The notes under the pieces: generated by a model
What the model was told of the DNA's origin: nothing
Seen by the model: only the letters and a program-made list of their open reading frames with translations
The model's database searches: none
Assembly: GCF_041146345.1 (NCBI RefSeq)
Contig: NW_027191404.1
Location: 1,302,001-1,366,000, forward strand
From: Neodothiora populina
Taxonomy: Eukaryota
DNA: 64,000 bases
Direction of reading: 5' to 3'
Shown here: in pieces, positions 1-64,000 of the stretch
How the letters are laid out: each line of letters opens with the position of its first letter
Numbering within the stretch: position 1 is the stretch's first letter
Translations under genes and position numbers: made by a program

Positions 1-29
1 CTTCGAGATATTCACTAATCCTCGCATAG

Positions 30-633
30 GACTACGCTCCCCGAGCAAGTTACGAGAAACTACATGGAGTTCATCTATGCCAACTACCCTGGTGGATCCT
101 TCGACACTCGTCCCTTGAACTTCAGTGATGTTTCGGCTACCTTGTCGATTCGCAAGTTCCTCTTGCAGAAAGTCTTCGAGACATTTCCTGAGCGAAAGTT
201 CATCCTCGTTGCGGATACTAGCAACAGCGATGTCATGAAGGATTATCCCCTAATGGCCACTGAGTTTCCTGGACAAGTGCAGTGCATTTTCTTGAGAAAC
301 ACCAGCGGCACCGATCCGGGTGATAAATTCCCCTACGATACTTCTGGATTCAAGGATCTGAACCAGTCGATGTACATGTTCTTCTTACACCCCGATGATC
401 TCACCAACTTGGATATCGCCAATGGCCAGTGCTACAACCAGTCAATTCCTCAAAACCTCACCTTCGGTTATCAAGGACTTCCTCTGGGTCTGGGTTCTGA
501 CCCTACTGCAATCAATGGATCGGCAAACCACACTGGAGCTGCTGCTGGATTGTCCACTAAGGAGACGGCCAGCGCACAAAGCTTGATGGCCCTCGTTGCA
601 GCACTGTTCGCTGCAACGTTCATGTTCTTGTAG
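30..633 (+). CDS. Phosphatidate phosphatase APP1-like (DUF2183) protein, last exon only; hydrophobic GPI-like C-terminus
   Basis: Branch CTAAT and TAG acceptor at 27-29. The frame reads TTLPEQVTRNYMEFI...ETFPERKFILVADTS...FPGQVQCIFLR, typical of the APP1 catalytic domain. It ends in LMALVAALFAATFMFL. Confidence 0.65.
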
Positions 634-1634
634 GACCACGCAGATACGACTAACGTTCATAATGTACATAGCTTTTGTAAATTCTAGATCATGCGTTCTT
701 GATCATCTCCCAACAAAATTGGTCTTTCAACACTCGAGCATAGTTGAGTGCTATCATCCGCGCAGATTGTCATCACGCACATCTATGGGCTAACTGTCGT
801 CCAAGTTTTCTGCTCGCAGGTAGTCCTGCTCAAATGAGGGGTGCCTGCGTGCAAGCAGATGGATCTGCAGGACACTTGGTTCATTCGATGCTTGTAAGCC
901 CATGCAAAAGCGAATATCGACTTGCCGGACATCAAAGAAGTGAAGTCAAAGATAGAGTATTGTCCCGAACCGACAAAATAACGACTGTGCGTAAGGTGAT
1001 AACGCTCGGGCCGTTATGGAGAGACCCTCGGAGTTTCGACACAAACCGAACAACGCTCGCCAAAGCACTGGTACAAGCTTACTATCACAACATATCGGCC
1101 ATCTCCGTTTCGTCGACTAATGCTTTGCTCTAGACTTTCGCCGGATCTCTGAATGCTATGAGAGCACAAGTGCTGATCTCCCCTTCTCGACTGCTGATGC
1201 CGTATAGCCCTGTGAACATACTGCTAAAATTTATGTAACATCTACTTCTGAGGTGGATGGTGCATTTCAACAACAGCGAACCGAGGATCAGGGCACATCA
1301 CGATTGGCCAGTTGTGACCTGTCTAACACACTTTACACAGATGCTCTCGCCTTTTTACCTTCGTGGCAGGTCACGCTTGCCGACTATACTCCTCGGCTGA
1401 TTGATAATACCTCATACATTTCAATGACTCCCACAATTCGAGTGAGACTTGTTGCACTTCGCGAAAATGGTCCCAACATGACTGACAATCGGCTTGCGAT
1501 TTCGGAGGTCGGGACTGTGAATCACATTGTTTTCTTACTGTATAAGGAGCTCTGAGTCCTTTCACTTTTTCGAAGTATGAGTCTTCGCCAGCTATCTTAC
1601 TCATAGATCTTTGAATCTCGACGGTAACGCGACC

Positions 1635-3584
1635 ATGGCTGAGCACACAAGTGGAGCGACAGAGTGAGTATCAGGCCTTCCTACCTGTACGCATCGACTC
1701 GTCCCTAATTATCCACAATAGAGTACAGGCGCAGACCTTGGAATCATACATCCACAAAGATGCGGCCGCAGAAGTTGATCCTATCTCTAAGACGGAAGTC
1801 GAATATGATGGAACTGTATCCATTGCAACTGACGACGATCGAGTCACTCCCGATGGCGATGAACCAACCGAAAAGGAGCTACAGACTCTACGCAAAGTTG
1901 CGGACAAGCTGCCCTGGTCTGCCTATCTCGTAGCAGTCGTCGAGCTCTGCGAAAGGTTCACCTATTATGGCCTTTCGGGTCCATTTCAGAATTATATGGC
2001 CAATAGCTATCACGACCCCAATGGTCTTCCTGGTGCTATTGGGCTAAGTCAGCACGGATCTACAGCACTTAGCGATTTCTTCCAATTCTTCTGTTATGTC
2101 ACCCCTATCCTTGGAGCGGTCATCTCCGATCAATACCTAGGCAAATACTGGACCATCTTTCACTTTTCCATCATTTACATCATTGGCAACCTCATCCTGT
2201 TTCTGACGTCTTTACCCGTAGCGATCGAGAACGGTGCTGCGCTGGGTGGCCTTGTCACAGCAATGATCGTTATCGGCTTGGGTACTGGTGGTATAAAGAG
2301 TAACGTCTCGCCACTCATTGCGGAGCAATACACAAACACTGCACCCTACCTAAGAACCCTGAAGTCGGGCGAGAGAGTGATTGTAGATCCAACTGCTACT
2401 ATTCAGAGGATCTACATGATTTTCTATGCCACGATCAACATCGGTTCTCTTTCCAGTATCGCTACTACTGAGCTCGAAAAGAATGTTGGCTTTTGGCCCG
2501 CCTATCTTCTGCCTCTGCTGTTCTTCTTCGTTGGCTTCGCAGCGCTTGTCATTGGAAAGAAGAAGTATGTCGTGAAGCCACCGCAAGGGTCAATTATTCC
2601 GAAGGCCTTCAAGATCATCTGGATTGCTCTCGTAAATAAGGGCAACTTCAATGCGGCGAAGCCGGAGTATCAGGAAGAGCTGGGGGCAAGACGCAAATTC
2701 GAGTTAAGCTGGGATAGCGTCTTTGTTGATGAAGTCAGACGTGCCTTGACTGCTTGCAAAGTCTTTGCTTTCTACCCGATTTACTGGGTTGTGTATTCGG
2801 TATGCTAGAGGCACATTACGATGAGAATTCAAGCTAACAATAAAACTAGCAAATGTTGAACAATTTCGTCACGCAGGCCGGTACCATGCAGCTGCATGGT
2901 ATTCCCAACGACATCATGCAAAATATCGATCCTATCACTGTCATCATATTTATCCCCATCTGCGATTATCTGGTCTACCCAGGACTTCGCAAGATTGGTA
3001 TTCAGTTCAAACCAATCACTAGGATTACATGGGGTTTCTTCTTTGGTGCATTTGCGATGGCTTATGCCGCAGGTGTGCAGAAGCTCATATACTCTACTGG
3101 TCCTTGCTACGATCGTCCTGCTGCTTGTCCAGCTGCTCTCCAGCCAGACGGAACTTACGCTCCTAACAACGTCCACGTTGCCGTTCAGACTCCTGCTTAC
3201 TTACTGATCGGTCTGTCCGAAATTCTCGCGTCCATTACCGGACTCGAATATGCCTACACCAAGGCTCCAAGCACGATGAAGAGTTTCATCATGTCAATGT
3301 TCCTACTTACAAATGCAGGAGGGTCTGCCTTGGCGATAGCACTTACTCCTACTGCAGTGGATCCAAAACTTACTTGGATGTATGTTGGTCTGACAATCGC
3401 TTGTTTCTTGGCCGGTTGTGTGTTCTGGATCTTATTCAGCAGATACAACAAGACTGAGGAAGAAATGAACGGGCTTGACAAATTTACCGTCAAAGCTACA
3501 CCTGTCGGCGAGGACATGGACGGCGAGAAGGGTTTACGAAAGACTATGAGTGCAACGTCAATCGCTGTCTCTTCCAGCGCTTAG
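1635..3584 (+). CDS. PTR2: POT/PTR family di/tripeptide transporter, 3 exons (introns ~1664-1721, 2800-2849)
   Basis: ELCERFTYYG (ExxERFxYY) motif, GLGTGGIKSNVS, FYATINIGSL, GLEYAYTKAPSTMKS; multiple TM segments; canonical splice signals. Confidence 0.92.
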
Positions 3585-3843
3585 ACGATTGCTGTAACTT
3601 TCGATGCTTCAGTATACTGCATGATAATGACAAGTCTTTGGGAATGCCAAGACATATAGTGATCCTGTGCCAAGAACGCTAGTATGACCACCTTACCATA
3701 CCTTATCCAAGGCTATTTTACGACTCGTAGGTCACAAGATGTCTTGAGTAGAATCGTTTGAGTATAGTGCTGTATAATGTGAGGCGTGAAGCAAGGTGCA
3801 ATCATTCAAGGTGTCGTTTCACCTCTAATCTCACGGTCTTACG

Positions 3844-6415
3844 ATGGAAGCAGCGCCTCCGACATACGAGAAGGCTACCGCACCTCAGAAGTGGGATCTT
3901 ATTGCGCAGTATCTCCCTTCTAACGACCTATGCTCAGCTGCACTAGTATGCGAAGAATGGCATACTGTATTTGCACCTCATCTATGGGGAAACCCTGCCT
4001 CGCACTTCGGAACGGAGAATGACCGAGTCTACGGTCCGTAGAAGGCGTCTCTAGTATTGTTTACCTGCGTATAGCTTACGATCATTGATAGTTGCTTTGA
4101 CGAAATTCCAACGAACATTACTATGGGCTCGTCTCCATGTCCGGTCGTTGACTCATACTTTGCATATGCCTCCGGCTCATGCTCAGATCTACTATGGTCC
4201 GCATGCTGATTGGTTGAGAGAAGTGCTTCATCGCCTGCCGAATCTACAATCACTGATTGTTAGGGGACTTCCATTTTTCGATCATGCCTCTCTCAATGCT
4301 CTGAGGTGCGTTCAACCTGTTGGTGGAGAGGGCTACCAGTTTGCGAGGGCTTTTGGGCTACGTCTCCTGGATGCCTCGAGATGTGCGAACACGACTGCAA
4401 TCGGCCTGAGCCAAGCTTTGGATAGATTCCCGTTCATGCTCTATTTGGACCTGTCGTTCACTTTTCCTGCCCGCGACCATGCAGTCTTAAAGAAACTACG
4501 ATCGATGACTGGTTTACAAGTGCTGAAGTTACGAGGCATATCTCTGCGAGACGAAGACGTTGAAGTGCTAGCTCCTGCTATCTCTACGAGGATCAAGTCA
4601 TTAGATATGAGAGATAATCAACTTACAGATCGTGGCGTGCATGCGCTAATCCAGCATTGCTTTTCGCCGCAGAGATCGCAAAATACGTCTACATTTTCTG
4701 CTTTCGGCGATCGATCTCCTTCCCTCCTGCGCTATCTTGGCGCGGAGATGTTTGCTATCTATAGAGGCGAGCAGTACGAGGCTTACATACGGAAGGCTTT
4801 CACCATAGGATTCGTAAATCGTCTTGCTATTGAAGATACCCCGGAAAGTGGAACGGGCATTACGCATCTTGCTGTCTCTAGCAACCGAATTACCGTCAAA
4901 GGCGCGTCCGAGCTGATCAAATCAGGAAGGCTCAATGTCCTCGACATCGGCTTTGTTGCGCCTGATCTGGAAGGATATGCCCTCGAGAGTATGGATAATT
5001 TGGCATACCCGGGAGCAGAGAAGCTAATCTCCGTCCTCATTGAGTCAGCCGGTCGTACACTCACTTTCCTCCGAATAGATCATCGATTGGTCACAGAAGC
5101 AACATCGACAGAGCTCGACGATCTGGAGATGTCGTCCGGACTCGCGGAGCTTCCTGATTATCAACCAAGTGTGCTGCCACGAGGCATCGCTGAGTTACCG
5201 GCCGAATCCATCTATGAGTTGCCAGCTGACGTACCAGAACGGACTGAACTTGCTGGAGATAGTGTTCATACGCCCACCGTCTTGGCGGGCATGCAGGCCC
5301 CGAGCCACAGGGCAGAAGATACTGCAGAGTACCGTGCACGTCGTGAAAGCGAGATAGCACCAGAAGTTGCTGATCCGCCCGGATACGAGGATGTGACTAG
5401 CCATGGGACCGCCGGTCCTCTTTCGTACGCATTCGACATCGCAAAAGCACGTCGAGGTAGCGAAGTAGCGCCTGAACCGTTCGATCCTCCACAATACGAG
5501 TCTGATCACTCTATCCCCCTATCGACTGCCCCGGTGATCTCGCCACTAGACGAAGGCCCTAGCAGAACTGTCTCCAGTACCACCAGCACTATACCTCACA
5601 GAGGTCGACAACGATCTTACTCGTCGGTAGTATCGGAGAGAATGTCTCGAGTCAAGACACACCTGACTGAGTCGAAGCTATACCCAGGTGCTTTACCGCG
5701 TCTGACGAATCTGGTACTTACCGACGTACCACCGTTCGCTCCCACTCCAGTCATAGGAGAGCGTCTGGTGGAATTTATCCATGATTGTGCCGATGAGACT
5801 AGACTTGCCCAGTTACAGGCGCAACTCGACTATACAATACCACCGGGCAGGAAACAAAGCCAGACCGCTCTACTCACGCGAGCGAATACACTTTTCCCGC
5901 TACAAGAGATAGTATTGGAAATGGCTCACGACGAACCACGGAAACCCAAAGGCGCCGCCAGTACATGGAGACATCACGGCACCAAGTCAGTTACGCAAGA
6001 CCACGATAGTGAGGCCCTAGCGGCAGCAGCAGACACTGATTTCTCATTCTTCGGCGAGTACGACGACGAAATGCCCAGTCTCGAACCCACACAATCAGTG
6101 CCGTTTCCCGCCATGTCAGGACTAGAAGTTGGCATTGCCCCTTCACCTGCTTTACCCCCGCAGTACGAGGACGAAGCTCCAGTGCAACCACGTCATGATG
6201 TCATTGCTAAGATCGCAGAGTTCCGTAAATCGAAGAAGGCAGCTTATCAAGCTGTGATTGCTTGCGGCGAGGAGCAGCCGAATGTCGAGGGTTATTGGGG
6301 TGGGAATGTCAAGGTCATTCGTCCGTCGAAATTGGCGAACCCGATGGATGAGGACGATGAGGTTGTCGCGGATTATTATGGTAACGTGCACTCGACTGGA
6401 GGCATCTATCGATAG
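3844..6415 (+). CDS. F-box-like / leucine-rich-repeat protein, intron ~4034-4091
   Basis: N-terminal WDLIAQYLPSNDLCSAALVCEEWH resembles an F-box. LRR-type segments LPNLQSLIV, LRLLDAS, LQVLKLRG, IKSLDMRDNQLT, ITHLAVSSNRIT. Confidence 0.7.
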
Positions 6416-6651
6416 TATAAGGGCAAAGCAAGAGCTTCTGGCTCGTCTTTCGGCTAAATGTCGCCGAGGTGCGGCATTCATTCAATTTGCGAACAGCCAC
6501 ACATAAGTCATGTCGTGGTCAAAGTCACGGTAGTCTTCTCAATCAACGTAAGACTCCATAATGAGACATGTCCAATCATTAGAACCCCGCCTCGTGATTC
6601 CTGCTCCTCATCATACATAATCATCATCATCAAATCATTCTTTAGCCCAGC

Positions 6652-7797
6652 CTAAAGCTGACCAGAAGGCACTTCATAAGGACCATACCCCGGTCTGGGG
6701 AACCTCGGACTCCCATCCTCATTCCAACCAAACCTCTGCGTCCTAATCGTCCTCGCACTCCATCCATGCGTCGGATCCCTCATACCATGATAAACAATCC
6801 AATCCTCAGTCGCATCCGGACTCTTGACAAAACTCGCATGCCCGACTCCATACGCCTCCTCGCGCGGATTCTGGTAAAACACACAGCCACGCGTATCCTT
6901 GCGCCAATCCGCCGGGGTCATAGGATCGTCTCCCACGAGCTCGAGTAGTCCAAGACAGTAATTCCGATTATCGGAGCGCGCGGCACTGTAGATTACGAAA
7001 TTCTGGCCCGTGGCTGCGTTGACTAATTGCTGCGGTCCTTCGTTGGACGAAAGCCGGTCGTTGACGGCGCGGCCATACGGTGTCTTCTCCCATGCTTGGT
7101 CCGGCACACTGATGATTTGGCGGTCTGTGAAGTTCGAGGACACGGTCCAGGGGTCGGAGAATTTGGAGATGCAGAGGTTAGAGGGCCAGGATGAGTACGC
7201 GTCGTACCAGCATGAGTAGATGTGGTATAGCCCTGTATCGTGCTGGAAGTAGGTCCCGTCGATGGCGAATTGGTCGTACGTGTCGAGTTGGCCTTTGAGC
7301 GTGTATGCCGAGTCCCAGGGGTCACTGGATGACCCTTCAAGAACGTACATTCTGTGGAAGACGGCGGGACAATTAAAGGGGCAGAACATGTCTATCTGTG
7401 GCGAGGGCGTGTCGTTGTTGGGGTCTGCGGTCAAGATTATGTACCATTTCCCGTTGAGGTTATGCAGTTCTGGAGCCCATAAGTCTGTCGAATAGGGCAT
7501 ATCTGGGGGAGGCTGGAATGCTAGTTTCACATCCGCTGCGTCCCAGTCTGTGAGGAACGGACTTCGCAGGATGGTTATGTTATCATTCGTGGTATATGTC
7601 ATGTAATAGTAGTCACCGTGACGAATGACCCACGGGTCTGCGCCGACTTTGTTCAGGATCGGGTTCATATATGTGGTGTTGGAAGATGAGGAAGAGGAGG
7701 AATTGGTATACTGGGCAGAAGTGATGGCGCAAAAGAGCGAGCACAGGAGGCAAGCAAAGCCAGGCCATACTCGCTTTTGTCTTTGTGAACGATACAT
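6652..7797 (-). CDS. Secreted glycoside hydrolase family 43 (alpha-L-arabinofuranosidase-like)
   Basis: Signal peptide; GH43 motifs ADPW, LWAPELH, AIDGT, NEGP, GVGHASF, DWIVYH. Confidence 0.9.
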   Translation of the reverse strand: MYRSQRQKRVWPGFACLLCSLFCAITSAQYTNSSSSSSSNTTYMNPILNKVGADPWVIRHGDYYYMTYTTNDNITILRSPFLTDWDAADVKLAFQPPPDMPYSTDLWAPELHNLNGKWYIILTADPNNDTPSPQIDMFCPFNCPAVFHRMYVLEGSSSDPWDSAYTLKGQLDTYDQFAIDGTYFQHDTGLYHIYSCWYDAYSSWPSNLCISKFSDPWTVSSNFTDRQIISVPDQAWEKTPYGRAVNDRLSSNEGPQQLVNAATGQNFVIYSAARSDNRNYCLGLLELVGDDPMTPADWRKDTRGCVFYQNPREEAYGVGHASFVKSPDATEDWIVYHGMRDPTHGWSARTIRTQRFGWNEDGSPRFPRPGYGPYEVPSGQL

Positions 7798-8252
7798 TGT
7801 GCTGCTCTCACATTTCGATAGAACAGAAAGACCCGACAGGCGGCGGGCTGTACACCTTACTTATGTCCTTCGAGAGGATTGGCGATCAATGTAACATTGC
7901 AATAGATCACCGTTTCCCCTCATCAATGGTACATGTACCTTGCATTTCATGTACTATATGGTACAATATTTTTCCCCGTCTCCGTCATTCATGATGGATG
8001 AAGGTGGAGTTTCCGGAAGCCAAGACGAAGCCTAGTCGATTCCCCCAGATGCTTTTAGCCGACCCCTACCACAGACCATGTCGCGAATCAGATAGACTCC
8101 ATATCATCTCAAGTCAATCGATCGGCACCAGATGTGACTTGGCCTTGAAACCAAGAAACGTTGGATTGTGTGTTGAGTGAGGGCCTCGAAGTGAGATGCG
8201 ATGTGAATGATACAATAATATTGATACAATTGGACGATGGAATATTTCGTCC

Positions 8253-9657
8253 TCACTTTCGTCGGTTCATGACCTTTTCGCACATCTCCAAAAGTCCGGA
8301 TTTAGCTTGACTGTCCGGGAAAGACGAGATGGCCTGTCGGGCTCTATCGACATACTCGCGGGCCATTGCGCGAGTCTGCTCGATACCGTCGCTCTGGATG
8401 ACGAGATCTCGGGCCTGCGAAACATTAGCATATACTGTAGTCTCATTCAGCAGCAATACTCACTCTCTGTTGATCACCATCCTCGGCGAAACGTCTTCCG
8501 ACGAGCTTGCCGAGTTCCTTGTTCTCTTTCCACGCGAACAGCAACGGTGCAGTCGCCAGACCCAGCTCCAAGTCAGCTCCAGCCGGTTTACCCAGCTCTT
8601 GACCGCTGATAGTGTAATCTAACATGTCATCCACAAGCTGGAATGCGAGACCCAGATTCTTGCCATATTGGTATGCGGATTCGACAACGTCCGGGGTACA
8701 GTCCCCGAGGATAGCAGCAGCGCGGCAAGATTTGCTAATAAGAGAAGCGGACTTGAGGTAGGTCTTCTGGAGGTAGTATTCGACAGTGTCCTCGCTCCAC
8801 ACCGGGTTGCGCTCGTCAGTTGCTGTGTTCTTGAGTTGCATGAACTCTCCCTCGACCAGGTTTGCGATGACGGTTGCCAGAAGTTCGGTAACCTCGGGAT
8901 CTCTTAGACGTGCAAGCGCAACTGATGCACGACCCAACATGAAGTCTCCAGCTAGTACTGCCATCTTGTTTCCAAATTCGACATTCGCAGAAGGAGCGCC
9001 TCGTCGGGACACTGAGTGATCGATGACATCGTCGTGAAGTAGGGAAGCGGTGTGGATAAGCTCGGTGATCTCTGCCAGTCGACGTTGAGAAGGGAGGACA
9101 GAGTCATCCGCTAGATCCTCTCCGACAGGTGGTGAGGTCAATGGCGAGGAAGGATTGGCGTCAGCGAGAACGGCAGAAGGAGAAATTGGCGCATCCACAC
9201 TGAGCAGTGTTGAGGAAGGCACGTCGCGCAATGCTTTCGCTGTCAAGGCAGTTGCCTGCGACATGAGAAGTACCAGTGTGGGGCGGACATATTTGCCTTC
9301 GGATTGCGAATAGTATTTTGACACAGTATCGAGCATGGGATGGCCGGATCCCAGCAATTGTTTGATGTTTCCGGTCAGAAACTTGAGTTCCTTAGCAACA
9401 CTTCTCAACGGATCGATACCCAAAGGACCCGGCGGAGGAGCTCCACTGCCAAACATCTGCTTGGCTGCTGACACCGCCGCTGCCACCGACGACTGGTGTC
9501 TTCTTTGGCCAATCTCATAGCGAGCGCCGAGAGTCGCGGGGACGCCATTGCGAGCGACCGGTCCTGCGCATTCCGGACATGATCGAAGTTGTATCCGAGG
9601 ACGATGTGCGGCGAACGATGTGGTGAGCGTGGACGCTCGAGCTCGAAGAGCAGGCAT
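8253..9657 (-). CDS. COQ1: Polyprenyl (hexaprenyl-type) diphosphate synthase, intron 8415-8463
   Basis: ELIHTASLLHDDVID (FARM), AFQLVDDMLD (SARM), GNKMAVLAGDF, GKPAGADL; N-terminus resembles a mitochondrial presequence. Confidence 0.93.
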
Positions 9658-10090
9658 TATATTGTTGTAGTGCAACCGGTGGGTTATGCCCTCACGTATA
9701 TGTGCTTCTTCAGACCGTCAAAGATGGGCAACTCTGTAAACGCCGTTCGCGCCAGGAGCGATTGCAAGGTGAATTAAAGTAGAAAAGAAAGATATGGCAA
9801 CAATTGAACAACACAACCTCAGAAGCTCTCGATGGCAATGGATGATGCTTCAATGCTTCCACCGTGGATTTGTTGGAGATTTTGCGGATGCAATCGGCGT
9901 TAACAAGTCCCGACGACTTTATCAGGTCCAAGCTTCAATGATTCGAGATTCGAGATGCAGATCTCGCGGATTGATTATTGAATCACAGTTCAGGAACAGA
10001 GCATATTACAGCTAAGGTATGCGGTAACCAGGGCAGAAGAAACATGCTGTTTGCTTTACTTTTACTCACACCTTCAACGACTCTCTCCGA

Positions 10091-10960
10091 ATGGTTCTCC
10101 TCACCATCACTCCTGCTGCAAAGACTGCCATAGATCGCTATAATGCCGTGACAGACTCTCGCACGCTGTCCTCTCGTGATGATGTTGATGCGCTCGATGA
10201 GCCTTCATTGATAGACGTATCTGTCGGGGACCCTGTATCCCATACACAATTGCTGCGCATATCCGACCAATTTAGACAGCGCAATGCCCAAGCTCCTGGT
10301 GCTCACTCGGTCACTGACCTGGAAGTGGCCCGTCTGGATGCATTGCTAAGAGGCTCCAAGATCCATACTCCTCCACCCAAACCCAAGCCAGAGCCGGTAT
10401 GTATCTTGACATTACATTCTTACCTGATCTACCTTACGCTGATAATTCTTTCTGTACCCCAGAGCCCTCAATATGTTGCACTTATGGCCAAGTTACGCCG
10501 GGAAGAAGAAGAGCGTGCCTATGAGAGGATGATAAACCCTCCACTCCCTACCGAAACCTTTTCTCAGCGCTTCCCCAGTGCAGCGCCAGCTATACCTGTG
10601 AAAGTAGAAGATGATGAGGTGGTATATGCAGACGTCAACAGGCAGTTGGCTCTTATTGTCAACGTCCTTGTATCTGTCATTGCTTGCAGTATTGCCATCT
10701 GGATTGCTGCACGTCACTGGAGCGTCCCGCAGAGGCTGGCTTTGAGCATGGGTGGAAGCGGCCTGGTGGCTGCTGCGGAGATAGTCATCTTCTCCGGCTA
10801 CATAAGGCGGGTGAGGGAAGCGAAACAACTGGAAGGTCGCAGAATTGAAACGAAGGAGGTGATGGAAACTTGGGTCATCGACAAGAAAGAATTACACGGC
10901 GGAGGTCCGGTAGCTGGTGATCTCCGTTATAGGAAACCTGTAAAAGGGAAACACAGATAG
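10091..10960 (+). CDS. VMA12: V-ATPase assembly factor Vma12/Vph2 (TMEM199), probable in-frame intron 10397-10462
   Basis: MVLLTIT start; LLRGSKIH..P...QYVALMAKLR.E.EERAYERM; two TM helices (VNRQLALIVNVLVSV...). Confidence 0.8.
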   Translation: MVLLTITPAAKTAIDRYNAVTDSRTLSSRDDVDALDEPSLIDVSVGDPVSHTQLLRISDQFRQRNAQAPGAHSVTDLEVARLDALLRGSKIHTPPPKPKPEPVCILTLHSYLIYLTLIILSVPQSPQYVALMAKLRREEEERAYERMINPPLPTETFSQRFPSAAPAIPVKVEDDEVVYADVNRQLALIVNVLVSVIACSIAIWIAARHWSVPQRLALSMGGSGLVAAAEIVIFSGYIRRVREAKQLEGRRIETKEVMETWVIDKKELHGGGPVAGDLRYRKPVKGKHR

Positions 10961-11169
10961 ACTTTGCCCTCATCTTTCAAAATCCATCCCACGTGATGCG
11001 ACATGAATCTGACTTTCTTGTTCGCCTGCTTGTCAATTATTCCGTATCATAACAGCGTGCACTCGATTAGATATTGTCTGAAGATGTCTTTGAGCTTCTA
11101 AAGCCTTGTAAGCAACAATGCATATCGTTACGATCATCTCAAGTAGGGTCAACTCCCGTAACCACAAAG

Positions 11170-13910
11170 ATGGATGACCGTGAGAAATTCCATCATCCAT
11201 ATCAGCCATATGATATTCAATTGCAATTCATGCAAGCGCTTTACAAATGCATAGAAGAGCAGAAGATTGGCATATTTGAGTCGCCGACAGGTATGCCTTG
11301 AGTAGCACACAAGTGGATCACGAATTATACCCTAACGTTGTGCTAAGGCACGGTATGTGTAGTATCAATCCTATATAAGATGTATTCCTTACACATCGAA
11401 TTGTAGGGCAAATCCTTGAGTCTGGCTTGTGGTTCCTTGACATGGCTTCGAGACCATAAGCGACGTGCCTTTGATGAGAGTCTAGCCGCAGTCGACACAG
11501 GTACAGTATCTAGTGCATCATAAACTTCGCGCCTCACTGACACTGCTCAGATGATAGTGAACCTGACTGGATGACAAGTCATGTTCGCGAGGAAAAAAGA
11601 CGTGCTATCTTGACGAGGAAGGCAGATCTCGAGGTCAAGCTTGAAGCGATCCGACGCCGCGAACAAAAGGTCCGACAACGTCATGAAGGTGGCCCGCCAA
11701 CTCATAAAAAGCGAAGAGTCGACCCAACGACTGATCCTGATGATGAGGATCAATTCGCCCTTGAAGAATACGACAGCGATGACGGTGTCTCATCTGACTC
11801 GAAAGCCATCAATGCTAAGACCGACATCGGACTGTCTAAAGAAACACAAGCATTGATGAAGAAACTAGGTTACTCACTAGATGCCAGACCCATGAACGAT
11901 GATGCAGAACCAGAAGACGAACTCAAGATCTTCTTTTGTTCCCGAACGCACTCTCAACTATCTCAATTTGTTGGTGAACTTCGCCGTATCAAGATTCCTT
12001 CGGCATATCCGAAGGATACGCTGCCTGGAGAGACGGGCACACAGGATGTCTTTCCAACAGAAGAGATGAAGCATCTTACGCTCGGTTCTAGGAAGAACTT
12101 GTGCATCAATCCAAAAGTGACCGCACTGCGGCATCCAACGGCCATAAACGAGCGGTGTCTAGAACTACAGGATTCAAAAACGCCGGTAGACAAAAAGTGC
12201 CCATTCGTCCCTAACAAGGAGAATGAGGCTGAGGTTCTCGACTTCCAACACCATACACTCTCGAAGATCAGGGACATAGAAGATCTGGGGAAGATCGGAG
12301 AGAAGCTTTCGGTATGCCCTTATTACAGCACCCGGCCTACAGTCAAGCCTAGCGAAATCGTTACATTACCATATCCGCTCCTTCTGCAAAAGTCCGCAAG
12401 AGAAGCGCTCGGTCTGTCACTGAAAGATCATGTCGTCATCATCGACGAGGCACATAATCTCATGGACGCTATACTCGGCATATATACCATTGAAGTATCT
12501 TTAACGCAGCTACAGCGTGCCCGAGAGCAACTTACCATCTACCTGTTGAAGTTCAGAAATAAGCTGAAAGGGAAAAACCGTGTTTACGTGGCACAAGTTG
12601 TGCGGCTTCTCGATTCTCTCATCGGTCACCTCCAAGGCGTCAGCAAGAGTCCCAAGGCAAGCGCAGGAACTGTTAAAGGTGTGGATCTGCTCCAGGGCAA
12701 AGGTGTAGACCAGATCAACTTACATAAGCTGATGCATTACCTTCATGAGAGCAAATTGGCGAGGAAAGTAGAAGGCTACGTCAGCTTCCAACAGCAGAAT
12801 GATCCCAAGAATATGAAGAAGGACCACACTACAGTACCCAGTGCTACTATGCCTACTCTCAGCCATATTCAATCTTTCTTTTTAGTGCTAACGAACCCTG
12901 CAAGCGAGGGTCGCTTCTTCTTCACATCAACAGGCGACGCATCCGAGACGAAGCTCAAGTATCTTCTACTCGATCCCTCCGAACAATTTCGAGACATCGT
13001 TGTGGATGCTAGATCTGTAATCTTGGCAGGAGGGACAATGTCACCTATGGACGACTATATTTACCAATTATTTCCATATCTCCCAGCGTCAAAGATCACT
13101 ACATTGTCTTGCGGACACGTCATTCCAGCGTCCAACCTTTTCGTCAGTCCAGTCATGCAGACACTGACAGGTATGGAATTCGACTTCACCTTTGCGTCAC
13201 GAAACTCGATCGCTACGATCAATGGTCTAGGGGAGACCTTGGTGCAATTATTGCCACTGGTACCGGATGGAATAGTGATATTCTTCCCTAGTTACGCATA
13301 CCTTGATCAGATCACTACGGAATGGAACAAGCCGTCAAACTCTGCAAAGAGCACTGTCTGGTCTCGGCTAGCTAGTATCAAGCCAATCTTCAAGGAGACC
13401 AAGTCGGCCTCTGTAGAAGATGTCTCGACCGAAGACGTCCTTATCTCATATACACGAGCTGTTGAAGGTTCTGATCGTCGCGGCGCACTATTACTGGCGG
13501 TCATTGGCGGAAAGCTGTCCGAGGGCATCAATTTCTCCGATCGTCTAGGAAGGTGTGTCGTTGTCGTCGGCCTCCCGTACCCAAACCCCAGCTCGCCTGA
13601 ATGGAAGGCAAAGATGGAGTATATCGAGCAGAAGGCGGTAGCGAGGGGCATTCCAAGTGGCACAGCAAGCAGAGACTTCGCAGAGAACGTTTGTATGCGC
13701 GCCGTGAACCAGGCCATTGGTCGTGCCGTTCGACATAAAGGAGACTGGGCTTCGATATTGCTGATTGACAAGCGATATGGACAGAAGCGCATAACAGATA
13801 AATTGCCTAAGTGGATCCAGGCAAGCTTGACGAACGCGGTTGCTGTTAAAGTTGGCTCTTTTGAGGATAGCCTAAAAAGATTCTATGCCTCAAAGGCGCG
13901 CATACAGTGA
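11170..13910 (+). CDS. CHL1: Fe-S DNA helicase Chl1/DDX11; exons 11170-11290, 11348-11352, 11407-11500, 11551-13910
   Basis: [11 protein letters not shown], spliced Walker [60 protein letters not shown]. Confidence 0.95.
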
Positions 13911-15317
13911 GAAATCGAATTGCCCGGTCATGCTTCCTTGCTTAGCTTATCACTACAAGTAACTGTCACTACTACACGTCACACATGAATCTACCCACAA
14001 GTGAACTCGGGAAACGTTCTATTCACTTTGATTGTACAGAAAGATTATCAAGAAAATGGAGCCCGATGCCTGGCACGCTTGGGGGTTTTCACTGAACAGC
14101 AGGATCTACAAATCTCGGCAGACGTTCTCCAAGTCTTGTTGGTTGCCAGAACGATCAGATAACGCGAAAGGAAAAAGCATCGCAGAGTCATAATGTAAGG
14201 CTGAGCTATTGGATGTGACCCGAAGGACGTTGCTAAACCTCTACCAAGTTTAGGTGAATGCCCGATAGCAGATCAAGCTTTTCGTAGTTTTGCATGCTAT
14301 GCAGTACGAATGTACCATACATCAGCAATTGGGAGTCAAGTCCGCTAGTATTGCAGTGGAGACCTTCATCAAGTTCATTGGTTCTCTGTCATGTAGACCA
14401 CTGAGCAGTCTGATCGTCTTGACATTAATATAAGAAGCATTTAGCCCCATGCTTTAACGCCGGATGGGGTTTGTGCTTTTCCAGCCTCACAGCCTCATCA
14501 ACAGCTTACCCCAGTGGCTATAAGCGAATGATTACATCACTGGCAGAACTGGTAGCGTGAGTGGAACGGGAGATGACATCGACACCTACCGCATCTCATG
14601 CAAGCGAGCTGGACAGAACCCGAGGCTACCTACCTTGTACACACAACAAACCTGTGAATCAGCAACCACGATCCCACATCCCTGCGCGACAGGCAAGGAC
14701 CACTAGATTGATAGTCCAGATTGGGCAATGACAAGCAAGATGTTCTGGTTCGGTAAGTCTCTATGCTTTGTTCCCGAGACGCCTCCGACGCTGTCCCACC
14801 CCCATTTCATCGAATTGTGGAGTGACCTCATCTTTCTTGTTCCATCGCCCAAGCCAGCGTCCTGTGTCCTTGGATAAGGTAGGTACTCGCTAGTCACCGC
14901 AACGAATCATGGGTATTGGACGTGACGGACGGCCTGGTAGCACAGAAGATCTTTCCATGCTGGCATTGCGATCAAATGGTTCTGCCGTGTTGTTTCACTT
15001 GTAGATACAGTAGGTCCGGGTCGCTATTTCCACTTTGACTTCTGTTTCTTTTCTTGTTTGCTTCTCGCATACTTTATGCGCTGCCTCTATCAAGCTCTAT
15101 CATACGCGATACTCTAAACAATAATTATCGAATCGAAAGGATTCTACCAAGTCAAATCATTAGGTGCAGATAGCTAGTGCAATTGTAAAAGCATAGACTG
15201 CACTTCTGTCTGGGAACCACATAACAAGTACAGCTTTCTCAGTCGCAAGGCTCAATTGATTTCAGGTCATCTCTGTGACTCGTCAGTCTTATACCACCCG
15301 TATTAGACAAAGCTGTT

Positions 15318-17852
15318 ATGGGCTCAATTTACCAGCACACAGACACAATAAAGAAAGCCGAAGGAAAAGAAGAAAGAGGAGTTGAATCCAGAGACCGGAC
15401 ACAAAATGGATTCTCCCATTCATACACTAGGAAGGCTGCTATGATAGCATTACTGGCAGCAGTTGGGATTCCTTTGCTCCATGGGACCTCATGGCCTGGC
15501 AAAGCATCTGCCCCTGCGATAGGCGCCGAAGGTGGCGTTATGCGACGAACACCAGGTCCATTCATCGATTCGGAGAACAAGGTGTTAGTACGCCAATCCG
15601 ACAGTCCCACGGATATCTGCACAAGATGGGCACAGCAATGTGAGATTTTATCATCAATTATGGCGGTGCTATGGCTAACAATGCTTTCCAAAAGCTGCTG
15701 TCGTCAACGGAACATTATACCTGTACGGAGGGGAGGCTACTACTTCTACGAGTCAAACCGAAAATACTTGGAGTGGGTTAAGACTGACTAGTAGAGTGGA
15801 GGAATATATGTCACTGATAATACTCGCAGACAACAATTTTATTGCCATGGACTTGAGCAAGACGTGGCAGATTGCAGCGCCTTCGATGAGTTATCTACCC
15901 CAGCCATCAGGTCCACCAAGTGTAGCGCTTGGTTCTTTATGGAACTCTTACGATTCGTTGTATCTGTACGGTGGTGAGTTTTCATCCAAGCCAGCCGTTT
16001 CACCTGTGCCGTTCTCCCTGTGGCAGTACGAAATCAAGTCTGGACAGTGGTCTGAACATAGCAATCCGACAACGTCTGAAGGCAACAATTCTGAAGCAGC
16101 AAATCAACCTGTACAGCGAGCGGCCGAAGGCGCTGGGGTGTCCGTACCATCATTGGGCCGTGCTTGGTATTTCGGGGGCCATCAGGATGGCTACACCACC
16201 GAGGGCTGGTCCCAGAGCATTTGGCGGATTTACCTTAAATCGCTGCTGGAGTTTACCTTTCCCGGTGCACAGAATAACCAGGTCAACAGTCTCTCGGATG
16301 GCGAAACTGCGGGGTCAGATGGTGTGTGGCGCAATGTCACGGAAGGCGGCTTGCAAGATGAAGCTGGATTTCCTGAGCGCGCAGACGGCATCTTGACATA
16401 TGTTCCCGGATTCGGAGCAGAAGGATTATTACTCGGACTTGCGGGTGGAACAAATGAGACATTGGTAAGTTGAGAGACTCACTTACCGAGTGACTCTCGC
16501 TGCTGGAAGCTGACCCACTGCCCTGCAGACCCAGATGAATGTCATTGATGTATATGACATAGCGACCTCAACGTGGTACAAACAAGCCACTAGTGGACCT
16601 ATGCCTCCAGCGCGTGTCAATCCATGTGCCGTGGTAGCAGCTGCACCAGAGTACGTTCAACTCTACTTCCATATGACTAAGCTAACGAAATGATTACAGT
16701 GGCTCATCATATAATGTTTACATGTTCGGTGGACAGGACCTCAAGAATGATCAGACACAACTTAATGATATGTGGATTCTGACCACTCCATCTTTTACTT
16801 GGATCAAGGTTGATCAACCCAGTGATCAGTCTGTTCCATATGCAAGAGCTGGACATACATGTGCCATCTGGGACGCGCAGATGATCGTCGTGGGCGGATA
16901 TGTTGGCACATCGATCAGCTGCGACTCGCCAGGCATCTACGTCTACGACTTGAGCAGCTTGAGTTGGGTGGAACAATTCACAGCACTCGGTGCATCAAAC
17001 AGCTCTTCCTCTTCGATTAGCTCCGGTTCAGCATCAGCTTCAGACTCGAACTCATCCGGATCAGCTACAGCCTCAGACGACGAATCGAAACCGGCCGCAA
17101 CTAGCGCACCGAATGCGGAGAATAACCCTCTCAACCAACAACCAGCTCAGATTGCCAACGCCACAAACGCTGGTGGTCTCGAAGGCTCGTACGGGTATGA
17201 GGTTCCGCAGATTGTTATCGCCGCCATTGGCGGCGCCTCAACAGGTGGCGCGACTTTGACCACTCCACGAGTTACTGCAACTTCTGGACCCTTGGCTACA
17301 GGAAAGGCCGTCACGTATACAGTCACACAGTCAAGCGGTGCAATAGTGACGGAGACGTCCGCGCCAGGCAACACGACTGTTGGCGGTGGCAGTGGTGGAT
17401 CCTCCAGTCACAATGGACCAAACATCGCTGCTATCGTTGCAGGCACTGTGGCAGGTGTGCTCTTCCTTCTGGTATGCTACCTCGCATTCTGCGCCTGGCT
17501 ATATCGCAAGCAACTGGTCCTCTATAAACGCCATGTCAACATGGCACAGACTCAAGCCCTTGGAGAAAAGCGACCCGCAATCCCAGGACTGTTCAGCACA
17601 ACCGAAGACTCAGACCGAAGTAGCTCGCAAAGACAGTACGACGCGAACCGACTTCGCAACAGCGAATCGGCCAGTGGATCAGGAGGTAGTTGGGCACCGT
17701 ATGTTCCTGATCGCCGCGGAAGTGATAGCTTACTACCACGTACGAGTTCAGAGAACGGTGATGTGGACGACCTGCTTGGTGGACATGAGCCTTCGTTCTT
17801 GGGAGTTGTTCTTGCCCCTAGACGGAGTCTCAGAGTGATCAATCAGGATTGA
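15318..17852 (+). CDS. Kelch-repeat cell-surface protein with Ser/Thr-rich stalk and single C-terminal TM helix; about 5 exons, start codon uncertain (15318 or 15441)
   Basis: Kelch-like LYLYGG, YMFGG, ARAGHTC...MIVVGG; TM IAAIVAGTVAGVLFLLVCYLAFCAW; GT-AG introns near 15640, 15773, 16464 and 16651. Confidence 0.75.
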
Positions 17853-17984
17853 GATGTTATTTTCATAATCCCGTTTTTGTATATTCACGCAAGTGCTCTT
17901 CAGTCATGTTTTGAAGTTTTAGCGTTTATGATCGGTATCAATTCTATGGATTTTTGAGCTTTTTGGCACTACTTCTTACATTCG

Positions 17985-18630
17985 TACTTATCAGTAAGCT
18001 CGGCGACCCCTAGATGGCGCGCCATTCGACGCGTATCACAGTGCAATGTCCATTTGGATATTGGTATACTTCTACTTCGAACCACATGTTATATTGATCG
18101 ACTATGGACCAAGGCGAACTCGAGATACAAGCAGCCCTTCAAGAGCTTCAAAACCGCCTGAAAGATCAATCAAAAGTATTGCACGAGAACACGGCATGTC
18201 AGACACAACGCTCCGTCGTCGCCGCGACGGAGGCATCAACCGACGCGCCAGTCACGAGCAACTAGAAAGAAGAATTTCCTGTGATGTGGATACTGGAGGA
18301 CGATCTGCATGGATACCCGCCTTCTCACAAGCGCGCTCGCGAAATGGCTTCGCGTGTACTTCGCATGCGCGGCGACGACAACGAGCCTCTCGAGGTCAAA
18401 TGGTTGCCTCAGTGTATCAAGCGGAATCCGAGAGTTGCCTCTGTCATTGGACGTAAAATTGGGGTTGCACGAGTTCATGGAACCACGAACACGTGAGCTT
18501 GCGTTGTTCGAGAGATAATGCCGCCACACGCGATCCAGAAATTGGGTTAAGGACACAAAAGGCATCTAAAAGCATCAACTCATAGATTGTGCTAATATTC
18601 CGGGCGTGTAATACCGGGTCATCGAACACA
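17985..18630 (+). mobile_element. Degenerate Fot1/pogo (Tc1-mariner superfamily) DNA transposon relic, 5' part
   Basis: From ATG 18104: EIQAALQEL, frameshift, then SIKSIAREHGMSDTTLRRR (HTH_psq-like) and WILEDDLHGYPPSHKRAREMA...PLEVKWLPQCIKRNP (CENP-B/Tc5 HTH). Frameshifts and stops are present and there is no intact DDE domain. Boundaries are approximate. Confidence 0.8.
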
Positions 18631-18908
18631 CCCTTTGACTAATCAGTAATAGTGATGGGTATGATTGCGCATTTATATATTGAAAGAGTTCAAGAACGCC
18701 ATGTAACTTGCAAATATTATCATAAGTTGTGCCGGGGGTATCATATATTGTAAGCTGTGGCTTGTATCTAAGCTCTTCGTCATGCTCGTCTTTCCGCTCC
18801 TTTCCTGAGCGGCCATAGAGATACTCGGTACGGATCATGACTCATTAGAAGATATCATTGTGGTGAGATTCAGAGAGGCGCGCAAACCAGCGTCCTTTCG
18901 TCCGCGAG

Positions 18909-19628
18909 TCATTCTTCCCTTCTGGCAAAAGCTTTTGCCTTTCTTCGTCTGGCAGCCGTCTGAGGAGTCCAGATACCGAGAAATAGTTCTTCGCACTCAT
19001 TTTCGTCTTCGCTGTCGAATTCAATCTGGCTCTGATCAATTGAATCCTTGGGAAATGGATCAGTCTCTCGAGCGATTGTGTTATCGTCACCTTCCCAGCA
19101 ATTATTCCGGCATATGCGTTTGGTCTCCAGGATGAATTTACCGACTTTGTAGCGTTGGCTCTCTTCTTCGGCGGCAACATACTTCCAGCCAAGCATGCTA
19201 CCGCATTGCGAACAGCTGATGTCGCTGACTGTGTGTGCGCCTGTCACTAGATTCCTGGCAACAGGCTTGTGTGTGTGCGTATTTGGCAGATCTGGCAATC
19301 TCCCATACCTCGAGCCTCTGCTAAGAGCTACATTTTCGAGTTGTCTTGGAGGAGCTACGAGATAGGCACGACCATGCCGTCCGGTGAAACCTTTGGAGAT
19401 TATCTGGTCTGCCAGAGCTAAATCTGCAAGGCAGCGAGAGCAACGAATGGCTGATGAGTGGCCTGTCAAGAATGTTTGAGGGTTGCTAGACGAGATTGTG
19501 CTGTCAGCCGTCCCAGAGCTGGACGCTGAAGTACTGGAGTCAGTGCTTGACTTTCGACGTCCGAATGGCAGTGATTGTGTAAGGTAAGTGGGAAATAAGT
19601 CAATTGGTGAAGGGATGGAGAGACGCAT
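18909..19628 (-). CDS. Yippee/Mis18 zinc-binding protein
   Basis: CSRC...IISKGFTGRHGRAYL and LVTGAHTVSDISCSQC.SMLGWKY...QRYKVGKFILE. Confidence 0.9.
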   Translation of the reverse strand: MRLSIPSPIDLFPTYLTQSLPFGRRKSSTDSSTSASSSGTADSTISSSNPQTFLTGHSSAIRCSRCLADLALADQIISKGFTGRHGRAYLVAPPRQLENVALSRGSRYGRLPDLPNTHTHKPVARNLVTGAHTVSDISCSQCGSMLGWKYVAAEEESQRYKVGKFILETKRICRNNCWEGDDNTIARETDPFPKDSIDQSQIEFDSEDENECEELFLGIWTPQTAARRRKAKAFARREE

Positions 19629-20453
19629 TTCTTCGATTAGTGAGGTGGCGGCACACACAACCTCCAGGCGAGAAGCTACAAGACACAATCGCGTTGTCTA
19701 GGTAGTGGTGCGAATGGATCACTACTGGACTTTCAATGTGTCGCCACTGAGAGCATCCCACTCTCACTCTCATTATAAATGAGTTGAGACATCAAGACGA
19801 GTAGGCAGACAAGTAACTCGAAGGGAGGGGTAGAACGGCTGGGCCACCCATACTGCTGGCTTATCAGTCACCTCATCATTAGGTAGCCAATATTTATCTC
19901 TGATGCTTAGGTGCAATGTCTGCAACGTCCTCGTGACCACTAACGAGTCTTGGAGCTTCATGTCCAATCCTACCTCATGTAAGGATGATTGCATTGCCCC
20001 GCACATGCTATGCCCCTCAGCTGGCATGTGATTTCGATCTCACCTTATCTGTTCTGCCAACACCACAAGCATACCTTACCTTATATACGATATTCATCCC
20101 CTGTATACCTGTCAAACGCGCTAATATCAAGTCCATGAAAGATAACCTATAGTGTATACAACTCGAGCCAGAGAAAGCTAGCGAGGCTAGTAAGATGTTG
20201 CTGCACTACTGCGATCGTATAGCATTCGAATTGTTGTATTCGTAATGTGGACGGTAGGTGGCAGGTCACTTTATGATGAACCTCAGATGACAGTCGGTCG
20301 CTCTTTCTACTTCTGATCGCGTGTTATGCCTTTCTGTCCAGCAAATCTATAGAAGCCCATAAGTTCTCTCGTTCACTTCTCTAGACGAGGCGTTGCTTAT
20401 CACCAACTTCAAGGTTGTCTTATCCCCATCATTAAAACATACAGCTTCATGCG

Positions 20454-23400
20454 ATGAGAGCTTCCAACTCAGTCAAGAGAAATGAGTCTTTTTCAAACCA
20501 CATTCATTCACCAGTGCAGCGTCAAAAGGTCCATTTTGGGGAGAGTTTCGAAAGCGAACAGCTCATCATCGCACCACATTCATATGCAGACAAGACAAAA
20601 CCTACCACCATAGAAGCACTATCACCTACAGCCAAACTTCAGCGAAAACCCAGCCGACTTATTGCCAAGCTACACCATCACCGAGGTATGTTCTGTTTCG
20701 TTGTCCGCGGATTGGTAGCTCTAATATCGCCTTCGTCAGATGAGTTAGAACCTCTGATACAACGAGGCTCTCACAAATCACCGAGTCCAACTACTAAACT
20801 AAAGAAGTTACAACGGCTCTTGAAGCCTCCAGGCTCTATCTATGTTCCACGCAAAGCCGTCCACTTTGACGGCTCACCCGAGGCTTCCCCAGAATCTAAC
20901 GCACATGAAGGCTCGGAGTCACTCAACTCTGGTTTGCCCGAGGCCAGTTTCTTTGCACCTTCTTCCCCATCCTTCCTACTGCGAACCTCGAGGACAAGTC
21001 ATGCAGCACACAGCATCACATCTCTGGCTGATATGAATGGTGGTAGTACTTTCCTTCCGTCGGCCATCGCCACAATCATACACCGGCCGAACGAAAAGGC
21101 CCAGCCAGTGGTATTGCACCTGGATACGGACACTGGCAACCCCCCAAAGAGCTTCCATGAACATGGGTCGGCGGTGATATCCCATGGTAACTCTTCTATA
21201 CCCTCCGAGTATGATAAGAACCTCAGTGCAAGTCCGATCAGCAAGGCATCAACAGGCAAAACGTCTTTTTACCTGAGTGGAAACTCTTTTGGATCTCAGA
21301 AATCAGTTGAGATGAAGACTGCGCTCGATCAGTCCCACTCTCTGAATCGAAATCTTCTTTCATGTACAGAAGAGTTGGCCCCGATCGAAGAATCTGGGGT
21401 CCGCTTGATAAAAATTCCTTGTGTTGAGGCATCACTCACTTTCAAGCCAACAGTGGTAACCGTCGAATCCGCCACAGCCGCCAAGGTGTTCTTTGAGACA
21501 CACTTCAATTCGCTCCTGTCAGATCCAGTGTCTCCTCGTACAGCACGTCGCTGCAGATTACAACAGAGACTATAGGAAATGTCGCTCAACATCGAAGATC
21601 GAGAACGGGCTTACCAACGATGGAACCAAGCCGAGAGTGATCATTTACGACAGATTCGTGTCTTAAAGAGCACATCGCTTGCAAGACACGCTGCAAAAGG
21701 AATTTCTATTGCAGGTTATGAGTCCGTCCGGGTCCTTGGTAAAGGAAGCTTCGGTGTGGTCAGACTGGTGAGGGAGAAACCTGTCGTAACCCCACTTTCG
21801 GATCCTGTGAAATATGCTTCAGATGGAACTTTGGAGGGTCAGCAACATGAGACCGACTTGGGTATACAGAGCAGTTACTCGAAGGACGTCTACGCGATGA
21901 AAGTCATTCGCAAATCAGAGATGCTGCGAAGCTGCCAAGAAGGTCATCTTCGCGCAGAACGGGATCTCCTGGTCGCGAGTGAAGGTTCCCGCTGGGTAGT
22001 GCCACTGATCGCTAGTTTCCAGGACAATACAAATCTCTATCTTGTCATGGAATACATGGTTGGTGGCGACTTCCTCGGAATGCTTCTGCGAGAGGACATG
22101 CTGGATGAATGGGTTACGAGATGGTATATTGCTGAGATGATTTTGTGCATCGAGGAGGCCCACAAGATGAACTGGATCCATCGCGATATCAAGCCTGACA
22201 ATTTTCTTATCAGCCCTTCTGGTCACCTCAAGATCTCGGATTTTGGCCTGGCGTTTGATGGGCATTGGTCGCATAGCCAGTCATACTACTCTGGACATCG
22301 CTACACACTTCTCGAGAAGCTCGGGATTTCGGTCCAGGGAGACGAAGAAGATGTGGAAGAAGCAAAGTGCAAGGACACACGTTCGACATCCAAGCCCACC
22401 TCTACAGGGAAGACCGGAAAACGTAGAAATGATGCTGATGACGGTGCAAGACGAGAGGGCCTTCTCAATTGGCGCGATCGAACTGAGCGCAAGAGACTCG
22501 CGAAGAGTATCGTCGGTACAAGCCAGTACATGGCACCAGAAGTCATACAAGGTCGAGAGTATGATGGACGATGTGATTGGTGGAGTATTGGAATTATTCT
22601 ATATGAGGTGCAATAACCTCTCACTTCACGTCTGAATAGACACTGACTAGATACAGTGCTTGTACGGCATGACGCCGTTCTTCTGCGAAAACCGACAGCG
22701 TACCAAAGACAACATTTTGGTAAGCTCTGAGTAGAGATACGATCGATATTTGGAGCTGACATTGCAGAATCACCGGGCTACCTTGGAGTTTCCTGACCAC
22801 GAGCGATGGTCAAGACCCAGCAGTGACTCAAGGAGGCGATTGCCACCTGTTGGTAACGTAGTGATTGACCTGATCAGTAGTCTGCTTCAGGCCAAAGAGA
22901 TGCGCTTGAGCTCAAGGGTGTACCGTGTTCACGACTTTCGCACGGGGAGGCGCGTGGGGTCCGCACCTGCATTGCAGGGGCTCATTGGCAGACACGTCTA
23001 TCCTAACGGGGCCGAGGAGATCAAGGCTCATCCATTCTTCTCGGGCATTCCATGGGATCAGATGCATTTGACTCGCCCTCCTTTCATTCCGAATGTACGT
23101 GAACATCAATCTATCACCAAATACTTTGAAGAAGAGCATGATATTGTGACGGACGATTCCTCAAGCTACACCAGCATGAAAGACAATGTCGACTCCACAG
23201 CTTCAGAGACCCAGATCAAGGATTTTATGGGCCACCATTATGACAAGTGGAGAGCAGAGCGAAGGAGACGGGAAAAGGCGGAACTGGGCTTACACGAGTA
23301 CCCCGATGATCAGTATGAGGTTCTCAAGGACAGGATGGGCCATCGCTTCGAGCATTTTCGAGCTCAGCGAATCTTGGAAGTGCGCCGATCGCAGCTCAAC

Positions 23401-23643
23401 AAAGGCATCGACCCTGACGCTGCGCTTGCAGCCACGACCAACAAGAAGCCGAAGGAAATGAAGAGACCAAGGGACAAGATGTTGAGGGATCCAGATATTG
23501 CAAAGGTGGTCATGAAGCTGAGGAAGAAAGGAGCATTCTTGGGGTATACCTATCGCAGACCTACGCCGTTTCCTGTGGATGAAGCGATGTGCAGGGGAAG
23601 GGTGGCCTGTTCGAGGCCTAGTATTATCCCTGTGAAGCCTTGA
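20454..23643 (+). CDS. AGC/NDR-family Ser/Thr kinase (Cbk1-related, PUK1/stk-21-like); introns 20686-20739, 22608-22656, 22720-22767; in-frame TAG at 21573-21575
   Basis: LGKGSFGVV, YAMKVIRK, QEGHLRAERD, HRDIKPDN, DFGL, SIVGTSQYMAPE, CDWWS, C-terminal RPRDKMLRD...AFLGYTY. The upstream segment TVESATAAKVFFETHFN is in the same frame across a single stop. Confidence 0.85.
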
Positions 23644-24076
23644 TTGTGTACAGTCGAGGTCACTTCGTTTCAATACTACCTGCGTTTTCTCTTCTTTGAA
23701 TGGTTGTGATGACTTTCGTGTTCGTATCGTAGGCTTCAAACTCTCAAAGCTGATGTGGAAATATTGGAATATATACGTACGAGCAGATGCGTGGGGTGAA
23801 TGTATAGAATGAAGTAGCCAATATCAGTCTATCAAGCATGAAACCCATCTATAGAAGCGAACAAGATTAATCAAACATATAGTTTCATATTCGGAAACGT
23901 TACCTTCCTCGGACCTTCCAGCTCTTGAAACAGCGTTCCAAGGTAGAAGAGAAAAAACAAATGGATATTCGATTCATATAAGCAACCAGAACAACGCCGT
24001 CCCCTCCCCTCGCCTACCCTCCGAGGCCTATACTTTCGCGGAGCTGTCGTATAGGCATATCATCCCACTCCCCCGG

Positions 24077-24715
24077 TTACAACAACACGACAAGCACAGC
24101 CGCAACAACCGGCAGCCCAACAGCCCCCGCCCATCCCATTGCCCCAGTCGTGCCAACCCTCAGCGCCGCAGCACCAGACGCCGACCCTGTAAGATTGAAC
24201 AGCGTAAACTTCAACCTCCCACCGCATATCTCGCTCGTATTGCCCACGCAGGCGAGATTACACTCGCTGGCGTCGAGCTGCACGGACAGCGTGCTAAGGT
24301 ACGGCGAGCACCAGCACTCCTGGCCGTACTCGAGACCAGCGTACTGGAAGGAGCCCGCGGCGCAGAAGTCGAGGCAGGATTTCGTCGAGGCCGTCGCGTT
24401 GGATTCCTGTTTTTGTTTCCATCAGTGCTTTTCTTGCGCGCGCGCGCGCGCGCGCTCTGAGTCGTACACTCGGATAGAGGTGTAGAACGAAGGACGCACC
24501 ATTGCGCCGTTCGCTAGTGCGCGCGCCCCGCTGCCGTTTGGCACGTAGACTGTCTCGTTGTAGCACCCCGCGTACGTGTAGCCGTGCGAGCCGGCGCCGA
24601 CGACGGCGGTCGAGTTTGCGATTTCGGGCGTCAGGTCTCTTTTGTGCAGGCTGGATTTACCGGCTGAGGCGAGGGATGAGAGGGCCAGGAGCGGGAGGGC
24701 GATGAGGGATAGCAT
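24077..24715 (-). CDS. Small secreted/GPI-anchored WSC-domain protein, intron 24407-24499
   Basis: Signal peptide. Spliced product reads YAGCYNE...CLDFC...YAGLEYGQECWC...CNLACVGNTSEICGG. Hydrophobic tail. Confidence 0.88.
24436..24455. repeat. (GC)10 dinucleotide run inside the WSC-gene intron
   Basis: gcgcgcgcgcgcgcgcgcgc read directly. Confidence 0.9.
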
Positions 24716-25713
24716 GGTTGTTTGTTTTTTCTGTCTTCTGGCGTCGCGGTGAGAGGACCAGAGGGGGTTGAGTCGTGGAGTGAGAGAGTGGTTTGCGAAT
24801 ACTTGCCGTCGACGATACAGAGTGACTGGAGATGGAAAGAAAGAAAGGAAAGAAATTGGTGATTCACCTGCTGCGCTGCGGAGAGAGATAATCTGGCACA
24901 ACCTTATCTCTTGTGTTTCTGTAGGATCGAACAACACAAGGTAGGCGGATCAAAGTAATTGAGCTGAACTACCGTACCTTCTTTTACCCTTTTTCCTACC
25001 TTGAGCTTAAACCTGCCATAGTACTTGCGCCGGGTCTAGCAGGACGCGCCGAGGAAGAAGAGGGCTGCTGCTGCTTTGCAGTTGGGTCCCGCCAACCGAC
25101 CGTTTGCTGTGCGCGTGTGTGCATGCATGCCACCACCCCCCAATTCCTATCAACGCCTGAAGAAAGAAAAAAGACTAACGATTGTAGACAAGCCCACTGC
25201 ATGTCTAGAACCTGAGAACGAAAGGGTAAATAATCCACTAAGAACAAAATGCACGGTTCGGGGAGAGGGAATCATGCAGGTCCCTGAGCCGGCAAAGTCG
25301 TTTGTCCTGTTTGGGGTTGGCTGGCTTTGCCCCTGCGCAAGCCATGGGCTAGCTTCTTTTGCTGAAAGATACAAGTAGAGAGAGAGGTGTGGGTGGGTTT
25401 TGGCGGTGGACTTCGTACTCGTGTCTATTTATATGCTATCTCTGGTCATGTCTGTATTGCATATTGCATACTGCATATTCAAGTGTTCCGAGGCGCTGGG
25501 GCAGTAGTATACGAGTGGTTCTTGCGATATGCATGTATGATAAGGTAGTCTCGTGGAAGGCTGACTCAGGTCCCAACACATGGCTTGGATCAGCACAGCG
25601 TTTGATTGTCGTTAAGAATTCGATCGACCACGAATATTCACTGTACATACATTCTCCAGAAACACGTAAAATCATGTCTACGACCGTACATACACGGCCA
25701 CCTTGAGCAACCT

Positions 25714-26784
25714 CTACTCCTCTCGGCCTTGCGCCGACATCATCAGCCGCGAAGGGTCAGCGGCACTTTCAGTATGACAACATGGACAGGGTCCCGTGCC
25801 CAACCCCGGCGGCTCCAGGCAATCTTCGTAAAAGTCATGACCATCCGCCGTCGCAAACCACACTGGTGCAGCCGGTCCGATAACACCGCTGTCGCCAGTC
25901 AACAGATCAAGACCCTCTGAGGATGTATAGCTGCCTGCTACACCGCCTGTTGAGCTGATCGTCGCGGCATCGTTGTCCGTATCCTCTTCCTCGCTTGTTG
26001 CAGAGCAATCAGAGTGAAATGCGATCCCTGAGTCGCGAGCAACATGGATGCGTTCGCTTTGAAGTCTCTCGTCAGTTTCACTTCCTTTGTGTATAGACGA
26101 TCCGGCAGGATCCCGAGCTCTGACCTCAGAAGCCATCGGGAAGAGTGTTGTGATAGGTAATCCGATGAATTTCACCTTGCGATGACGCTGCTTATACCGA
26201 TCCACGTCGACAAGCTTTCCCTCGGATGAACTGGTGGGCGGTGCAGTCATGGAGAAGGCTTGCGCAAGTGGTGACATCGTTCTTGTGGTGTTAATGTTGT
26301 AATATACCGCATCCCTAAGGCATTTCGGCAATCGTTGAATCAGCTCGAATGGCATCGAAATCGTTTCTCTGTTCCGGTCATGGCCTGCTTCTCCATCTTC
26401 CTCTACTTCCGCCTCATAATCAGAATCCGAAGCAGTCGTCAATCGGGCCATCTCTTCGATGGGACACTGCGGCTGCAGCACATTTGCTGAAGCCAGCTCC
26501 TCGACATTGTCTGATGTATTGACAGGCTCAGTCGTCGGGACATGTACACTTTCAATCGATGAAGGGCCCGCAGACATCAATAGTTCAGCAGACTGGCGCC
26601 GTCGCTGTCTGTCGGCTGCTTGCTCATAAATTGCCTGCAGCTGGACCATGTTCTTCTCGTGCTTGGTGGTAGGAGGTGCGGCATCACTGCCAGTCTGATC
26701 GGGTTGGTTTCTCCTGGCGGCTTGGTCGCGGATGTTGAGGAGTTGGGCCATGATGCGTGCGTGTCTTCCAGTCCGAGACTCCAT
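25714..26784 (-). CDS. Hypothetical protein, 356 aa, largely low-complexity/disordered
   Basis: Long ATG-initiated ORF in an otherwise gene-free interval; no recognisable domain. Confidence 0.5.
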   Translation of the reverse strand: MESRTGRHARIMAQLLNIRDQAARRNQPDQTGSDAAPPTTKHEKNMVQLQAIYEQAADRQRRRQSAELLMSAGPSSIESVHVPTTEPVNTSDNVEELASANVLQPQCPIEEMARLTTASDSDYEAEVEEDGEAGHDRNRETISMPFELIQRLPKCLRDAVYYNINTTRTMSPLAQAFSMTAPPTSSSEGKLVDVDRYKQRHRKVKFIGLPITTLFPMASEVRARDPAGSSIHKGSETDERLQSERIHVARDSGIAFHSDCSATSEEEDTDNDAATISSTGGVAGSYTSSEGLDLLTGDSGVIGPAAPVWFATADGHDFYEDCLEPPGLGTGPCPCCHTESAADPSRLMMSAQGREE

Positions 26785-27867
26785 TGTTTCTTCCGCGTGG
26801 ACAGATCGCTCTAGATAACAAGGGGTGATCTATGAAATGTTTCGAGATGGGGGCTCTGAGTTTCTGATGCTGGGTGCTGCTGTTAAAGATAAGGTTGGAG
26901 TGAGAGACGAGTGTATCCTTCTTCTCCAACTCTTTTACGAGGGAAGTACGACTTGATCTAGTTCCTTGTAGATGATGAGAGCAAAACAATAAATTGAGGT
27001 TAGAACTTCAAGTACTTTGCTCTTGATCGGGAGTTTGCCCATTTCATATACCAAAACTGTTGCACTTAGCTTTCTGGACCTCTAGCAATGTATGTTGCGC
27101 ATCACAGTTCGCACACCTGCACTTTAGCTTCACTGGTCTTGGGTTTGGCTTATTAGACTTGCTTGCAAACGCACGTATGTTTACACTTGACTTATTTACC
27201 TTGCCAATACCGAAGGCAGGTTGGCTTGATTTGCATTAAGGGTATTACAGCTCGCGAAGCGGATTTCAATAGATATGATGTCGTGAGGCCTTGAGTAGAG
27301 CAAGGCAAGTAAGGGAAAGTGGTAGTAGAAGCACCACTTTTACTTGCTTACTGATGGTGTTAGAACAGAGTGAATGGGAACGCAGCTCCTTCCTTAACTT
27401 GGCCAGAAACCGAAAACACGTGAACGCAGTTAAGCTTGCTAACACAGTCAAGGAAGCTTATAATCTTGTCAAGGCAATCAGAGCCAGACACAGGGATTGG
27501 GGAACAACGACGATGATGGTGGCCTTAAGAATGATACTGAATCTAGATCAGCTCCTGTGCAAACACACCTCTCGTGAAATAGGCAAAACACTCTCTACCG
27601 CCCGAGTATCCTTTTCGCCACGATTTCCAATTGCCCGTGATTGCGTGTGCGAGAATGCAGAATGCAGAACTCCCGTGACACAAGGAGGCGCCGCCCAAGG
27701 GAAAACCAAAAAAAGAAGGAATCGGACATGTAATCATTCCGGCAACACCAGCCAATGTTGGGGAGGGAAAACAAAAGACGAGGGACCGAGGAATGCACCG
27801 CTCGTGAAGACCAGATGTACTCCAAGGAGTCCAACCCAGGGAAACCGCCGTCACTGAGAAGAAATTC

Positions 27868-30216
27868 TTAAAGAAGTTCCCCATCTCCATCGCCGGCATC
27901 ACTACCACTATCCCAATCCACCTCATCATCCTCCAACTCCTCGGCACGACGTTGCACCTCTGCCAAGCCGCTGACTTCCTCGACGAACCCCTTCTCGTTG
28001 ACAGCTCTCTTGACGAAATCCCATCCGTCCTTCTCAAATGCTGAGATAATTGGTGGTGAACATGCGGAACAGCAGTCATAGGAACGACCTTTGATGGTCA
28101 TTGTGCTCCAGTTCGACAGGAAGCCGCGGAGTTGGTGAGGTACTGTACCGAGAGGATGGTCGGATTCGTCCTGGGCCGCTTGTTTCGCTGGTGCCGAAGA
28201 CGACGAGGTCATTTGAGATTGAGATTGAGATTGAGATGATGAAAGACCAGACGACGATGATGTGGTGGGTTGTACGGGTGCGGGCGCTCGCACGCGTCGT
28301 GGATGTTGTATCACTGACACAAGCAGCTCGACGGCCAGCGCTGATGCGAGAGGAGCGACGCCTGGTCTCGTTACGGTGCATTGCTGATCCAAAGTCGCGG
28401 ATTTCAGGGAGTCAGCGGGGGCTACAACATCACTACAGAAATAGCAGCCCAGTTCTTCTTCTTGCGCCGTCATGCGCACGCCATGTCTCATGACCATGTA
28501 CGTATCGAAGCCCAGAGCGGCATTGATCATGATCTTGCCCATGGATTTGCCCATCACTGTCGGTAACCACCGGGATTCGCGGGTGTCCATGAGTAGAAAG
28601 ATGGCGTCGTGCTCTCTGATCAGGTCAAGTAGCTTGTCGTACTCTGCTTTGCCTTTTGCATCGTCCATGATGGGGTGACCGGCCATGGGAACAGACATAA
28701 CGTGCCCCGTGGCGTCGACACCTGGATATATCTCTCTGAGAGCTTCGGCTGCGCGTTCCGCTTTGCGTGCGCCACCAGACAGACAGTCTTTGAAACTGTA
28801 GAGGGGTTGTCGGACCGGATTGCTGTAGCTCACCTTTGCGTTGTCGACAAAAGTGATCTTGCGCACTCCCCAGCCCATGAGGTTTCGTGCGACGTATGAG
28901 CCCAATGTGCCAGCACCCAGTAATAGACATTTTGTTTGTTTGATGGCATCGAGATCGATGGACGGAGCGATGCGCCACTTGATGAGTTTCAGGTTCAAGT
29001 CGACGGCTTGATCTGCGAGTCTCGAAGGGTCCATGTAGGCAGCCAGGTCGACGGTTCGAGAGGTAAGTTTGTTGTTATCATTGCGTTCCCAGCCAGTGAT
29101 CTTAGGGCAGGGACCTCGTTCCTCGGGCGGGATGGATCGGGGAGAAATGGCGGGTGGCGTGCTCGGTCGAGAGTTGGCTTCTGTCTTCGTCGCCGCTGCA
29201 GGGGCCAGTGATTGTGTAGGCTGTGCAGCCGTTGACTCGGGCCGGGGGGCCTTGTCGCTTTCGGTCTTGATGCTCTCGATGTGAAGGATGATACTGGTGG
29301 GATGCTCCCGTCGCGCATGCGTGTCTCTGTAACAAAGGACTTGGAGATGATCGAGTTGCCAACGCTGTCGCACCAGTACAAGCAGGTTTCGTAGCATCCA
29401 ACCTGGATTGCTGGGGTAAGTAGACGGATCGGCGAAACATATAAACCGGTCGCCGGGCTCTGCATTGTCGAAGAAGCCCTTCTCGTATGCGGACAGAGAA
29501 TCGATCTGCCAAACATAACCGACGTCTTCCTCGGCCGGAGTGGTAGGATAATCAGTGCTTCCCCGTCTCTCGTACTCGTCGTGATCTTCTGGTACGTCCG
29601 TGTCATGGTGGAGATCGAGGAGACCCTTCTTCACCTTTTTGGCCAAGAAGAAACCGCGTTGGCGCGTGTCGACGCTGTATTTCCACGTCTGAACTTTGTC
29701 GACCAGGTGCAGGGTGTCGTTGGGGGTGAGCTGCTGAACGGCAGCGCCTGGGCGCATGCGCCACTGCGGACTCGAGTGCAGGGCGGGATATGCAAAATGG
29801 TAGTTGAACTTGTATTTCTTCAGGTCGGCGAAACATATGGCGGAGAAGGAGGCGAGGAGCGAGGGACAGGAGAAGATTGTGCCGTCGTGGATTGCATCCC
29901 ACAGAGTCTGGCCGGCGCGTTCGATGTGTGCCGTCCTATCGACGCTCTTGTATTCTCCGATGGTGTTGAAGTTGCGGATGTAGCCCTCGCTGCGATAGAA
30001 GTTGTTCGGAACATGGTCCGAGGTCAGAGCATTGCCGTGGATCTGCATGCGCGTGGAGCGCTCGGGCATGTCCTTGTGCTGGATCTCGTACAAGCCAATC
30101 ACTCGGCGGGCGGAAGAGTCGAGCTTGTCATGATTGATTTTGAGATTGGCGAGAGCGGAGTAGAAGGCGAGCTCGATGTCCGAAGTCCAAGGCGCATACT
30201 GCAGTAAGCCAGCCAT
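27868..30216 (-). CDS. ATG7: Autophagy E1-like activating enzyme Atg7, apparently intronless
   Basis: LQYAPW..DIE..FY...[54 protein letters not shown], catalytic [12 protein letters not shown]. Confidence 0.96.
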
Positions 30217-30219
30217 GGT

Positions 30220-30270
30220 GGACGCTGGACGCTGGACGCTGGACGCTGGACGCTGGACGCTGGACGCTGG
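30220..30270. repeat. 7-bp tandem repeat (GGACGCT)x7 abutting the ATG7 start codon
   Basis: Seven perfect copies read directly. Confidence 0.9.
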
Positions 30271-30837
30271 ATGATGGGAAAATGCGAAGGGAGGGGCAGA
30301 AGCCGGAGGGATGTGGGGGAAAGGGGGGAAGAGTGAGGCTGTCAAAGGATATCAATGTCTCAGGTCAAGTCGGTCATGCGGCAGGCACTCAGATGATTAG
30401 ATGACTTGGGTAGAAGCAGGAGGCGGTTATTATTTCAGGTATTCTTGTCCTTGTCCATCGTGGTCAGGCCTCATGCACCGTCGACTCACACTGCCACAGT
30501 AGTAATCCAACACTTTATGGGGATATACAGACACGCGCTAAGGCAGCTCAATGACGTTCATGTGCCTAATCCGGGCTCATGATTGATTTGCGCAGCCCAA
30601 AGCGCGTGTTTCGTGTTTTGCTACGCGTCGAGCCCCGAAGAAACCCTGAAACATGCGGCTGAATTGTGCAACAAGTGATTGTTGTTTCGTGTACTACGAT
30701 GAGGTCTAAAGCAAGATATCACATAGAGATATCCCTCTGTCACTGCTGCGCCAGACGACTTACGCTAAGAAGCTCCTGCTGCAGGGACAGTAGGTACAAT
30801 ACAACAAGCCAGATCAGCCATCTCGTCTATCTCGACC

Positions 30838-32212
30838 ATGTTGATCGGTATATGCGGCGGTATGTGTGCATCTGCACCACCCGACTCGTCGTTGGTCCTA
30901 AAAAGCTGAACCCAAAGAAAAGCAATCTGCGCAGGTAAACAATCAGTCGCCAACTACCTGATCCAGACACACGACTTCACTCCGCTTTCCATGAAACGAC
31001 CATCGCCGACTCCCGCAATCGAGAAATCAGCCGACCTGTGCGATGTGCCGTCATCCACACCTTCATCATCACCAGCAACTACATCAGCGACGACAATCAC
31101 TACCGCCACACCGCAACCCATCGAATTCGAAAATGTAAACGCTTTAGACGAGCACGTTTCCCGCGACTGGCGCACGAACTTTGTCCTGACCACGATCTGG
31201 AACGAGTCCATCCTCGACCACCTGCAGAAGCGACCCTACTTCATCTTCATGAGCATCGACGCCCCGACCGGTTTGCGCTGGCAACGCTTCCGCGCTCGCT
31301 GCGCACAACACAACCAGGAAGCCCCGACGCTCGAGGACTTTGTCATCCGCAGCGACGAGCACGTCTACGACACCACGAACAATGGCAGCAGCGCGGGATC
31401 GGCGAGTCTGGTGGCGCTGTCTGCCCGCGCTCAGATCCGCATCGTGAACTCCGCCTCGGAGATGTCGACCCTGAACGCAAGTCTCGAGGCTCTGAACCTG
31501 CTAGATCCAGCCAGGCTGCGGCCGACGTGGGACCAGTACTTCATGCAACTCGCCGACTTGGCTGCGCGAAGAAGCAATTGCATGCGGCGGCAAGTCGGCT
31601 GTGTGCTCGTGCGAGAGAAACGGGTCATCAGCACAGGATACAACGGCACGCCCCGCAACGTGACGAATTGCAACGACGGAGGCTGTCCGCGGTGCAATAC
31701 CAGTATTGGACGAGGCGGCGCGGCATTGAGTACCTGTTTGTGTCTGCACGCCGAGGAGAACGCGCTGTTGGAGGCTGGAAGGGAGAGGATCGGGGATGCG
31801 GCCGTGCTTTATTGTAACACGTTCGTCTTTTGGCCTCCGTCGCAACCATCGTGCTGCCTCATCGTATCAAGACTCACACTGACTTTCGACGACCACAAAC
31901 AGATGTCCCTGTCTTACGTGCAGCGTCAAAATCGTCCAGGTCGGAATCACAGAAGTCGTCTTCAGCCAAAGCTATCACATGGACGTCGAGGTGACAACAC
32001 CCATCTCTTTATTTTAATATGAAAAGACATGTGCTAACATGAACCAAATAAACAGAGTGCCAAAATCTTCCAGCAGGCTGGCGTGCGCCTGCGACAATTC
32101 TCACCGGTAAGTGGAACAATACCTTTGCAGAAGGAGAAGAAAGCAGAAAAAGCATAGACACTGACACACGAGAGAAAAATAGCCCAGGGAAGGTCTTGTC
32201 AATCTATGTTGA
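30838..32212 (+). CDS. DCD1: dCMP deaminase, 5 exons (introns 30860-30922, 31821-31902, 31991-32055, 32107-32182)
   Basis: MLIGICGAICAGK, RPTWDQYFM.LA.LAA.RSNC, TGYNGTP, CLHAEENA, spliced TCPCLTCSVKI, PREGLV end. Confidence 0.93.
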
Positions 32213-32428
32213 GGTGATCCGGATGACTCCTTATATTTTGTCTTTTTCCCTGCGGGATCTGGGAACTTTGCGAGAGGGAAGAAGGAATTGAGGACGTGTG
32301 GATATGGATTTTCCCCTTTCTGTCTCGACAGTGTTTTTCCCTCCTGAAAGATGAAGAAAAGGAAAGAAGATTACGACTACGCGGTATGCCGTATATGTAT
32401 GCCCTCTCTCTCCACACAGATCACAGTC

Positions 32429-34568
32429 CTATAAAGTCAACGACACCGACCCCGTAGAAGACGTCGGGATATGCGCCTTGGACCCCCTGAAGAGACTCTG
32501 CCAGATGAACGCCTCGCTGAGCAGCAGCTCGATGTCCTTTTCCGTCCACTCGCGCGTCGGCAGCGCTTGCAGGAACATCATGACTTCTTGGAAGTCCATC
32601 TTGAGCAGCTTGTCCGACCATTTGACGAGAAAAGCGGCGCAGACGTACAGGTGGAAGTGCGAGAAGCCTTGGTCTTCGGCCTGTTTTTTCTTACATTAGC
32701 ATTGTGACGGGTGATTGTTGGTGGTGGGTATGATGATAAAAAAGAAAAGGAACGTACCAGATATGTATCCCACATGCGAATCGTGTTCTTGACGCTTATC
32801 TCGCGCATCAGCAGACAATTCATCCATCTGAAGCTGAACTGGATGAACTCGACGCCCTCCTGTTCCAGATGCTTGGCGAGGTTCGCGTCTATTCTCGTCG
32901 TCAGATCCTTCAGTGCCGCCACTTGCCTCTGTATGCCGGGCTGGGCGTAGATGTAGTTGTCCTGGATCCCGTCGAGTAGCTTCGTCAGGCACCAGAACGT
33001 GTCTGCCTCGACGGCGTCCAGCACTTGCTTCGGTAGTTGGCCCGGGTCCATTCCGGATTCGATCTCTGGGTCGGTAATGTACATTGCCAGGAAGACCTGC
33101 CAGAAGGGCGTGACGAGATCGTTGATGCCTTGCACGTAACCGCTGGCGGGATGTCTGATCGCCCACACATAAAGAATACGTTCCAGTGATCGCTGGGTGG
33201 CTTCGTAGCCGTACAGTTCGAGATGTGGATTCGTGCGCGGGACATCAATGCTGATTTGATGCCATATAGCCTCATCCAGACCGCGGCCCTTTCCTCGCTG
33301 TCCGACGGGCGAAGAGGCTGGGCCTCCCACCCCTACCACGACGGGCGCATCGCTGGCTGAGGTCCCCTTCTCGAATGCCTGACGCACACCATCCAGATAC
33401 TCTTTTCGCTTGCGCTCGAGTGTGGCGACTCGCCTCTCGCTGCTGGTGGGGAGGTAGCCGAGTAGGACTTGCCAGGACATGGCGCGAACCTCTTCCGGCA
33501 GACCAGACCACGCAGAGTCGCGCAACTCAGATAAAGATATAGAGCTGGATTGCAGTATGCGCTTGAACTTGTTGATGCGCGTGATGCGCGCCGAGTGCTC
33601 CTCGAGTTCCTTTGGCGATGCGCTCGGTGAGACGGGAGGATGGTTGATCAGATGTAACAGGTTGGCGGGATCACGTAGGATCTCTTTGTATTGCGGCCGG
33701 AGGATTTTCCCGTCGGGCTTTTTGGCAGATGGATAGCTCGGTAGTTTTCTCTCTTCGGCTATGTCACCGTTATCGGCCAGGCCCCAGGAGGGTGACGGGG
33801 TGATTGGAGAGAGAGTGGGGAAACTGGACGTCGATCCACCAGGGTCGGATTTCTTCTTGGTCTTCTGTCGCTGGCCCTTCCTCCGCATGCTAGCTATACT
33901 CGGCAGTCCAAACTCGTCCTCGTCTTCGTCGAAGTCCAGGGCGCTTTCCCCCTCGTCGTCAATACTGGCGATGGATAAGTCATGTCTGCTTTCTCCGAAG
34001 AAGCCAGAGTAGCCACGCCTGGTCGGTGGCGGTGATGATGCATTGCTGGCGGATTTTGTTGGAGGCCTGCTTGACTCTCGTGTGGGCGGTGTTCGAGGCC
34101 GCGAGGAAGACAGTGATCTTGAACAGCGTGAGTATATTACAAAGACAGAAAGAGAATACCGAATCATACAATGAGTCAAAGTTCAAGACGTCGGCATGTG
34201 AATATGAAGCGCCAAAGACTTTCCGGCCATCACTGCTGGTCGAGGGTTCGCGCTTGGAGGTGTTGGAGGTAGTACGCCAGAAAGGAGCCAAAGAACTGCG
34301 GGCACATGCATCAGTCTATACCAATAGCCAAGGACAAATTGGACGTTCTGTACCCACTCCGATCTGTCTACATAGGACCAAAGGCCACGTCAGCTTGTTC
34401 GACTATAGCGCAATCGAGGGATAGGATGATTGTGTGTGCGAAAGCCACTGGAGACGAACCGACCTGTACCATTTCCTATAGACGCGGTATCAGATCAGTG
34501 TTATGCGCAAAGTAAAGCACCATGGCTGGGCAATGTTCTTTACTTACCTGTTGACCCTTTCTGGACAT
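32429..34568 (-). CDS. GYP1: TBC-domain Rab GTPase-activating protein Gyp1; several tiny 5' exons, start at 34568 or 34472
   Basis: WHQISIDVPRT (IxxDxxR), GYVQGINDL (YxQ), EADTFWC, QFSFRWMNCLL; last exon FHLYVCAAFLVKWS...EAFIWQSLF. Confidence 0.92.
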
Positions 34569-35086
34569 TCTTGTCGAGCTAGACCAGCTCTGTCTTGTTG
34601 CGCAGTCGTGGATTGTTTGTGTTACTTAGCAAACAAACATGGTATGATTTCACATGGACAACAGGTCTGTCGTGAATATGGGATTGTTTTGCTGCAAGGT
34701 AATTGCATATGCAATAACAGAACAGTGCATGCTGCTCTGCTGGCACAGTTGACAACAGCAATGAGCCCCCAGTGGCCCCCCATGTCTATTGGCGCATACC
34801 TCACTGTATGATGCCATTGGCGTCTGGGCGTGATAGAGACCCTAACCGTCTTGGGCCTGTCTCTCGGGCCTCTCTCTCTTGCGCCCCTCATCGTGTGTCT
34901 GTGTGGCTACAGTGTATTGCGACGGAAGCGGAATGCCGAGCTTCAGCCATATATCCGGCCAAGACAGTCACTACTACTGTCGCGATGATTTGGAGCTTTG
35001 GCCTTTGAGCTTCGGGGCTTGGCGCTTGGGCCCCTTTGAACCCCCGAATTTGTTCACAATCCAGACTAACTCTGTACAAAGTAGAG

Positions 35087-35131
35087 GCTAGAGAGAATTG
35101 AGCTAGAGAGAATTGAGCTAGAGAGAATTAA
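35087..35131. repeat. 15-bp tandem repeat (GCTAGAGAGAATTGA)x3 in the GYP1/HRP1 divergent intergenic region
   Basis: Read directly; the third copy has one mismatch. Confidence 0.85.
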
Positions 35132-35398
35132 GAATTAAGGTACAGGTAGGAGCCAGACCAGCTCACTGTCAAGTCTCGACGTTCACTCTACTTCTCTTTC
35201 TTACCTTACCTACCACAGAACCACATCATCGTCTACCGCTTCTACCATTGCTTTGAAAGACGACATTGTGACCACTCAGGGTGTCTCTATCCGCAGAGAA
35301 TCTCAGAACCAGCCGTCGTCACAAACCTTGATTTTCTCGGCGTAGCCTTCGAGCGCGGTTGATCTGGCAATCTCTGACACCCTCATCTATCCGCTAAC

Positions 35399-38300
35399 AT
35401 GGCAGACCACGACGAGGAGGATCTGTTCGCTGACCTGTAGGCGTTTTCTGAATCATACCATCCTCGCCTGAGCGCACTTCTGACGAGCTCTACAGGTACG
35501 AGAACGAAGATGCAGCACCCGCAGCTCCCGCCCCTGCTACCACTGCACAACCCGCCGCGGCTGCCCCTCAACCGGAACCTGCAGTCACTGCACAAGACAA
35601 CTCTGCCGCCCAGCAGGCACATTCTGTCCCTTCTGAGGCTATAGCAAATGGCTCCAACGACTACGGCGCGTACGATCAAACCCAGCAGGACACAGCCCAT
35701 GATGATTTACAGTATGACGGTGCACAACAACACCAAGACTACGACTATAACAATGGCCATGACCAAGGAAACGGCCAGGTTGCCGCACAACAGCACCAGG
35801 AAGAAGATTACAAGCCTATCGGCATAAAAGAAGACGGGTAAGTCCTGCAACCTTTTCTTGTCAACTTTCGAGCCATCCGCCTTCGAGGTAAGCAAGTCAA
35901 CACGATCCAGGCGAACCTGGGCACGGAGCCTACAGCCCAACATCGCCGAGGCTGTTGCCGTTGTCGAACAGGTGTAAGGTTCACATTATGAATGTAGCAA
36001 GCCTTTCAGACTACTGGGGTTTTGCGAGTCGTCTGCGGCGGCACTATTCACTCTCTAGGGACGCGTTCCTTGACACAAACGAGAAGCAAGAAAGCGGTAA
36101 AAAGATCATTGAATCATGCTCGCAAGTATATGTCACGGAAGGAAAAGAGACGTTTGGGATGAAGCGTTACACCTCCTATGGGTCATTGACCACTAGCGAG
36201 AGGCTACTCAAGCATATTTCATATCAAGATATTGGCCTGGATACATCAGATGCACGGTGGAATTTTTGGAAAAAAAAAGATTGGACATCTATGGGCTACA
36301 TATACGCCGTAGTGGTCCGTGTCCGTCAGACATTCGCGACCTCTCTGAGCTGGGAACTACAGAGCTCGCGAGCATCGCCCATAGCCATTTAGCTTCATGT
36401 CGATAACTCTTCATAGAGCTTAGCTAAAGCATGGAATCGAAGCTGCCGCTATGCCATTGCAACGACCTAGTCCCACTGCGTTGCTTCAAGCAATCGTGGA
36501 ATTTATTCCTCTCGACAATACTCGACTTGCTTGACATCGTGGGGCTGTCAGACGTGCCTGCTTCTTTCTTGGCACTGCCTTTGGAAGATTCAGACCGCAT
36601 GTGCGCTTTCCTGGTTGGCTTTCATATTTGTTGTCACCATCGCCTTCGCCATCATCAACATGGTCGGTCTGGAGAGAGACTACAGGCAATCGCCTTTGGA
36701 CAGTCCATTGGGCATCCCTACGAGTATTTCACGCGTAGACGTGGCCAGAGACCTGGCACTGTTTGTGTTGAACAGACGCGAGTTCATAAGCTGCGGTACT
36801 CCCGCTGCGATGCTCAAGCAACTGATCAGATACTGAAGACTTGCGTGTTACTATTAACCTCAATGGAGGCTGGATGGCTCTATTCTTGACTGACTACTAT
36901 TGTTACTGATGGTGTTAAAAATTATGCTAATATAAATCGCACCATAGCAAAATGTTTATTGGAGGTCTAAACTGGGAAACCACCGACCGTGAGTGTGATA
37001 CCTGACTTGATGTATATTTTGCTGCAGCTGCTAACCATGAGTGTCGCATAGAATCTCTCCGCGATTACTTCTCGCAATTTGGCGAGGTTGTTGAGTGTAC
37101 CGTGATGCGCGATGGCGCCACCGGTCGTTCACGTGGATTCGGCTTTCTGACCTTCAGAGATCCCAAGACTGTCAACATCGTCATGGTCAAGGAACATCAA
37201 CTTGACGGCAAAATTGTAAGCGGAACAGTCAAAAACTGCAGGTAAAGTGTATCTACTAATGTAAGGACTCCAGATCGACCCGAAGCGTGCGATTCCCCGC
37301 GACGAGCAGGAGCGCACCAGCAAGATTTTCGTTGGCGGTGTCAGCCAGGAAGCAACTGAGCAAGACTTCAAAAACTTTTTTATGCAGTTCGGCCGCGTCC
37401 TGGACGCTACGCTTATGATGGACAAGGACACTGGCCGCCCTCGTGGCTTTGGGTTTGTCACTTTCGACAGTGAAGCTGCTGTTGACCGTACCCTTGAGCG
37501 ACCCCTTGAGATTCTTGGCAAGTACATTGAGGTCAAGAAGGCACAACCGCGTGGCAATATCCGCGATGATGACGACAGCCGAGGTGGTCGGTTCAACAAG
37601 CATAACAAGTTCAACCCGAATGCAGGCGCTCAGAGTGGCGGAGGTTTCGACAATTCTGGTATGAGCGGCGGTCAAAATCCTGCTGCCATGGGCGGCGCCA
37701 ACCAGGGAATGAGCCCTGCGATGATGGCCCAGTACTGGCAGCGCATGCAGCAGTACTTCCAGATGATGCAGCAGCAGATGGCAGCCGCGAACATGGGCGG
37801 TGGTGGTGGTATGAACCCCATGAGCAATCCTGCCATGATGCAGCAGATGATGGCAATGCAGCAGCAACAAGGAGGTAACGGTCCTGCCGGCGGCATGAAC
37901 CCCGCCATGATGCAACAAATGCAGCAGATGCAGCAGATGCAGCAGATGCAACAACAGCAGCAGCAGATGCAGCAACAGCAACAGCAACAGCAGGGCAGCC
38001 AAGGCAACGTGCCTAGCGGTCCGGCGTCAGCATCTCCCATGAACGGTGGACCAGGTGCGCGACCAGGCTACACGGCTCAAGAGCAGATGGCATTCGAGCA
38101 GCAGAAGTACGAGCGGCAGCAGGTCACTCGCGGTGGCGGTGGTCCGGGCAGCGCTACCTCCTGGGAAGGCATGTACGATGAAGTCCCCGCTCCGGGAGGG
38201 AATGGCATGGGTGGCGGCGGCGGCGGCGGCGGTCGTGGTGGCTTTGGTGGCAGAGGTCGTGGTCGTGGTGGTGGCAGCCAGACTCCTCAACCTCAGGGCA

Positions 38301-38419
38301 TGGCACCGGCCAACGCACCTACCGGTCCCAAGAATGCCGGCAGGCCAGGAGCCAACTACCGTGGCGGTGGCCGCGGCGGGCACAGAGGTTTCCACCCCTA
38401 CGCCAGAGGTGGTGCGTGA
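35399..38419 (+). CDS. HRP1: Hrp1/Nab4 (Musashi-like) two-RRM RNA-binding protein; 1110-nt intron 35838-36947
   Basis: IGIKEDG|KMFIGGLNWETT, RSRGFGFLTF, IDPKRAIPR, KIFVGG, RPRGFGFVTF; Q/M/G-rich region, RGG boxes, C-terminal PY-NLS (RGFHPY). Confidence 0.93.
36530..36875 (+). ncRNA. Putative structured RNA element inside HRP1 intron 2, class unknown
   Basis: Many nested complementary pairs found by eye, e.g. TTCAGACCG-CATGT/ACATG-GT-CGGTCTGGA and TTGGGCATC/GATGCTCAA. Confidence 0.45.
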
Positions 38420-39282
38420 GGGGGCATGTCGACGATACCGAAGGATATCAACGTTTGTCTCGGCGACACTAAACGGAGCATGGCGGAAGGGTACAATTGC
38501 TTCACCCCCGGGCAATGATCGCACAATTCACGGACTGCTGGCCCATCGCCGCAAGCGATCCGACCTAGGACAACCGACGCCCCGTTTCTCACCGATTACT
38601 ATTCCTCTCACAAGATCTCTCTCTCCCTCGCTCTAATCTGTTTCTTTCGTATATTACACTTTAACCACAACGGTGTTTCCAGCCAAAGGGAAAAGCTGGC
38701 GGGAGGAAAGGCGCAGTCATTCGGGAGGAAAGAAACCTCTGTCTTATTATATAACATGTAAAACCAATTCAAAACCACGAGGACATGGAAGGAAAACGGT
38801 TTTTCTTTTCCTTTTGGGGCCAAGTATGCGTGCCCGCTGGGTGAGATGCGACGTGTTCTACTATGGGAATCTGGCGTTTTACATTCATGCATGGTAGGAG
38901 GGAGATGAACTTTTCTCTTTCGTTCTTCTTTCCCTTGAGGAGGGAGCTAGTTAGGGATGGTCGGAAGGCAGTGAAGTCAGAAAAATATCAACTCAATATG
39001 TACTAGCAAGCAACGGAATTCTTCACATTTGGAGGGATTCTCATAGAATTCCTTCGGAATACCGATTACATAATCTGTAGGAAACGATGCGCTTAGTAGG
39101 CTCCCATACGATATACAAGGTACTGTTCTGTGCTTTCATTCTATGAACCACACATCTTTCCACCATCCACTCTGCTTCGGTTTCCGAGAATCGGCTTGTG
39201 ATGCCTGTGATACACTAACGAAAGGATATAATTATGGCTTGAAGGAGATATAAGTGGTGAACTATGAAAGGACCAGATGACC

Positions 39283-40776
39283 TCAAGCATCGGCGAACTT
39301 GACTCTCTTGCCTTCTTTGCCGCTTGCCTCCTCCTCTGCTTCTCCTTCTGTGGGCGCTTTTCGCTTACCCCCGTTTGCCTCTACGTCTGTCGTTAGCGCC
39401 GCACTTCCATCCTCTTGCTTGATCGCCGAAGGCTCCGGTTGCCTCTTCTTCTTGTGCTTGATCAGTCCTGTCAGGTCGTTGGCGGACTTCGTGGCTTCTT
39501 CGATCTTGGCCTTTTGCGCTGCTGCAGATTCGCCGAGTATGGAACCCAGGATGCCCCCTAGTGGGTTTGAGGCGTCGGTGGAGTCTTCTGCGGGGGCGCC
39601 CATTGCAACGGCTGGGTTGCGTAGGTCGATGAGCTAGAAAGGAAAGGTTAGTCCAAGGTATATTGCGAGAAAAAGAGAAAAGGGCCCACATACTCGTTGT
39701 TCCATATCGCCAACCATCTCCGTCACGTCCGAGATGCTCCTTTCTTTGTCCTTCTTCTGGTCTGCAGCGAGTGAAGGCAGTGATTGCTTTTCTTTTTCGA
39801 TACGCAACTTGCAACTCTCGATGGCGGATTCCATGTGTTTGGCTGCTTCTGCTCGCATTTCCTCGTCGACTTGAGAAGTGGCATTCGCTGCGGCGGCGTT
39901 GGCTGCCTCGCCCTCTGATTGGGTTTGTGTGACTGATGCGAATTCCAAGGCGAGGGAGAGCTTGTAGTGGGCTTCTGCCACCAGACTGCTTTCTAGTGGG
40001 AACAGTCTGAGCTTCAGATCCAGACTTGCTTTCTCGTCAGCCACTGCGTCAGAGAACCGCTCGTTTTCAAGAGAAATCTCGGCTTGTAGGTCGTGTGTAT
40101 CGGCCAGGCGTTCCATTATCTGGCGACCTTCGGGAGTCTCTTCTGGTGGTATCTCCTTGGCTTTCCCCTTTCCTTTTCCGTCGGTCTGCTCGGAAGTGGA
40201 CAGAGACTCGAGTCTCCTTGTCAATAGCACACGAGCTACGTCGAGGATCTCGTAGGCGATCGCGAAGTCGTCTTCGTCCTCTGCACCTTCTTCAGCTTCG
40301 CCAGCATCTTCGTCGTCGTCGTCGTCGTCGTCGTCGCTGTCCGTCCAGTTCTCATCGCCGGTGATCTGGAAGAAAGGCTTGTCTGCCTCAGCAGCCGAAG
40401 CGTCCTCTTCTTTTGGTTCAGCAGCCGGTGCAGCAGCTTCTGTATCGCTCTGTTTCGTCTTGCGCTTCTTCTTGGCAGGTTCTTGTTCGCCTCCTGCTAC
40501 TTTGCCACCCAACACATCACTCTTGCTGACAGCGACGTGGTACAGACACCGGCCGTAGGCGTAGAGGAGAGCAGCGTTGGAGGGGTTCATCTCGCCGTTC
40601 AGTTCTGCTTGGATCTCGGTGGCTTCTGAGTAGAGCTCAGCTGCGGCCGAGTAGTTCTTCAGTGAATATTCTCGGGTCGCTGAGTCTCTGAGCTTGGTGA
40701 GTTGAGCTTGAGTGGCTGAGGGCGCGGCGGCTTCTGCAGCCTCTGCAGGGGCAGGAGCTGTTATGGGGTCTGCCAT
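39283..40776 (-). CDS. NASP/Sim3/Hif1-type histone chaperone (SHNi-TPR), intron ~39634-39692
   Basis: KNYSAAAELYS, YAYGRCLYHVAVSKSDVLGG, acidic insert, DDFAIAYEILDVAR, LADTHDLQAEISLENERF, AEAHYKLSLALE, ANDLTGLIKHKKK. Confidence 0.88.
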
Positions 40777-40844
40777 GACTGTGTGTATAGCGCAGAAGTT
40801 GAGAAGTTATCGTGCGCCCACCAAAGATGACCTATTTTGGTTTC

Positions 40845-40889
40845 TTTGCTCGGAATGCGTTTGCTCGGAATGCGTTTGCTCGGAATGCG
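40845..40889. repeat. 15-bp tandem repeat (TTTGCTCGGAATGCG)x3 in the NASP/DPB2 bidirectional promoter or NASP 5' UTR
   Basis: Three perfect copies read directly. Confidence 0.9.
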
Positions 40890-41032
40890 ACACGGCGATG
40901 TATGCGGTGATGAGAAACAAACAAAAAAGCGAGCGAATGCTGAGTGAATCGCAAAGTGACGCGATGCGTGGCTGCCAAGACCACTCAAGGCGCGTTCTGA
41001 TCGCGTCACCCCCACGACTTGATCGGGAAAGT

Positions 41033-41038
41033 ACGCGT
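41033..41038. promoter_or_regulatory. MCB (MluI cell-cycle box, ACGCGT) upstream of DPB2; further CGCG cores nearby
   Basis: Exact ACGCGT 90 bp upstream of the DPB2 ATG; GACGCGA and TCGCGTC lie within 80 bp of it. Confidence 0.55.
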
Positions 41039-41127
41039 CTCCACCAAAATTCCACTTTACCACCGTAGATTGGGGGAAAACAACACCCTTCCTCGCTCTG
41101 CTGTAACACAACACATCGTAGTCAACC

Positions 41128-43079
41128 ATGGCTGCTGCATTTCGACGGCAAGAGAGCAATGCCATTCCCTCTTCGAGTCCGGCTTTCGGCACCCCGGTTC
41201 ATCCCATCAGACCACGAGATCAACGACCGCCGATTCCTCCTCCCGTCTTCAAACCCGCTGTCTCGACCATCCTCCCAATCCTACTGCCTCCGCCGTCGTT
41301 GCGACCACTGGCCTTCCGCACGTTCACGAAAAAGCACAACCTCACCCTGAGCTCACCGGCGTTGCAGTCTCTGGCGACGTTCGTCGGGCGCCATTGTGGA
41401 TCGGGATGGCGAGAAGAAGGCACGGCCGAAAAGGTTCTCGATGAGGTGGCCAAGACGTGGAAGAGAAGCGGCGGTGCATTGATTGTGGAAGACGGGCCAT
41501 TGATGAGAAACATCCTCAAAACACTGGAAGGATGCATGAGTGGCGGCAAGATGGTGCCACAGAAGGCTTCTGCGGGCACACCACTGAGTCGACAGAGCAG
41601 CTTCGCTTTCGGGGCAGGAGACAGTCAGGAGTCCGGAGACGGCGCGATAAGACCGACTCTGGATCACCAGAGCAGCAGTTTTGGTCTCTCTGGCTTGCAA
41701 GTGGAAGAAACAGACGAGGAAGAACTCGAGACACAGGATCCTCGCTCGTGGCTCAAGGTTGTCTCTGCATTCGAGCAGCCACGATTGTACTACGACACTC
41801 AGAAGAGACAGTTCGAGACGATCGCAGCCAAACCCTCCTTGTTGCCTCCGCCGTCACATAAAACACTTGTCTTCCGTGACCGCTACAACATCGTCTATCA
41901 ACGCCTCATGCGATCCGAGGCATTCCAACAACCCTCGGTCAATATCCTTTCGAGACGCTCGCTTGGTCGAGCAGACAGCACCTCACTCCAACAGTACTAC
42001 AAAATCACGCCCATTGCCAATCTACTGGGTCGGAATGGTTCCTCTCATGTCTTGCTGGGTATGTTAGTCGTCACCCCTACTGGAACACTAGCATTAAACG
42101 ATCTGACCGGAGGCATCACCCTGGATCTTCAACACGCAAAGCCTATGCGCGGCGAAGACAGCGCTTGGTTTTGTCCCGGTATGGTCATTCTCATCGAGGG
42201 CGTCTACGAGGAAGAATATGGTGGAGCTGGTTCGTCGGGACTGGGTCAGACGAGCGGCGTGGGAGGCACAATTGGTGGCAAGTTTATTGGGTTCATGATC
42301 TCAGGACCCCCATCGGAACGAAGGTACCAAAGCCTAGGCATCGCCGAAGTCAAAAACGAAGACCTGACCATGGGAGGAGGATTCGGCTGGACCGATTTTC
42401 TTGGTCTGGGGAGTGAGAAGGCGTTGGGAAGCAAGATGAGACGACTCGAACAACGCTTACTCGCGCCCACCGAGTCTACGACAATTACTCGCAATCTGGC
42501 GGAGCGAAAGAAGGCGGTCATCATGAGTGAAGTGAATCTAGACGACCCATCCGCCCTCGAGGCCCTGCGTTCAATCTTGAAACTTTACTCTGCACCATCC
42601 GAAGCCGACCAGATCCCTGTCTCGTTCATCGTCATTGGCAACTTTGTCTCCCATCCCGTCATGGCAGGAGGCGGTAGCGGAGGAAGCATAGACTACAAAG
42701 AATACTTCAACGATCTTGCCGCTGTCCTCATCGACTTCCCTGCCTTACTAAGAAACTCGACCTGGGTATTCGTGCCTGGCGACAACGACCCCTGGCCCTC
42801 TGCATTTTCTGCAGGAGCAAGCACGCCCATCCCAAGAGGCGAAGTCCCGTCATTATTCACAACAAGAGTCAAGCGCGCCTTCGCCGCCGCCAAAGCCGAG
42901 GTCGGAGTCCGAGACAGAAGCAGCGGCAGCGTCGACGGCGAAGTCATCTGGACATCCAACCCAGCACGAGTGACATTATTCGGCTCCGCCCACGAGATCG
43001 TGGTGTTCCGAGACGACATCTCGGGCCGAATGAAGCGAAGCGCCATCACCTACGGACAGGCCAACCGGAACCCAGACGA

Positions 43080-43113
<34 letters not shown>

Positions 43114-43626
43114 AATGCCAACCCAGACTCGGACCCAGCAGACGCCGAAGCAATGGCACTCGCGGAATCCGGCGCCGTGAACGACCAAGCCATAGAGCAG
43201 GAAATGGCCAACGAGATGGACCTCGACACAGACGATAGCAACAAACAAATGCCTCCACCTCCGGCAGTGCCTCGCCAACAGCAAGCCAACAAAGACTCGA
43301 GCCCCGAGGAACCCTCGGCATCAACAACAGCCTTCGCGCGCAAACTCGTCCTTTCCCTCCTGCCTCAGTCTCACCTGTCTCCTTTTCCCTTGTCTGTCCG
43401 TCCCGTATCATGGGACTACGCCACCTCGCCGTTGTCCCTCTACCCCCTGCCTCACACGCTGGTGTTAGCAGACGCCGAGGCACCTGCATTCGCGGTTACG
43501 TTCGAAGGGTGCCATGTGCTTAATCCCGGGCGGCTAGTGAGGGAAGAGGGTAAGAGGCGGAAGGTCGGGTGGGTGGAATATGATTGTTGGGCCAAGAGGG
43601 GTGTGGTTCGGGGGTTATGGTTTTGA
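41128..43626 (+). CDS. DPB2: DNA polymerase epsilon subunit B
   Basis: PSSSPAFGTP, LRPLAFRTFTKKHNLTL, FRDRY, ITPIANLLGR, FVPGDNDPW, SNPARV, FRDD, LSLYPLPHTLVLAD, FEGCHVLNPG. Confidence 0.93.
43075..43113 (+). repeat. (GAC)n microsatellite encoding poly-Asp in DPB2
   Basis: About 13 Asp codons, nearly all GAC. Confidence 0.9.
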
Positions 43627-44307
43627 GACAAGACTTGGACTGTGATGGACGACTCGGATTTTTGCATAGATAGGACAAAGCAACGGGTCGGTGGATGGGT
43701 CGTCATGTAGTCAGGTCACGAACTTTATTGGGATATGGTACCCGTTTTTTCCGGTCCTTCTGCTTTTCTTACTGCCGCTGTCTCTCTTCTTCGTTCGGCC
43801 ACGAAACGCATCATGATACAGGACACTGACGCCGTTAAACCCCTTTATTTCGATCTTCTGGATCAGACCATGTCGAACCTCCTCCTTCACGTACACTCTG
43901 AAGCTAAGCGACCCGTGCCATGTCGTCCAACCCCATTCCGTCCAGGCTATCGCTGAAGATCCAAGGAGATACTTCCCCCGTCGACACTGTACGTGTTCGA
44001 TCAAGACTCGGATGGGCCTCTGCTGTTGCTAATAAGGAACAGAGCCGACTTGACGAGTGCAGCTATTCATGAACATGGGACAACCCCCTCTCACTTTTCA
44101 TCAAGAAAGGTTCTTCGTGGATATTCCATCGGCATGGCATGGGCGCCGAAGGTCCAACTGCTCGACCACTGTAGACACTTCCTTTCTCTACATGATGTGA
44201 AGCTCTACCAGGGGTACCACTATACTGATTCCGGTGAACAGGATTGAGAGCAGACCGCTTTGCCAACCGAGCATTGAAAGCTGTCAGGAGTCTGATCTGG
44301 ACAGTGG

Positions 44308-45276
44308 TCAGGAATTAAATCGATATGCCGGTGGCGGGCTCAAACGTCTATAAGATGGCGGCGGCGGACGAGGAGGAGGAGGAGGAGGAGGAGAACCAGA
44401 AATATCCGGCACAGACGTCTCTGCATCATAAGGCGGAGGAGGATTCGACGGCGTAGTCTCCGCCGGCAGACTCCCATACGAAGGCGGTGACTGTGCCATG
44501 GAATCAATTCCCGATCCTCCACGCGGCGCAGATGTCATGTGTGACTCCGCGTTCACGCCCGCGTTGTTCGTCGGGTCGTGCAGCCAGATATACACAGTCG
44601 TGTACCACGACCTCGAAGTCTGCTGCGGCGCGCCGGACCTGGATCTGGAGTGCTGCTGTCTGTAGTGGTCGTGGATCACACCGTATCCATAAGGGATATG
44701 TCGAGATATCGATGAAGGATACTGATGATGTCCCACGCCTGGCCGTTGTCTTCTTTGATCTCGAGATGCTGCTGGGAAGTAGCGCGTGGAGATCTCGGTG
44801 AGAGAGCCGGTGGAATGGCGACTTCCGAAATACGGAAATGCGTCCTCGCGCGCCCACTCACGGTTTCTCCTCTCGTCGTATCGACGACCGTGATGTGTGC
44901 GCAGTAATGGCTCGTGGTCACTTCGCCAACTGTGCCGATGGGGGTGGTAGTTGCGTACCACTATGGATTTGAGGAAGCATAGGACGTGTAGCAGGACACA
45001 GATGACAAGAGCTGAGGCTAGTATGATGATGGACCACCATAGCAGAATAAGTAAGATGTGCCAGATCGAGGCGAAGAGACCAAGGAACCATAGACCGACG
45101 CTCTCGAATGCACCGATGACTACTAAGAAGCCCCCGACTATATGGCTCCATACTTGGTTCAGGAAAATAGCAATGTCATGTGGAATATGTATAACGCCAG
45201 CGGAAACGTCCACGATGACTTTCCAAGCATGGCGCAACGCAGCGACAATATCCTGAGCCAGGTCCTGAACATCCAT
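44308..45276 (-). CDS. Hypothetical membrane protein with N-terminal hydrophobic helices and Pro-rich PPxY tail
   Basis: 322-aa ORF; hydrophobic at aa ~45-102; PPSY, PPPY, PPSY and PPAY near the C-terminus. Confidence 0.6.
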   Translation of the reverse strand: MDVQDLAQDIVAALRHAWKVIVDVSAGVIHIPHDIAIFLNQVWSHIVGGFLVVIGAFESVGLWFLGLFASIWHILLILLWWSIIILASALVICVLLHVLCFLKSIVVRNYHPHRHSWRSDHEPLLRTHHGRRYDERRNREWAREDAFPYFGSRHSTGSLTEISTRYFPAASRDQRRQRPGVGHHQYPSSISRHIPYGYGVIHDHYRQQHSRSRSGAPQQTSRSWYTTVYIWLHDPTNNAGVNAESHMTSAPRGGSGIDSMAQSPPSYGSLPAETTPSNPPPPYDAETSVPDISGSPPPPPPPRPPPPSYRRLSPPPAYRFNS

Positions 45277-45986
45277 CGTGGAGCAGGGACGAACGAAAAG
45301 TATGAAAGGCAGAGTGGTATTGAGTCGATGAACTTACATGTTTATATGGTGAGTGTATCTACGGAAGGAAAGATATGAGGCTGTGTGGGTTACTGGTGTC
45401 AGGCAGTGTGTATGTCAGACAGCTTCGCGATTGGATGGTGTGATTATCGTACACGCGCCCGAACGAGACAAGGCGGCGAGCAGGAAACAACCAACAGGCG
45501 GGTGCCTCACTCATGCATGCATGCCTGATGCATGTTGTCCGGGATCAGGAAGTATGCCAACCACGATTAGATACTGGCCCCTACTGAAAGCCATGCTGGC
45601 CTAGGTCACTGATGTGACGAGAAAGAAAAACGTCACCCTGTCGGTGGGGTGATATGGTGAGATGTCCGGTCTATACAGGAGGCATGCCTCAGGCTAGTAA
45701 ACTAGAGCTGGTTGCAAGGCGGTGAACGTAATAGGAAATGGGAGATAAGCTCTTGGCTGTACGAAGGCAGATGGGCGGCAGCACTCTTTCGCCCCACCAA
45801 ACACCGTCATCGCGGGAGAGGCATCCATTCCTGAACCCCCGATTGCTGTATAGCAAGCAATACCCTACCTTAGCCTTAGCCACCAACGTTTGGCAGCACA
45901 GAAAGTTGCTACAGTGTATAGCATATCTACTTCGCCATCCCGCATAGCTTGAAAACACTCAGTCTATACACAACTACAACGCCAAT

Positions 45987-46577
45987 ATGCAGATCAAGTG
46001 AGCAACAGAGATGCACCCCCTACATGTCCCCCTCTCACACACACACACACAACCACAAGCAACAGCGATACTGACATGCTCCTCCAGAGTCCGCACTCTC
46101 ACCGGCAAAGAGATCGAGCTCGACATCGAGCCAGACTACAAGGTTCGTTTTCGCCCGCCAACCACAGCATGACATGCACGACCGAAGATATATCTCAGCA
46201 AGCCCACGCATGACTACTGGTCTTCTCTCTGCTCGATCTACACTCAGATATACAAGTGGGCCATAATCTAAAACACAGAACAGGTCTCTCGCATAAAGGA
46301 GCGCGTGGAAGAGAAAGAGGGCATCCCACCCGTCCAACAGCGTCTGATCTTCGGTGGAAAGCAAATGTACGTCTCTTGTATTGCCTCTGGCCCGCCTCTT
46401 CTCTTCCCCTGCTTTGCTTGTGGAAGGGAGGACGAGAGTCAAGATCTGGCTGGTTTAAAAGAAAGAACAGATAGCTAATCCTTTGGTCATAGGAATGACG
46501 ACAAGACGGCAGCAGAATACAACCTCGAGGGCGGAGCGACTCTGCATTTGGTGCTTGCGCTGCGCGGTGGGCGATGA
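45987..46577 (+). CDS. NEDD8: Ubiquitin-like protein NEDD8/Rub1, 4 exons
   Basis: Spliced product [77 protein letters not shown]. Confidence 0.96.
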
Positions 46578-47418
46578 AGACAAGGAACCCAACTTCGTAC
46601 CGTGGATATGACATGACCGGAAGATCTCAAAGGCGAAGAATGTGCATCCTTGCGGTAGAGATTGCGCGATGCATGCCTGGACATGTCTTTGGAGTGGCTT
46701 TTCGCTCCATTCACAGACACTTGTCTAACATGTGAGGGCAAGGCTACAGTAGTTGCGTGAGCTGGCTTGTCTAGATCAGGTCATGAGACATGGGCCGCTG
46801 CGTGTTCGCTACGAGAGCAGAAAGCGTGCGGACGTAGACGTGTACTTATCTGAAGATGCATGCATGGGACAAAAGGCGTTCATGGTTGGTAATATCTGCA
46901 ACTCCTGTCGCGCTGTCTACCTACGGTTGTGGGCTTGAGCCTCTATCTCGAAATTACGTTACGAGATAATTGGCTGAGAAGAGTAATACATCTTCAGCAA
47001 GTAGATTGCATATTGTTTTTGAGAGTGTGAAGTAATTGACGAGTTTGAGATTCAACGAGGTATAAGGTTGCGTCTCTATGATCTACCCTGACCCCTCCAT
47101 GTGCCCAGACCGCCGGGCTTTCCCATGTATCTCCCCAAGCCCCATGCTCTGTTCGGGGCTGTTCCTGCTGTCGCTGATGCTGGCAAGGTTCTGATTCGTG
47201 ATTCGTTATGTGGTGATATCCCCTACAACATCCATTCTGCAGATTGTTGCTGTATGGATTGACTGGTGACATTTGACTCAGGCCAGCCTCATCCGACGTG
47301 ATCCTGGTCTTTGGGTTTTGCAGTATTAGATGGTGAAATGCCTATTGAACCATATGCCTCGTCATGTTTCGACGAGGATGGTAGTTTGGTCTTGGACATG
47401 GTGATCCTGAAATGCGCC

Positions 47419-48381
47419 TCAAACCTTGCGCTTCTTGGCAGGAAGGAAAGGATCGTAGGCCGGTCTCTTCCTCGGCATCCTCGAAGCTGACTGACTCGGC
47501 AGACTTGAGCTTGGATGACTTGCCGGTCTCGCGGGTGGAGAAGCCGACTTACGCGCCACCGTGGTGCTGGGCCTGGAACTTGATGAGGCAGTCAGAGCTC
47601 GTAGCCGTTTCTCTTTTGCTTCTTGCTCCTTGATGGTAGCCATGTTTATAGCCCTCTCGCTGGCGGACCGAGTGTTGGTTCTCGGGGCGAAGACCGTGGG
47701 ACGAGGGGCTGTTTGTGTTGGGACTGGTGGTTGTTGGATTTTTGGCTGGTTACGGTTGTATTGGCTGACCATAGACCGAGGAGCCTGCTGGACGACACCG
47801 CGTCTCTGCTGGAGTTCGTGGGAGGCAATACTCAGAGCAGCGTTGCGCCCTTGTTGTCTGGTAGCGGTCTGACTCTTGAGAATCTTGAGCTGATCCGCGG
47901 CCGTTCGAGCATTCCTCAGAGCCTGTGTACCAGAGGGAGCATCACGCGGGGCTCCACCCCACACATTCTTCTTGCCTTGGGGAATGACAGAGTGGATGAT
48001 ATTGACCGCGTTCTTGGCTTTCTCGCTCTTCTTTCCACTCAAGGCCGCCTTGAGCTGTTCCTCTGCGGCGTCCTGCTGTCTCTGGTCTGCTCTCTTCAGT
48101 TTGCGGTACACCTTACCCCAGTCTGCGGGATTAGCGGGGGCGTTGGCCTGCATCTTCCTGTCTCCATCTGGTATATCCCGTTTGATGAAAGTCCGCCATA
48201 TCTCGCCGGAATCTTCTGCGATGTGTGGAGATGCTTCTTCGATCTCAGCAAGTTGGCCAGGATTGGTGATTTTGCGGAGCATTGGTCGGACGAGGCGATA
48301 TGGCAACTCGCCGACATCCCTGATGTCAATGGCGTCCCGGATCGCTGCGCGCTGGCACATCTCGATGAGAGAGGGTACCAT
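47419..48381 (-). CDS. ELA1: Elongin A (SIII subunit A)-like protein
   Basis: BC-box VPSLIEMCQRA; DVGELPYRLVRPML.KI.NP.QL.EIE..SP.I...IW..FIKRD; W.KVY.KL. Confidence 0.85.
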   Translation of the reverse strand: MVPSLIEMCQRAAIRDAIDIRDVGELPYRLVRPMLRKITNPGQLAEIEEASPHIAEDSGEIWRTFIKRDIPDGDRKMQANAPANPADWGKVYRKLKRADQRQQDAAEEQLKAALSGKKSEKAKNAVNIIHSVIPQGKKNVWGGAPRDAPSGTQALRNARTAADQLKILKSQTATRQQGRNAALSIASHELQQRRGVVQQAPRSMVSQYNRNQPKIQQPPVPTQTAPRPTVFAPRTNTRSASERAINMATIKEQEAKEKRLRALTASSSSRPSTTVARKSASPPARPASHPSSSLPSQSASRMPRKRPAYDPFLPAKKRKV

Positions 48382-49040
48382 CTTTGGTATGGTGGAAAAG
48401 GGGTTGAGTATTTGAGACTTTGATGAAAGCGGTATTACTACGCCTGTACAGAGCTGGAAATTCTGAAAAGCAGGACAAAGACTCTGGTAAAGTAGTATAC
48501 TCGATCACTGTAAAGTAACAAAGGAGAGATGTGGTGACGGAGAGCGACGACGACTTTATAGACTCCAGACAGAAAAGCGAATTGCACGAATACTCGACAG
48601 CCGGATCATGACAAAAAGGGTGGCATAATTGGTCAGGATCAACAGAAGTTACAATATGTCCAGATCATATGGTCCAGGATCAAGTGCATCTGGCTACAAT
48701 AGAATACAATAGATGCCTCACAAAGGCTAAGGTACCAATACACAGGTGCTCAGCGGACTAGCTTGAGGTGCTCAGCGGACCTGCAACTGCCAAAATTGGC
48801 ATCACATGCGGTCTGGACTGGGGAAAGCGTGACGGAATCACGCATTAGTGTGCATCGGAGCGGAGTCAGACAGAGTCCTTTTGGGAGCTGCTCATGACTC
48901 ACGACACATATGTCTGAGCTCAAGTCTCAATGCGCGACAGTCGAGGTAATCACAATAGTAGAGTAGGTGCAACACATTACACAACTCACAATCTCTGTGC
49001 TGTCTCTACGATCAACTCGGCTATACGCGACACTATCGTC

Positions 49041-50105
49041 ATGTCCGGCTTTCCTCTTCTCGAGCAGGCCTCGGAAGGCAAGTGCGCCACATCGCAACAA
49101 CCACAATTGCCCACCACTGACTTTTTCCCAGATTCACTTCACCTAACACGTCTTCTCAATGTCGAAGAGAGACCTTTCGCCAGGGTCTCGAAGCGCTTAC
49201 TCAGTCGCGATGCTTTACTACGTTCCTTTCCCGCGCAGCTGCCGACTCCGCCACCCGACGAGGCTTCGGTGGACGAGGCCGCCGCCGCAGTCGAAGCCGA
49301 GCGCCAGAAACAAGAGCAGGAGCGACGTCAATGGCGCGACGATGTCATGCTGGATTTCGCCAACCTCGAAAGCACATTCATCCGCGTAGAGCTGCTCAAG
49401 AAGAGCAACGAGAAGGAGCGCGAGCGCTATGCGGCAGAGAAGATCAACATCCTCGAGACTGCCGATGCTGTTCGCAAAAACACCGCCGATCTGCGCATAC
49501 AGCTGTCAGATGCGCAAAGGACGCTGGCCTTGCGCAAAGAGTACGATGCGCTCGCGAACAAAATCACGAGCAATCGTATGCTCAAGCCGAGAGAGGAGCA
49601 GCACGCAAACCTGGAGAAGCTCAACGCCGAAATTGCCGATTTGGAACAGGAGGGACACGACTATGCGCAGACGTGGGCGGAGCGGAAAGAACAGTTTGAC
49701 AAGATCATGTCGGAAGGCAGACAGATGCTCAGGATCATCAGAGGAGAGAAAGACGAGTCGGAGAAGGAGGAAGGCATGGAGGATGCGGATGAGGCGGAGG
49801 GCAATACCGACAAAGACACCCCGAGACCCGACATGGGCGGTGCTACACCTTTGCCACAAGACGGAGAGACATCTAGTGCCTCGACTCACGCCCAGCGCCT
49901 GAACAAGGAGCTGGGATTGTCAGCTACCAGTGGCGCACCCTCGGTCGAGGTCAGTGCCGCTCCAACACCCGCAAGAGACTCGGACATGGTGGAAGCAGAA
50001 GCAGAAGCAGAATCAACGCCTCAGCCAGGCCCTGCTTCGGATGTCGAGGAAGGTGAGGCCGCCGAGGATTCACTTGAAGATGGCGAGCACATGGATACGA
50101 CATGA
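49041..50105 (+). CDS. THO complex subunit 7 / Mft1-like protein, probable GC-AG intron 49078-49131
   Basis: LH.TRLLNVEERPF.RVSKRLL, WRDDVMLDFA.LE, SNEKERERY..EK, RKEYDALA.KI, W.ERKEQF. Confidence 0.8.
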   Translation: MSGFPLLEQASEGKCATSQQPQLPTTDFFPDSLHLTRLLNVEERPFARVSKRLLSRDALLRSFPAQLPTPPPDEASVDEAAAAVEAERQKQEQERRQWRDDVMLDFANLESTFIRVELLKKSNEKERERYAAEKINILETADAVRKNTADLRIQLSDAQRTLALRKEYDALANKITSNRMLKPREEQHANLEKLNAEIADLEQEGHDYAQTWAERKEQFDKIMSEGRQMLRIIRGEKDESEKEEGMEDADEAEGNTDKDTPRPDMGGATPLPQDGETSSASTHAQRLNKELGLSATSGAPSVEVSAAPTPARDSDMVEAEAEAESTPQPGPASDVEEGEAAEDSLEDGEHMDTT

Positions 50106-50201
50106 GATACCCACAGCATTGAAATGAGAAGAATCTACGTTCGGAGGACTAGCCTTGGTATCATGAAATCACACAGAATCCTAGCAGACACTCGAGAAAA
50201 G

Positions 50202-50649
50202 TTATGAAGTCTCCTTGAGGGCCTGCAGAGCGGCCGCCACTGCCTCCTTCGCCTTGGCAATGTCCTCGGACGAAGAGTGTTCCTCTTGCTCCTGCTGCTT
50301 CTTAGTCACTGTGGACGAGCGTTGTCACGTACAGGAAAATGACTTACCAGTTGCTGCTGGAGTTTGGCGAGAGAGTCCTTGATACGCTGCTGCAGTTGCG
50401 GGAAGACGGCTTTAGTCTCCTCGATAGCTCTTTGCTGTGGAATGTTAGAGACCCAGACTGGAATATTTGGCACTGGCTTTACTCTACCTCTTGCTTCAAT
50501 TTGTACTCGGCATTCTCATCGTCTTTGTCATGTCCGATGTTGGCAATTCTTGCCTGCTGTTGCTCGAGCTCTTTGTAATAGCTTGCCTCTTCCTTGACCA
50601 GACGGTTGACCGCACCGGTGGCGATAGCTAACTGAGAAGGTGGTGCCAT
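50202..50649 (-). CDS. RBL2: Tubulin-binding cofactor A, 3 exons
   Basis: MAPPSQLAIATGAVNRLVKEEASYYKE...DENAEYKLKQE|QRAIEETKAVFP...IAKAKEA. Confidence 0.9.
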
Positions 50650-50941
50650 ATCGATTACTTGTTGTGTTGTGATTTTGAATGAGTGCGACAAGAAAGATGC
50701 AGTAATGAATATTACAGTACAAACGTACGGCGTGATGCAACAATTTGGAGGGGTTTCGAATGCGGGTCAGGGTGGAAGTTGACGCTAATGCAACCACTTC
50801 CGCTACGCGCCACAGTCGCGCCTCTACGTGTGATTGACGCGAACGAACCCCTTTCCGCTTCTCAAGTGTTTACAGCGACAAAGCGGACATTTTGCCCACG
50901 GTGATGTTCTTTTCTATACTACACACTCTCACTACCCAAAC

Positions 50942-53900
50942 ATGTCTTCGCCGCCGCAGAATCGCTACCAGCGCTCTTCACCGCCGGGCTCGCCCAATCG
51001 GGCTCGACAGAACACAGACGGGCTCCCGAGCAGTCCAATGCAGGCAGATTCTGGCCCAGACGAACAATTACAGGCTGAAGCATCGCAAGAATCGCAGAAC
51101 TCGCTGCAAGTGCCTGGCGCAGAGACCCCGCGCGCGCATGCCAATGGCACTTCCCAAGACACTTCACAGATCCCTCCCACGTCATCGCCGCTGTTCTTCC
51201 GCTCGTCGTCGGCAGCGCCTGCAGGTGTGAACATCAGCTCTCCTCTGCGAGAACAGTCGATAGCTCCCAGTGATGATGGTGCTACTCCTCGTGCCTCTGG
51301 CCAGACTATCGGAGATTCTTCTCCAATCAGATACGCATCGAGTTCGAGCGCAGCACCTACTCCTCGCACCGGTGGTAACAGGACAGACCAGATCAGAAGT
51401 GAAAGCAGTGGTCTTTTTGTTCGTTCGCCTCTCAATGTACCCTCTGCAGCCATCAACAGGCGGCACGACATCGACTCAGACATCCTCTCGAGCAACGGTC
51501 GACGGAGGAGACTCTTTGTTGATGAGAGCGGTAGACCTGTGCGAGAGGACCACTCCGATGCTGCTACCTTTTCGAATCTCAACCCCAACACCTCAGAAGC
51601 GAATGCGCTGGGTGGGAACTCTACCAAGATCGTCTGGGGTACGAACATCAGTGTTTCCGACGCTACGTCAAAAGCTGCAGACTTTTATCGCAACTTCCAA
51701 CGAAAGTACCGTATGCTGCTGGATGAAGAAATCGAGTCGACTCGCAATCTGCCTGCCGACCATGTAGGTAATGAGAGACCATACGCCGAGGTCATGAGTG
51801 CGATGCTCGACTTTGGCACTGTGAACCTCAATCTCGACATGCAGGACGTCAAGTCATACCCGCCCACGCAGAAGCTCTGGTACCAGGTTCAGAATTTCCC
51901 CGCCGAACTCATGTCTGTATTTGACCAGGCATTGAAGGACGTCATGTATGAGATCGCGGAGAAGCGCATGGCTGATATGCGCGCTCAACAACAATCCACC
52001 GCCGGCGCGACCGATACCAGAATGAGAGACAACAGTTCCGTGCCACCTGTGCCGAGTTCAGACATCGATGCAACCCCGAGACGCCAGCCCGATGCAGTCG
52101 ACATTCCAGATCTTCTCAGTGAGGTGGAATCAAGGAGCTACAAGATCAGGCCCTTTGGCCTAGACAAGACTATCAACTTGAGAGACCTCAACCCCGGTGA
52201 CATGGACAAGATGGTCAGTGTCAAGGGTCTCGTCATTAGAACAACGCCCATCATTCCCGACATGAAATCTGCCTTCTTCAGATGCTCCGTCTGTCATCAC
52301 ACTGTGCAGGTCGACATTGACAGAGGCAAGATCGCCGAGCCTACCATCTGCCCTCGCCAAGTGTGCGCTTCTCCCAACTCCATGCAGATTGTACACAACC
52401 GTTGCAGCTTTGCAAACAAGCAGGTCATCAAGCTTCAAGAAACCCCAGACAACGTTCCGGATGGACAAACACCGCATTCCGTGTCACTCTGCGCCTATGA
52501 TGATCTTGTCGACGTGTGCAAGGCCGGTGACCGTGTGGAAATCACCGGTATCTTCAAGTGTAACCAAGTCCGCATCAACCCCCGCCAAAGGTCAGTCAAG
52601 AACATCTTCAAGACATACGTGGACTGCGTGTTTATCCGCAAAACCGATAAGCGACGCATGGGTATCGACGTCTCCACGCTCGACGAGCAGCTCTCGGAAC
52701 AAGCCACCGGAGGCAGGGAAGAGGTTCGCAAAATCAGCGAAGAGGACGAAGCCAAGATCAAGGAGGTCGCCGCTCGACCGGACGTGTATGACCTCCTCTC
52801 CAGATCTCTAGCTCCGAGTATCTGGGAGATGGACGACGTCAAGAAGGGCATCTTGCTTCAACTTTTCGGAGGCACTAACAAGTCATTCGAGAAGGGTGGT
52901 AGCCCCAAGTATCGTGGTGACATCAATGTCCTGTTGTGTGGTGATCCCTCCACCTCCAAATCGCAACTGCTCTCGTATGTACATAGGATTGCACCACGCG
53001 GAATCTACACCAGTGGCAAGGGATCCTCGGCTGTTGGTTTGACAGCATACATCTCTCGGGACCCTGAGACTCGGCAACTCGTTCTCGAATCTGGAGCCTT
53101 GGTCCTGTCTGACGGCGGTGTTTGTTGCATCGACGAGTTCGATAAGATGTCTGACTCGACTCGCTCGGTATTGCACGAAGTCATGGAGCAGCAGACGGTA
53201 TCTATTGCCAAAGCCGGCATCATCACAACACTGAATGCAAGAACGAGCATCCTTGCTTCAGCCAATCCCATTGGCAGCAAGTATAATCCTAACCTACCTG
53301 TACCGGCAAATATCGATCTACCGCCAACCTTGCTCTCACGTTTCGATCTTGTCTACCTCGTCCTTGATCGAATTGACGAGACGACTGATCGTAGATTGGC
53401 GAGACATTTGGTGGGCATGTACCTTGAAGACACCCCCGAGAACGCCAGCGCCAGTGAAATATTGGTAGGTAGCAACAGGCTTGTAATTCTGATAAGACCA
53501 AACTAACAAATTGTCTCAACAGCCAATCGAGTTCCTGACAGCCTACATCTCCTACGCCCGCAGCAACTGTCACCCCAAGATCAGCGAGGAAGCAAGCGAA
53601 GCTCTCGTGTCGTCGTATGTCGCCATGCGCGCCCTAGGAGCGGACATCCGCGCCGCAGATCGTCGTATCACCGCCACGACGCGTCAACTAGAGTCCATGA
53701 TCCGACTCGCCGAAGCCCACGCAAAGATGCGTCTCAGCGAGATCGTGACAGCAGACGACGTGCACGAAGCCGTGCGACTGATCCAGAGTGCGCTCAAGCA
53801 AGCAGCCACGGACGCGCGCACCGGCCTACTCGACATGGGTCTCCTGACAGAAGGCACGAGCGCCAGCGAACGCAGACGCAAGTCTGACCTCAAAGACGCC

Positions 53901-54119
53901 GTTCTGTCTTCTCTAGACGACATCTTGAGACACGGCGGCGGCGCAGGATCGAGCGTCCGGATCTCGGATCTTGTCAAGACCGTCGGCGAGGGCGCCAGTG
54001 TTAATGTCGAGACGGCAGAGGTCAACGAGGCCTTGCACGCGTTGGAGGCGGAGGGTAAGGTTCTGCTCTCTGGCGAGGGCCTCAGGAGGAGCGTCAGGAG
54101 GGTTACTGGTATTGCTTGA
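50942..54119 (+). CDS. MCM4: DNA replication licensing factor Mcm4/Cdc21, intron 53465-53522
   Basis: Ser/Pro-rich N-terminus, VWGTNIS, zinc finger CSVC...CPRQVC, GDPSTSKSQ, CCIDEFDKM, LLSRFD, ATTRQLESMIRLAEAHAK. Confidence 0.96.
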
Positions 54120-55022
54120 TTTGACATGATGTGGTCCTGGTCATGGGGTATCTAATAAATGAGGAGGGAGTTTGGGCTTGCGAGCTCCGGCGTCTGGGTG
54201 ACTTATCATAGTGGTGTTGTTCATTGAATTTCATGTATCGAACGCTCAGGATCAAACGAAGGAAGGAAAACGAACGACCTGCACGTCACGCTTATGGAGA
54301 CGGGGAAATTAGAACATAGCAGATGAACGGGATCCCCCTTTGCTTTCTTGCTGATTTGTCTTCTATACTTGTATGCATCGCCCTCGTCCACATATGCCAC
54401 GTAGGAAACGTACACGGAATGAACGCAACCAGATAATCTGCCAGCAGTAGGTAAGGAAAGAGTGAGAGCGAGAGTAGTGTTTTGCTCCGTTTTTCTTTTG
54501 TCATAAGACTCCTTCCCGGACCTTCAGTAAACTCGTGATCACAGGCTGGAAGCAATAGTGAAGATTGAAACCATGGTCCACATTCGCGAGGTAGTCCTCT
54601 TTTTTTTTTAAGGAGTAGATTTAGAATTGCTAACGAGGAAGAAAAAGAAAGGGGATGTTTACAATTTCGAATCTCCATTTTTTGTCTTTTGTTGGAACTC
54701 TCGATTTTTGTTTCCGTGCCTTCCAATACTCAATTGGAAATAGGGGGGGGGGGGGTAAAAAGTGAAGAACATCACGAGGTGTTTCTTTCGTTTCTTTTGA
54801 TGTGTATATGTCAAATGCTAATGATAACGAAGAGAAGAAAAGAAATGTTGCAATTTTTGGAACTCCATTCGTCTTATTCCGAACTCTTCATTGGAGATGA
54901 GGGTTAAAGTAAATACATTGCGAGTTGGAAAGGCCATCTCTTTTTTATGTCACATATCTCCTCGCTCTTCCTTCCTTCGATCTTCATTTTTGCTGGGAGA
55001 TACACAGGGGGAAAAAAAACGT

Positions 55023-56591
55023 CTACTTGATCTCGAGGCACTTGACGTCAAAGACAAGAGTAGAATTGGACGGGATGCCGGGCAGAGACTTGCCTCCGTA
55101 GGCAAGGTGGGCAGGCACAGTGATTCTGCGCTCACCACCGACGCTCATGCCGGCGATTCCAATGTCCCAACCCTTGATGACCTCTCCGGTGCCGAGCTTG
55201 AAGCTGAAAGGCTTGCCCTTCTTGTTGCTGTCGAAGACCTTGCCGTCCTTTTGGAGCTTGCCGATGTAGCGCATGCCGACGCGGTCACCACGCTTGGCGG
55301 CGGGGCCGGATCCTAGCTTCTTGTCGTCGATGGTCACGCCCTGGACCGTCTTGGGGCCGAGGGTGGCGCCGTTCTTGGGCTTCTCTGCGGCCTTCTTCGC
55401 TGCAGGGGTGGCGGCGGGAGAGCCAGTGGGTCCTTGCTCGAGGTTCTTTGCGAATTGCACCTTCTTCTTGTCTGAGGAAGGAGCATCGTCCTTGGTCTCT
55501 GCGGCGACGGGCTTGCCCTCGTTGTTCTTGAGCTTCTTGGCTTGCTTCTTGCTGAGCTTGTCGTCACCGTTGGTCTGGGCCTTCGAGATGAGGTCGTCGA
55601 GGCTGGTCTCGGTCTCCTCTGCTGCGCGCTTGTTCTTTCCCTTCTTGCTGTCGGCGGCCTTGATCAATTTCGGGGCCTCCTCCTCGGACTCGTCCTCGAC
55701 CTCGGTGATGCGGGGGTCCTCCAAGTCGTCAAGATCATCCTCGGAGAAATCCTCGTCGAGCTCATCCTCATCGGGGGAAAGGTCGTACTCGTCCTCATCC
55801 TCGTCGTCTGAGTCCTCGTCGTGAGTGTGATCGGGCTCGACGTAGTTGCCGGTAAGGAAGATGGAGTGGGTTCCGTTCACGACGAACCAGACCTGCTCGT
55901 CCTCGCCGACGGTGATGTCGAGAGGCTGTTGGTAGTGCTGCGCGGAAAGAAGGTCAATTCATGATCTTTTAGTACAGGAACGGTCGCAATGCATACCTTG
56001 CTGGGGTCGAGTGTGCAGAGAACAAACTCCTCAGGCTCAAAATCCTCCTCGTCACTGTCCTCCTCGCTGTCCTCGTCGTCGTCCTCAAAGTCCTCCTTGA
56101 TGTCGAGGACCTTGCCCTTGCCTTTCTTGGGAGCATCGTCAACCTCCATCTCTTCGGCGAGCTCTTTCTTCAGTTGCTTGACAGCGGCGGCCTTGCGGGC
56201 CTTCTTGCTCTTGGCGGGGTCGCTGGGACCACCGTTGGCCTCCTCGTCGGAAGACTCCTCTCCATCCTCGTCCGAAGCAAGCATGGCGTCCATCTCGTCA
56301 ACGTCAAAGTCAGAGTCTTCGTCGTCGTCCATGTCGATGAGGGGAGCGCGAATGATTTTGAGAGTTGCGCGAGGGTGCTTGCTGTCGCCCTCGGGCTCGG
56401 CGCTCGGGTCGATGGCGGCCATGGTGAGACGGAACTGATGGCGCACGTTAGTTTTCGATGTTCAGTCGGCTTCTTCCTTCTCTTCTATCTCCAGCAAGAC
56501 TTACAGCAGCGGGAATGTCGCTCTTCGCCGGGATTGGCACACCACCGGGGGGGACCTCGAGTCCGAAAACAGCCATAGGAAGAACACCCAT
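55023..56591 (-). CDS. FPR4: Nucleolar FK506-binding protein (nucleoplasmin-like N-terminus plus FKBP PPIase), 2 introns
   Basis: [37 protein letters not shown], acidic tracts, [31 protein letters not shown]. Confidence 0.92.
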
Positions 56592-57112
56592 TTTGAAGAT
56601 GAAACTGATTGAAATGGGGAAGAAAATTGGATGGAGACAAAAAGATTTGGGAGGGAGAGAAGAGAGAATAACTTCTTCTTGCCTGGCAACCAAAAGATTT
56701 ATCTTTCTTTCATGTAGCAATGCACGGCCCTGATCTTTTGCTGATTATCTCTGAACAATCTACAGTATCTCTTGGCGCTGACGTTTGGCTGTAAAACACC
56801 CTTTCTCGCCTTTATCCACGGAATTAAGAGACGCCGCCTCCGCGTTCGACACGCGCGTGTGTGGCTAAATTGAATCCAGGTTGGTTGCACGTCTTGTGGC
56901 GTCATTCCAGGCTAGTGCCTTCCTTACCTTCCATACCTTCCATTGTTAGCCTACCTACCTACCTAGGTTCGACATCAATGATATGCATATCGACTAACTC
57001 GCTATGGACATTGCGCCCGCCCTAATGTCATCAACCATCCCAGCGTGGAAGCGATCAAAAGAGGCATGTTGAACGCGCTCGCATATCACTTCCACATACA
57101 TGTACCGTAGCC

Positions 57113-60100
57113 ATGGGGTCGCGCCTGGAGAACAAATCGGCGCAGGTCCGAAAACGTATCGAAAATCATACTTTCGACAACGAAGAGGGAGAGGAATACG
57201 AGGCATCCAAGTTCGGTGGCTTCAATGACTACTTTCGCCGTAAAAAGATCAAACTACAGAATCTCGATGTCGACTTACGCGCAAAGTCCGCCGACAAACC
57301 ACAAATCTTTCGTGGAGTCGTTGCTCACGTTAATGGATATACTCAGCCGTCACTCAATGATTTACATGCTATGCTTGTCAGCCATGGCGCTGGTTTCGTT
57401 CAGTACCTCGACGGCAAAACCATGGTGACCCACATCATCGCTAGTAGTCTCACCCCTAAAAAGGCTGTTGAATTCAAGAGATATCGCATGGTGAAGCCGG
57501 CCTGGGTAGTTGACAGTGTTCAAGCGGGTCGATTGCTACCTTGGGACAGCTATCGCGTTGTGGATGAGGGGGTTGGCCAAAAGGTGCTGGCTTTCGATAA
57601 TGGTCAGATCACAAGCCAGGTCAATAAACAGGTCAAGGGCTACAGAGAGCAGAGCGATGCTAGCTGGTACACCTCGCAATTGCAACCTTTCCTCCCAACT
57701 GCTGGCCAAGGCTCTCCACTTTTGTCACCAGATCTTGCTCCCACCCCGGAAGTAGAAGACACGCGCGCCTCAGGAGCAGATGATCCGAGTGCATCTTCAG
57801 GCCTGCAAGTTTCTGATCTAAGTGATTTATTGCCTTCCGTTGGGAGTGACATTGGTCCGGCCGCTGCAGATCAACAGACGGCAGCGTCACCGAACACAAT
57901 ACCTCTGGAGTCTGAACTTGATGGAGTCACCCTTGCGCTGGACACGGCAGTAGAGAAGGACGACCAAACTACGGCCAACGAGTCAACGTATGCTGAGCAA
58001 CAACTCCGCGGCACCAAGCGCTCACTCGAGGATGCTCCAGTGTCCCCAAGGAAAGCTACAAAGCTTACTGCCGAAGAACACAATGCGATCCTACTTGCCG
58101 ATCCTCGCTTACGCATGTCAACTGTCGTCAATCCCGATTTTCTTGAACAATACTACCGTGAATCTCGCTTACATCACCTCTCTACCTGGAAAGCCGATCT
58201 CAAGGCCCAGCTCCAATCCATCGCTGCCGAAAAGTCTTCCTCGCAGAAAGCGCTGAGCAAGAGAAGGCCTGGCTCTCGCCGCTATATCATGCATGTCGAC
58301 TTTGACAGTTTCTTTGCCGCTGTCTCGCTCAAGAAGAACCCAGAGTACAAGGACGTACCGGCCGTTGTTGCTCATGGTCCAGGATCCGGCTCAGAAATTG
58401 CGAGCTGCAACTATCCCGCAAGGAAGTTCGGCATCAGCAACGGCATGTGGATGAAGAAAGCACTAGAGTTGTACCCGGAGCTCAAGGTTCTCCCGTACGA
58501 CTTTCCAGCTTATGAAGAAGCCAGTCGCAAATTCTACGATGTCATCTTAGCCACTGGTGGCATTGTGCAGAGCGTGAGCATCGACGAAGCTCTGGTGGAC
58601 ATCAGCGATAAGTGCATCTCTGCCAGTGGATCCGACGGCGTCCACAGGAGTGAGGGTAGTAATTGGCGTGAGCAGTCCAGAGCAGATAAAATCGCAAAGG
58701 ACCTCAGGGACAGAGTGTTTGAGCTCACTGAATGCCATGTCTCGGTCGGTATTGGAGGCAACATCTTGCAGGCTAAGCTTGCGCTTCGAAAGGCCAAGCC
58801 AGCTGGTCAACATCAAGTGAAGCCTGAAGAGGTCCTTGACTTTATCGCGGGACTCGAGGTGCAAAGCTTGCCAGGAGTTGCTTTCAGTATAGCTGGAAAG
58901 CTCGAAGAAATCGGTATCAAGCTTGTCAAAGATATACGCGAAACCTCAAAAGAGCGACTTATCCGCACGTTGGGCCCTAAGACGGGCGAAAAAATTTATG
59001 AATATGCCAGGGGCATTGACAGAACAGAAGTCGGCGACCAGATAATGCGTAAATCTGTTTCCGCAGAGGTCAATTGGGGTGTCCGGTTCGAGAACCAAGA
59101 ACAGGTTGATGAATTCATCCAGAGCCTTTGCGGCGAGCTTCAGCGAAGGCTACTGAAAGAAGGTGTCAAGGGACGACAGCTCACCATGAAAGTCATGCGT
59201 CGTTCGCCTGACGCTCCACTTGATCCTCCCAAGCATCTGGGCCATGGAAAGTGTGACACATACAACAAAAGCCTTCAGCTTGGAGTCGCTACAAATGACG
59301 TTGATACCATTGCGAAAGAGGCATTGGCGACTATGCGTGGTTTTGGCTTTACGCCGGGCGAGCTGCGCGGTCTGGGCGTGCAGATGACCAAGCTGGAGCC
59401 GATCAAAACCGGTCCAGATGGTCGAGCGGATAGCAGTCAGCAAAGACTGCTGTTCAAAAGACCCGAAGCGCCCATAGCCAAGCAAGCTGTCGTCGGAGAT
59501 CCGATCACAGATGACATCGAAACGCCCAAGAAAAACCGTGTCCGTGACGTCTACCAGCCTGCGATTCCATTTAGTCTTTCAACCAATAAGAGTCCTAGTC
59601 GTCGTCCGATGAATATGTTAGGAACCCAGTTCATTGTACCTACACAGATCGACCCCAAAGTCCTTGCAGAACTGCCTGCGGAGCTCCGAGTAAAGCTAAT
59701 GCAGCAAATGGGTTCCAAGAACGTGGTTGCGCGCGAGGACGATCAAGATACAAGTCGTGCTACTCAAACGGTCTCTCGTGCGCACTCTCCGACGCCAGGC
59801 AAACTGGACGAAGACTTTCTAGATTCTCTCCCAGAGGATATTCGTGCAGAAGTCCGCGCTATGTACCGTACTTCTCCCCGCAAAGCAGGAGCGCAGTCGC
59901 TCCTTCCCCAATCCCCTCGAAAGAATCGAGCGCTACCTCCTCCACCGAGGAAACCGCTGACGAAAAAGCGTGGTGGAGGTCTATTTGGTCGTAAAAGTGT
60001 CTTCGGTAAAAGTAGCTCGTCTACACTCACTCAGGCCAATTTCGTCGCGCGCGCTAGTATGCCAACTCCGGAAGCATTTGAGGGCACAGGTACAGATACG

Positions 60101-60655
60101 GATGGTGAATCGACGATACCCGGCATTGATGAAGCATTCCTCCAGGATCTGCCCGAGGCTCTGCGAGAGGAGGTACTAGAGCAACATCGAGCGGCTCAGC
60201 TTCGCCGTGCCGGAGGCATTGAAGTATCGGTGCAAGCTCGAAACCGTCTGAAACAGAGACAGAAGGCACAGCAACAACCGGATAATAGCATCGAAGCCTA
60301 CTTCTTACCGCCCCCACGAAAACCAAAGCCGCAATTCATGAAGAAATACTCGAGCATCGAGGAATTACGTCAAGTCCTTCAGGCATGGGTTCGGGGATTC
60401 AACGACGAGAGCCCCTACGATGAGGACGTCGATGCTCTACAGGCATATCTGCATGACGTAGTTGTGGATGAACGTGATGTTGACAAGGCGGTCAAGGCTG
60501 CGAAATGGCTATCGTGGGTGGTAGGCGAGGAAGTGGAATCGCGTCCGCCGGATACTCAATGTGCTGAAGCATGGTCTGAAGCACTCCTCAGAGTGCAGAA
60601 TGGAATACAGCAGGCGATGACACAACGCGGACTGAACGAAGTGGATTTTGGCTAA
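57113..60655 (+). CDS. REV1: Translesion DNA polymerase / dCMP transferase Rev1
   Basis: FGGFNDYFRRKKIKLQNLD, BRCT (HVNGYTQPS...VKPAWVVDS), SRLHHLSTWK, HVDFDSFF, SIDEA, RKSVSAEVNWG, UBM repeats (LAELPAELR, LDSLPEDIR, LQDLPEALR). Confidence 0.96.
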   Translation: MGSRLENKSAQVRKRIENHTFDNEEGEEYEASKFGGFNDYFRRKKIKLQNLDVDLRAKSADKPQIFRGVVAHVNGYTQPSLNDLHAMLVSHGAGFVQYLDGKTMVTHIIASSLTPKKAVEFKRYRMVKPAWVVDSVQAGRLLPWDSYRVVDEGVGQKVLAFDNGQITSQVNKQVKGYREQSDASWYTSQLQPFLPTAGQGSPLLSPDLAPTPEVEDTRASGADDPSASSGLQVSDLSDLLPSVGSDIGPAAADQQTAASPNTIPLESELDGVTLALDTAVEKDDQTTANESTYAEQQLRGTKRSLEDAPVSPRKATKLTAEEHNAILLADPRLRMSTVVNPDFLEQYYRESRLHHLSTWKADLKAQLQSIAAEKSSSQKALSKRRPGSRRYIMHVDFDSFFAAVSLKKNPEYKDVPAVVAHGPGSGSEIASCNYPARKFGISNGMWMKKALELYPELKVLPYDFPAYEEASRKFYDVILATGGIVQSVSIDEALVDISDKCISASGSDGVHRSEGSNWREQSRADKIAKDLRDRVFELTECHVSVGIGGNILQAKLALRKAKPAGQHQVKPEEVLDFIAGLEVQSLPGVAFSIAGKLEEIGIKLVKDIRETSKERLIRTLGPKTGEKIYEYARGIDRTEVGDQIMRKSVSAEVNWGVRFENQEQVDEFIQSLCGELQRRLLKEGVKGRQLTMKVMRRSPDAPLDPPKHLGHGKCDTYNKSLQLGVATNDVDTIAKEALATMRGFGFTPGELRGLGVQMTKLEPIKTGPDGRADSSQQRLLFKRPEAPIAKQAVVGDPITDDIETPKKNRVRDVYQPAIPFSLSTNKSPSRRPMNMLGTQFIVPTQIDPKVLAELPAELRVKLMQQMGSKNVVAREDDQDTSRATQTVSRAHSPTPGKLDEDFLDSLPEDIRAEVRAMYRTSPRKAGAQSLLPQSPRKNRALPPPPRKPLTKKRGGGLFGRKSVFGKSSSSTLTQANFVARASMPTPEAFEGTGTDTDGESTIPGIDEAFLQDLPEALREEVLEQHRAAQLRRAGGIEVSVQARNRLKQRQKAQQQPDNSIEAYFLPPPRKPKPQFMKKYSSIEELRQVLQAWVRGFNDESPYDEDVDALQAYLHDVVVDERDVDKAVKAAKWLSWVVGEEVESRPPDTQCAEAWSEALLRVQNGIQQAMTQRGLNEVDFG

Positions 60656-60958
60656 GCTCACCTCCAACCACCACGCTATTCGTCTGCTAGTGAGGGATAT
60701 TTGTTGCAGACGAGTGCGTCATGACTTTTCGTCAATGAAATGAAAAAGTTGCCCAGATGTGGACTAGGAGCGTATCCTATTCTCTAGCAAACTCTCGCTC
60801 CACCTGAAAACTCAGGCAAATACAGGTACAATAATATACCCTAATATAATGGATATACGAAGGCATGGTTATGATTTCCATTTTGTTGAGAAAATGTAGC
60901 GCGATGACAGTACCGCTGTCCTCAAAACTTGCGACTGCTCGTGACTTGCGGTGCCATT

Positions 60959-61852
60959 CTACCTGTGGGTACCATTCCCGCCAATAATGTGACCGAATCG
61001 TGAAACAGACGATCCAGAGAAGTCACTGCGAAAGACGCCGATAGTCTGCAACCTTTCTATCTTGACATCACCAAAGTACTCATTGCCAACATTAACGTTC
61101 GCTCTCCCCCCGACTTTGTTATTGTCAAAGACCAAGCCTCTTTGCTCAGCGACGACATCGGCAGCATGCTGCAACTCGATATCGTCACCGACGAAGCCAG
61201 GGTCACGCACGACTTCCAATTGCTTCTGGTCTAGAGCAGAGATGTCAGCTTGCAGAAGTTCCCGCTGATACGTTTGGTGAAGTGGGAAGCTCTCGACGAA
61301 CTCATTCGTCGCCGTGCAGATATTGTCGAGGAGGTTGTCGAAATACGCTTTCCTGTAAATGACCCAGCGGGCCTTCGCCACCAACCCCGTGCTGGGGACG
61401 ACGTCGACGTCGACGTTCACTGCTCGACGACGACGGCCGAGTCTAGTCCGGATAGCGAGACCCAGGCCCAAGTCATCAGCGCTGGCACCACCCTCGCCTT
61501 TCTGCAGCGCTTCTTCATCCTGTATACCGCGTTGTCTCGCGTACTTCTTCGACTTGGCCTCGGCCCTCTCAAACGCCTGATGGATATCATCGAATATCTC
61601 CTTTGCCTTGAGCGTGTCCAGTTCACCGAAAGACCGAGCCTCTGTACTCATCGAGCCACCGTCTCCAACGACCGACTCGAGTGCTTCCTCCCATTGCTTC
61701 AGCCGCAGCCCGGCCATGGCCAGTCGGGCTTTGGACAGCGCAAAGTCCCCCTCGTAGTTGCGCGCGAACTGGATCGTCTGGCAGAGCTGGATACACGCGT
61801 TGATGGTACCCGGGACCCCGAGGACCGCTGAGGCCGTTCCGCTCCCTGACAT
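60959..61852 (-). CDS. HET-S-like protein: HeLo (prion-inhibition and propagation) domain plus putative C-terminal amyloid motif
   Basis: N-terminus LGVPGTINACIQLCQTIQFARNYEGDF..SKARL..A.LRL.QW.EAL parallels the HET-s/S N-terminus. KARWVIY.K..F..LL..I....E.VE.FP is the HeLo C-terminal motif. The tail has two 21-aa pseudo-repeats. Confidence 0.85.
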   Translation of the reverse strand: MSGSGTASAVLGVPGTINACIQLCQTIQFARNYEGDFALSKARLAMAGLRLKQWEEALESVVGDGGSMSTEARSFGELDTLKAKEIFDDIHQAFERAEAKSKKYARQRGIQDEEALQKGEGGASADDLGLGLAIRTRLGRRRRAVNVDVDVVPSTGLVAKARWVIYRKAYFDNLLDNICTATNEFVESFPLHQTYQRELLQADISALDQKQLEVVRDPGFVGDDIELQHAADVVAEQRGLVFDNNKVGGRANVNVGNEYFGDVKIERLQTIGVFRSDFSGSSVSRFGHIIGGNGTHR

Positions 61853-63315
61853 GGTCTTTTATTGTAGGCTCGGGGGGATTTGAACGATCAGGTGGGATGT
61901 GAAAGACGAAATCTGACCGCGACCCCCCATGGCACATGCATATATCTACTTATAAGCGCCCGTGGCGTCCAATGGGGTCACCTTACCACTGATCTGCGTT
62001 GTCCCTGCTGCTGCTCCTTTCGTTTGCCTCGTGCAGATAATTAATGCTTATCTAAGTGGAGGGGGCGAAGTCTTACTCGTTCGAGGCGTATCTTCAATAC
62101 AGCCCAATTAGACGGCCTTGAGGAATGAAGCGTGTTTCGTACCGAGTCTTGGGGCCTGGTGGTGACCGGTCTTGGGTGCCGCAGGATGACAATGGCGCAT
62201 GTTCTCTTCGAAACGCACTCTTTCGCCTCCGCTTGATCGTTTCCACTTAAGCAATCCATGCACAGCCTGGCAAGATGATCTAGGTCTGGTGACCGCATGA
62301 AATTAGCATTATGATTCTGCACCTCCCTGGACCTCAACGAAGCAGCACCGCGGGCAGCCTTTTTCAGCATAAGACACAAGATGCACATTCCACCGTACAC
62401 AGGTCCTGGCTGGATGCAGAGTGCGAAGTCACAGGCGCGTAGTGATAGACAAATATGTAACAATTGTGTGACATTATGCATTATTAGATAATAGGCAAGA
62501 GCGCTACGGACCTCCAAGTTCTCGGAAGGCGGCCAAAGAGGGAATCGAATGCTCTCTTGACACGTATGGGACTCAAGCCTCCCAGGTTCCCCTATCCCAT
62601 TTGTTGCGCGGAAGAGAAGAAAACGGCTAGACCAAGTGCAAGTCACTTCGGATCATGATCTTCCGCCCTCTCAACCGGTGTGCACTGAAGGAAAGGAAGA
62701 TGCCAATAACAATCGATGGAAGGCAGTGGTCGTGGCATTATATACAATTATCTCCGCAGCGAAACAGAATATATGGTTTCTCTTGTGCGCTTCAATAGAA
62801 GAATTTAATTATGTTATGGTTTTTGTCCAGAAACGTGATTGTTAATATATCGGAAGCGACAGTCGGAGATTATAATTCCTGACATTTGGATTCCGAGGGT
62901 TGCCATACAGGAAAGATGTGCGGACTATCCGAAGATGGATTAGATCAAGGGCTGTTTCAATAGCTGCTGTCTGGAGGTTTCCATTGCGATGGGGTGGCCG
63001 ATAAGGTGAAATGGCCAGTTTCAGCAAGAATACATCCGAAGAGGTTGGAATTGAAATGGCCACGTCGCGCCAGCCAAGGTAATACAGGATGCCACAATCG
63101 CGGCACAAGCCCTAGAACGTGCCATGGACGATGCGGAAATATAACGCCGGGCTATGCTATACGTGAAGATTCGTGAAGAAGAGCCGTGAAAAAAGCGTTC
63201 CGCCCATCATGAGATCCAGAAATAGGTCGTGGGCTGGCTAAAAGCGACAAAGAAAAGAATACGCAAAAGAACAGCAAAGATCGGGGGCATGCGGAATTGG
63301 TCACATCCCGATCGC

Positions 63316-64000
63316 TCAAGATTTTTGGTATTCGTTATCAGACGCCGAGGCCAATGTCTCGCCCTCCCACGTGTCCTCGGTAGGGCTTCTCATGCCCACT
63401 GACGGGCTGCGGCTGGATGAAGCGACTGAAGAAGATGAGCCAATGGTCCACTCGTCGCTATCCATGTTCATGGGACGGAAATCGTCATCCAGATCGGTCA
63501 GGCCATAAGCATAGCCTTCCTTGGCCTCTCCAATCTCAACATAATCGTAATCCCAGCGGAACATTTTTCCAGGTTGGACTCTTGGTAGGAATTTGCCCTT
63601 GGCAATGAAATAAGACATGGCAGCAAGCAAACTACCGCCGACGAGATCGACGGCGTAGTGGTGAGAGAGATACATGGTCGCCCACCAGAGCCAAAGGGTG
63701 TACACGACGAATAATGGGCGAAGTTTGGGGAAAGTGAGACTCATGAACAGCGCCTCAATGGTAGCAGAACCCGAATGCAGCGATGGGAAAGCACCGAAAA
63801 CCATGGGCGAGGCTGTGAAGGACGAGGTGTACAGATCGATACCAAAGAGCTTGTCGATAGCGGCGAGACCAGCAGGAGAGCCCGACATGGAGTAGTTTGC
63901 CGGAGCCAAGCCATACTTGTTCTCATACCAAGGTGGAGCGCAAGGAAACAGAAGCTGGATCACAACACCGATCATGTTCATGTACCCAAAAGCTCTTGCA
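63316..64000 (-). CDS. AUR1: Inositol phosphorylceramide synthase Aur1, 3' part (runs off the window)
   Basis: FPCAPPWYE, GSPAGLA.ID, VFGAFPSLHSG, WWATMYLSHHYAVDL, FRWDYD. Confidence 0.95.
   Translation of the reverse strand, partial: ARAFGYMNMIGVVIQLLFPCAPPWYENKYGLAPANYSMSGSPAGLAAIDKLFGIDLYTSSFTASPMVFGAFPSLHSGSATIEALFMSLTFPKLRPLFVVYTLWLWWATMYLSHHYAVDLVGGSLLAAMSYFIAKGKFLPRVQPGKMFRWDYDYVEIGEAKEGYAYGLTDLDDDFRPMNMDSDEWTIGSSSSVASSSRSPSVGMRSPTEDTWEGETLASASDNEYQKS

Follow-up and report, generated by a model that had tools for sequence, protein, structure and literature searches.

Can an in-frame stop codon in a fungal kinase gene be a site of restorative mRNA editing, or is it simply the mark of a broken allele? 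In Fusarium graminearum PUK1 (FGRRES_01058) and Neurospora crassa stk-21 (NCU03242), an in-frame UAG is described as being converted to UGG by A-to-I editing in the sexual stage. The gene is the founding example of editing-restored pseudogenes (PMC4817773). The DNA analysed here (the window, 64 kb) matches Neodothiora populina, a tree-pathogenic fungus of the Dothideomycetes, and holds a real, transcribed UAG in an orthologue of the gene where fungal editing was discovered. According to a 2024 review, it is still to be determined which filamentous ascomycete classes edit mRNA (PMC11156358).

Gene model and the interrupting codon

An earlier note on this DNA had described two open frames in one register, separated by CAA CAG AGA CTA TAG GAA ATG TCG. 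Both parts of the description hold: the TAG occupies 21573-21575, and the stop-to-stop frames 20436-21575 and 21576-22616 share one frame. After excision of three introns the intact-frame coding sequence measures 3039 nt (1012 codons and a TGA stop) in four exons. The TAG at codon 356 is the sole lesion, just as the note had maintained. The features are as follows.

20454..20685, + strand: exon 1; the open frame has its first ATG at 20454; exon-intron joint from the intron-less contig X2 described below
20686..20739, + strand: intron 1 (54 nt, GTATGT..CAG, CTAAT at 20721), absent from X2; boundaries given after a 'cut +2' shift of the contig alignment
20740..22607, + strand: exon 2, spanning the disordered N-terminal region, the N-terminal regulatory region with the in-frame TAG, and the larger part of the kinase domain
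21459..21662, + strand: pre-kinase N-terminal regulatory region, TVESATAAKVFFETHF ... HLRQIRV, by homology to the Cbk1 N-terminal region; the TAG falls within it
21573..21575, + strand: in-frame TAG, codon 356 of 1012; candidate edited A at 21574
21579..21581, + strand: ATG starting the public 655-aa model (P0002, residues 358-1012)
21717..23055, + strand: kinase domain with NDR-type insert, broken by introns 2 and 3 (Pfam Pkinase, 1.5e-41); start from a hand count on the translation
21735-21755, + strand: LGKGSFG
22179-22202, + strand: HRDIKPDN
22239-22247, + strand: DFG
22515-22541, + strand: GTSQYMAPE
22572-22586, + strand: CDWWS, encoded by TGT GAT TGG TGG AGT
22608..22656, + strand: intron 2 (49 nt, GTGCAA..CAG, CTGAC at 22643), absent from X2
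22720..22767, + strand: intron 3 (48 nt, GTAAGC..CAG, CTGAC at 22756), absent from X2
22768..23643, + strand: exon 4, with the end of the kinase domain, the C-terminal tail and the natural stop TGA
23464-23490, + strand: tail motif RPRDKMLRD, conserved in orthologues
23533-23559, + strand: tail motif AFLGYTYRR, conserved in orthologues

Looked for in sequencing data, as the note had proposed, the TAG is present in a genomic contig (X1) and in an intron-less contig (X2). X1 has a depth of 33.6 and 0 differences from the window; it may be the assembly's own source data and hence not independent. X2 comes from the same sample, in a run labelled 'DNA?', as one contig of 3036 nt at a depth of 9.56. 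It is continuous from 20535 to 23700, omits exactly the three GT..AG introns and departs from the window in 0 other letters. Because all three introns are removed, X2 is taken as cDNA despite the label, and it retains the TAG without splicing around the stop. A further contig extends to at least 20400; the gene is transcribed from upstream of its first ATG and correctly spliced at the three introns. A contig from another study (X3) contains 181 nt identical to 21551-21731, including the TAG, within otherwise dissimilar sequence, and its first 20 letters have 0 matches in the window at up to 3 mismatches. An independent source of X3 would mean that more than one culture carries the allele.

Over 3.3 kb, X1 and X2 show 0 letters other than those of the window. 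Since the TAG stands in both a genomic and an intron-less contig, assembly error and splicing across it are effectively excluded. The note had named the 48-nt span 21528-21575 as the only frame-preserving intron, which is wrong: 140 GT..AG spans of 40-400 nt preserve the frame. It was right that the span has no branch motif (CTRAY occurs in 0/140 of these spans) and that its loss would excise conserved sequence, namely the near-invariant P69, R70, R73 and R74, each conserved to 90% or more across the 30 aligned rows. On these grounds, and with the whole stretch kept in X2 when checked for the splicing event that the note envisaged, splicing over the stop was rejected. An artefact, whether from sequencing, from assembly or from an overlooked intron that takes out the stop, is hardly credible: the site is fully covered only by X1 and X2, from one sample and with X1 perhaps the assembly's own data, but DNA and intron-less contig agree at their respective depths, the second-study fragment concurs, and 21528-21575 is entire in the intron-less contig.

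Kinase family and conservation around the stop

The predicted kinase domain has LGKGSFG, HRDIKPDN, DFG and GTSQYMAPE all present. Its best solved relatives by single sequence are NDR1 (6bxi, 2.2e-55) and Cbk1 (4lqp/4lqs, 1.3e-54), then ROCK (2e-40), and a family profile run against solved structures places Cbk1 best (3.5e-86). Upstream of the kinase domain, the profile aligns between positions 204 and 312 with residues 31-126 of the Cbk1 chain (4lqs/5ncl; i-Evalue 2.9e-06, and 0.033 by single sequence), which we take to be the Mob-binding part. DFG (residues 578-580) and APE (676-678) lie about 95 residues apart with a gapped alignment to the Cbk1 insert, and the long NDR-type insert between kinase subdomains VII and VIII is present. 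NDR/LATS kinases are further defined by a C-terminal hydrophobic motif, F-x-x-Y/F-T-Y/F-K/R; here AFLGYTYRR (residues 977-985) is conserved in the aligned orthologues. Judged by these alignments, the protein is an NDR/LATS-family AGC kinase with a putative Mob-binding region. It resembles yeast Cbk1 and human NDR1/STK38 in the pre-kinase region, the DFG-APE insert and the F-x-G-Y-T-Y-R motif, but is distinct from both: it is a fungal paralogue in its own right, roughly 1000 aa in length, and its N-terminus is long and disordered. Aspergillus nidulans likewise lists CotA and An-Stk21 as distinct genes, and a distinct stk-21 stands beside cot-1 and dbf-2 in the lists for both A. nidulans and N. 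crassa (PMC3591445).

The note had called the gene PUK1/stk-21-like, and the protein is indeed an NDR kinase collinear over its full length with the Sordariomycete members of that group. A representative from Gaeumannomyces (P0173), which counts a 908-aa N. crassa protein among its relatives, is 49% identical over P0002 residues 17-629. In a 14-row alignment, the N. populina protein and the Sordariomycete members have in common TVE.AAAK...ET near the N-terminus and RPRDK.LRD...AF.GYT.RR in the C-terminal tail. GRCDWWS is precisely the stretch where a gap stands in the gene models of N. crassa and of the two Sordaria. Such a gap matches models that skip an in-frame stop at the site described in PMC4817773 and indirectly suggests that the aligned N. 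crassa protein comes from the gene whose kinase-domain stop is known. By sequence comparison, the gene is the N. populina orthologue of stk-21/PUK1. The two share the AGC/NDR class and a single in-frame UAG in an otherwise intact gene, but the stops are at different sites, as the note had pointed out. In PUK1/stk-21 the stop falls at the WW of CDWWS, which is TGG TGG in N. populina, whereas the N. populina stop, codon 356, precedes the kinase domain and falls in the regulatory region. The hosts differ too: PUK1 and stk-21 belong to Sordariomycetes with editing, whereas N. populina is a Dothideomycete from which only an unedited contig has been seen.

The N-terminal region around the stop is conserved in 119 aligned relatives. 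The stop site itself takes 15 different residues among the 119 orthologues (F40, E23, A11, S8, C7, N7, L5, W4, R4 and others). In the comparison across orthologues that the note had advised, the two nearest relatives by path (P0003 and P0004, with a protein identity of only about 74%) have Trp, although overall the site varies widely. The Trp of this pair is genomic, because both proteins read on into an intron after ...ILYEV and hence derive from genomic DNA. In the tree, a fork joins the window gene, P0008 (Arg) and the Trp pair without resolved order, so that the ancestral state is ambiguous. Elsewhere in the gene, 2/154 of the columns at least 95% conserved are changed (rank 92 of 120 rows; 1/153 in the median row), the end branch of 0.26 compares with 0.21-0.30 in the sisters, and the catalytic and regulatory motifs are all present. 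As far as such comparisons tell, the rest of the gene is without decay and, apart from the stop, looks fully maintained. RIP-type mutation was set aside, given a single change, no transition cluster and intact conserved columns.

A proposed recent nonsense allele and possible restorative editing

The N. populina stk-21/PUK1 orthologue carries a real nonsense codon, the TAG, in its genomic sequence. The note's list of alternatives to editing was apt; with sequencing error and splicing out, a nonsense allele, re-initiation and readthrough remain. The first of these, a recent loss-of-function allele, is the reading we favour, with a probability of about one half. The mRNA of the sampled material, as shown by the intron-less contig, carries the UAG unedited. 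Ribosomes would then halt after residue 355, inside the putative Mob-binding N-terminal regulatory region. A kinase-less N-terminal fragment would be made, with little or no full-length kinase under the sampled conditions; given 16 ATGs ahead of ATG 21579 on the mRNA (counted from 20400), scanning to that codon is implausible. The allele would be young, arising most simply by one base change from a Trp codon such as that of the nearest relatives. It would be tolerated because those fungi in which the kinase was tested can do without it except in sexual development. Deletion of An-Stk21 in A. nidulans is viable, with no phenotype entry in Table 1 of PMC3591445. An N. crassa stk-21 deletion crossed to wild type showed no obvious defect, as described in PMC4817773, and PUK1 is required for ascospore formation and release (PMC4817773). 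In the account of N. populina cankers, no fungal fruiting bodies were seen (PMC8032200).

Against a young nonsense allele stands the fact that the gene is otherwise maintained, with its motifs intact and its transcript made and spliced; the lesion would have to be very young, or compensated. Ordinary strain-specific nonsense alleles likewise consist of one base change, without further decay and with continued transcription, and only gene identity and stop type set the N. populina case apart from them. If unedited, the locus would be an unremarkable recent knockout of a kinase linked to sex, in a fungus whose fruiting has not been observed. Some of the observations fit restorative editing as well: TAG is an editable stop, Trp stands in the two nearest relatives, and the gene is orthologous to the founding example.

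Under restorative editing, a sexual-stage deaminase would convert A21574 to inosine and the UAG would be read as UGG (Trp). Full-length kinase would then appear only in the sexual stage, as with PUK1/stk-21, from a different and independently arisen site. This candidate reading is unlikely, less probable than a simple recent knockout. Its appeal begins with a real UAG in a gene that is otherwise intact, transcribed and orthologous to PUK1/stk-21. Genomic Trp in the two nearest relatives suits it, and premature TAG codons in Fusarium are reported to derive mainly from TGG (PMC10776026), but the ancestral state is ambiguous, with Arg in P0008. The site, with its 15 residues among 119 orthologues, would permit many replacements. 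Of the bases around the stop, which the note had judged to fit, those at +2 (G), +3 (A) and +4 (A) agree with the enriched ones, but at -2 (A) and -3 (U) the enriched bases are different, U and G respectively. This makes for a weak fit, as the U at -1 and the G at +1 carry no information, every UAG having them.

Predicted structure offers the editing reading little. A stable hairpin loop at the edited A characterises 62% of Fusarium sites, a tendency and not a rule. At ±30 nt, A21574 is predicted to be unpaired outside any hairpin loop (MFE -6.5 kcal/mol, z +1.38), and 188/200 shuffles fold at least as well as the segment. The sampled hairpin-loop probability is 0.04-0.05 at this flank, a value equalled or exceeded by 10 of the 15 UAG/UAA triplets in exon 2. 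The value depends on the flank: a weak 10-nt loop has a probability of 0.78 at ±20 nt and 0.70 at ±40 nt, and the figure at ±50 nt is 0.01.

The transcript and the host also count against editing. The single cDNA contig, from material that may be vegetative, carries the TAG, with no A>G at 21574; contigs drop minor variants. mRNA editing is reported only in Sordariomycetes and Pyronema in the parts of the literature covered; none was found in A. nidulans or in Botrytis, and the Ame1-Tad3 interaction that enables mRNA editing is described as having arisen within Sordariomycetes. In the portions of papers reached by the literature search, no report of mRNA editing in Dothideomycetes was found, and the account in PMC8032200 reports no sexual morph for N. 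populina. On the other side, the editing of Pyronema is read as an independent origin, hence further origins are conceivable, and which Pezizomycotina classes edit is treated as an open question in PMC11156358.

The closest general parallel is the set of 71 'PSC' pseudogenes of F. graminearum, in which restorative editing corrects a premature stop (PMC10776026). They resemble the N. populina gene in having a premature TAG in a conserved gene, Trp in close relatives and stop-bearing transcripts in possibly vegetative material; some PSC genes are expressed in hyphae (PMC10776026). They differ in being defined by editing observed in perithecia, whereas the N. populina TAG is known from unedited contigs, and their stops arose within Sordariomycetes (PMC10776026). 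Were the N. populina stop edited, it would be the first case of restorative stop-codon editing outside Sordariomycetes and Pezizomycetes, located in a predicted Mob-binding region, a prospect that we consider improbable. It would then mean that fungal mRNA editing arose a third time or is more widespread than has been noticed, and that keeping the kinase off outside sex has repeatedly been of selective advantage. The origin of the editing system, and the idea of selection favouring premature stops in this kinase, would need revisiting.

Possible downstream start, readthrough and sense coding

The annotated N. populina protein (655 aa, P0002) begins at the ATG directly after the TAG. Besides this public model, the first protein search found no near-identical read-through form. 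A search among shorter proteins (554 matches at E ≤ 1e-20 among 2399 candidates) found no N. populina fragments and no annotated protein of the upstream frame; its best match was 53% identical. The annotation raises the question of whether a functional 655-aa kinase is made from ATG 21579, by way of a shorter internal-start transcript or by re-initiation. The ATG follows the TAG by 3 nt and has a purine at -3, and the downstream 655 codons with both their introns are intact and conserved. However, the cDNA contig is continuous from 20535 across the stop, so that a full-length mRNA exists, though contigs cannot reveal an internal transcript start. Re-initiation after long frames is inefficient, and the 16 upstream ATGs and the 355-codon upstream frame would hamper it and scanning alike. 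Moreover, the putative Mob-binding region, conserved across the 119 aligned relatives, would lose its first half in such a product. As for the public start, the simplest account is that it opens the longest frame remaining after the stop. A functional truncated isoform is therefore doubtful, more so than editing, and the public model would be an annotation work-around for a broken 1012-codon gene, edited or not.

Low-level readthrough of the UAG would have to give enough full-length kinase, with a position that accepts almost any residue. The high variability of the site in 119 orthologues and the maintenance of the rest of the gene agree with this, but the stop is followed by GAA AUG and not by a context of the CAR-YYA type that is associated with readthrough, and no stable downstream structure is predicted. 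Basal readthrough usually stays well under a few per cent. Readthrough on this scale is accordingly very unlikely as a source of the kinase.

Finally, the use of TAG as a sense codon was rejected. Four stops in the 64-kb window are flanked on either side by 120 or more open codons, and the one described here is the only TAG among them, so that TAG is not generally read as sense. The other three (TAA at 53504, TGA at 41442 and TGA at 38027) correspond to a gene end or to overlap with longer open reading frames.

The premature TAG and the kinase transcript

The NDR-family kinase gene that starts at ATG 20454 is split by an in-frame TAG at 21573-21575 (CAA CAG AGA CTA TAG GAA ATG TCG). The stop-to-stop frames on its two sides (20436-21575, 379 codons; 21576-22616, 346 codons) share one frame, as the earlier note had stated. 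A six-frame scan of the 64-kb window for stops flanked on each side by at least 120 open codons returned four, this being the sole TAG among them; the configuration is therefore rare in the window, and use of TAG as a sense codon was rejected. The other three (TAA 53504-53506, TGA 41442-41444 and TGA 38027-38029) look like chance, because they lie where a gene or long ORF ends, or fall in frames that overlap with longer ORFs.

Three public sequencing runs are listed for the stretch, none recorded as RNA, and all were compared with 20400-23700. The DNA run X1 covers this interval at word depth 33.6 with zero differences and keeps the TAG, although it is not independent because it is possibly the source of the assembly itself. 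X2, from the same sample and with a guessed label ('DNA?'), yields a single 3036-nt contig (depth 9.56) spanning 20535-23700, which lacks three GT..AG segments (54, 49 and 48 nt) but is otherwise unbroken, with no other differing letter and no gap; a second X2 contig (depth 3.8) spans 20400-20541 and continues upstream. As X1 shows the intron-containing form only and X2 has three introns joined out in one molecule, we infer that X2 is cDNA, from which it follows that the kinase mRNA contains the entire upstream frame. Sought in the reads, the TAG stands without a differing letter in the contigs of both libraries of this one sample, and the premature stop is real. At consensus level the X2 contig, from one sample of unstated growth stage, has no A>G at 21574; since contigs lose minor variants, X2 speaks to the consensus and not to partial or stage-specific editing.

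Introns of the kinase gene, all skipped in the X2 contig (bounds after applying the reported cut shifts of the read alignment)
20686-20739, forward strand: intron 1, donor GTATGT, ends CAG
22608-22656, forward strand: intron 2, donor GTGCAA, ends CAG
22720-22767, forward strand: intron 3, donor GTAAGC, ends CAG

Each intron contains CTAAT or CTGAC. The spliced coding sequence is 3039 nt long (1012 codons plus a TGA stop), and the TAG, codon 356, is its sole interruption, which bears out the earlier claim of no further lesion. The same note had doubted a 48-nt candidate intron (21528-21575) for want of a branch motif and for deleting conserved sequence. Both doubts were justified: the TAG is contained in 140 GT..AG spans of 40-400 nt that preserve the frame, none of which has a CTRAY motif, and removal of 21528-21575 would delete P69, R70, R73 and R74, residues that a 30-row alignment shows as conserved to 90% or more. 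Splicing over the TAG was rejected, as this span is kept in the X2 cDNA contig and no alternative intron rescues the frame. Assembly error and splicing over the stop are thus out as explanations.

The top protein match, 100% identical, is the 655-aa 'hypothetical protein AAFC00_001138 [Neodothiora populina]', from a search giving 4591 matches at E <= 0.001 among 7999 scored, the best 120 being listed. It equals residues 358-1012 of the spliced coding sequence exactly, which puts the start of the public model at ATG 21579, three bases past the TAG. The 355 upstream codons (20454-21572), transcribed and conserved, are left unannotated by that model. A search of shorter proteins (best match 53% identical) found neither a separately annotated upstream protein nor fragments of the kinase from other isolates.

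The third run, X3, carries a different organism label, comes from a different study and covers 4 of 30 bins of the examined stretch. The first 181 nt of its 504-nt contig (depth 453) equal window 21551-21731, including the TAG, after which the contig departs from the window; the first 20 of its loose letters find no match within the 64 kb. This contig could represent a chimera, carry-over or another sample that bears the TAG allele. A 198-nt X3 contig (window 22415-22612) has one difference from the window.

Kinship with PUK1 and stk-21

The window protein contains a Pfam protein kinase domain (1.5e-41), and its best solved relatives from the single sequence are human NDR1/STK38 (6bxi, 2.2e-55) and yeast Cbk1 (4lqp/4lqs, 1.3e-54), with ROCK behind (2e-40); a profile of 120 family members reaches 3.5e-86 against Cbk1. 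Hallmarks of the NDR family are present in the spacing of about 95 residues between DFG (578-580) and APE (676-678), in the activation-segment SIVGTSQYMAPE and in the C-terminal AFLGYTYRR, which fits the hydrophobic motif. Pre-kinase profile positions 204-312 (consensus TvE.aaaaKvffEthF...spRslRrreLe.kl...seee....r.ew..aEsehLRqtRv) align with Cbk1 chain residues 31-126, presumably a two-helix arm to which the Mob co-activator binds, at an i-Evalue of 2.9e-06; with the single sequence as query this alignment is weak (0.033). The TAG falls between both halves of this regulatory arm, and a product begun at M358 would be without the first half.

In Fusarium graminearum, PUK1 (FGRRES_01058) is described as having two tandem UAGs in the kinase domain that are edited to UGG in perithecia; the first is also present in Neurospora crassa NCU03242 (stk-21) and the second in F. 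verticillioides, and the Magnaporthe oryzae and Claviceps paspali orthologues have a genomic G at the site (PMC4817773). Table 1 of the A. nidulans kinome classes NCU03242 as AGC/NDR, beside cot-1 and dbf-2; the A. nidulans orthologue is AN10485, whose deletion is viable (PMC3591445).

An exhaustive search with the public 655-aa protein returned 545,062 proteins at E <= 0.001 and 2968 at <= 1e-30, the best 150 being listed; the ten of these 150 that were identified by name include Penicilliopsis, Kalaharituber and Aureobasidium uvarum proteins and a Gaeumannomyces representative (973 aa). The Gaeumannomyces protein is 49% identical to the query over residues 17-629. Among its best 120 relatives listed, the named ones are nearly all Sordariomycetes or Leotiomycetes, and they include a Pyricularia oryzae protein and a 908-aa N. 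crassa protein. In a 14-row alignment the window protein is collinear with these relatives from TVE.AAAK...ET to the RPRDK.LRD...AF.GYT.RR tail. The N. crassa (P0304) and two Sordaria (P0195, P0314) gene models are gapped there precisely over GRCDWWS, and those of Claviceps africana (P0392) and Purpureocillium takamizusanense (P0381) have shorter gaps over the GRCDWW(S) stretch, which suggests annotation stepping over in-frame stops at the known PUK1/stk-21 site in all five species. Taken together, these gaps, the collinearity and the shared motifs place the window gene in the stk-21/PUK1 group, as had been proposed; the evidence for this is good, though indirect.

The WW codons of the window gene are TGG TGG (22578-22583), as read earlier. 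The window TAG is therefore at a different, independent site: theirs is a UAG at the kinase-domain WW, whereas this one lies in the pre-kinase regulatory arm. On present evidence it is a further instance of a premature stop in an stk-21/PUK1-type kinase, an already known phenomenon.

Aureobasidium, a yeast-like Dothideomycete genus, belongs to the same order as Neodothiora. Its A. uvarum protein is 38-46% identical, below orthologues from other orders, and its first regulatory helix is unrecognisable in the 14-row alignment; either the gene evolves fast in that lineage or the model is wrong.

The stop position among relatives

The window protein was aligned at the site with 119 of the 120 listed matches, the window's own public protein being excluded. 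The relatives carry F (40), E (23), A (11), S (8), C (7), N (7), L (5), W (4), R (4), Y, G, V and D (2 each), I (1) and K (1), and the position accepts almost anything. The four Trp bearers include both matches nearest to the window, P0003 and P0004, whose sequences continue past ...ILYEV into what corresponds to intron 2 of the window gene; these models therefore derive from genomic DNA, which makes the Trp a genomic one. In a quick maximum-likelihood tree (window and 38 of the 119 relatives, 421 columns, stop column left out), the window falls within a 7-row clade (98% support), forking without resolution with P0008 (Arg) and the P0003/P0004 pair; the three sister rows carry Leu, Leu and Ser. 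Path distance to the window is smallest for P0003 (0.53), then P0004 (0.55). Trp is a plausible but not assured ancestral residue; TAG is one step away from Leu, Ser and Arg codons as well.

No signs of decay were found in the end branch or the conserved columns. The branch measures 0.26 (sisters 0.21-0.30, median 0.22). At columns with at least 95% agreement among the other rows, within a span that opens 60 residues ahead of the stop and closes with exon 2, the window deviates at 2 of 154 (median row 1 of 153; rank 92 of 120): an E>Q lies four residues ahead of the stop and an A>T within the kinase domain. Thus, either the stop is very young relative to the divergence from ~74%-identical relatives, or selection persists with the stop compensated.

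A nonsense allele or a compensated stop

The most likely reading, to which we give a probability of about one half, is that the TAG is a plain young nonsense allele, an ordinary knockout. A single base change would create the TAG, and loss of a kinase dispensable in the vegetative life of other fungi would probably be tolerated. Such an allele would ask nothing new of a fungus that has not been seen to fruit and belongs to a class without reported editing. N. populina was described from Populus tremuloides stem cankers (PMC8375349) and is held responsible for aspen running canker, a disease in which no fungal fruiting bodies were seen on the lesions (PMC8032200).

Restorative A-to-I editing is a minority but live possibility. 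That the stop is of the editable kind, that the nearest relatives carry the post-edit residue Trp and that the gene is orthologous to the founding example are coincidences which cost the null something, and decay is wholly absent from the rest of the gene. In F. graminearum, editing restores 71 pseudogenes, whose TAGs go back chiefly to TGG; transcripts of some occur in hyphae, and no function was detected for the unedited truncated proteins (PMC10776026). Against editing stands the host's phylogenetic position. According to a 2024 review, all species with reported editing are Sordariomycetes, Pyronema confluens being the sole exception (PMC11156358). Tad2-Tad3 requires Ame1, and the Ame1-Tad3 interaction originated in Sordariomycetes; the Sclerotinia Ame1 orthologue is no substitute, and Pyronema editing probably has an independent origin (PMC11087585). 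Our search of main texts found no report of mRNA editing in Dothideomycetes, the class being named in comparative contexts only. Further, no edited read appears among the sequences compared (contigs of X1-X3, none recorded as RNA).

The context of A21574 is also weak structurally. Fusarium sites prefer U at -1 (86%) and A or G at +1 (76%), and U at -2, G at -3, G at +2 and A/G at +3 and +4 are slightly over-represented; 62% lie in hairpin loops of ±30-nt folds, a share that is higher among highly edited sites (PMC4817773). The window site reads U(-3) A(-2) U(-1) A G(+1) G(+2) A(+3) A(+4), in which -1 and +1 are uninformative because the UAG codon fixes them. The earlier view that the context fits editing holds for the three downstream bases (+2 to +4) but fails for both upstream ones (-2, -3). 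In the ±30-nt fold A21574 is unpaired between two small helices, outside a hairpin loop, and the MFE is -6.5 kcal/mol against a shuffle mean of -9.6 (z +1.38; matched or bettered by 188 of 200 shuffles). Its hairpin-loop probability in Boltzmann sampling is 0.78, 0.05, 0.70 and 0.01 at ±20, ±30, ±40 and ±50 nt, and 10 of 15 UAG/UAA triplets in any frame of 20800-22550 score at least as high (±30 nt). Given the ±30 fold and these swings with flank length, the structure argument is mildly against editing and unstable.

Translation of a truncated kinase from ATG 21579 is less probable still: it requires an internal transcript start. In the full-length mRNA that ATG is preceded by 16 others and by a frame of 355 codons, and in the truncated product half of this conserved regulatory arm would be missing. 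Basal readthrough of the UAG is the least credible, as so variable a site would tolerate an inserted residue but bears no mark of programmed readthrough.

Upstream of the nonsense-bearing kinase gene, the neighbouring open frame on the opposite strand (18909-19697, reverse; 262 codons) contains paired C-x-x-C motifs and is reminiscent of Yippee-type zinc-binding proteins.

Follow-up and report, generated by a model that had tools for sequence, protein, structure and literature searches.

The window analysed here, a stretch of 64,000 nucleotides of Neodothiora populina DNA, carries on its minus strand a gene (60959..61852) whose product shares its domain order with HET-S cell-death proteins. 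The locus raises the question of whether this product ends in a HET-s-type amyloid motif and, if so, whether that motif belongs to a known class, to a new one or to one in decay.

Gene structure and HeLo domain

The gene is an uninterrupted, intronless ORF of 297 aa, closed by a TAG stop at 60959-60961. Its ATG is the first start past the upstream stop, the stop-to-stop frame being only 2 aa longer. No intron is needed, since the protein aligns end to end with its homologues, and the initial annotation was right in describing a 297-aa intronless protein. A 3'-end intron that would lengthen the tail was considered and rejected, as the ends of the homologues differ from this one by just a few residues. 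The gene is flanked by REV1 and a PAP2-family gene, with 61 kb of the window lying to one side and 2 kb to the other. No RNA run is listed among the sequencing runs that contain this DNA; two runs of one sample contain it, one of them perhaps its source, and four further runs contain small shares.

The proposed N-terminal HeLo domain was recovered by Pfam, by phmmer against PDB and by fold. The HMMER check against PF14479 was positive for aa 5-208 (61229..61840, minus strand), with an E-value of 3.9e-24 and 86 bits against a curated cut-off of 23.2, and phmmer matched the PDB entries 2wvo, 2wvn and 2wvq at E-values from 4e-11 to 1e-9. The full-length AF2 model (pLDDT 82.5), which is helical to about aa 237, matched 2wvn, 2wvq and 2wvo in Foldseek at E-values between 9e-8 and 2e-7 (TM (target) 0.73-0.78), with the following match at an E-value of only 0.12. 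Mean pairwise identity among the five full-length family members was 42% over the HeLo domain and 57% over aa 1-40. The best-conserved part of the domain is the N-terminal segment at aa 1-35 (61748..61852, minus strand), which contains a predicted helix (AF2, aa 12-26) and Asn32. In the phmmer alignment this residue falls on H33 of HET-S (2wvo) and P33 of HET-s (2wvn), as had been noticed from the sequence. The further suggestion that it marks an active HET-S-type domain is weak, because Asn is simply the commonest residue in this column (22/66 relatives).

A conserved tail with two 21-aa repeats

Downstream of the HeLo domain, all on the minus strand, lie a linker (aa 209-237; 61142..61228), repeat r1 (aa 238-258; 61079..61141), a variable 10-aa loop (aa 259-268; 61049..61078), repeat r2 (aa 269-289; 60986..61048) and a C-terminal end (aa 290-297; 60962..60985) that diverges from the homologues in the alignments. 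Each repeat spans HRAM positions 1-21, with Gly256 at position 19 and Asn257 at position 20 of r1, and Gly287 and His288 at the corresponding positions of r2. The initial annotation had given R1 as aa 240-260 (start at 61135) and R2 as aa 271-291, with a 10-aa loop at 261-270 and a final G-N-G, and these coordinates are correct.

On the single protein of the window the repeat is weak, since r1 and r2 share only two identical residues out of 21. At the family level it is still weak but significant: the R1 profile (aa 238-258) scored best against aa 269-289 among the 236 windows compared (8.61, the next being -1.37; z 4.2), and column permutation gave p = 8.5e-4 for an in-register repeat. The claim of two 21-aa pseudo-repeats is therefore sustained for the family, with a period of 31 residues and a 10-aa loop.

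The same C-terminal tail of about 60 aa was present in 6/6 homologues found (P0001-P0005 and P0025), which the tail HMM retrieved at E-values from 3e-40 to 3.5e-20, the next protein being at 2e-8. In the homologue alignment, r1 and r2 are the best-conserved blocks after the N-terminal helix. Mean pairwise identity in the five full-length members was 52% for r1 and 58% for r2 (block aa 269-291), against 8% for the loop (block aa 260-268) and 23% for the linker. Ten tail residues are invariant in 7/7 members, and F278, G280, F286, G287 and H288 do not vary in any of the seven. The spacing between the glycines at position 19 is 31 residues in six members and 29 in the seventh. A conserved Arg-x-Tyr segment follows r2 in 5/6 homologues, and the window protein has no aromatic residue there. 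A tree based solely on the HeLo domain united the five full-length members in one clade (SH-like support 99), indicating that the HeLo domain and the tail were inherited together. The only family member found under an organism name is K431DRAFT_289751 of Polychaeton citri CBS 116435 (P0002). Metagenome contigs gave 61 pattern matches, none of which was a relative by tblastn.

In the 66-sequence HeLo alignment, no column other than G256 and G287 is invariant (66/66), and Gly also occupies position 19 in 85/86 (r1) and 86/86 (r2) of the tails outside the family. At positions 5, 8, 10, 16 and 18 the window protein has F, N, V, V and V in r1, and V, S, F, S and F in r2, so that seven of ten are hydrophobic and position 8 is polar twice. 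Asn at position 8 is found in 6/7 members in r1 and in 4/7 in r2, where the window protein has Ser; among the 86 non-family tails it occurs in 10 (r1) and 12 (r2). Position 15 is Asn in r1 and Val in r2 of the window protein, not Arg/Lys; in the family it is variable in r1 and Val in 6/7 members in r2. Family position 3 is Leu in r1 and Ile (6/7) or Phe (1/7) in r2, position 16 is Val/Ile/Tyr in r1 and Ser/Val/Ala in r2, and position 18 is Val/Met in r1 and Phe in r2. At position 17, Asp/Asn in r1 faces Arg in r2, while at position 20 Asn lies over His, the latter in 7/7 members. The earlier observation that R2 lacks both ladder Asn residues (Ile and His instead) thus holds, with the amendment that R1 also lacks the first of them (Leu240).

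Predicted fold of the tail

The tail is predicted by AF2 to form a two-rung beta-solenoid. In the full-length model the tail blocks have pLDDT values of 88-94, and each repeat contributes four strands with a period of exactly 31 residues: 240-243, 246-247, 252-255 and 258-259 in r1, and 271-274, 277-278, 283-286 and 289-290 in r2, each r2 strand being the r1 strand displaced by 31. When the tail was modelled alone, pLDDT was 78 and the strands were unchanged. The proposed structure-prediction check thus yielded a beta-solenoid as a predicted single-chain model.

Comparison of the predicted tail with known structures pointed to fungal amyloids. The top three of the four Foldseek matches in PDB were HET-s(218-289) amyloid entries, at E-values of 1.4-1.9 that are not significant alone. 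VIA-align superposed the tail model on the HET-s amyloid with Z 4.6-4.8 and rmsd 2.9-3.0 A over 59-60 residues and paired model residue 9 (aa 238) with HET-s 224, in agreement with the sequence-derived register. A comparison with 48,161 PDB representatives gave just two at Z >= 2, namely the HET-s amyloid 2kj3 (Z 4.6) and the HELLF amyloid 6eka (Z 4.4). With a VIA Z below 5 and the Foldseek E-values given above, the structural agreement is modest. The model may lean on the HET-s structures, since AF2 was trained on them.

Relation to the HRAM families

The tail was compared with the HRAM definition of Daskalov et al. 2015 (PMC4518210). There, HRAMs lie in the last ~80 residues of HeLo, HeLo-like or sesA proteins of <310 aa. 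The 21-aa motif occurs twice, around a loop of 6-18 aa; its position 19 is Gly, and its positions 5, 8, 10, 16 and 18 are hydrophobic, whereas Arg/Lys at position 15 is a preference, not a rule. The window protein has 297 aa, with the motif at aa 238-289, two 21-aa repeats joined by a 10-aa loop, and the conserved Gly at position 19 of both repeats. The published signatures are Asn (HRAM1), Gln (HRAM2) or His (HRAM3) at position 3, and Gln at position 18 (HRAM4) or 16 (HRAM5) (PMC4518210). When positions 3, 16 and 18 were compared, none of these five signatures fitted r1 and r2 of the family.

The Pfam model PF11558 (HET-s_218-289) did not match the window protein at E <= 1 or any of the six homologues at E <= 0.1, and phmmer against PDB did not match HET-s(218-289) to the window protein at E <= 10. 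The description of the tail as a divergent motif variant was right, since the canonical Pfam HET-s model is blind to it. The same survey reports that PF11558 matched only 38/155 HRAM proteins (PMC4518210). Four relatives (P0035, P0063, P0068 and P0070) match PF11558 with 51-85 bits (cut-off 32.2), and G256 and G287 align with the conserved position-19 Gly of r1 and r2 in the PF11558-matching relatives. Starting from the tail, an iterated hmmsearch arrived in rounds 2-3 at tails that match PF11558, and the Gly19 columns fell in register; its database comprised 151 proteins, a size that makes the E-values lenient, and iteration can drift. A relationship between the tail and the HET-s-type motifs is thus supported by the iterated profile and by the predicted fold.

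In the comparison set, which consists of the proteins fetched for this analysis and not of the 310 published motifs, a two-repeat tail was carried by 93/151 proteins. Not one of the 86 non-family tails had, in r1 and r2 alike, both a hydrophobic residue at position 3 and Asn at position 8, and the repeats of the family reached at best 29-48% identity with those of other tails. The characteristic strings of the family were absent from the 155-sequence supplementary table of the 2015 survey (PMC4518210). No paper among those listed on HeLo/HRAM proteins in Dothideomycetes or on Polychaeton citri describes the subfamily; related motifs could stand in the PMC9815663 supplements, with their HRAM profile and motif tables, or in the 2015 PDF supplement. 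The family is a new, rare and well-conserved subfamily of the known HRAM kind and not a new kind of system, since its tail looks like a rare, conserved version of the two-repeat amyloid switch.

Comparison with named systems

The HET-S/HET-s proteins of P. anserina (PDB 2wvn/2wvo and 2rnm/2kj3; NLR partner NWD2) share with the window protein the domain order, the HeLo fold and a size just below 300 aa. Their tails, like those of the family, consist of a pair of 21-aa repeats in which position 19 is Gly, position 14 is small and positions 5, 10 and 18 are hydrophobic, r1 having Asn at position 20, and the predicted solenoid superposes on HET-s 224-290 in the expected register. However, position 3 is Asn in HET-s and Leu/Ile in the family, position 8 is hydrophobic in HET-s and Asn/Ser in the family, and the His at r2 position 20 belongs to the family. 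The loop has 15 aa in HET-s and 10 aa in the window protein. The aromatic C-terminal segment of HET-s is missing from the window protein, which has no aromatic residue after r2; the initial annotation had remarked on the absence of the terminal F-W. A further difference is that no NLR gene was seen beside the window gene among the 28 ORFs examined.

The HELLF protein from P. anserina (HeLo-like + HRAM5, 6eka) gave Z 4.4 and rmsd 2.9 A over 53 residues, but its N-terminal domain is HeLo-like, not HeLo, and its Gln-rich HRAM5 sub-motifs are absent from the window tail. Work on HELLF indicates that HRAMs can differ greatly in sequence, retain a common solenoid and yet fail to cross-seed, that cross-seeding is decided by HRAM-specific side chains, and that swapping HRAM-specific residues in sub-motifs 1-4 and 16-18 breaches the HET-s/HELLF barrier (bioRxiv 10.1101/2020.07.06.188508). 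These sub-motifs may overlap the family's positions 3, 8, 17 and 20, depending on how their numbering maps onto that of 2015.

The closest tails outside the family are HRAM3-type or intermediate ones, such as P0008/P0058 (from Penicillium subrubescens) and those of the P0013 cluster (Rachicladosporium, Oleoguttula and Cryoendolithus), reached in the first search round at tail-HMM E-values of 2e-8 to 5e-7 among 150 proteins. They share the Gly-Asn/Asp-x-Tyr end of r1 and the Gly-His of r2, and the P0013 cluster also has Leu/Ile at position 3, but position 8 is hydrophobic and most of them have His at position 3. The Polychaeton citri protein (P0002) is orthologue-grade, with 42% identity over 98% of the length and the same tail. 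It is annotated only as a hypothetical or HeLo-domain protein, and its source name does not mention the tail.

Search for a partner

No NLR partner was detected in the window or by the searches beyond it. Neither NACHT nor NB-ARC domains were detected in 28 of the 72 window ORFs of at least 150 aa (the larger, non-overlapping ones), which gave housekeeping families only, and the R1, R2 and tail HMMs found no second motif copy in 1577 six-frame pieces of the window (best other E-value 0.5). When longer proteins were searched with the tail profile, the matches were all HeLo family members (2 of 2072 and 5 of 7999 candidates); this is weak evidence, since a lone 21-aa r0 could hardly attain E <= 10 in a 5.8-billion database. 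According to the 2015 survey, an adjacent NLR is frequent and not required: it was present in 98/155 HRAM cases and lacking for the other 57 HeLo genes (PMC4518210). In a Basidiomycete case, 95 kb separate the NLR and HeLo genes (PMC9815663).

Discussion

The gene probably encodes a HET-S-type cell-death effector whose tail would act as a two-motif amyloid switch. We infer amyloid formation, NLR templating, membrane attack and private specificity from the HET-S/NWD2 paradigm (PMC4518210 and PMC4344463). By this analogy, the HeLo domain would be held inactive as long as the C-terminal tail is unfolded, a tail in which r1 (aa 238-258) and r2 (aa 269-289), both of them HET-s-related amyloid motifs, flank a flexible 10-aa loop. 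On meeting a matching amyloid template, which in the paradigm is a single r0 motif at the N-terminus of the cognate NLR once oligomerised, r1 and r2 would stack in register as two rungs of a beta-solenoid. The fold change would then cause the HeLo domain to free its N-terminal helix and enter the membrane, which would kill the cell, and the family-specific residues at positions 3, 8, 17 and 20 would set a private seeding specificity. Counted against this explanation are the polar position 8, the Ser at r2 position 16 and the lack of Arg/Lys at position 15, together with the partner searches that found none, the missing PF11558 and PDB phmmer hits to the tail, the modest structural scores and the loss, in the window protein, of the aromatic residue kept after r2 by 5/6 homologues.

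A more specific reading, possible but tentative, is that the family represents a sixth, private HRAM specificity class with a 3/8/17/20 code, confined to a small Dothideomycete-like lineage, with an unlinked or non-NLR partner and with the gene lying amid housekeeping genes and not in an NLR/effector cluster. In the seeding code of such a beta-solenoid, position 3 would exchange the Asn/Gln/His ladder for a hydrophobic residue, and an internal Asn ladder would have shifted to position 8; position 17 would have an Asp-Arg pair and position 20 a mixed ladder of Asn over His. The positions rewritten in it would be those that reportedly govern cross-seeding.

Other explanations of the tail were weighed. 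It is unlikely that it is a HET-s-like amyloid with no dedicated NLR, triggered by another motif protein, by spontaneous prion-like conversion (as in het-s/het-S) or by heterologous seeds. The absence of an NLR or a second motif copy in the 61-kb and 2-kb flanks, the failure of the longer-protein searches to return any NLR-length protein with the motif, and the 57/155 genes of the 2015 survey (PMC4518210) would agree with it, but missing linkage is common and does not prove a missing partner, as the 95-kb case (PMC9815663) illustrates, a single 21-aa repeat is undetectable at database-wide E-values, and the genome search was limited to the window. The confident folding of the tail in a single chain by AF2 could also suggest a soluble, non-amyloid beta module of the monomer, regulating or stabilising the HeLo domain without templating, and the matches to amyloids (Foldseek E 1.4-1.9, VIA Z < 5) are non-significant alone. 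We consider this improbable: the module would be a single two-rung layer without a hydrophobic cap, just two of 48,161 chains match it in structure and both are amyloid fibril subunits, the tail shows the pattern of conservation and the invariant glycines in the arcs that HRAMs have, and the profile links the tail to canonical prion-forming domains.

The initial annotation had also allowed for a motif in decay, as would be expected if the HeLo gene had lost its partner and the tail were drifting. The Ser at r2 position 8, where Asn is usual in the family, and the missing Arg-x-Tyr after r2 of the window protein could be seen as signs of it. However, the ORF is intact, ten tail residues are invariant in 7/7 members, and the repeats retain 52-58% identity against 8% in the loop, making a relic very improbable. 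The decay proposal was rejected, given that the tail is present in 6/6 homologues and that the unusual His (7/7) and Ile (6/7) are constant features of the family.

The HET-s-type motifs are the best-understood functional amyloids and a model for prion seeding barriers that are set by sequence. The gene is otherwise of an expected kind, as Ascomycota commonly have HeLo proteins whose HRAM tails are diversified. The family is a variant found in nature and conserved there, in which the predicted backbone is retained with other side chains at positions 3, 8, 17 and 20; it would offer a ready-made test of the seeding rules, since residue swaps have been reported to breach the barrier. With it, the immune repertoire of fungi would gain a further, likely independent channel of death signalling.

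Gene structure and HeLo domain

The gene lies at 60959..61852 on the minus strand of the window and is an unbroken open reading frame of 297 codons plus TAG, with an in-frame stop two codons upstream of the ATG. Alignment with the homologues runs from the first residue to the last, and their C-termini all fall close together, a few residues apart, so neither an intron nor an extension is needed and the gene is intronless, as initially annotated. The repeat positions given by the initial annotation were also correct (R1, aa 240-260, from 61135; R2, aa 271-291; a 10-aa loop, and G-N-G at the end); the 21-residue repeats r1 and r2 used here are aa 238-258 and aa 269-289.

HeLo (PF14479) was the sole Pfam family found at E <= 1 (aa 5-208, E 3.9e-24, 86 bits, cut-off 23.2), bearing out the predicted N-terminal domain. 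A phmmer search against all PDB chains returned the HET-S/HET-s N-terminal domains 2wvo, 2wvn and 2wvq (E 4.4e-11 to 1.1e-9), and the only other match was at chance level (E 0.34). With the full-length AF2 model, computed from an alignment of 66 sequences (mean pLDDT 82.5, pTM 0.75), Foldseek returned 2wvn, 2wvq and 2wvo (E 9e-8 to 2e-7, target-normalised TM 0.73-0.78), the match after the HET-s/HET-S domains standing at E 0.12.

Pro33 is what disables HET-s, and an Asn at this site had been taken to indicate an active HET-S-type domain. The phmmer alignment does place Asn32 against His33 of HET-S and Pro33 of HET-s, but the residue says little, since Asn is the commonest in that column of the 66-sequence alignment (22 rows; His in 8 rows); Pro does not figure among the eight most frequent residues, which together account for 62 of the 66 rows.

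A conserved tail in seven proteins

Searching 5.8 billion proteins through a word index gave only two relatives at E <= 0.001, a Logan protein and Polychaeton citri K431DRAFT_289751. With a three-sequence profile, HMMER run in full over 1.84 billion cluster representatives recovered 773 HeLo relatives at E <= 0.001, six of them at E <= 1e-30. When a tail-only HMM was scored against the best 150 of the 773, the top six were P0001-P0005 and P0025, an 86-aa fragment (E 3e-40 to 3.5e-20), and the seventh-ranked protein reached E 2e-8. All six homologues found carry the same tail, contrary to the initial annotation's refuting condition of a tail not conserved in orthologues. P0001, the closest homologue at 46% identity, comes from a contig of 4.1 kb; its predicted 391 aa include 63 N-terminal and ~40 C-terminal residues found in no other member, and the gene call is probably over-extended. 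An Arg-x-Tyr segment present in five of the six homologues is missing from the C-terminal end of the window protein.

Averaged over pairs of the five full-length family members, identity was 42% in the HeLo domain, 23% in the linker (aa 209-237), 52% in the r1 block, 8% in the loop (aa 260-268) and 58% in the r2 block. All seven proteins share ten invariant residues in the tail (L240, G256, N257, V273, F278, G280, F286, G287, H288 and G291). At the sequence level, two conserved blocks around an unconserved loop are what a pair of structural elements joined by a flexible connector would be expected to show. The alternative that the motif is decaying, offered initially beside a new specificity, is ruled out by the conservation of both repeats relative to the loop between them.

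A FastTree phylogeny of the HeLo domain alone was built from residues 1-215 of 136 rows, made up of the 240-340-aa proteins together with P0001 after removal of its N-terminal overcall; fragments below this size range and proteins above it were excluded. The five full-length members formed one clade (SH-like support 99), indicating that HeLo domain and tail travel together. Named sources in the nearest outside cluster, that of P0013, were Rachicladosporium, Oleoguttula and Cryoendolithus. Together with Polychaeton citri, these names point to a Dothideomycete source, short of proof. The nearest outside tails, P0013 (455 aa) and P0154 (512 aa), from rock-inhabiting black fungi, continue for at least ~170 residues beyond r2, with a weak, sub-threshold Cutinase match in P0013 (E 0.016); either a gene fusion or an error in the gene model could account for this extension.

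Other HeLo relatives end differently. In the close relatives P0026, P0027, P0032, P0062 and P0064 the two repeats are replaced by one Gly/Asn/Gln-rich terminal motif, which we take to resemble the PP motif, and tail types seem, from these sequences, to be exchanged among HeLo clades. P0073, of 417 aa, ends in a tandem array of at least three copies of a ~23-aa Ser/Gly/Thr/Asn-rich unit, a repeat architecture different from that of the two-rung tails.

Relationship of the repeats to HET-s

The two pseudo-repeats proposed initially were recovered by profile comparison: the family r1 profile scored 8.61 on r2, which ranked first among 236 windows of the protein (runner-up -1.37, z 4.2), a score reached by only 0.085% of 20,000 column permutations. 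Across the 66 aligned HeLo relatives, no columns other than G256 and G287 are invariant.

Neither the window protein nor any of the six homologues matched PF11558 (HET-s_218-289), a model reported to match only 38 of 155 HRAM (HET-s-related amyloid motif) proteins (PMC4518210). An iterated hmmsearch seeded with the seven family tails grew from 11 to 99 of 151 proteins and was joined by PF11558-positive tails in round 2 (P0063), round 3 (P0035, P0068) and round 4 (P0070), their r1 and r2 glycines falling on G256 and G287. This shows continuity with HET-s_218-289 tails at the profile level, short of strict proof of homology because the database was small and iteration can drift.

Predicted structure of the tail

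Mean pLDDT over successive 10-residue segments from aa 231 of the full-length AF2 model was 88, 94, 92, 79, 94 and 92. Strands were predicted at aa 240-243, 246-247, 252-255 and 258-259 in r1 and at aa 271-274, 277-278, 283-286 and 289-290 in r2, each r2 strand lying 31 residues after its r1 counterpart, and were unchanged when the tail was folded alone (aa 230-297, 30-row alignment, pLDDT 78). Foldseek of the tail model against 350,542 PDB chains gave four matches at E <= 10, of which the top three were the HET-s(218-289) amyloid entries 2rnm, 2lbu and 2mus, with E values of only 1.4-1.9 (TM 0.45-0.54, rmsd 3.2-4.3 A, 24-26% identity). VIA-align superposed the model on the HET-s amyloid with Z 4.6-4.8 (59-60 residues at rmsd 2.9-3.0 A), placing model residues 9-10 (aa 238-239) on HET-s 224-225, in agreement with the register derived from the sequences. 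When 48,161 PDB representatives were scanned independently, only the amyloids of HET-s (2kj3, 4.6) and of HELLF, the Podospora HRAM5 protein (6eka, 4.4), reached Z >= 2. Although these are modest scores, and the HET-s-type amyloid structures were known to AF2, the match of the predicted fold to them is specific.

A distinct motif signature

Positions are numbered after Daskalov et al. 2015 (PMC4518210), with the conserved Gly at position 19 in both repeats. In r1/r2 the family has Leu/Ile at position 3, Phe/Val at 5, Asn or Ser at 8 (Ser in r2 of the window protein, where the family usually has Asn), Val/Phe at 10, Ala/Ser at 14, Val-Ile/Ser at 16, Met-Val/Phe at 18 and Asn/His at 20, with Gly at 12 in r2. 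Asp or Asn at position 17 of r1 faces Arg in five of the seven r2 copies, a possible inter-rung salt bridge.

In-register two-repeat tails were extracted from 93 proteins, seven of the family and 86 outside it. Outside, position 3 is His in 36/33 tails (r1/r2) and Asn in 12/15, against Leu and Ile or Phe in the family; position 8 is mostly hydrophobic, with Asn in 10/12, against Asn or Ser; and position 20 of r2 is His in 10, against all seven. Each single deviation therefore has precedents in outside sequences, but none of the 86 pairs a hydrophobic residue at position 3 with Asn at 8 in r1 and r2 alike. Residue classes agreed between r1 and r2 in 53 of 86 tails at position 3 (22 expected from shuffles) and in 70 at position 8 (44 expected), which fits in-register stacking, with counts inflated by shared ancestry.

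The five published subfamilies are marked by Asn, Gln or His at position 3, by Gln at position 18 or by Gln at position 16 (PMC4518210). The family repeats match none of the five signatures, their characteristic strings are absent from the 155-sequence supplementary table of that survey, and their highest identity to any outside repeat is 29-48%. The "distinct motif variant" of the initial annotation is upheld by these mismatches and by the lack of a PF11558 match.

Genomic neighbourhood and search for a partner

REV1 (57113-60655, plus strand) is convergent with the HeLo gene, and a PAP2-family gene fragment lies ~1.4 kb upstream of the HeLo gene and reaches the window end. The gap between the HeLo and PAP2-family genes (61853-63315, 1.4 kb from the HeLo gene start to the PAP2-family gene 3' end) is long for this gene-dense window and presumably the promoter region; no Pfam family matches its sole long frame (62041-62652, minus strand, 203 aa stop to stop). 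Positions 1-60655 hold dense housekeeping genes, an unusual setting for a cell-death effector, usually described adjoining an NLR gene.

No NLR domain was found in the 28 scanned of the 72 window ORFs of at least 150 aa, which gave housekeeping families instead (among them POT transporter, GH43, polyprenyl synthase, Vma12, DEAD_2 (XPD-like) helicase, Kelch, Yippee, kinase, ATG7, deaminase, RabGAP, RRM, Pol epsilon subunit B, Elongin A, THOC7, MCM, nucleoplasmin-like FKBP and REV1). HMMs of r1, r2 and the tail detected no second motif copy in 1577 six-frame pieces of the window (best other E 0.5), database searches for longer proteins carrying the motif returned only the HeLo family, and a metagenome scan gave no relatives. 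The missing partner is weak evidence, because one 21-aa repeat cannot reach database-wide significance and because unlinked HRAM genes are on record: 57 of 155 lacked an adjacent NLR in the 2015 survey (PMC4518210), and a 95-kb separation has been reported (PMC9815663).

Proposed mechanism and significance

HeLo homology, the repeat, the profile link and the predicted solenoid support the initial reading of a putative HeLo effector with an HRAM-like tail. By analogy with HET-S/NWD2, the tail would be unfolded in the resting protein (PMC4518210, PMC4344463); a matching amyloid nucleus would template it into a two-rung solenoid, whose formation would release the membrane-attacking activity of the HeLo domain. 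Every step beyond the predicted solenoid, templating and membrane attack included, is drawn from this analogy. HELLF and HET-s are reported to share a common backbone without cross-seeding, a barrier breached by swapping HRAM-specific side chains (bioRxiv 10.1101/2020.07.06.188508); on this basis the family-specific residues at positions 3, 8, 17 and 20 may plausibly define a private signalling channel of the family.

None of the seven members carries a tail annotation. The family is not a member of canonical Pfam HET-s_218-289, and it departs from the core HRAM definition in two respects only, a polar residue at position 8 and the lack of a basic one at 15. With seven members found, one of them under an organism name, it is a new and rare subfamily of a well-known kind of system in which a HeLo effector carries an HRAM amyloid switch; no surprise as a system, it is a useful natural variant for studies of seeding specificity.
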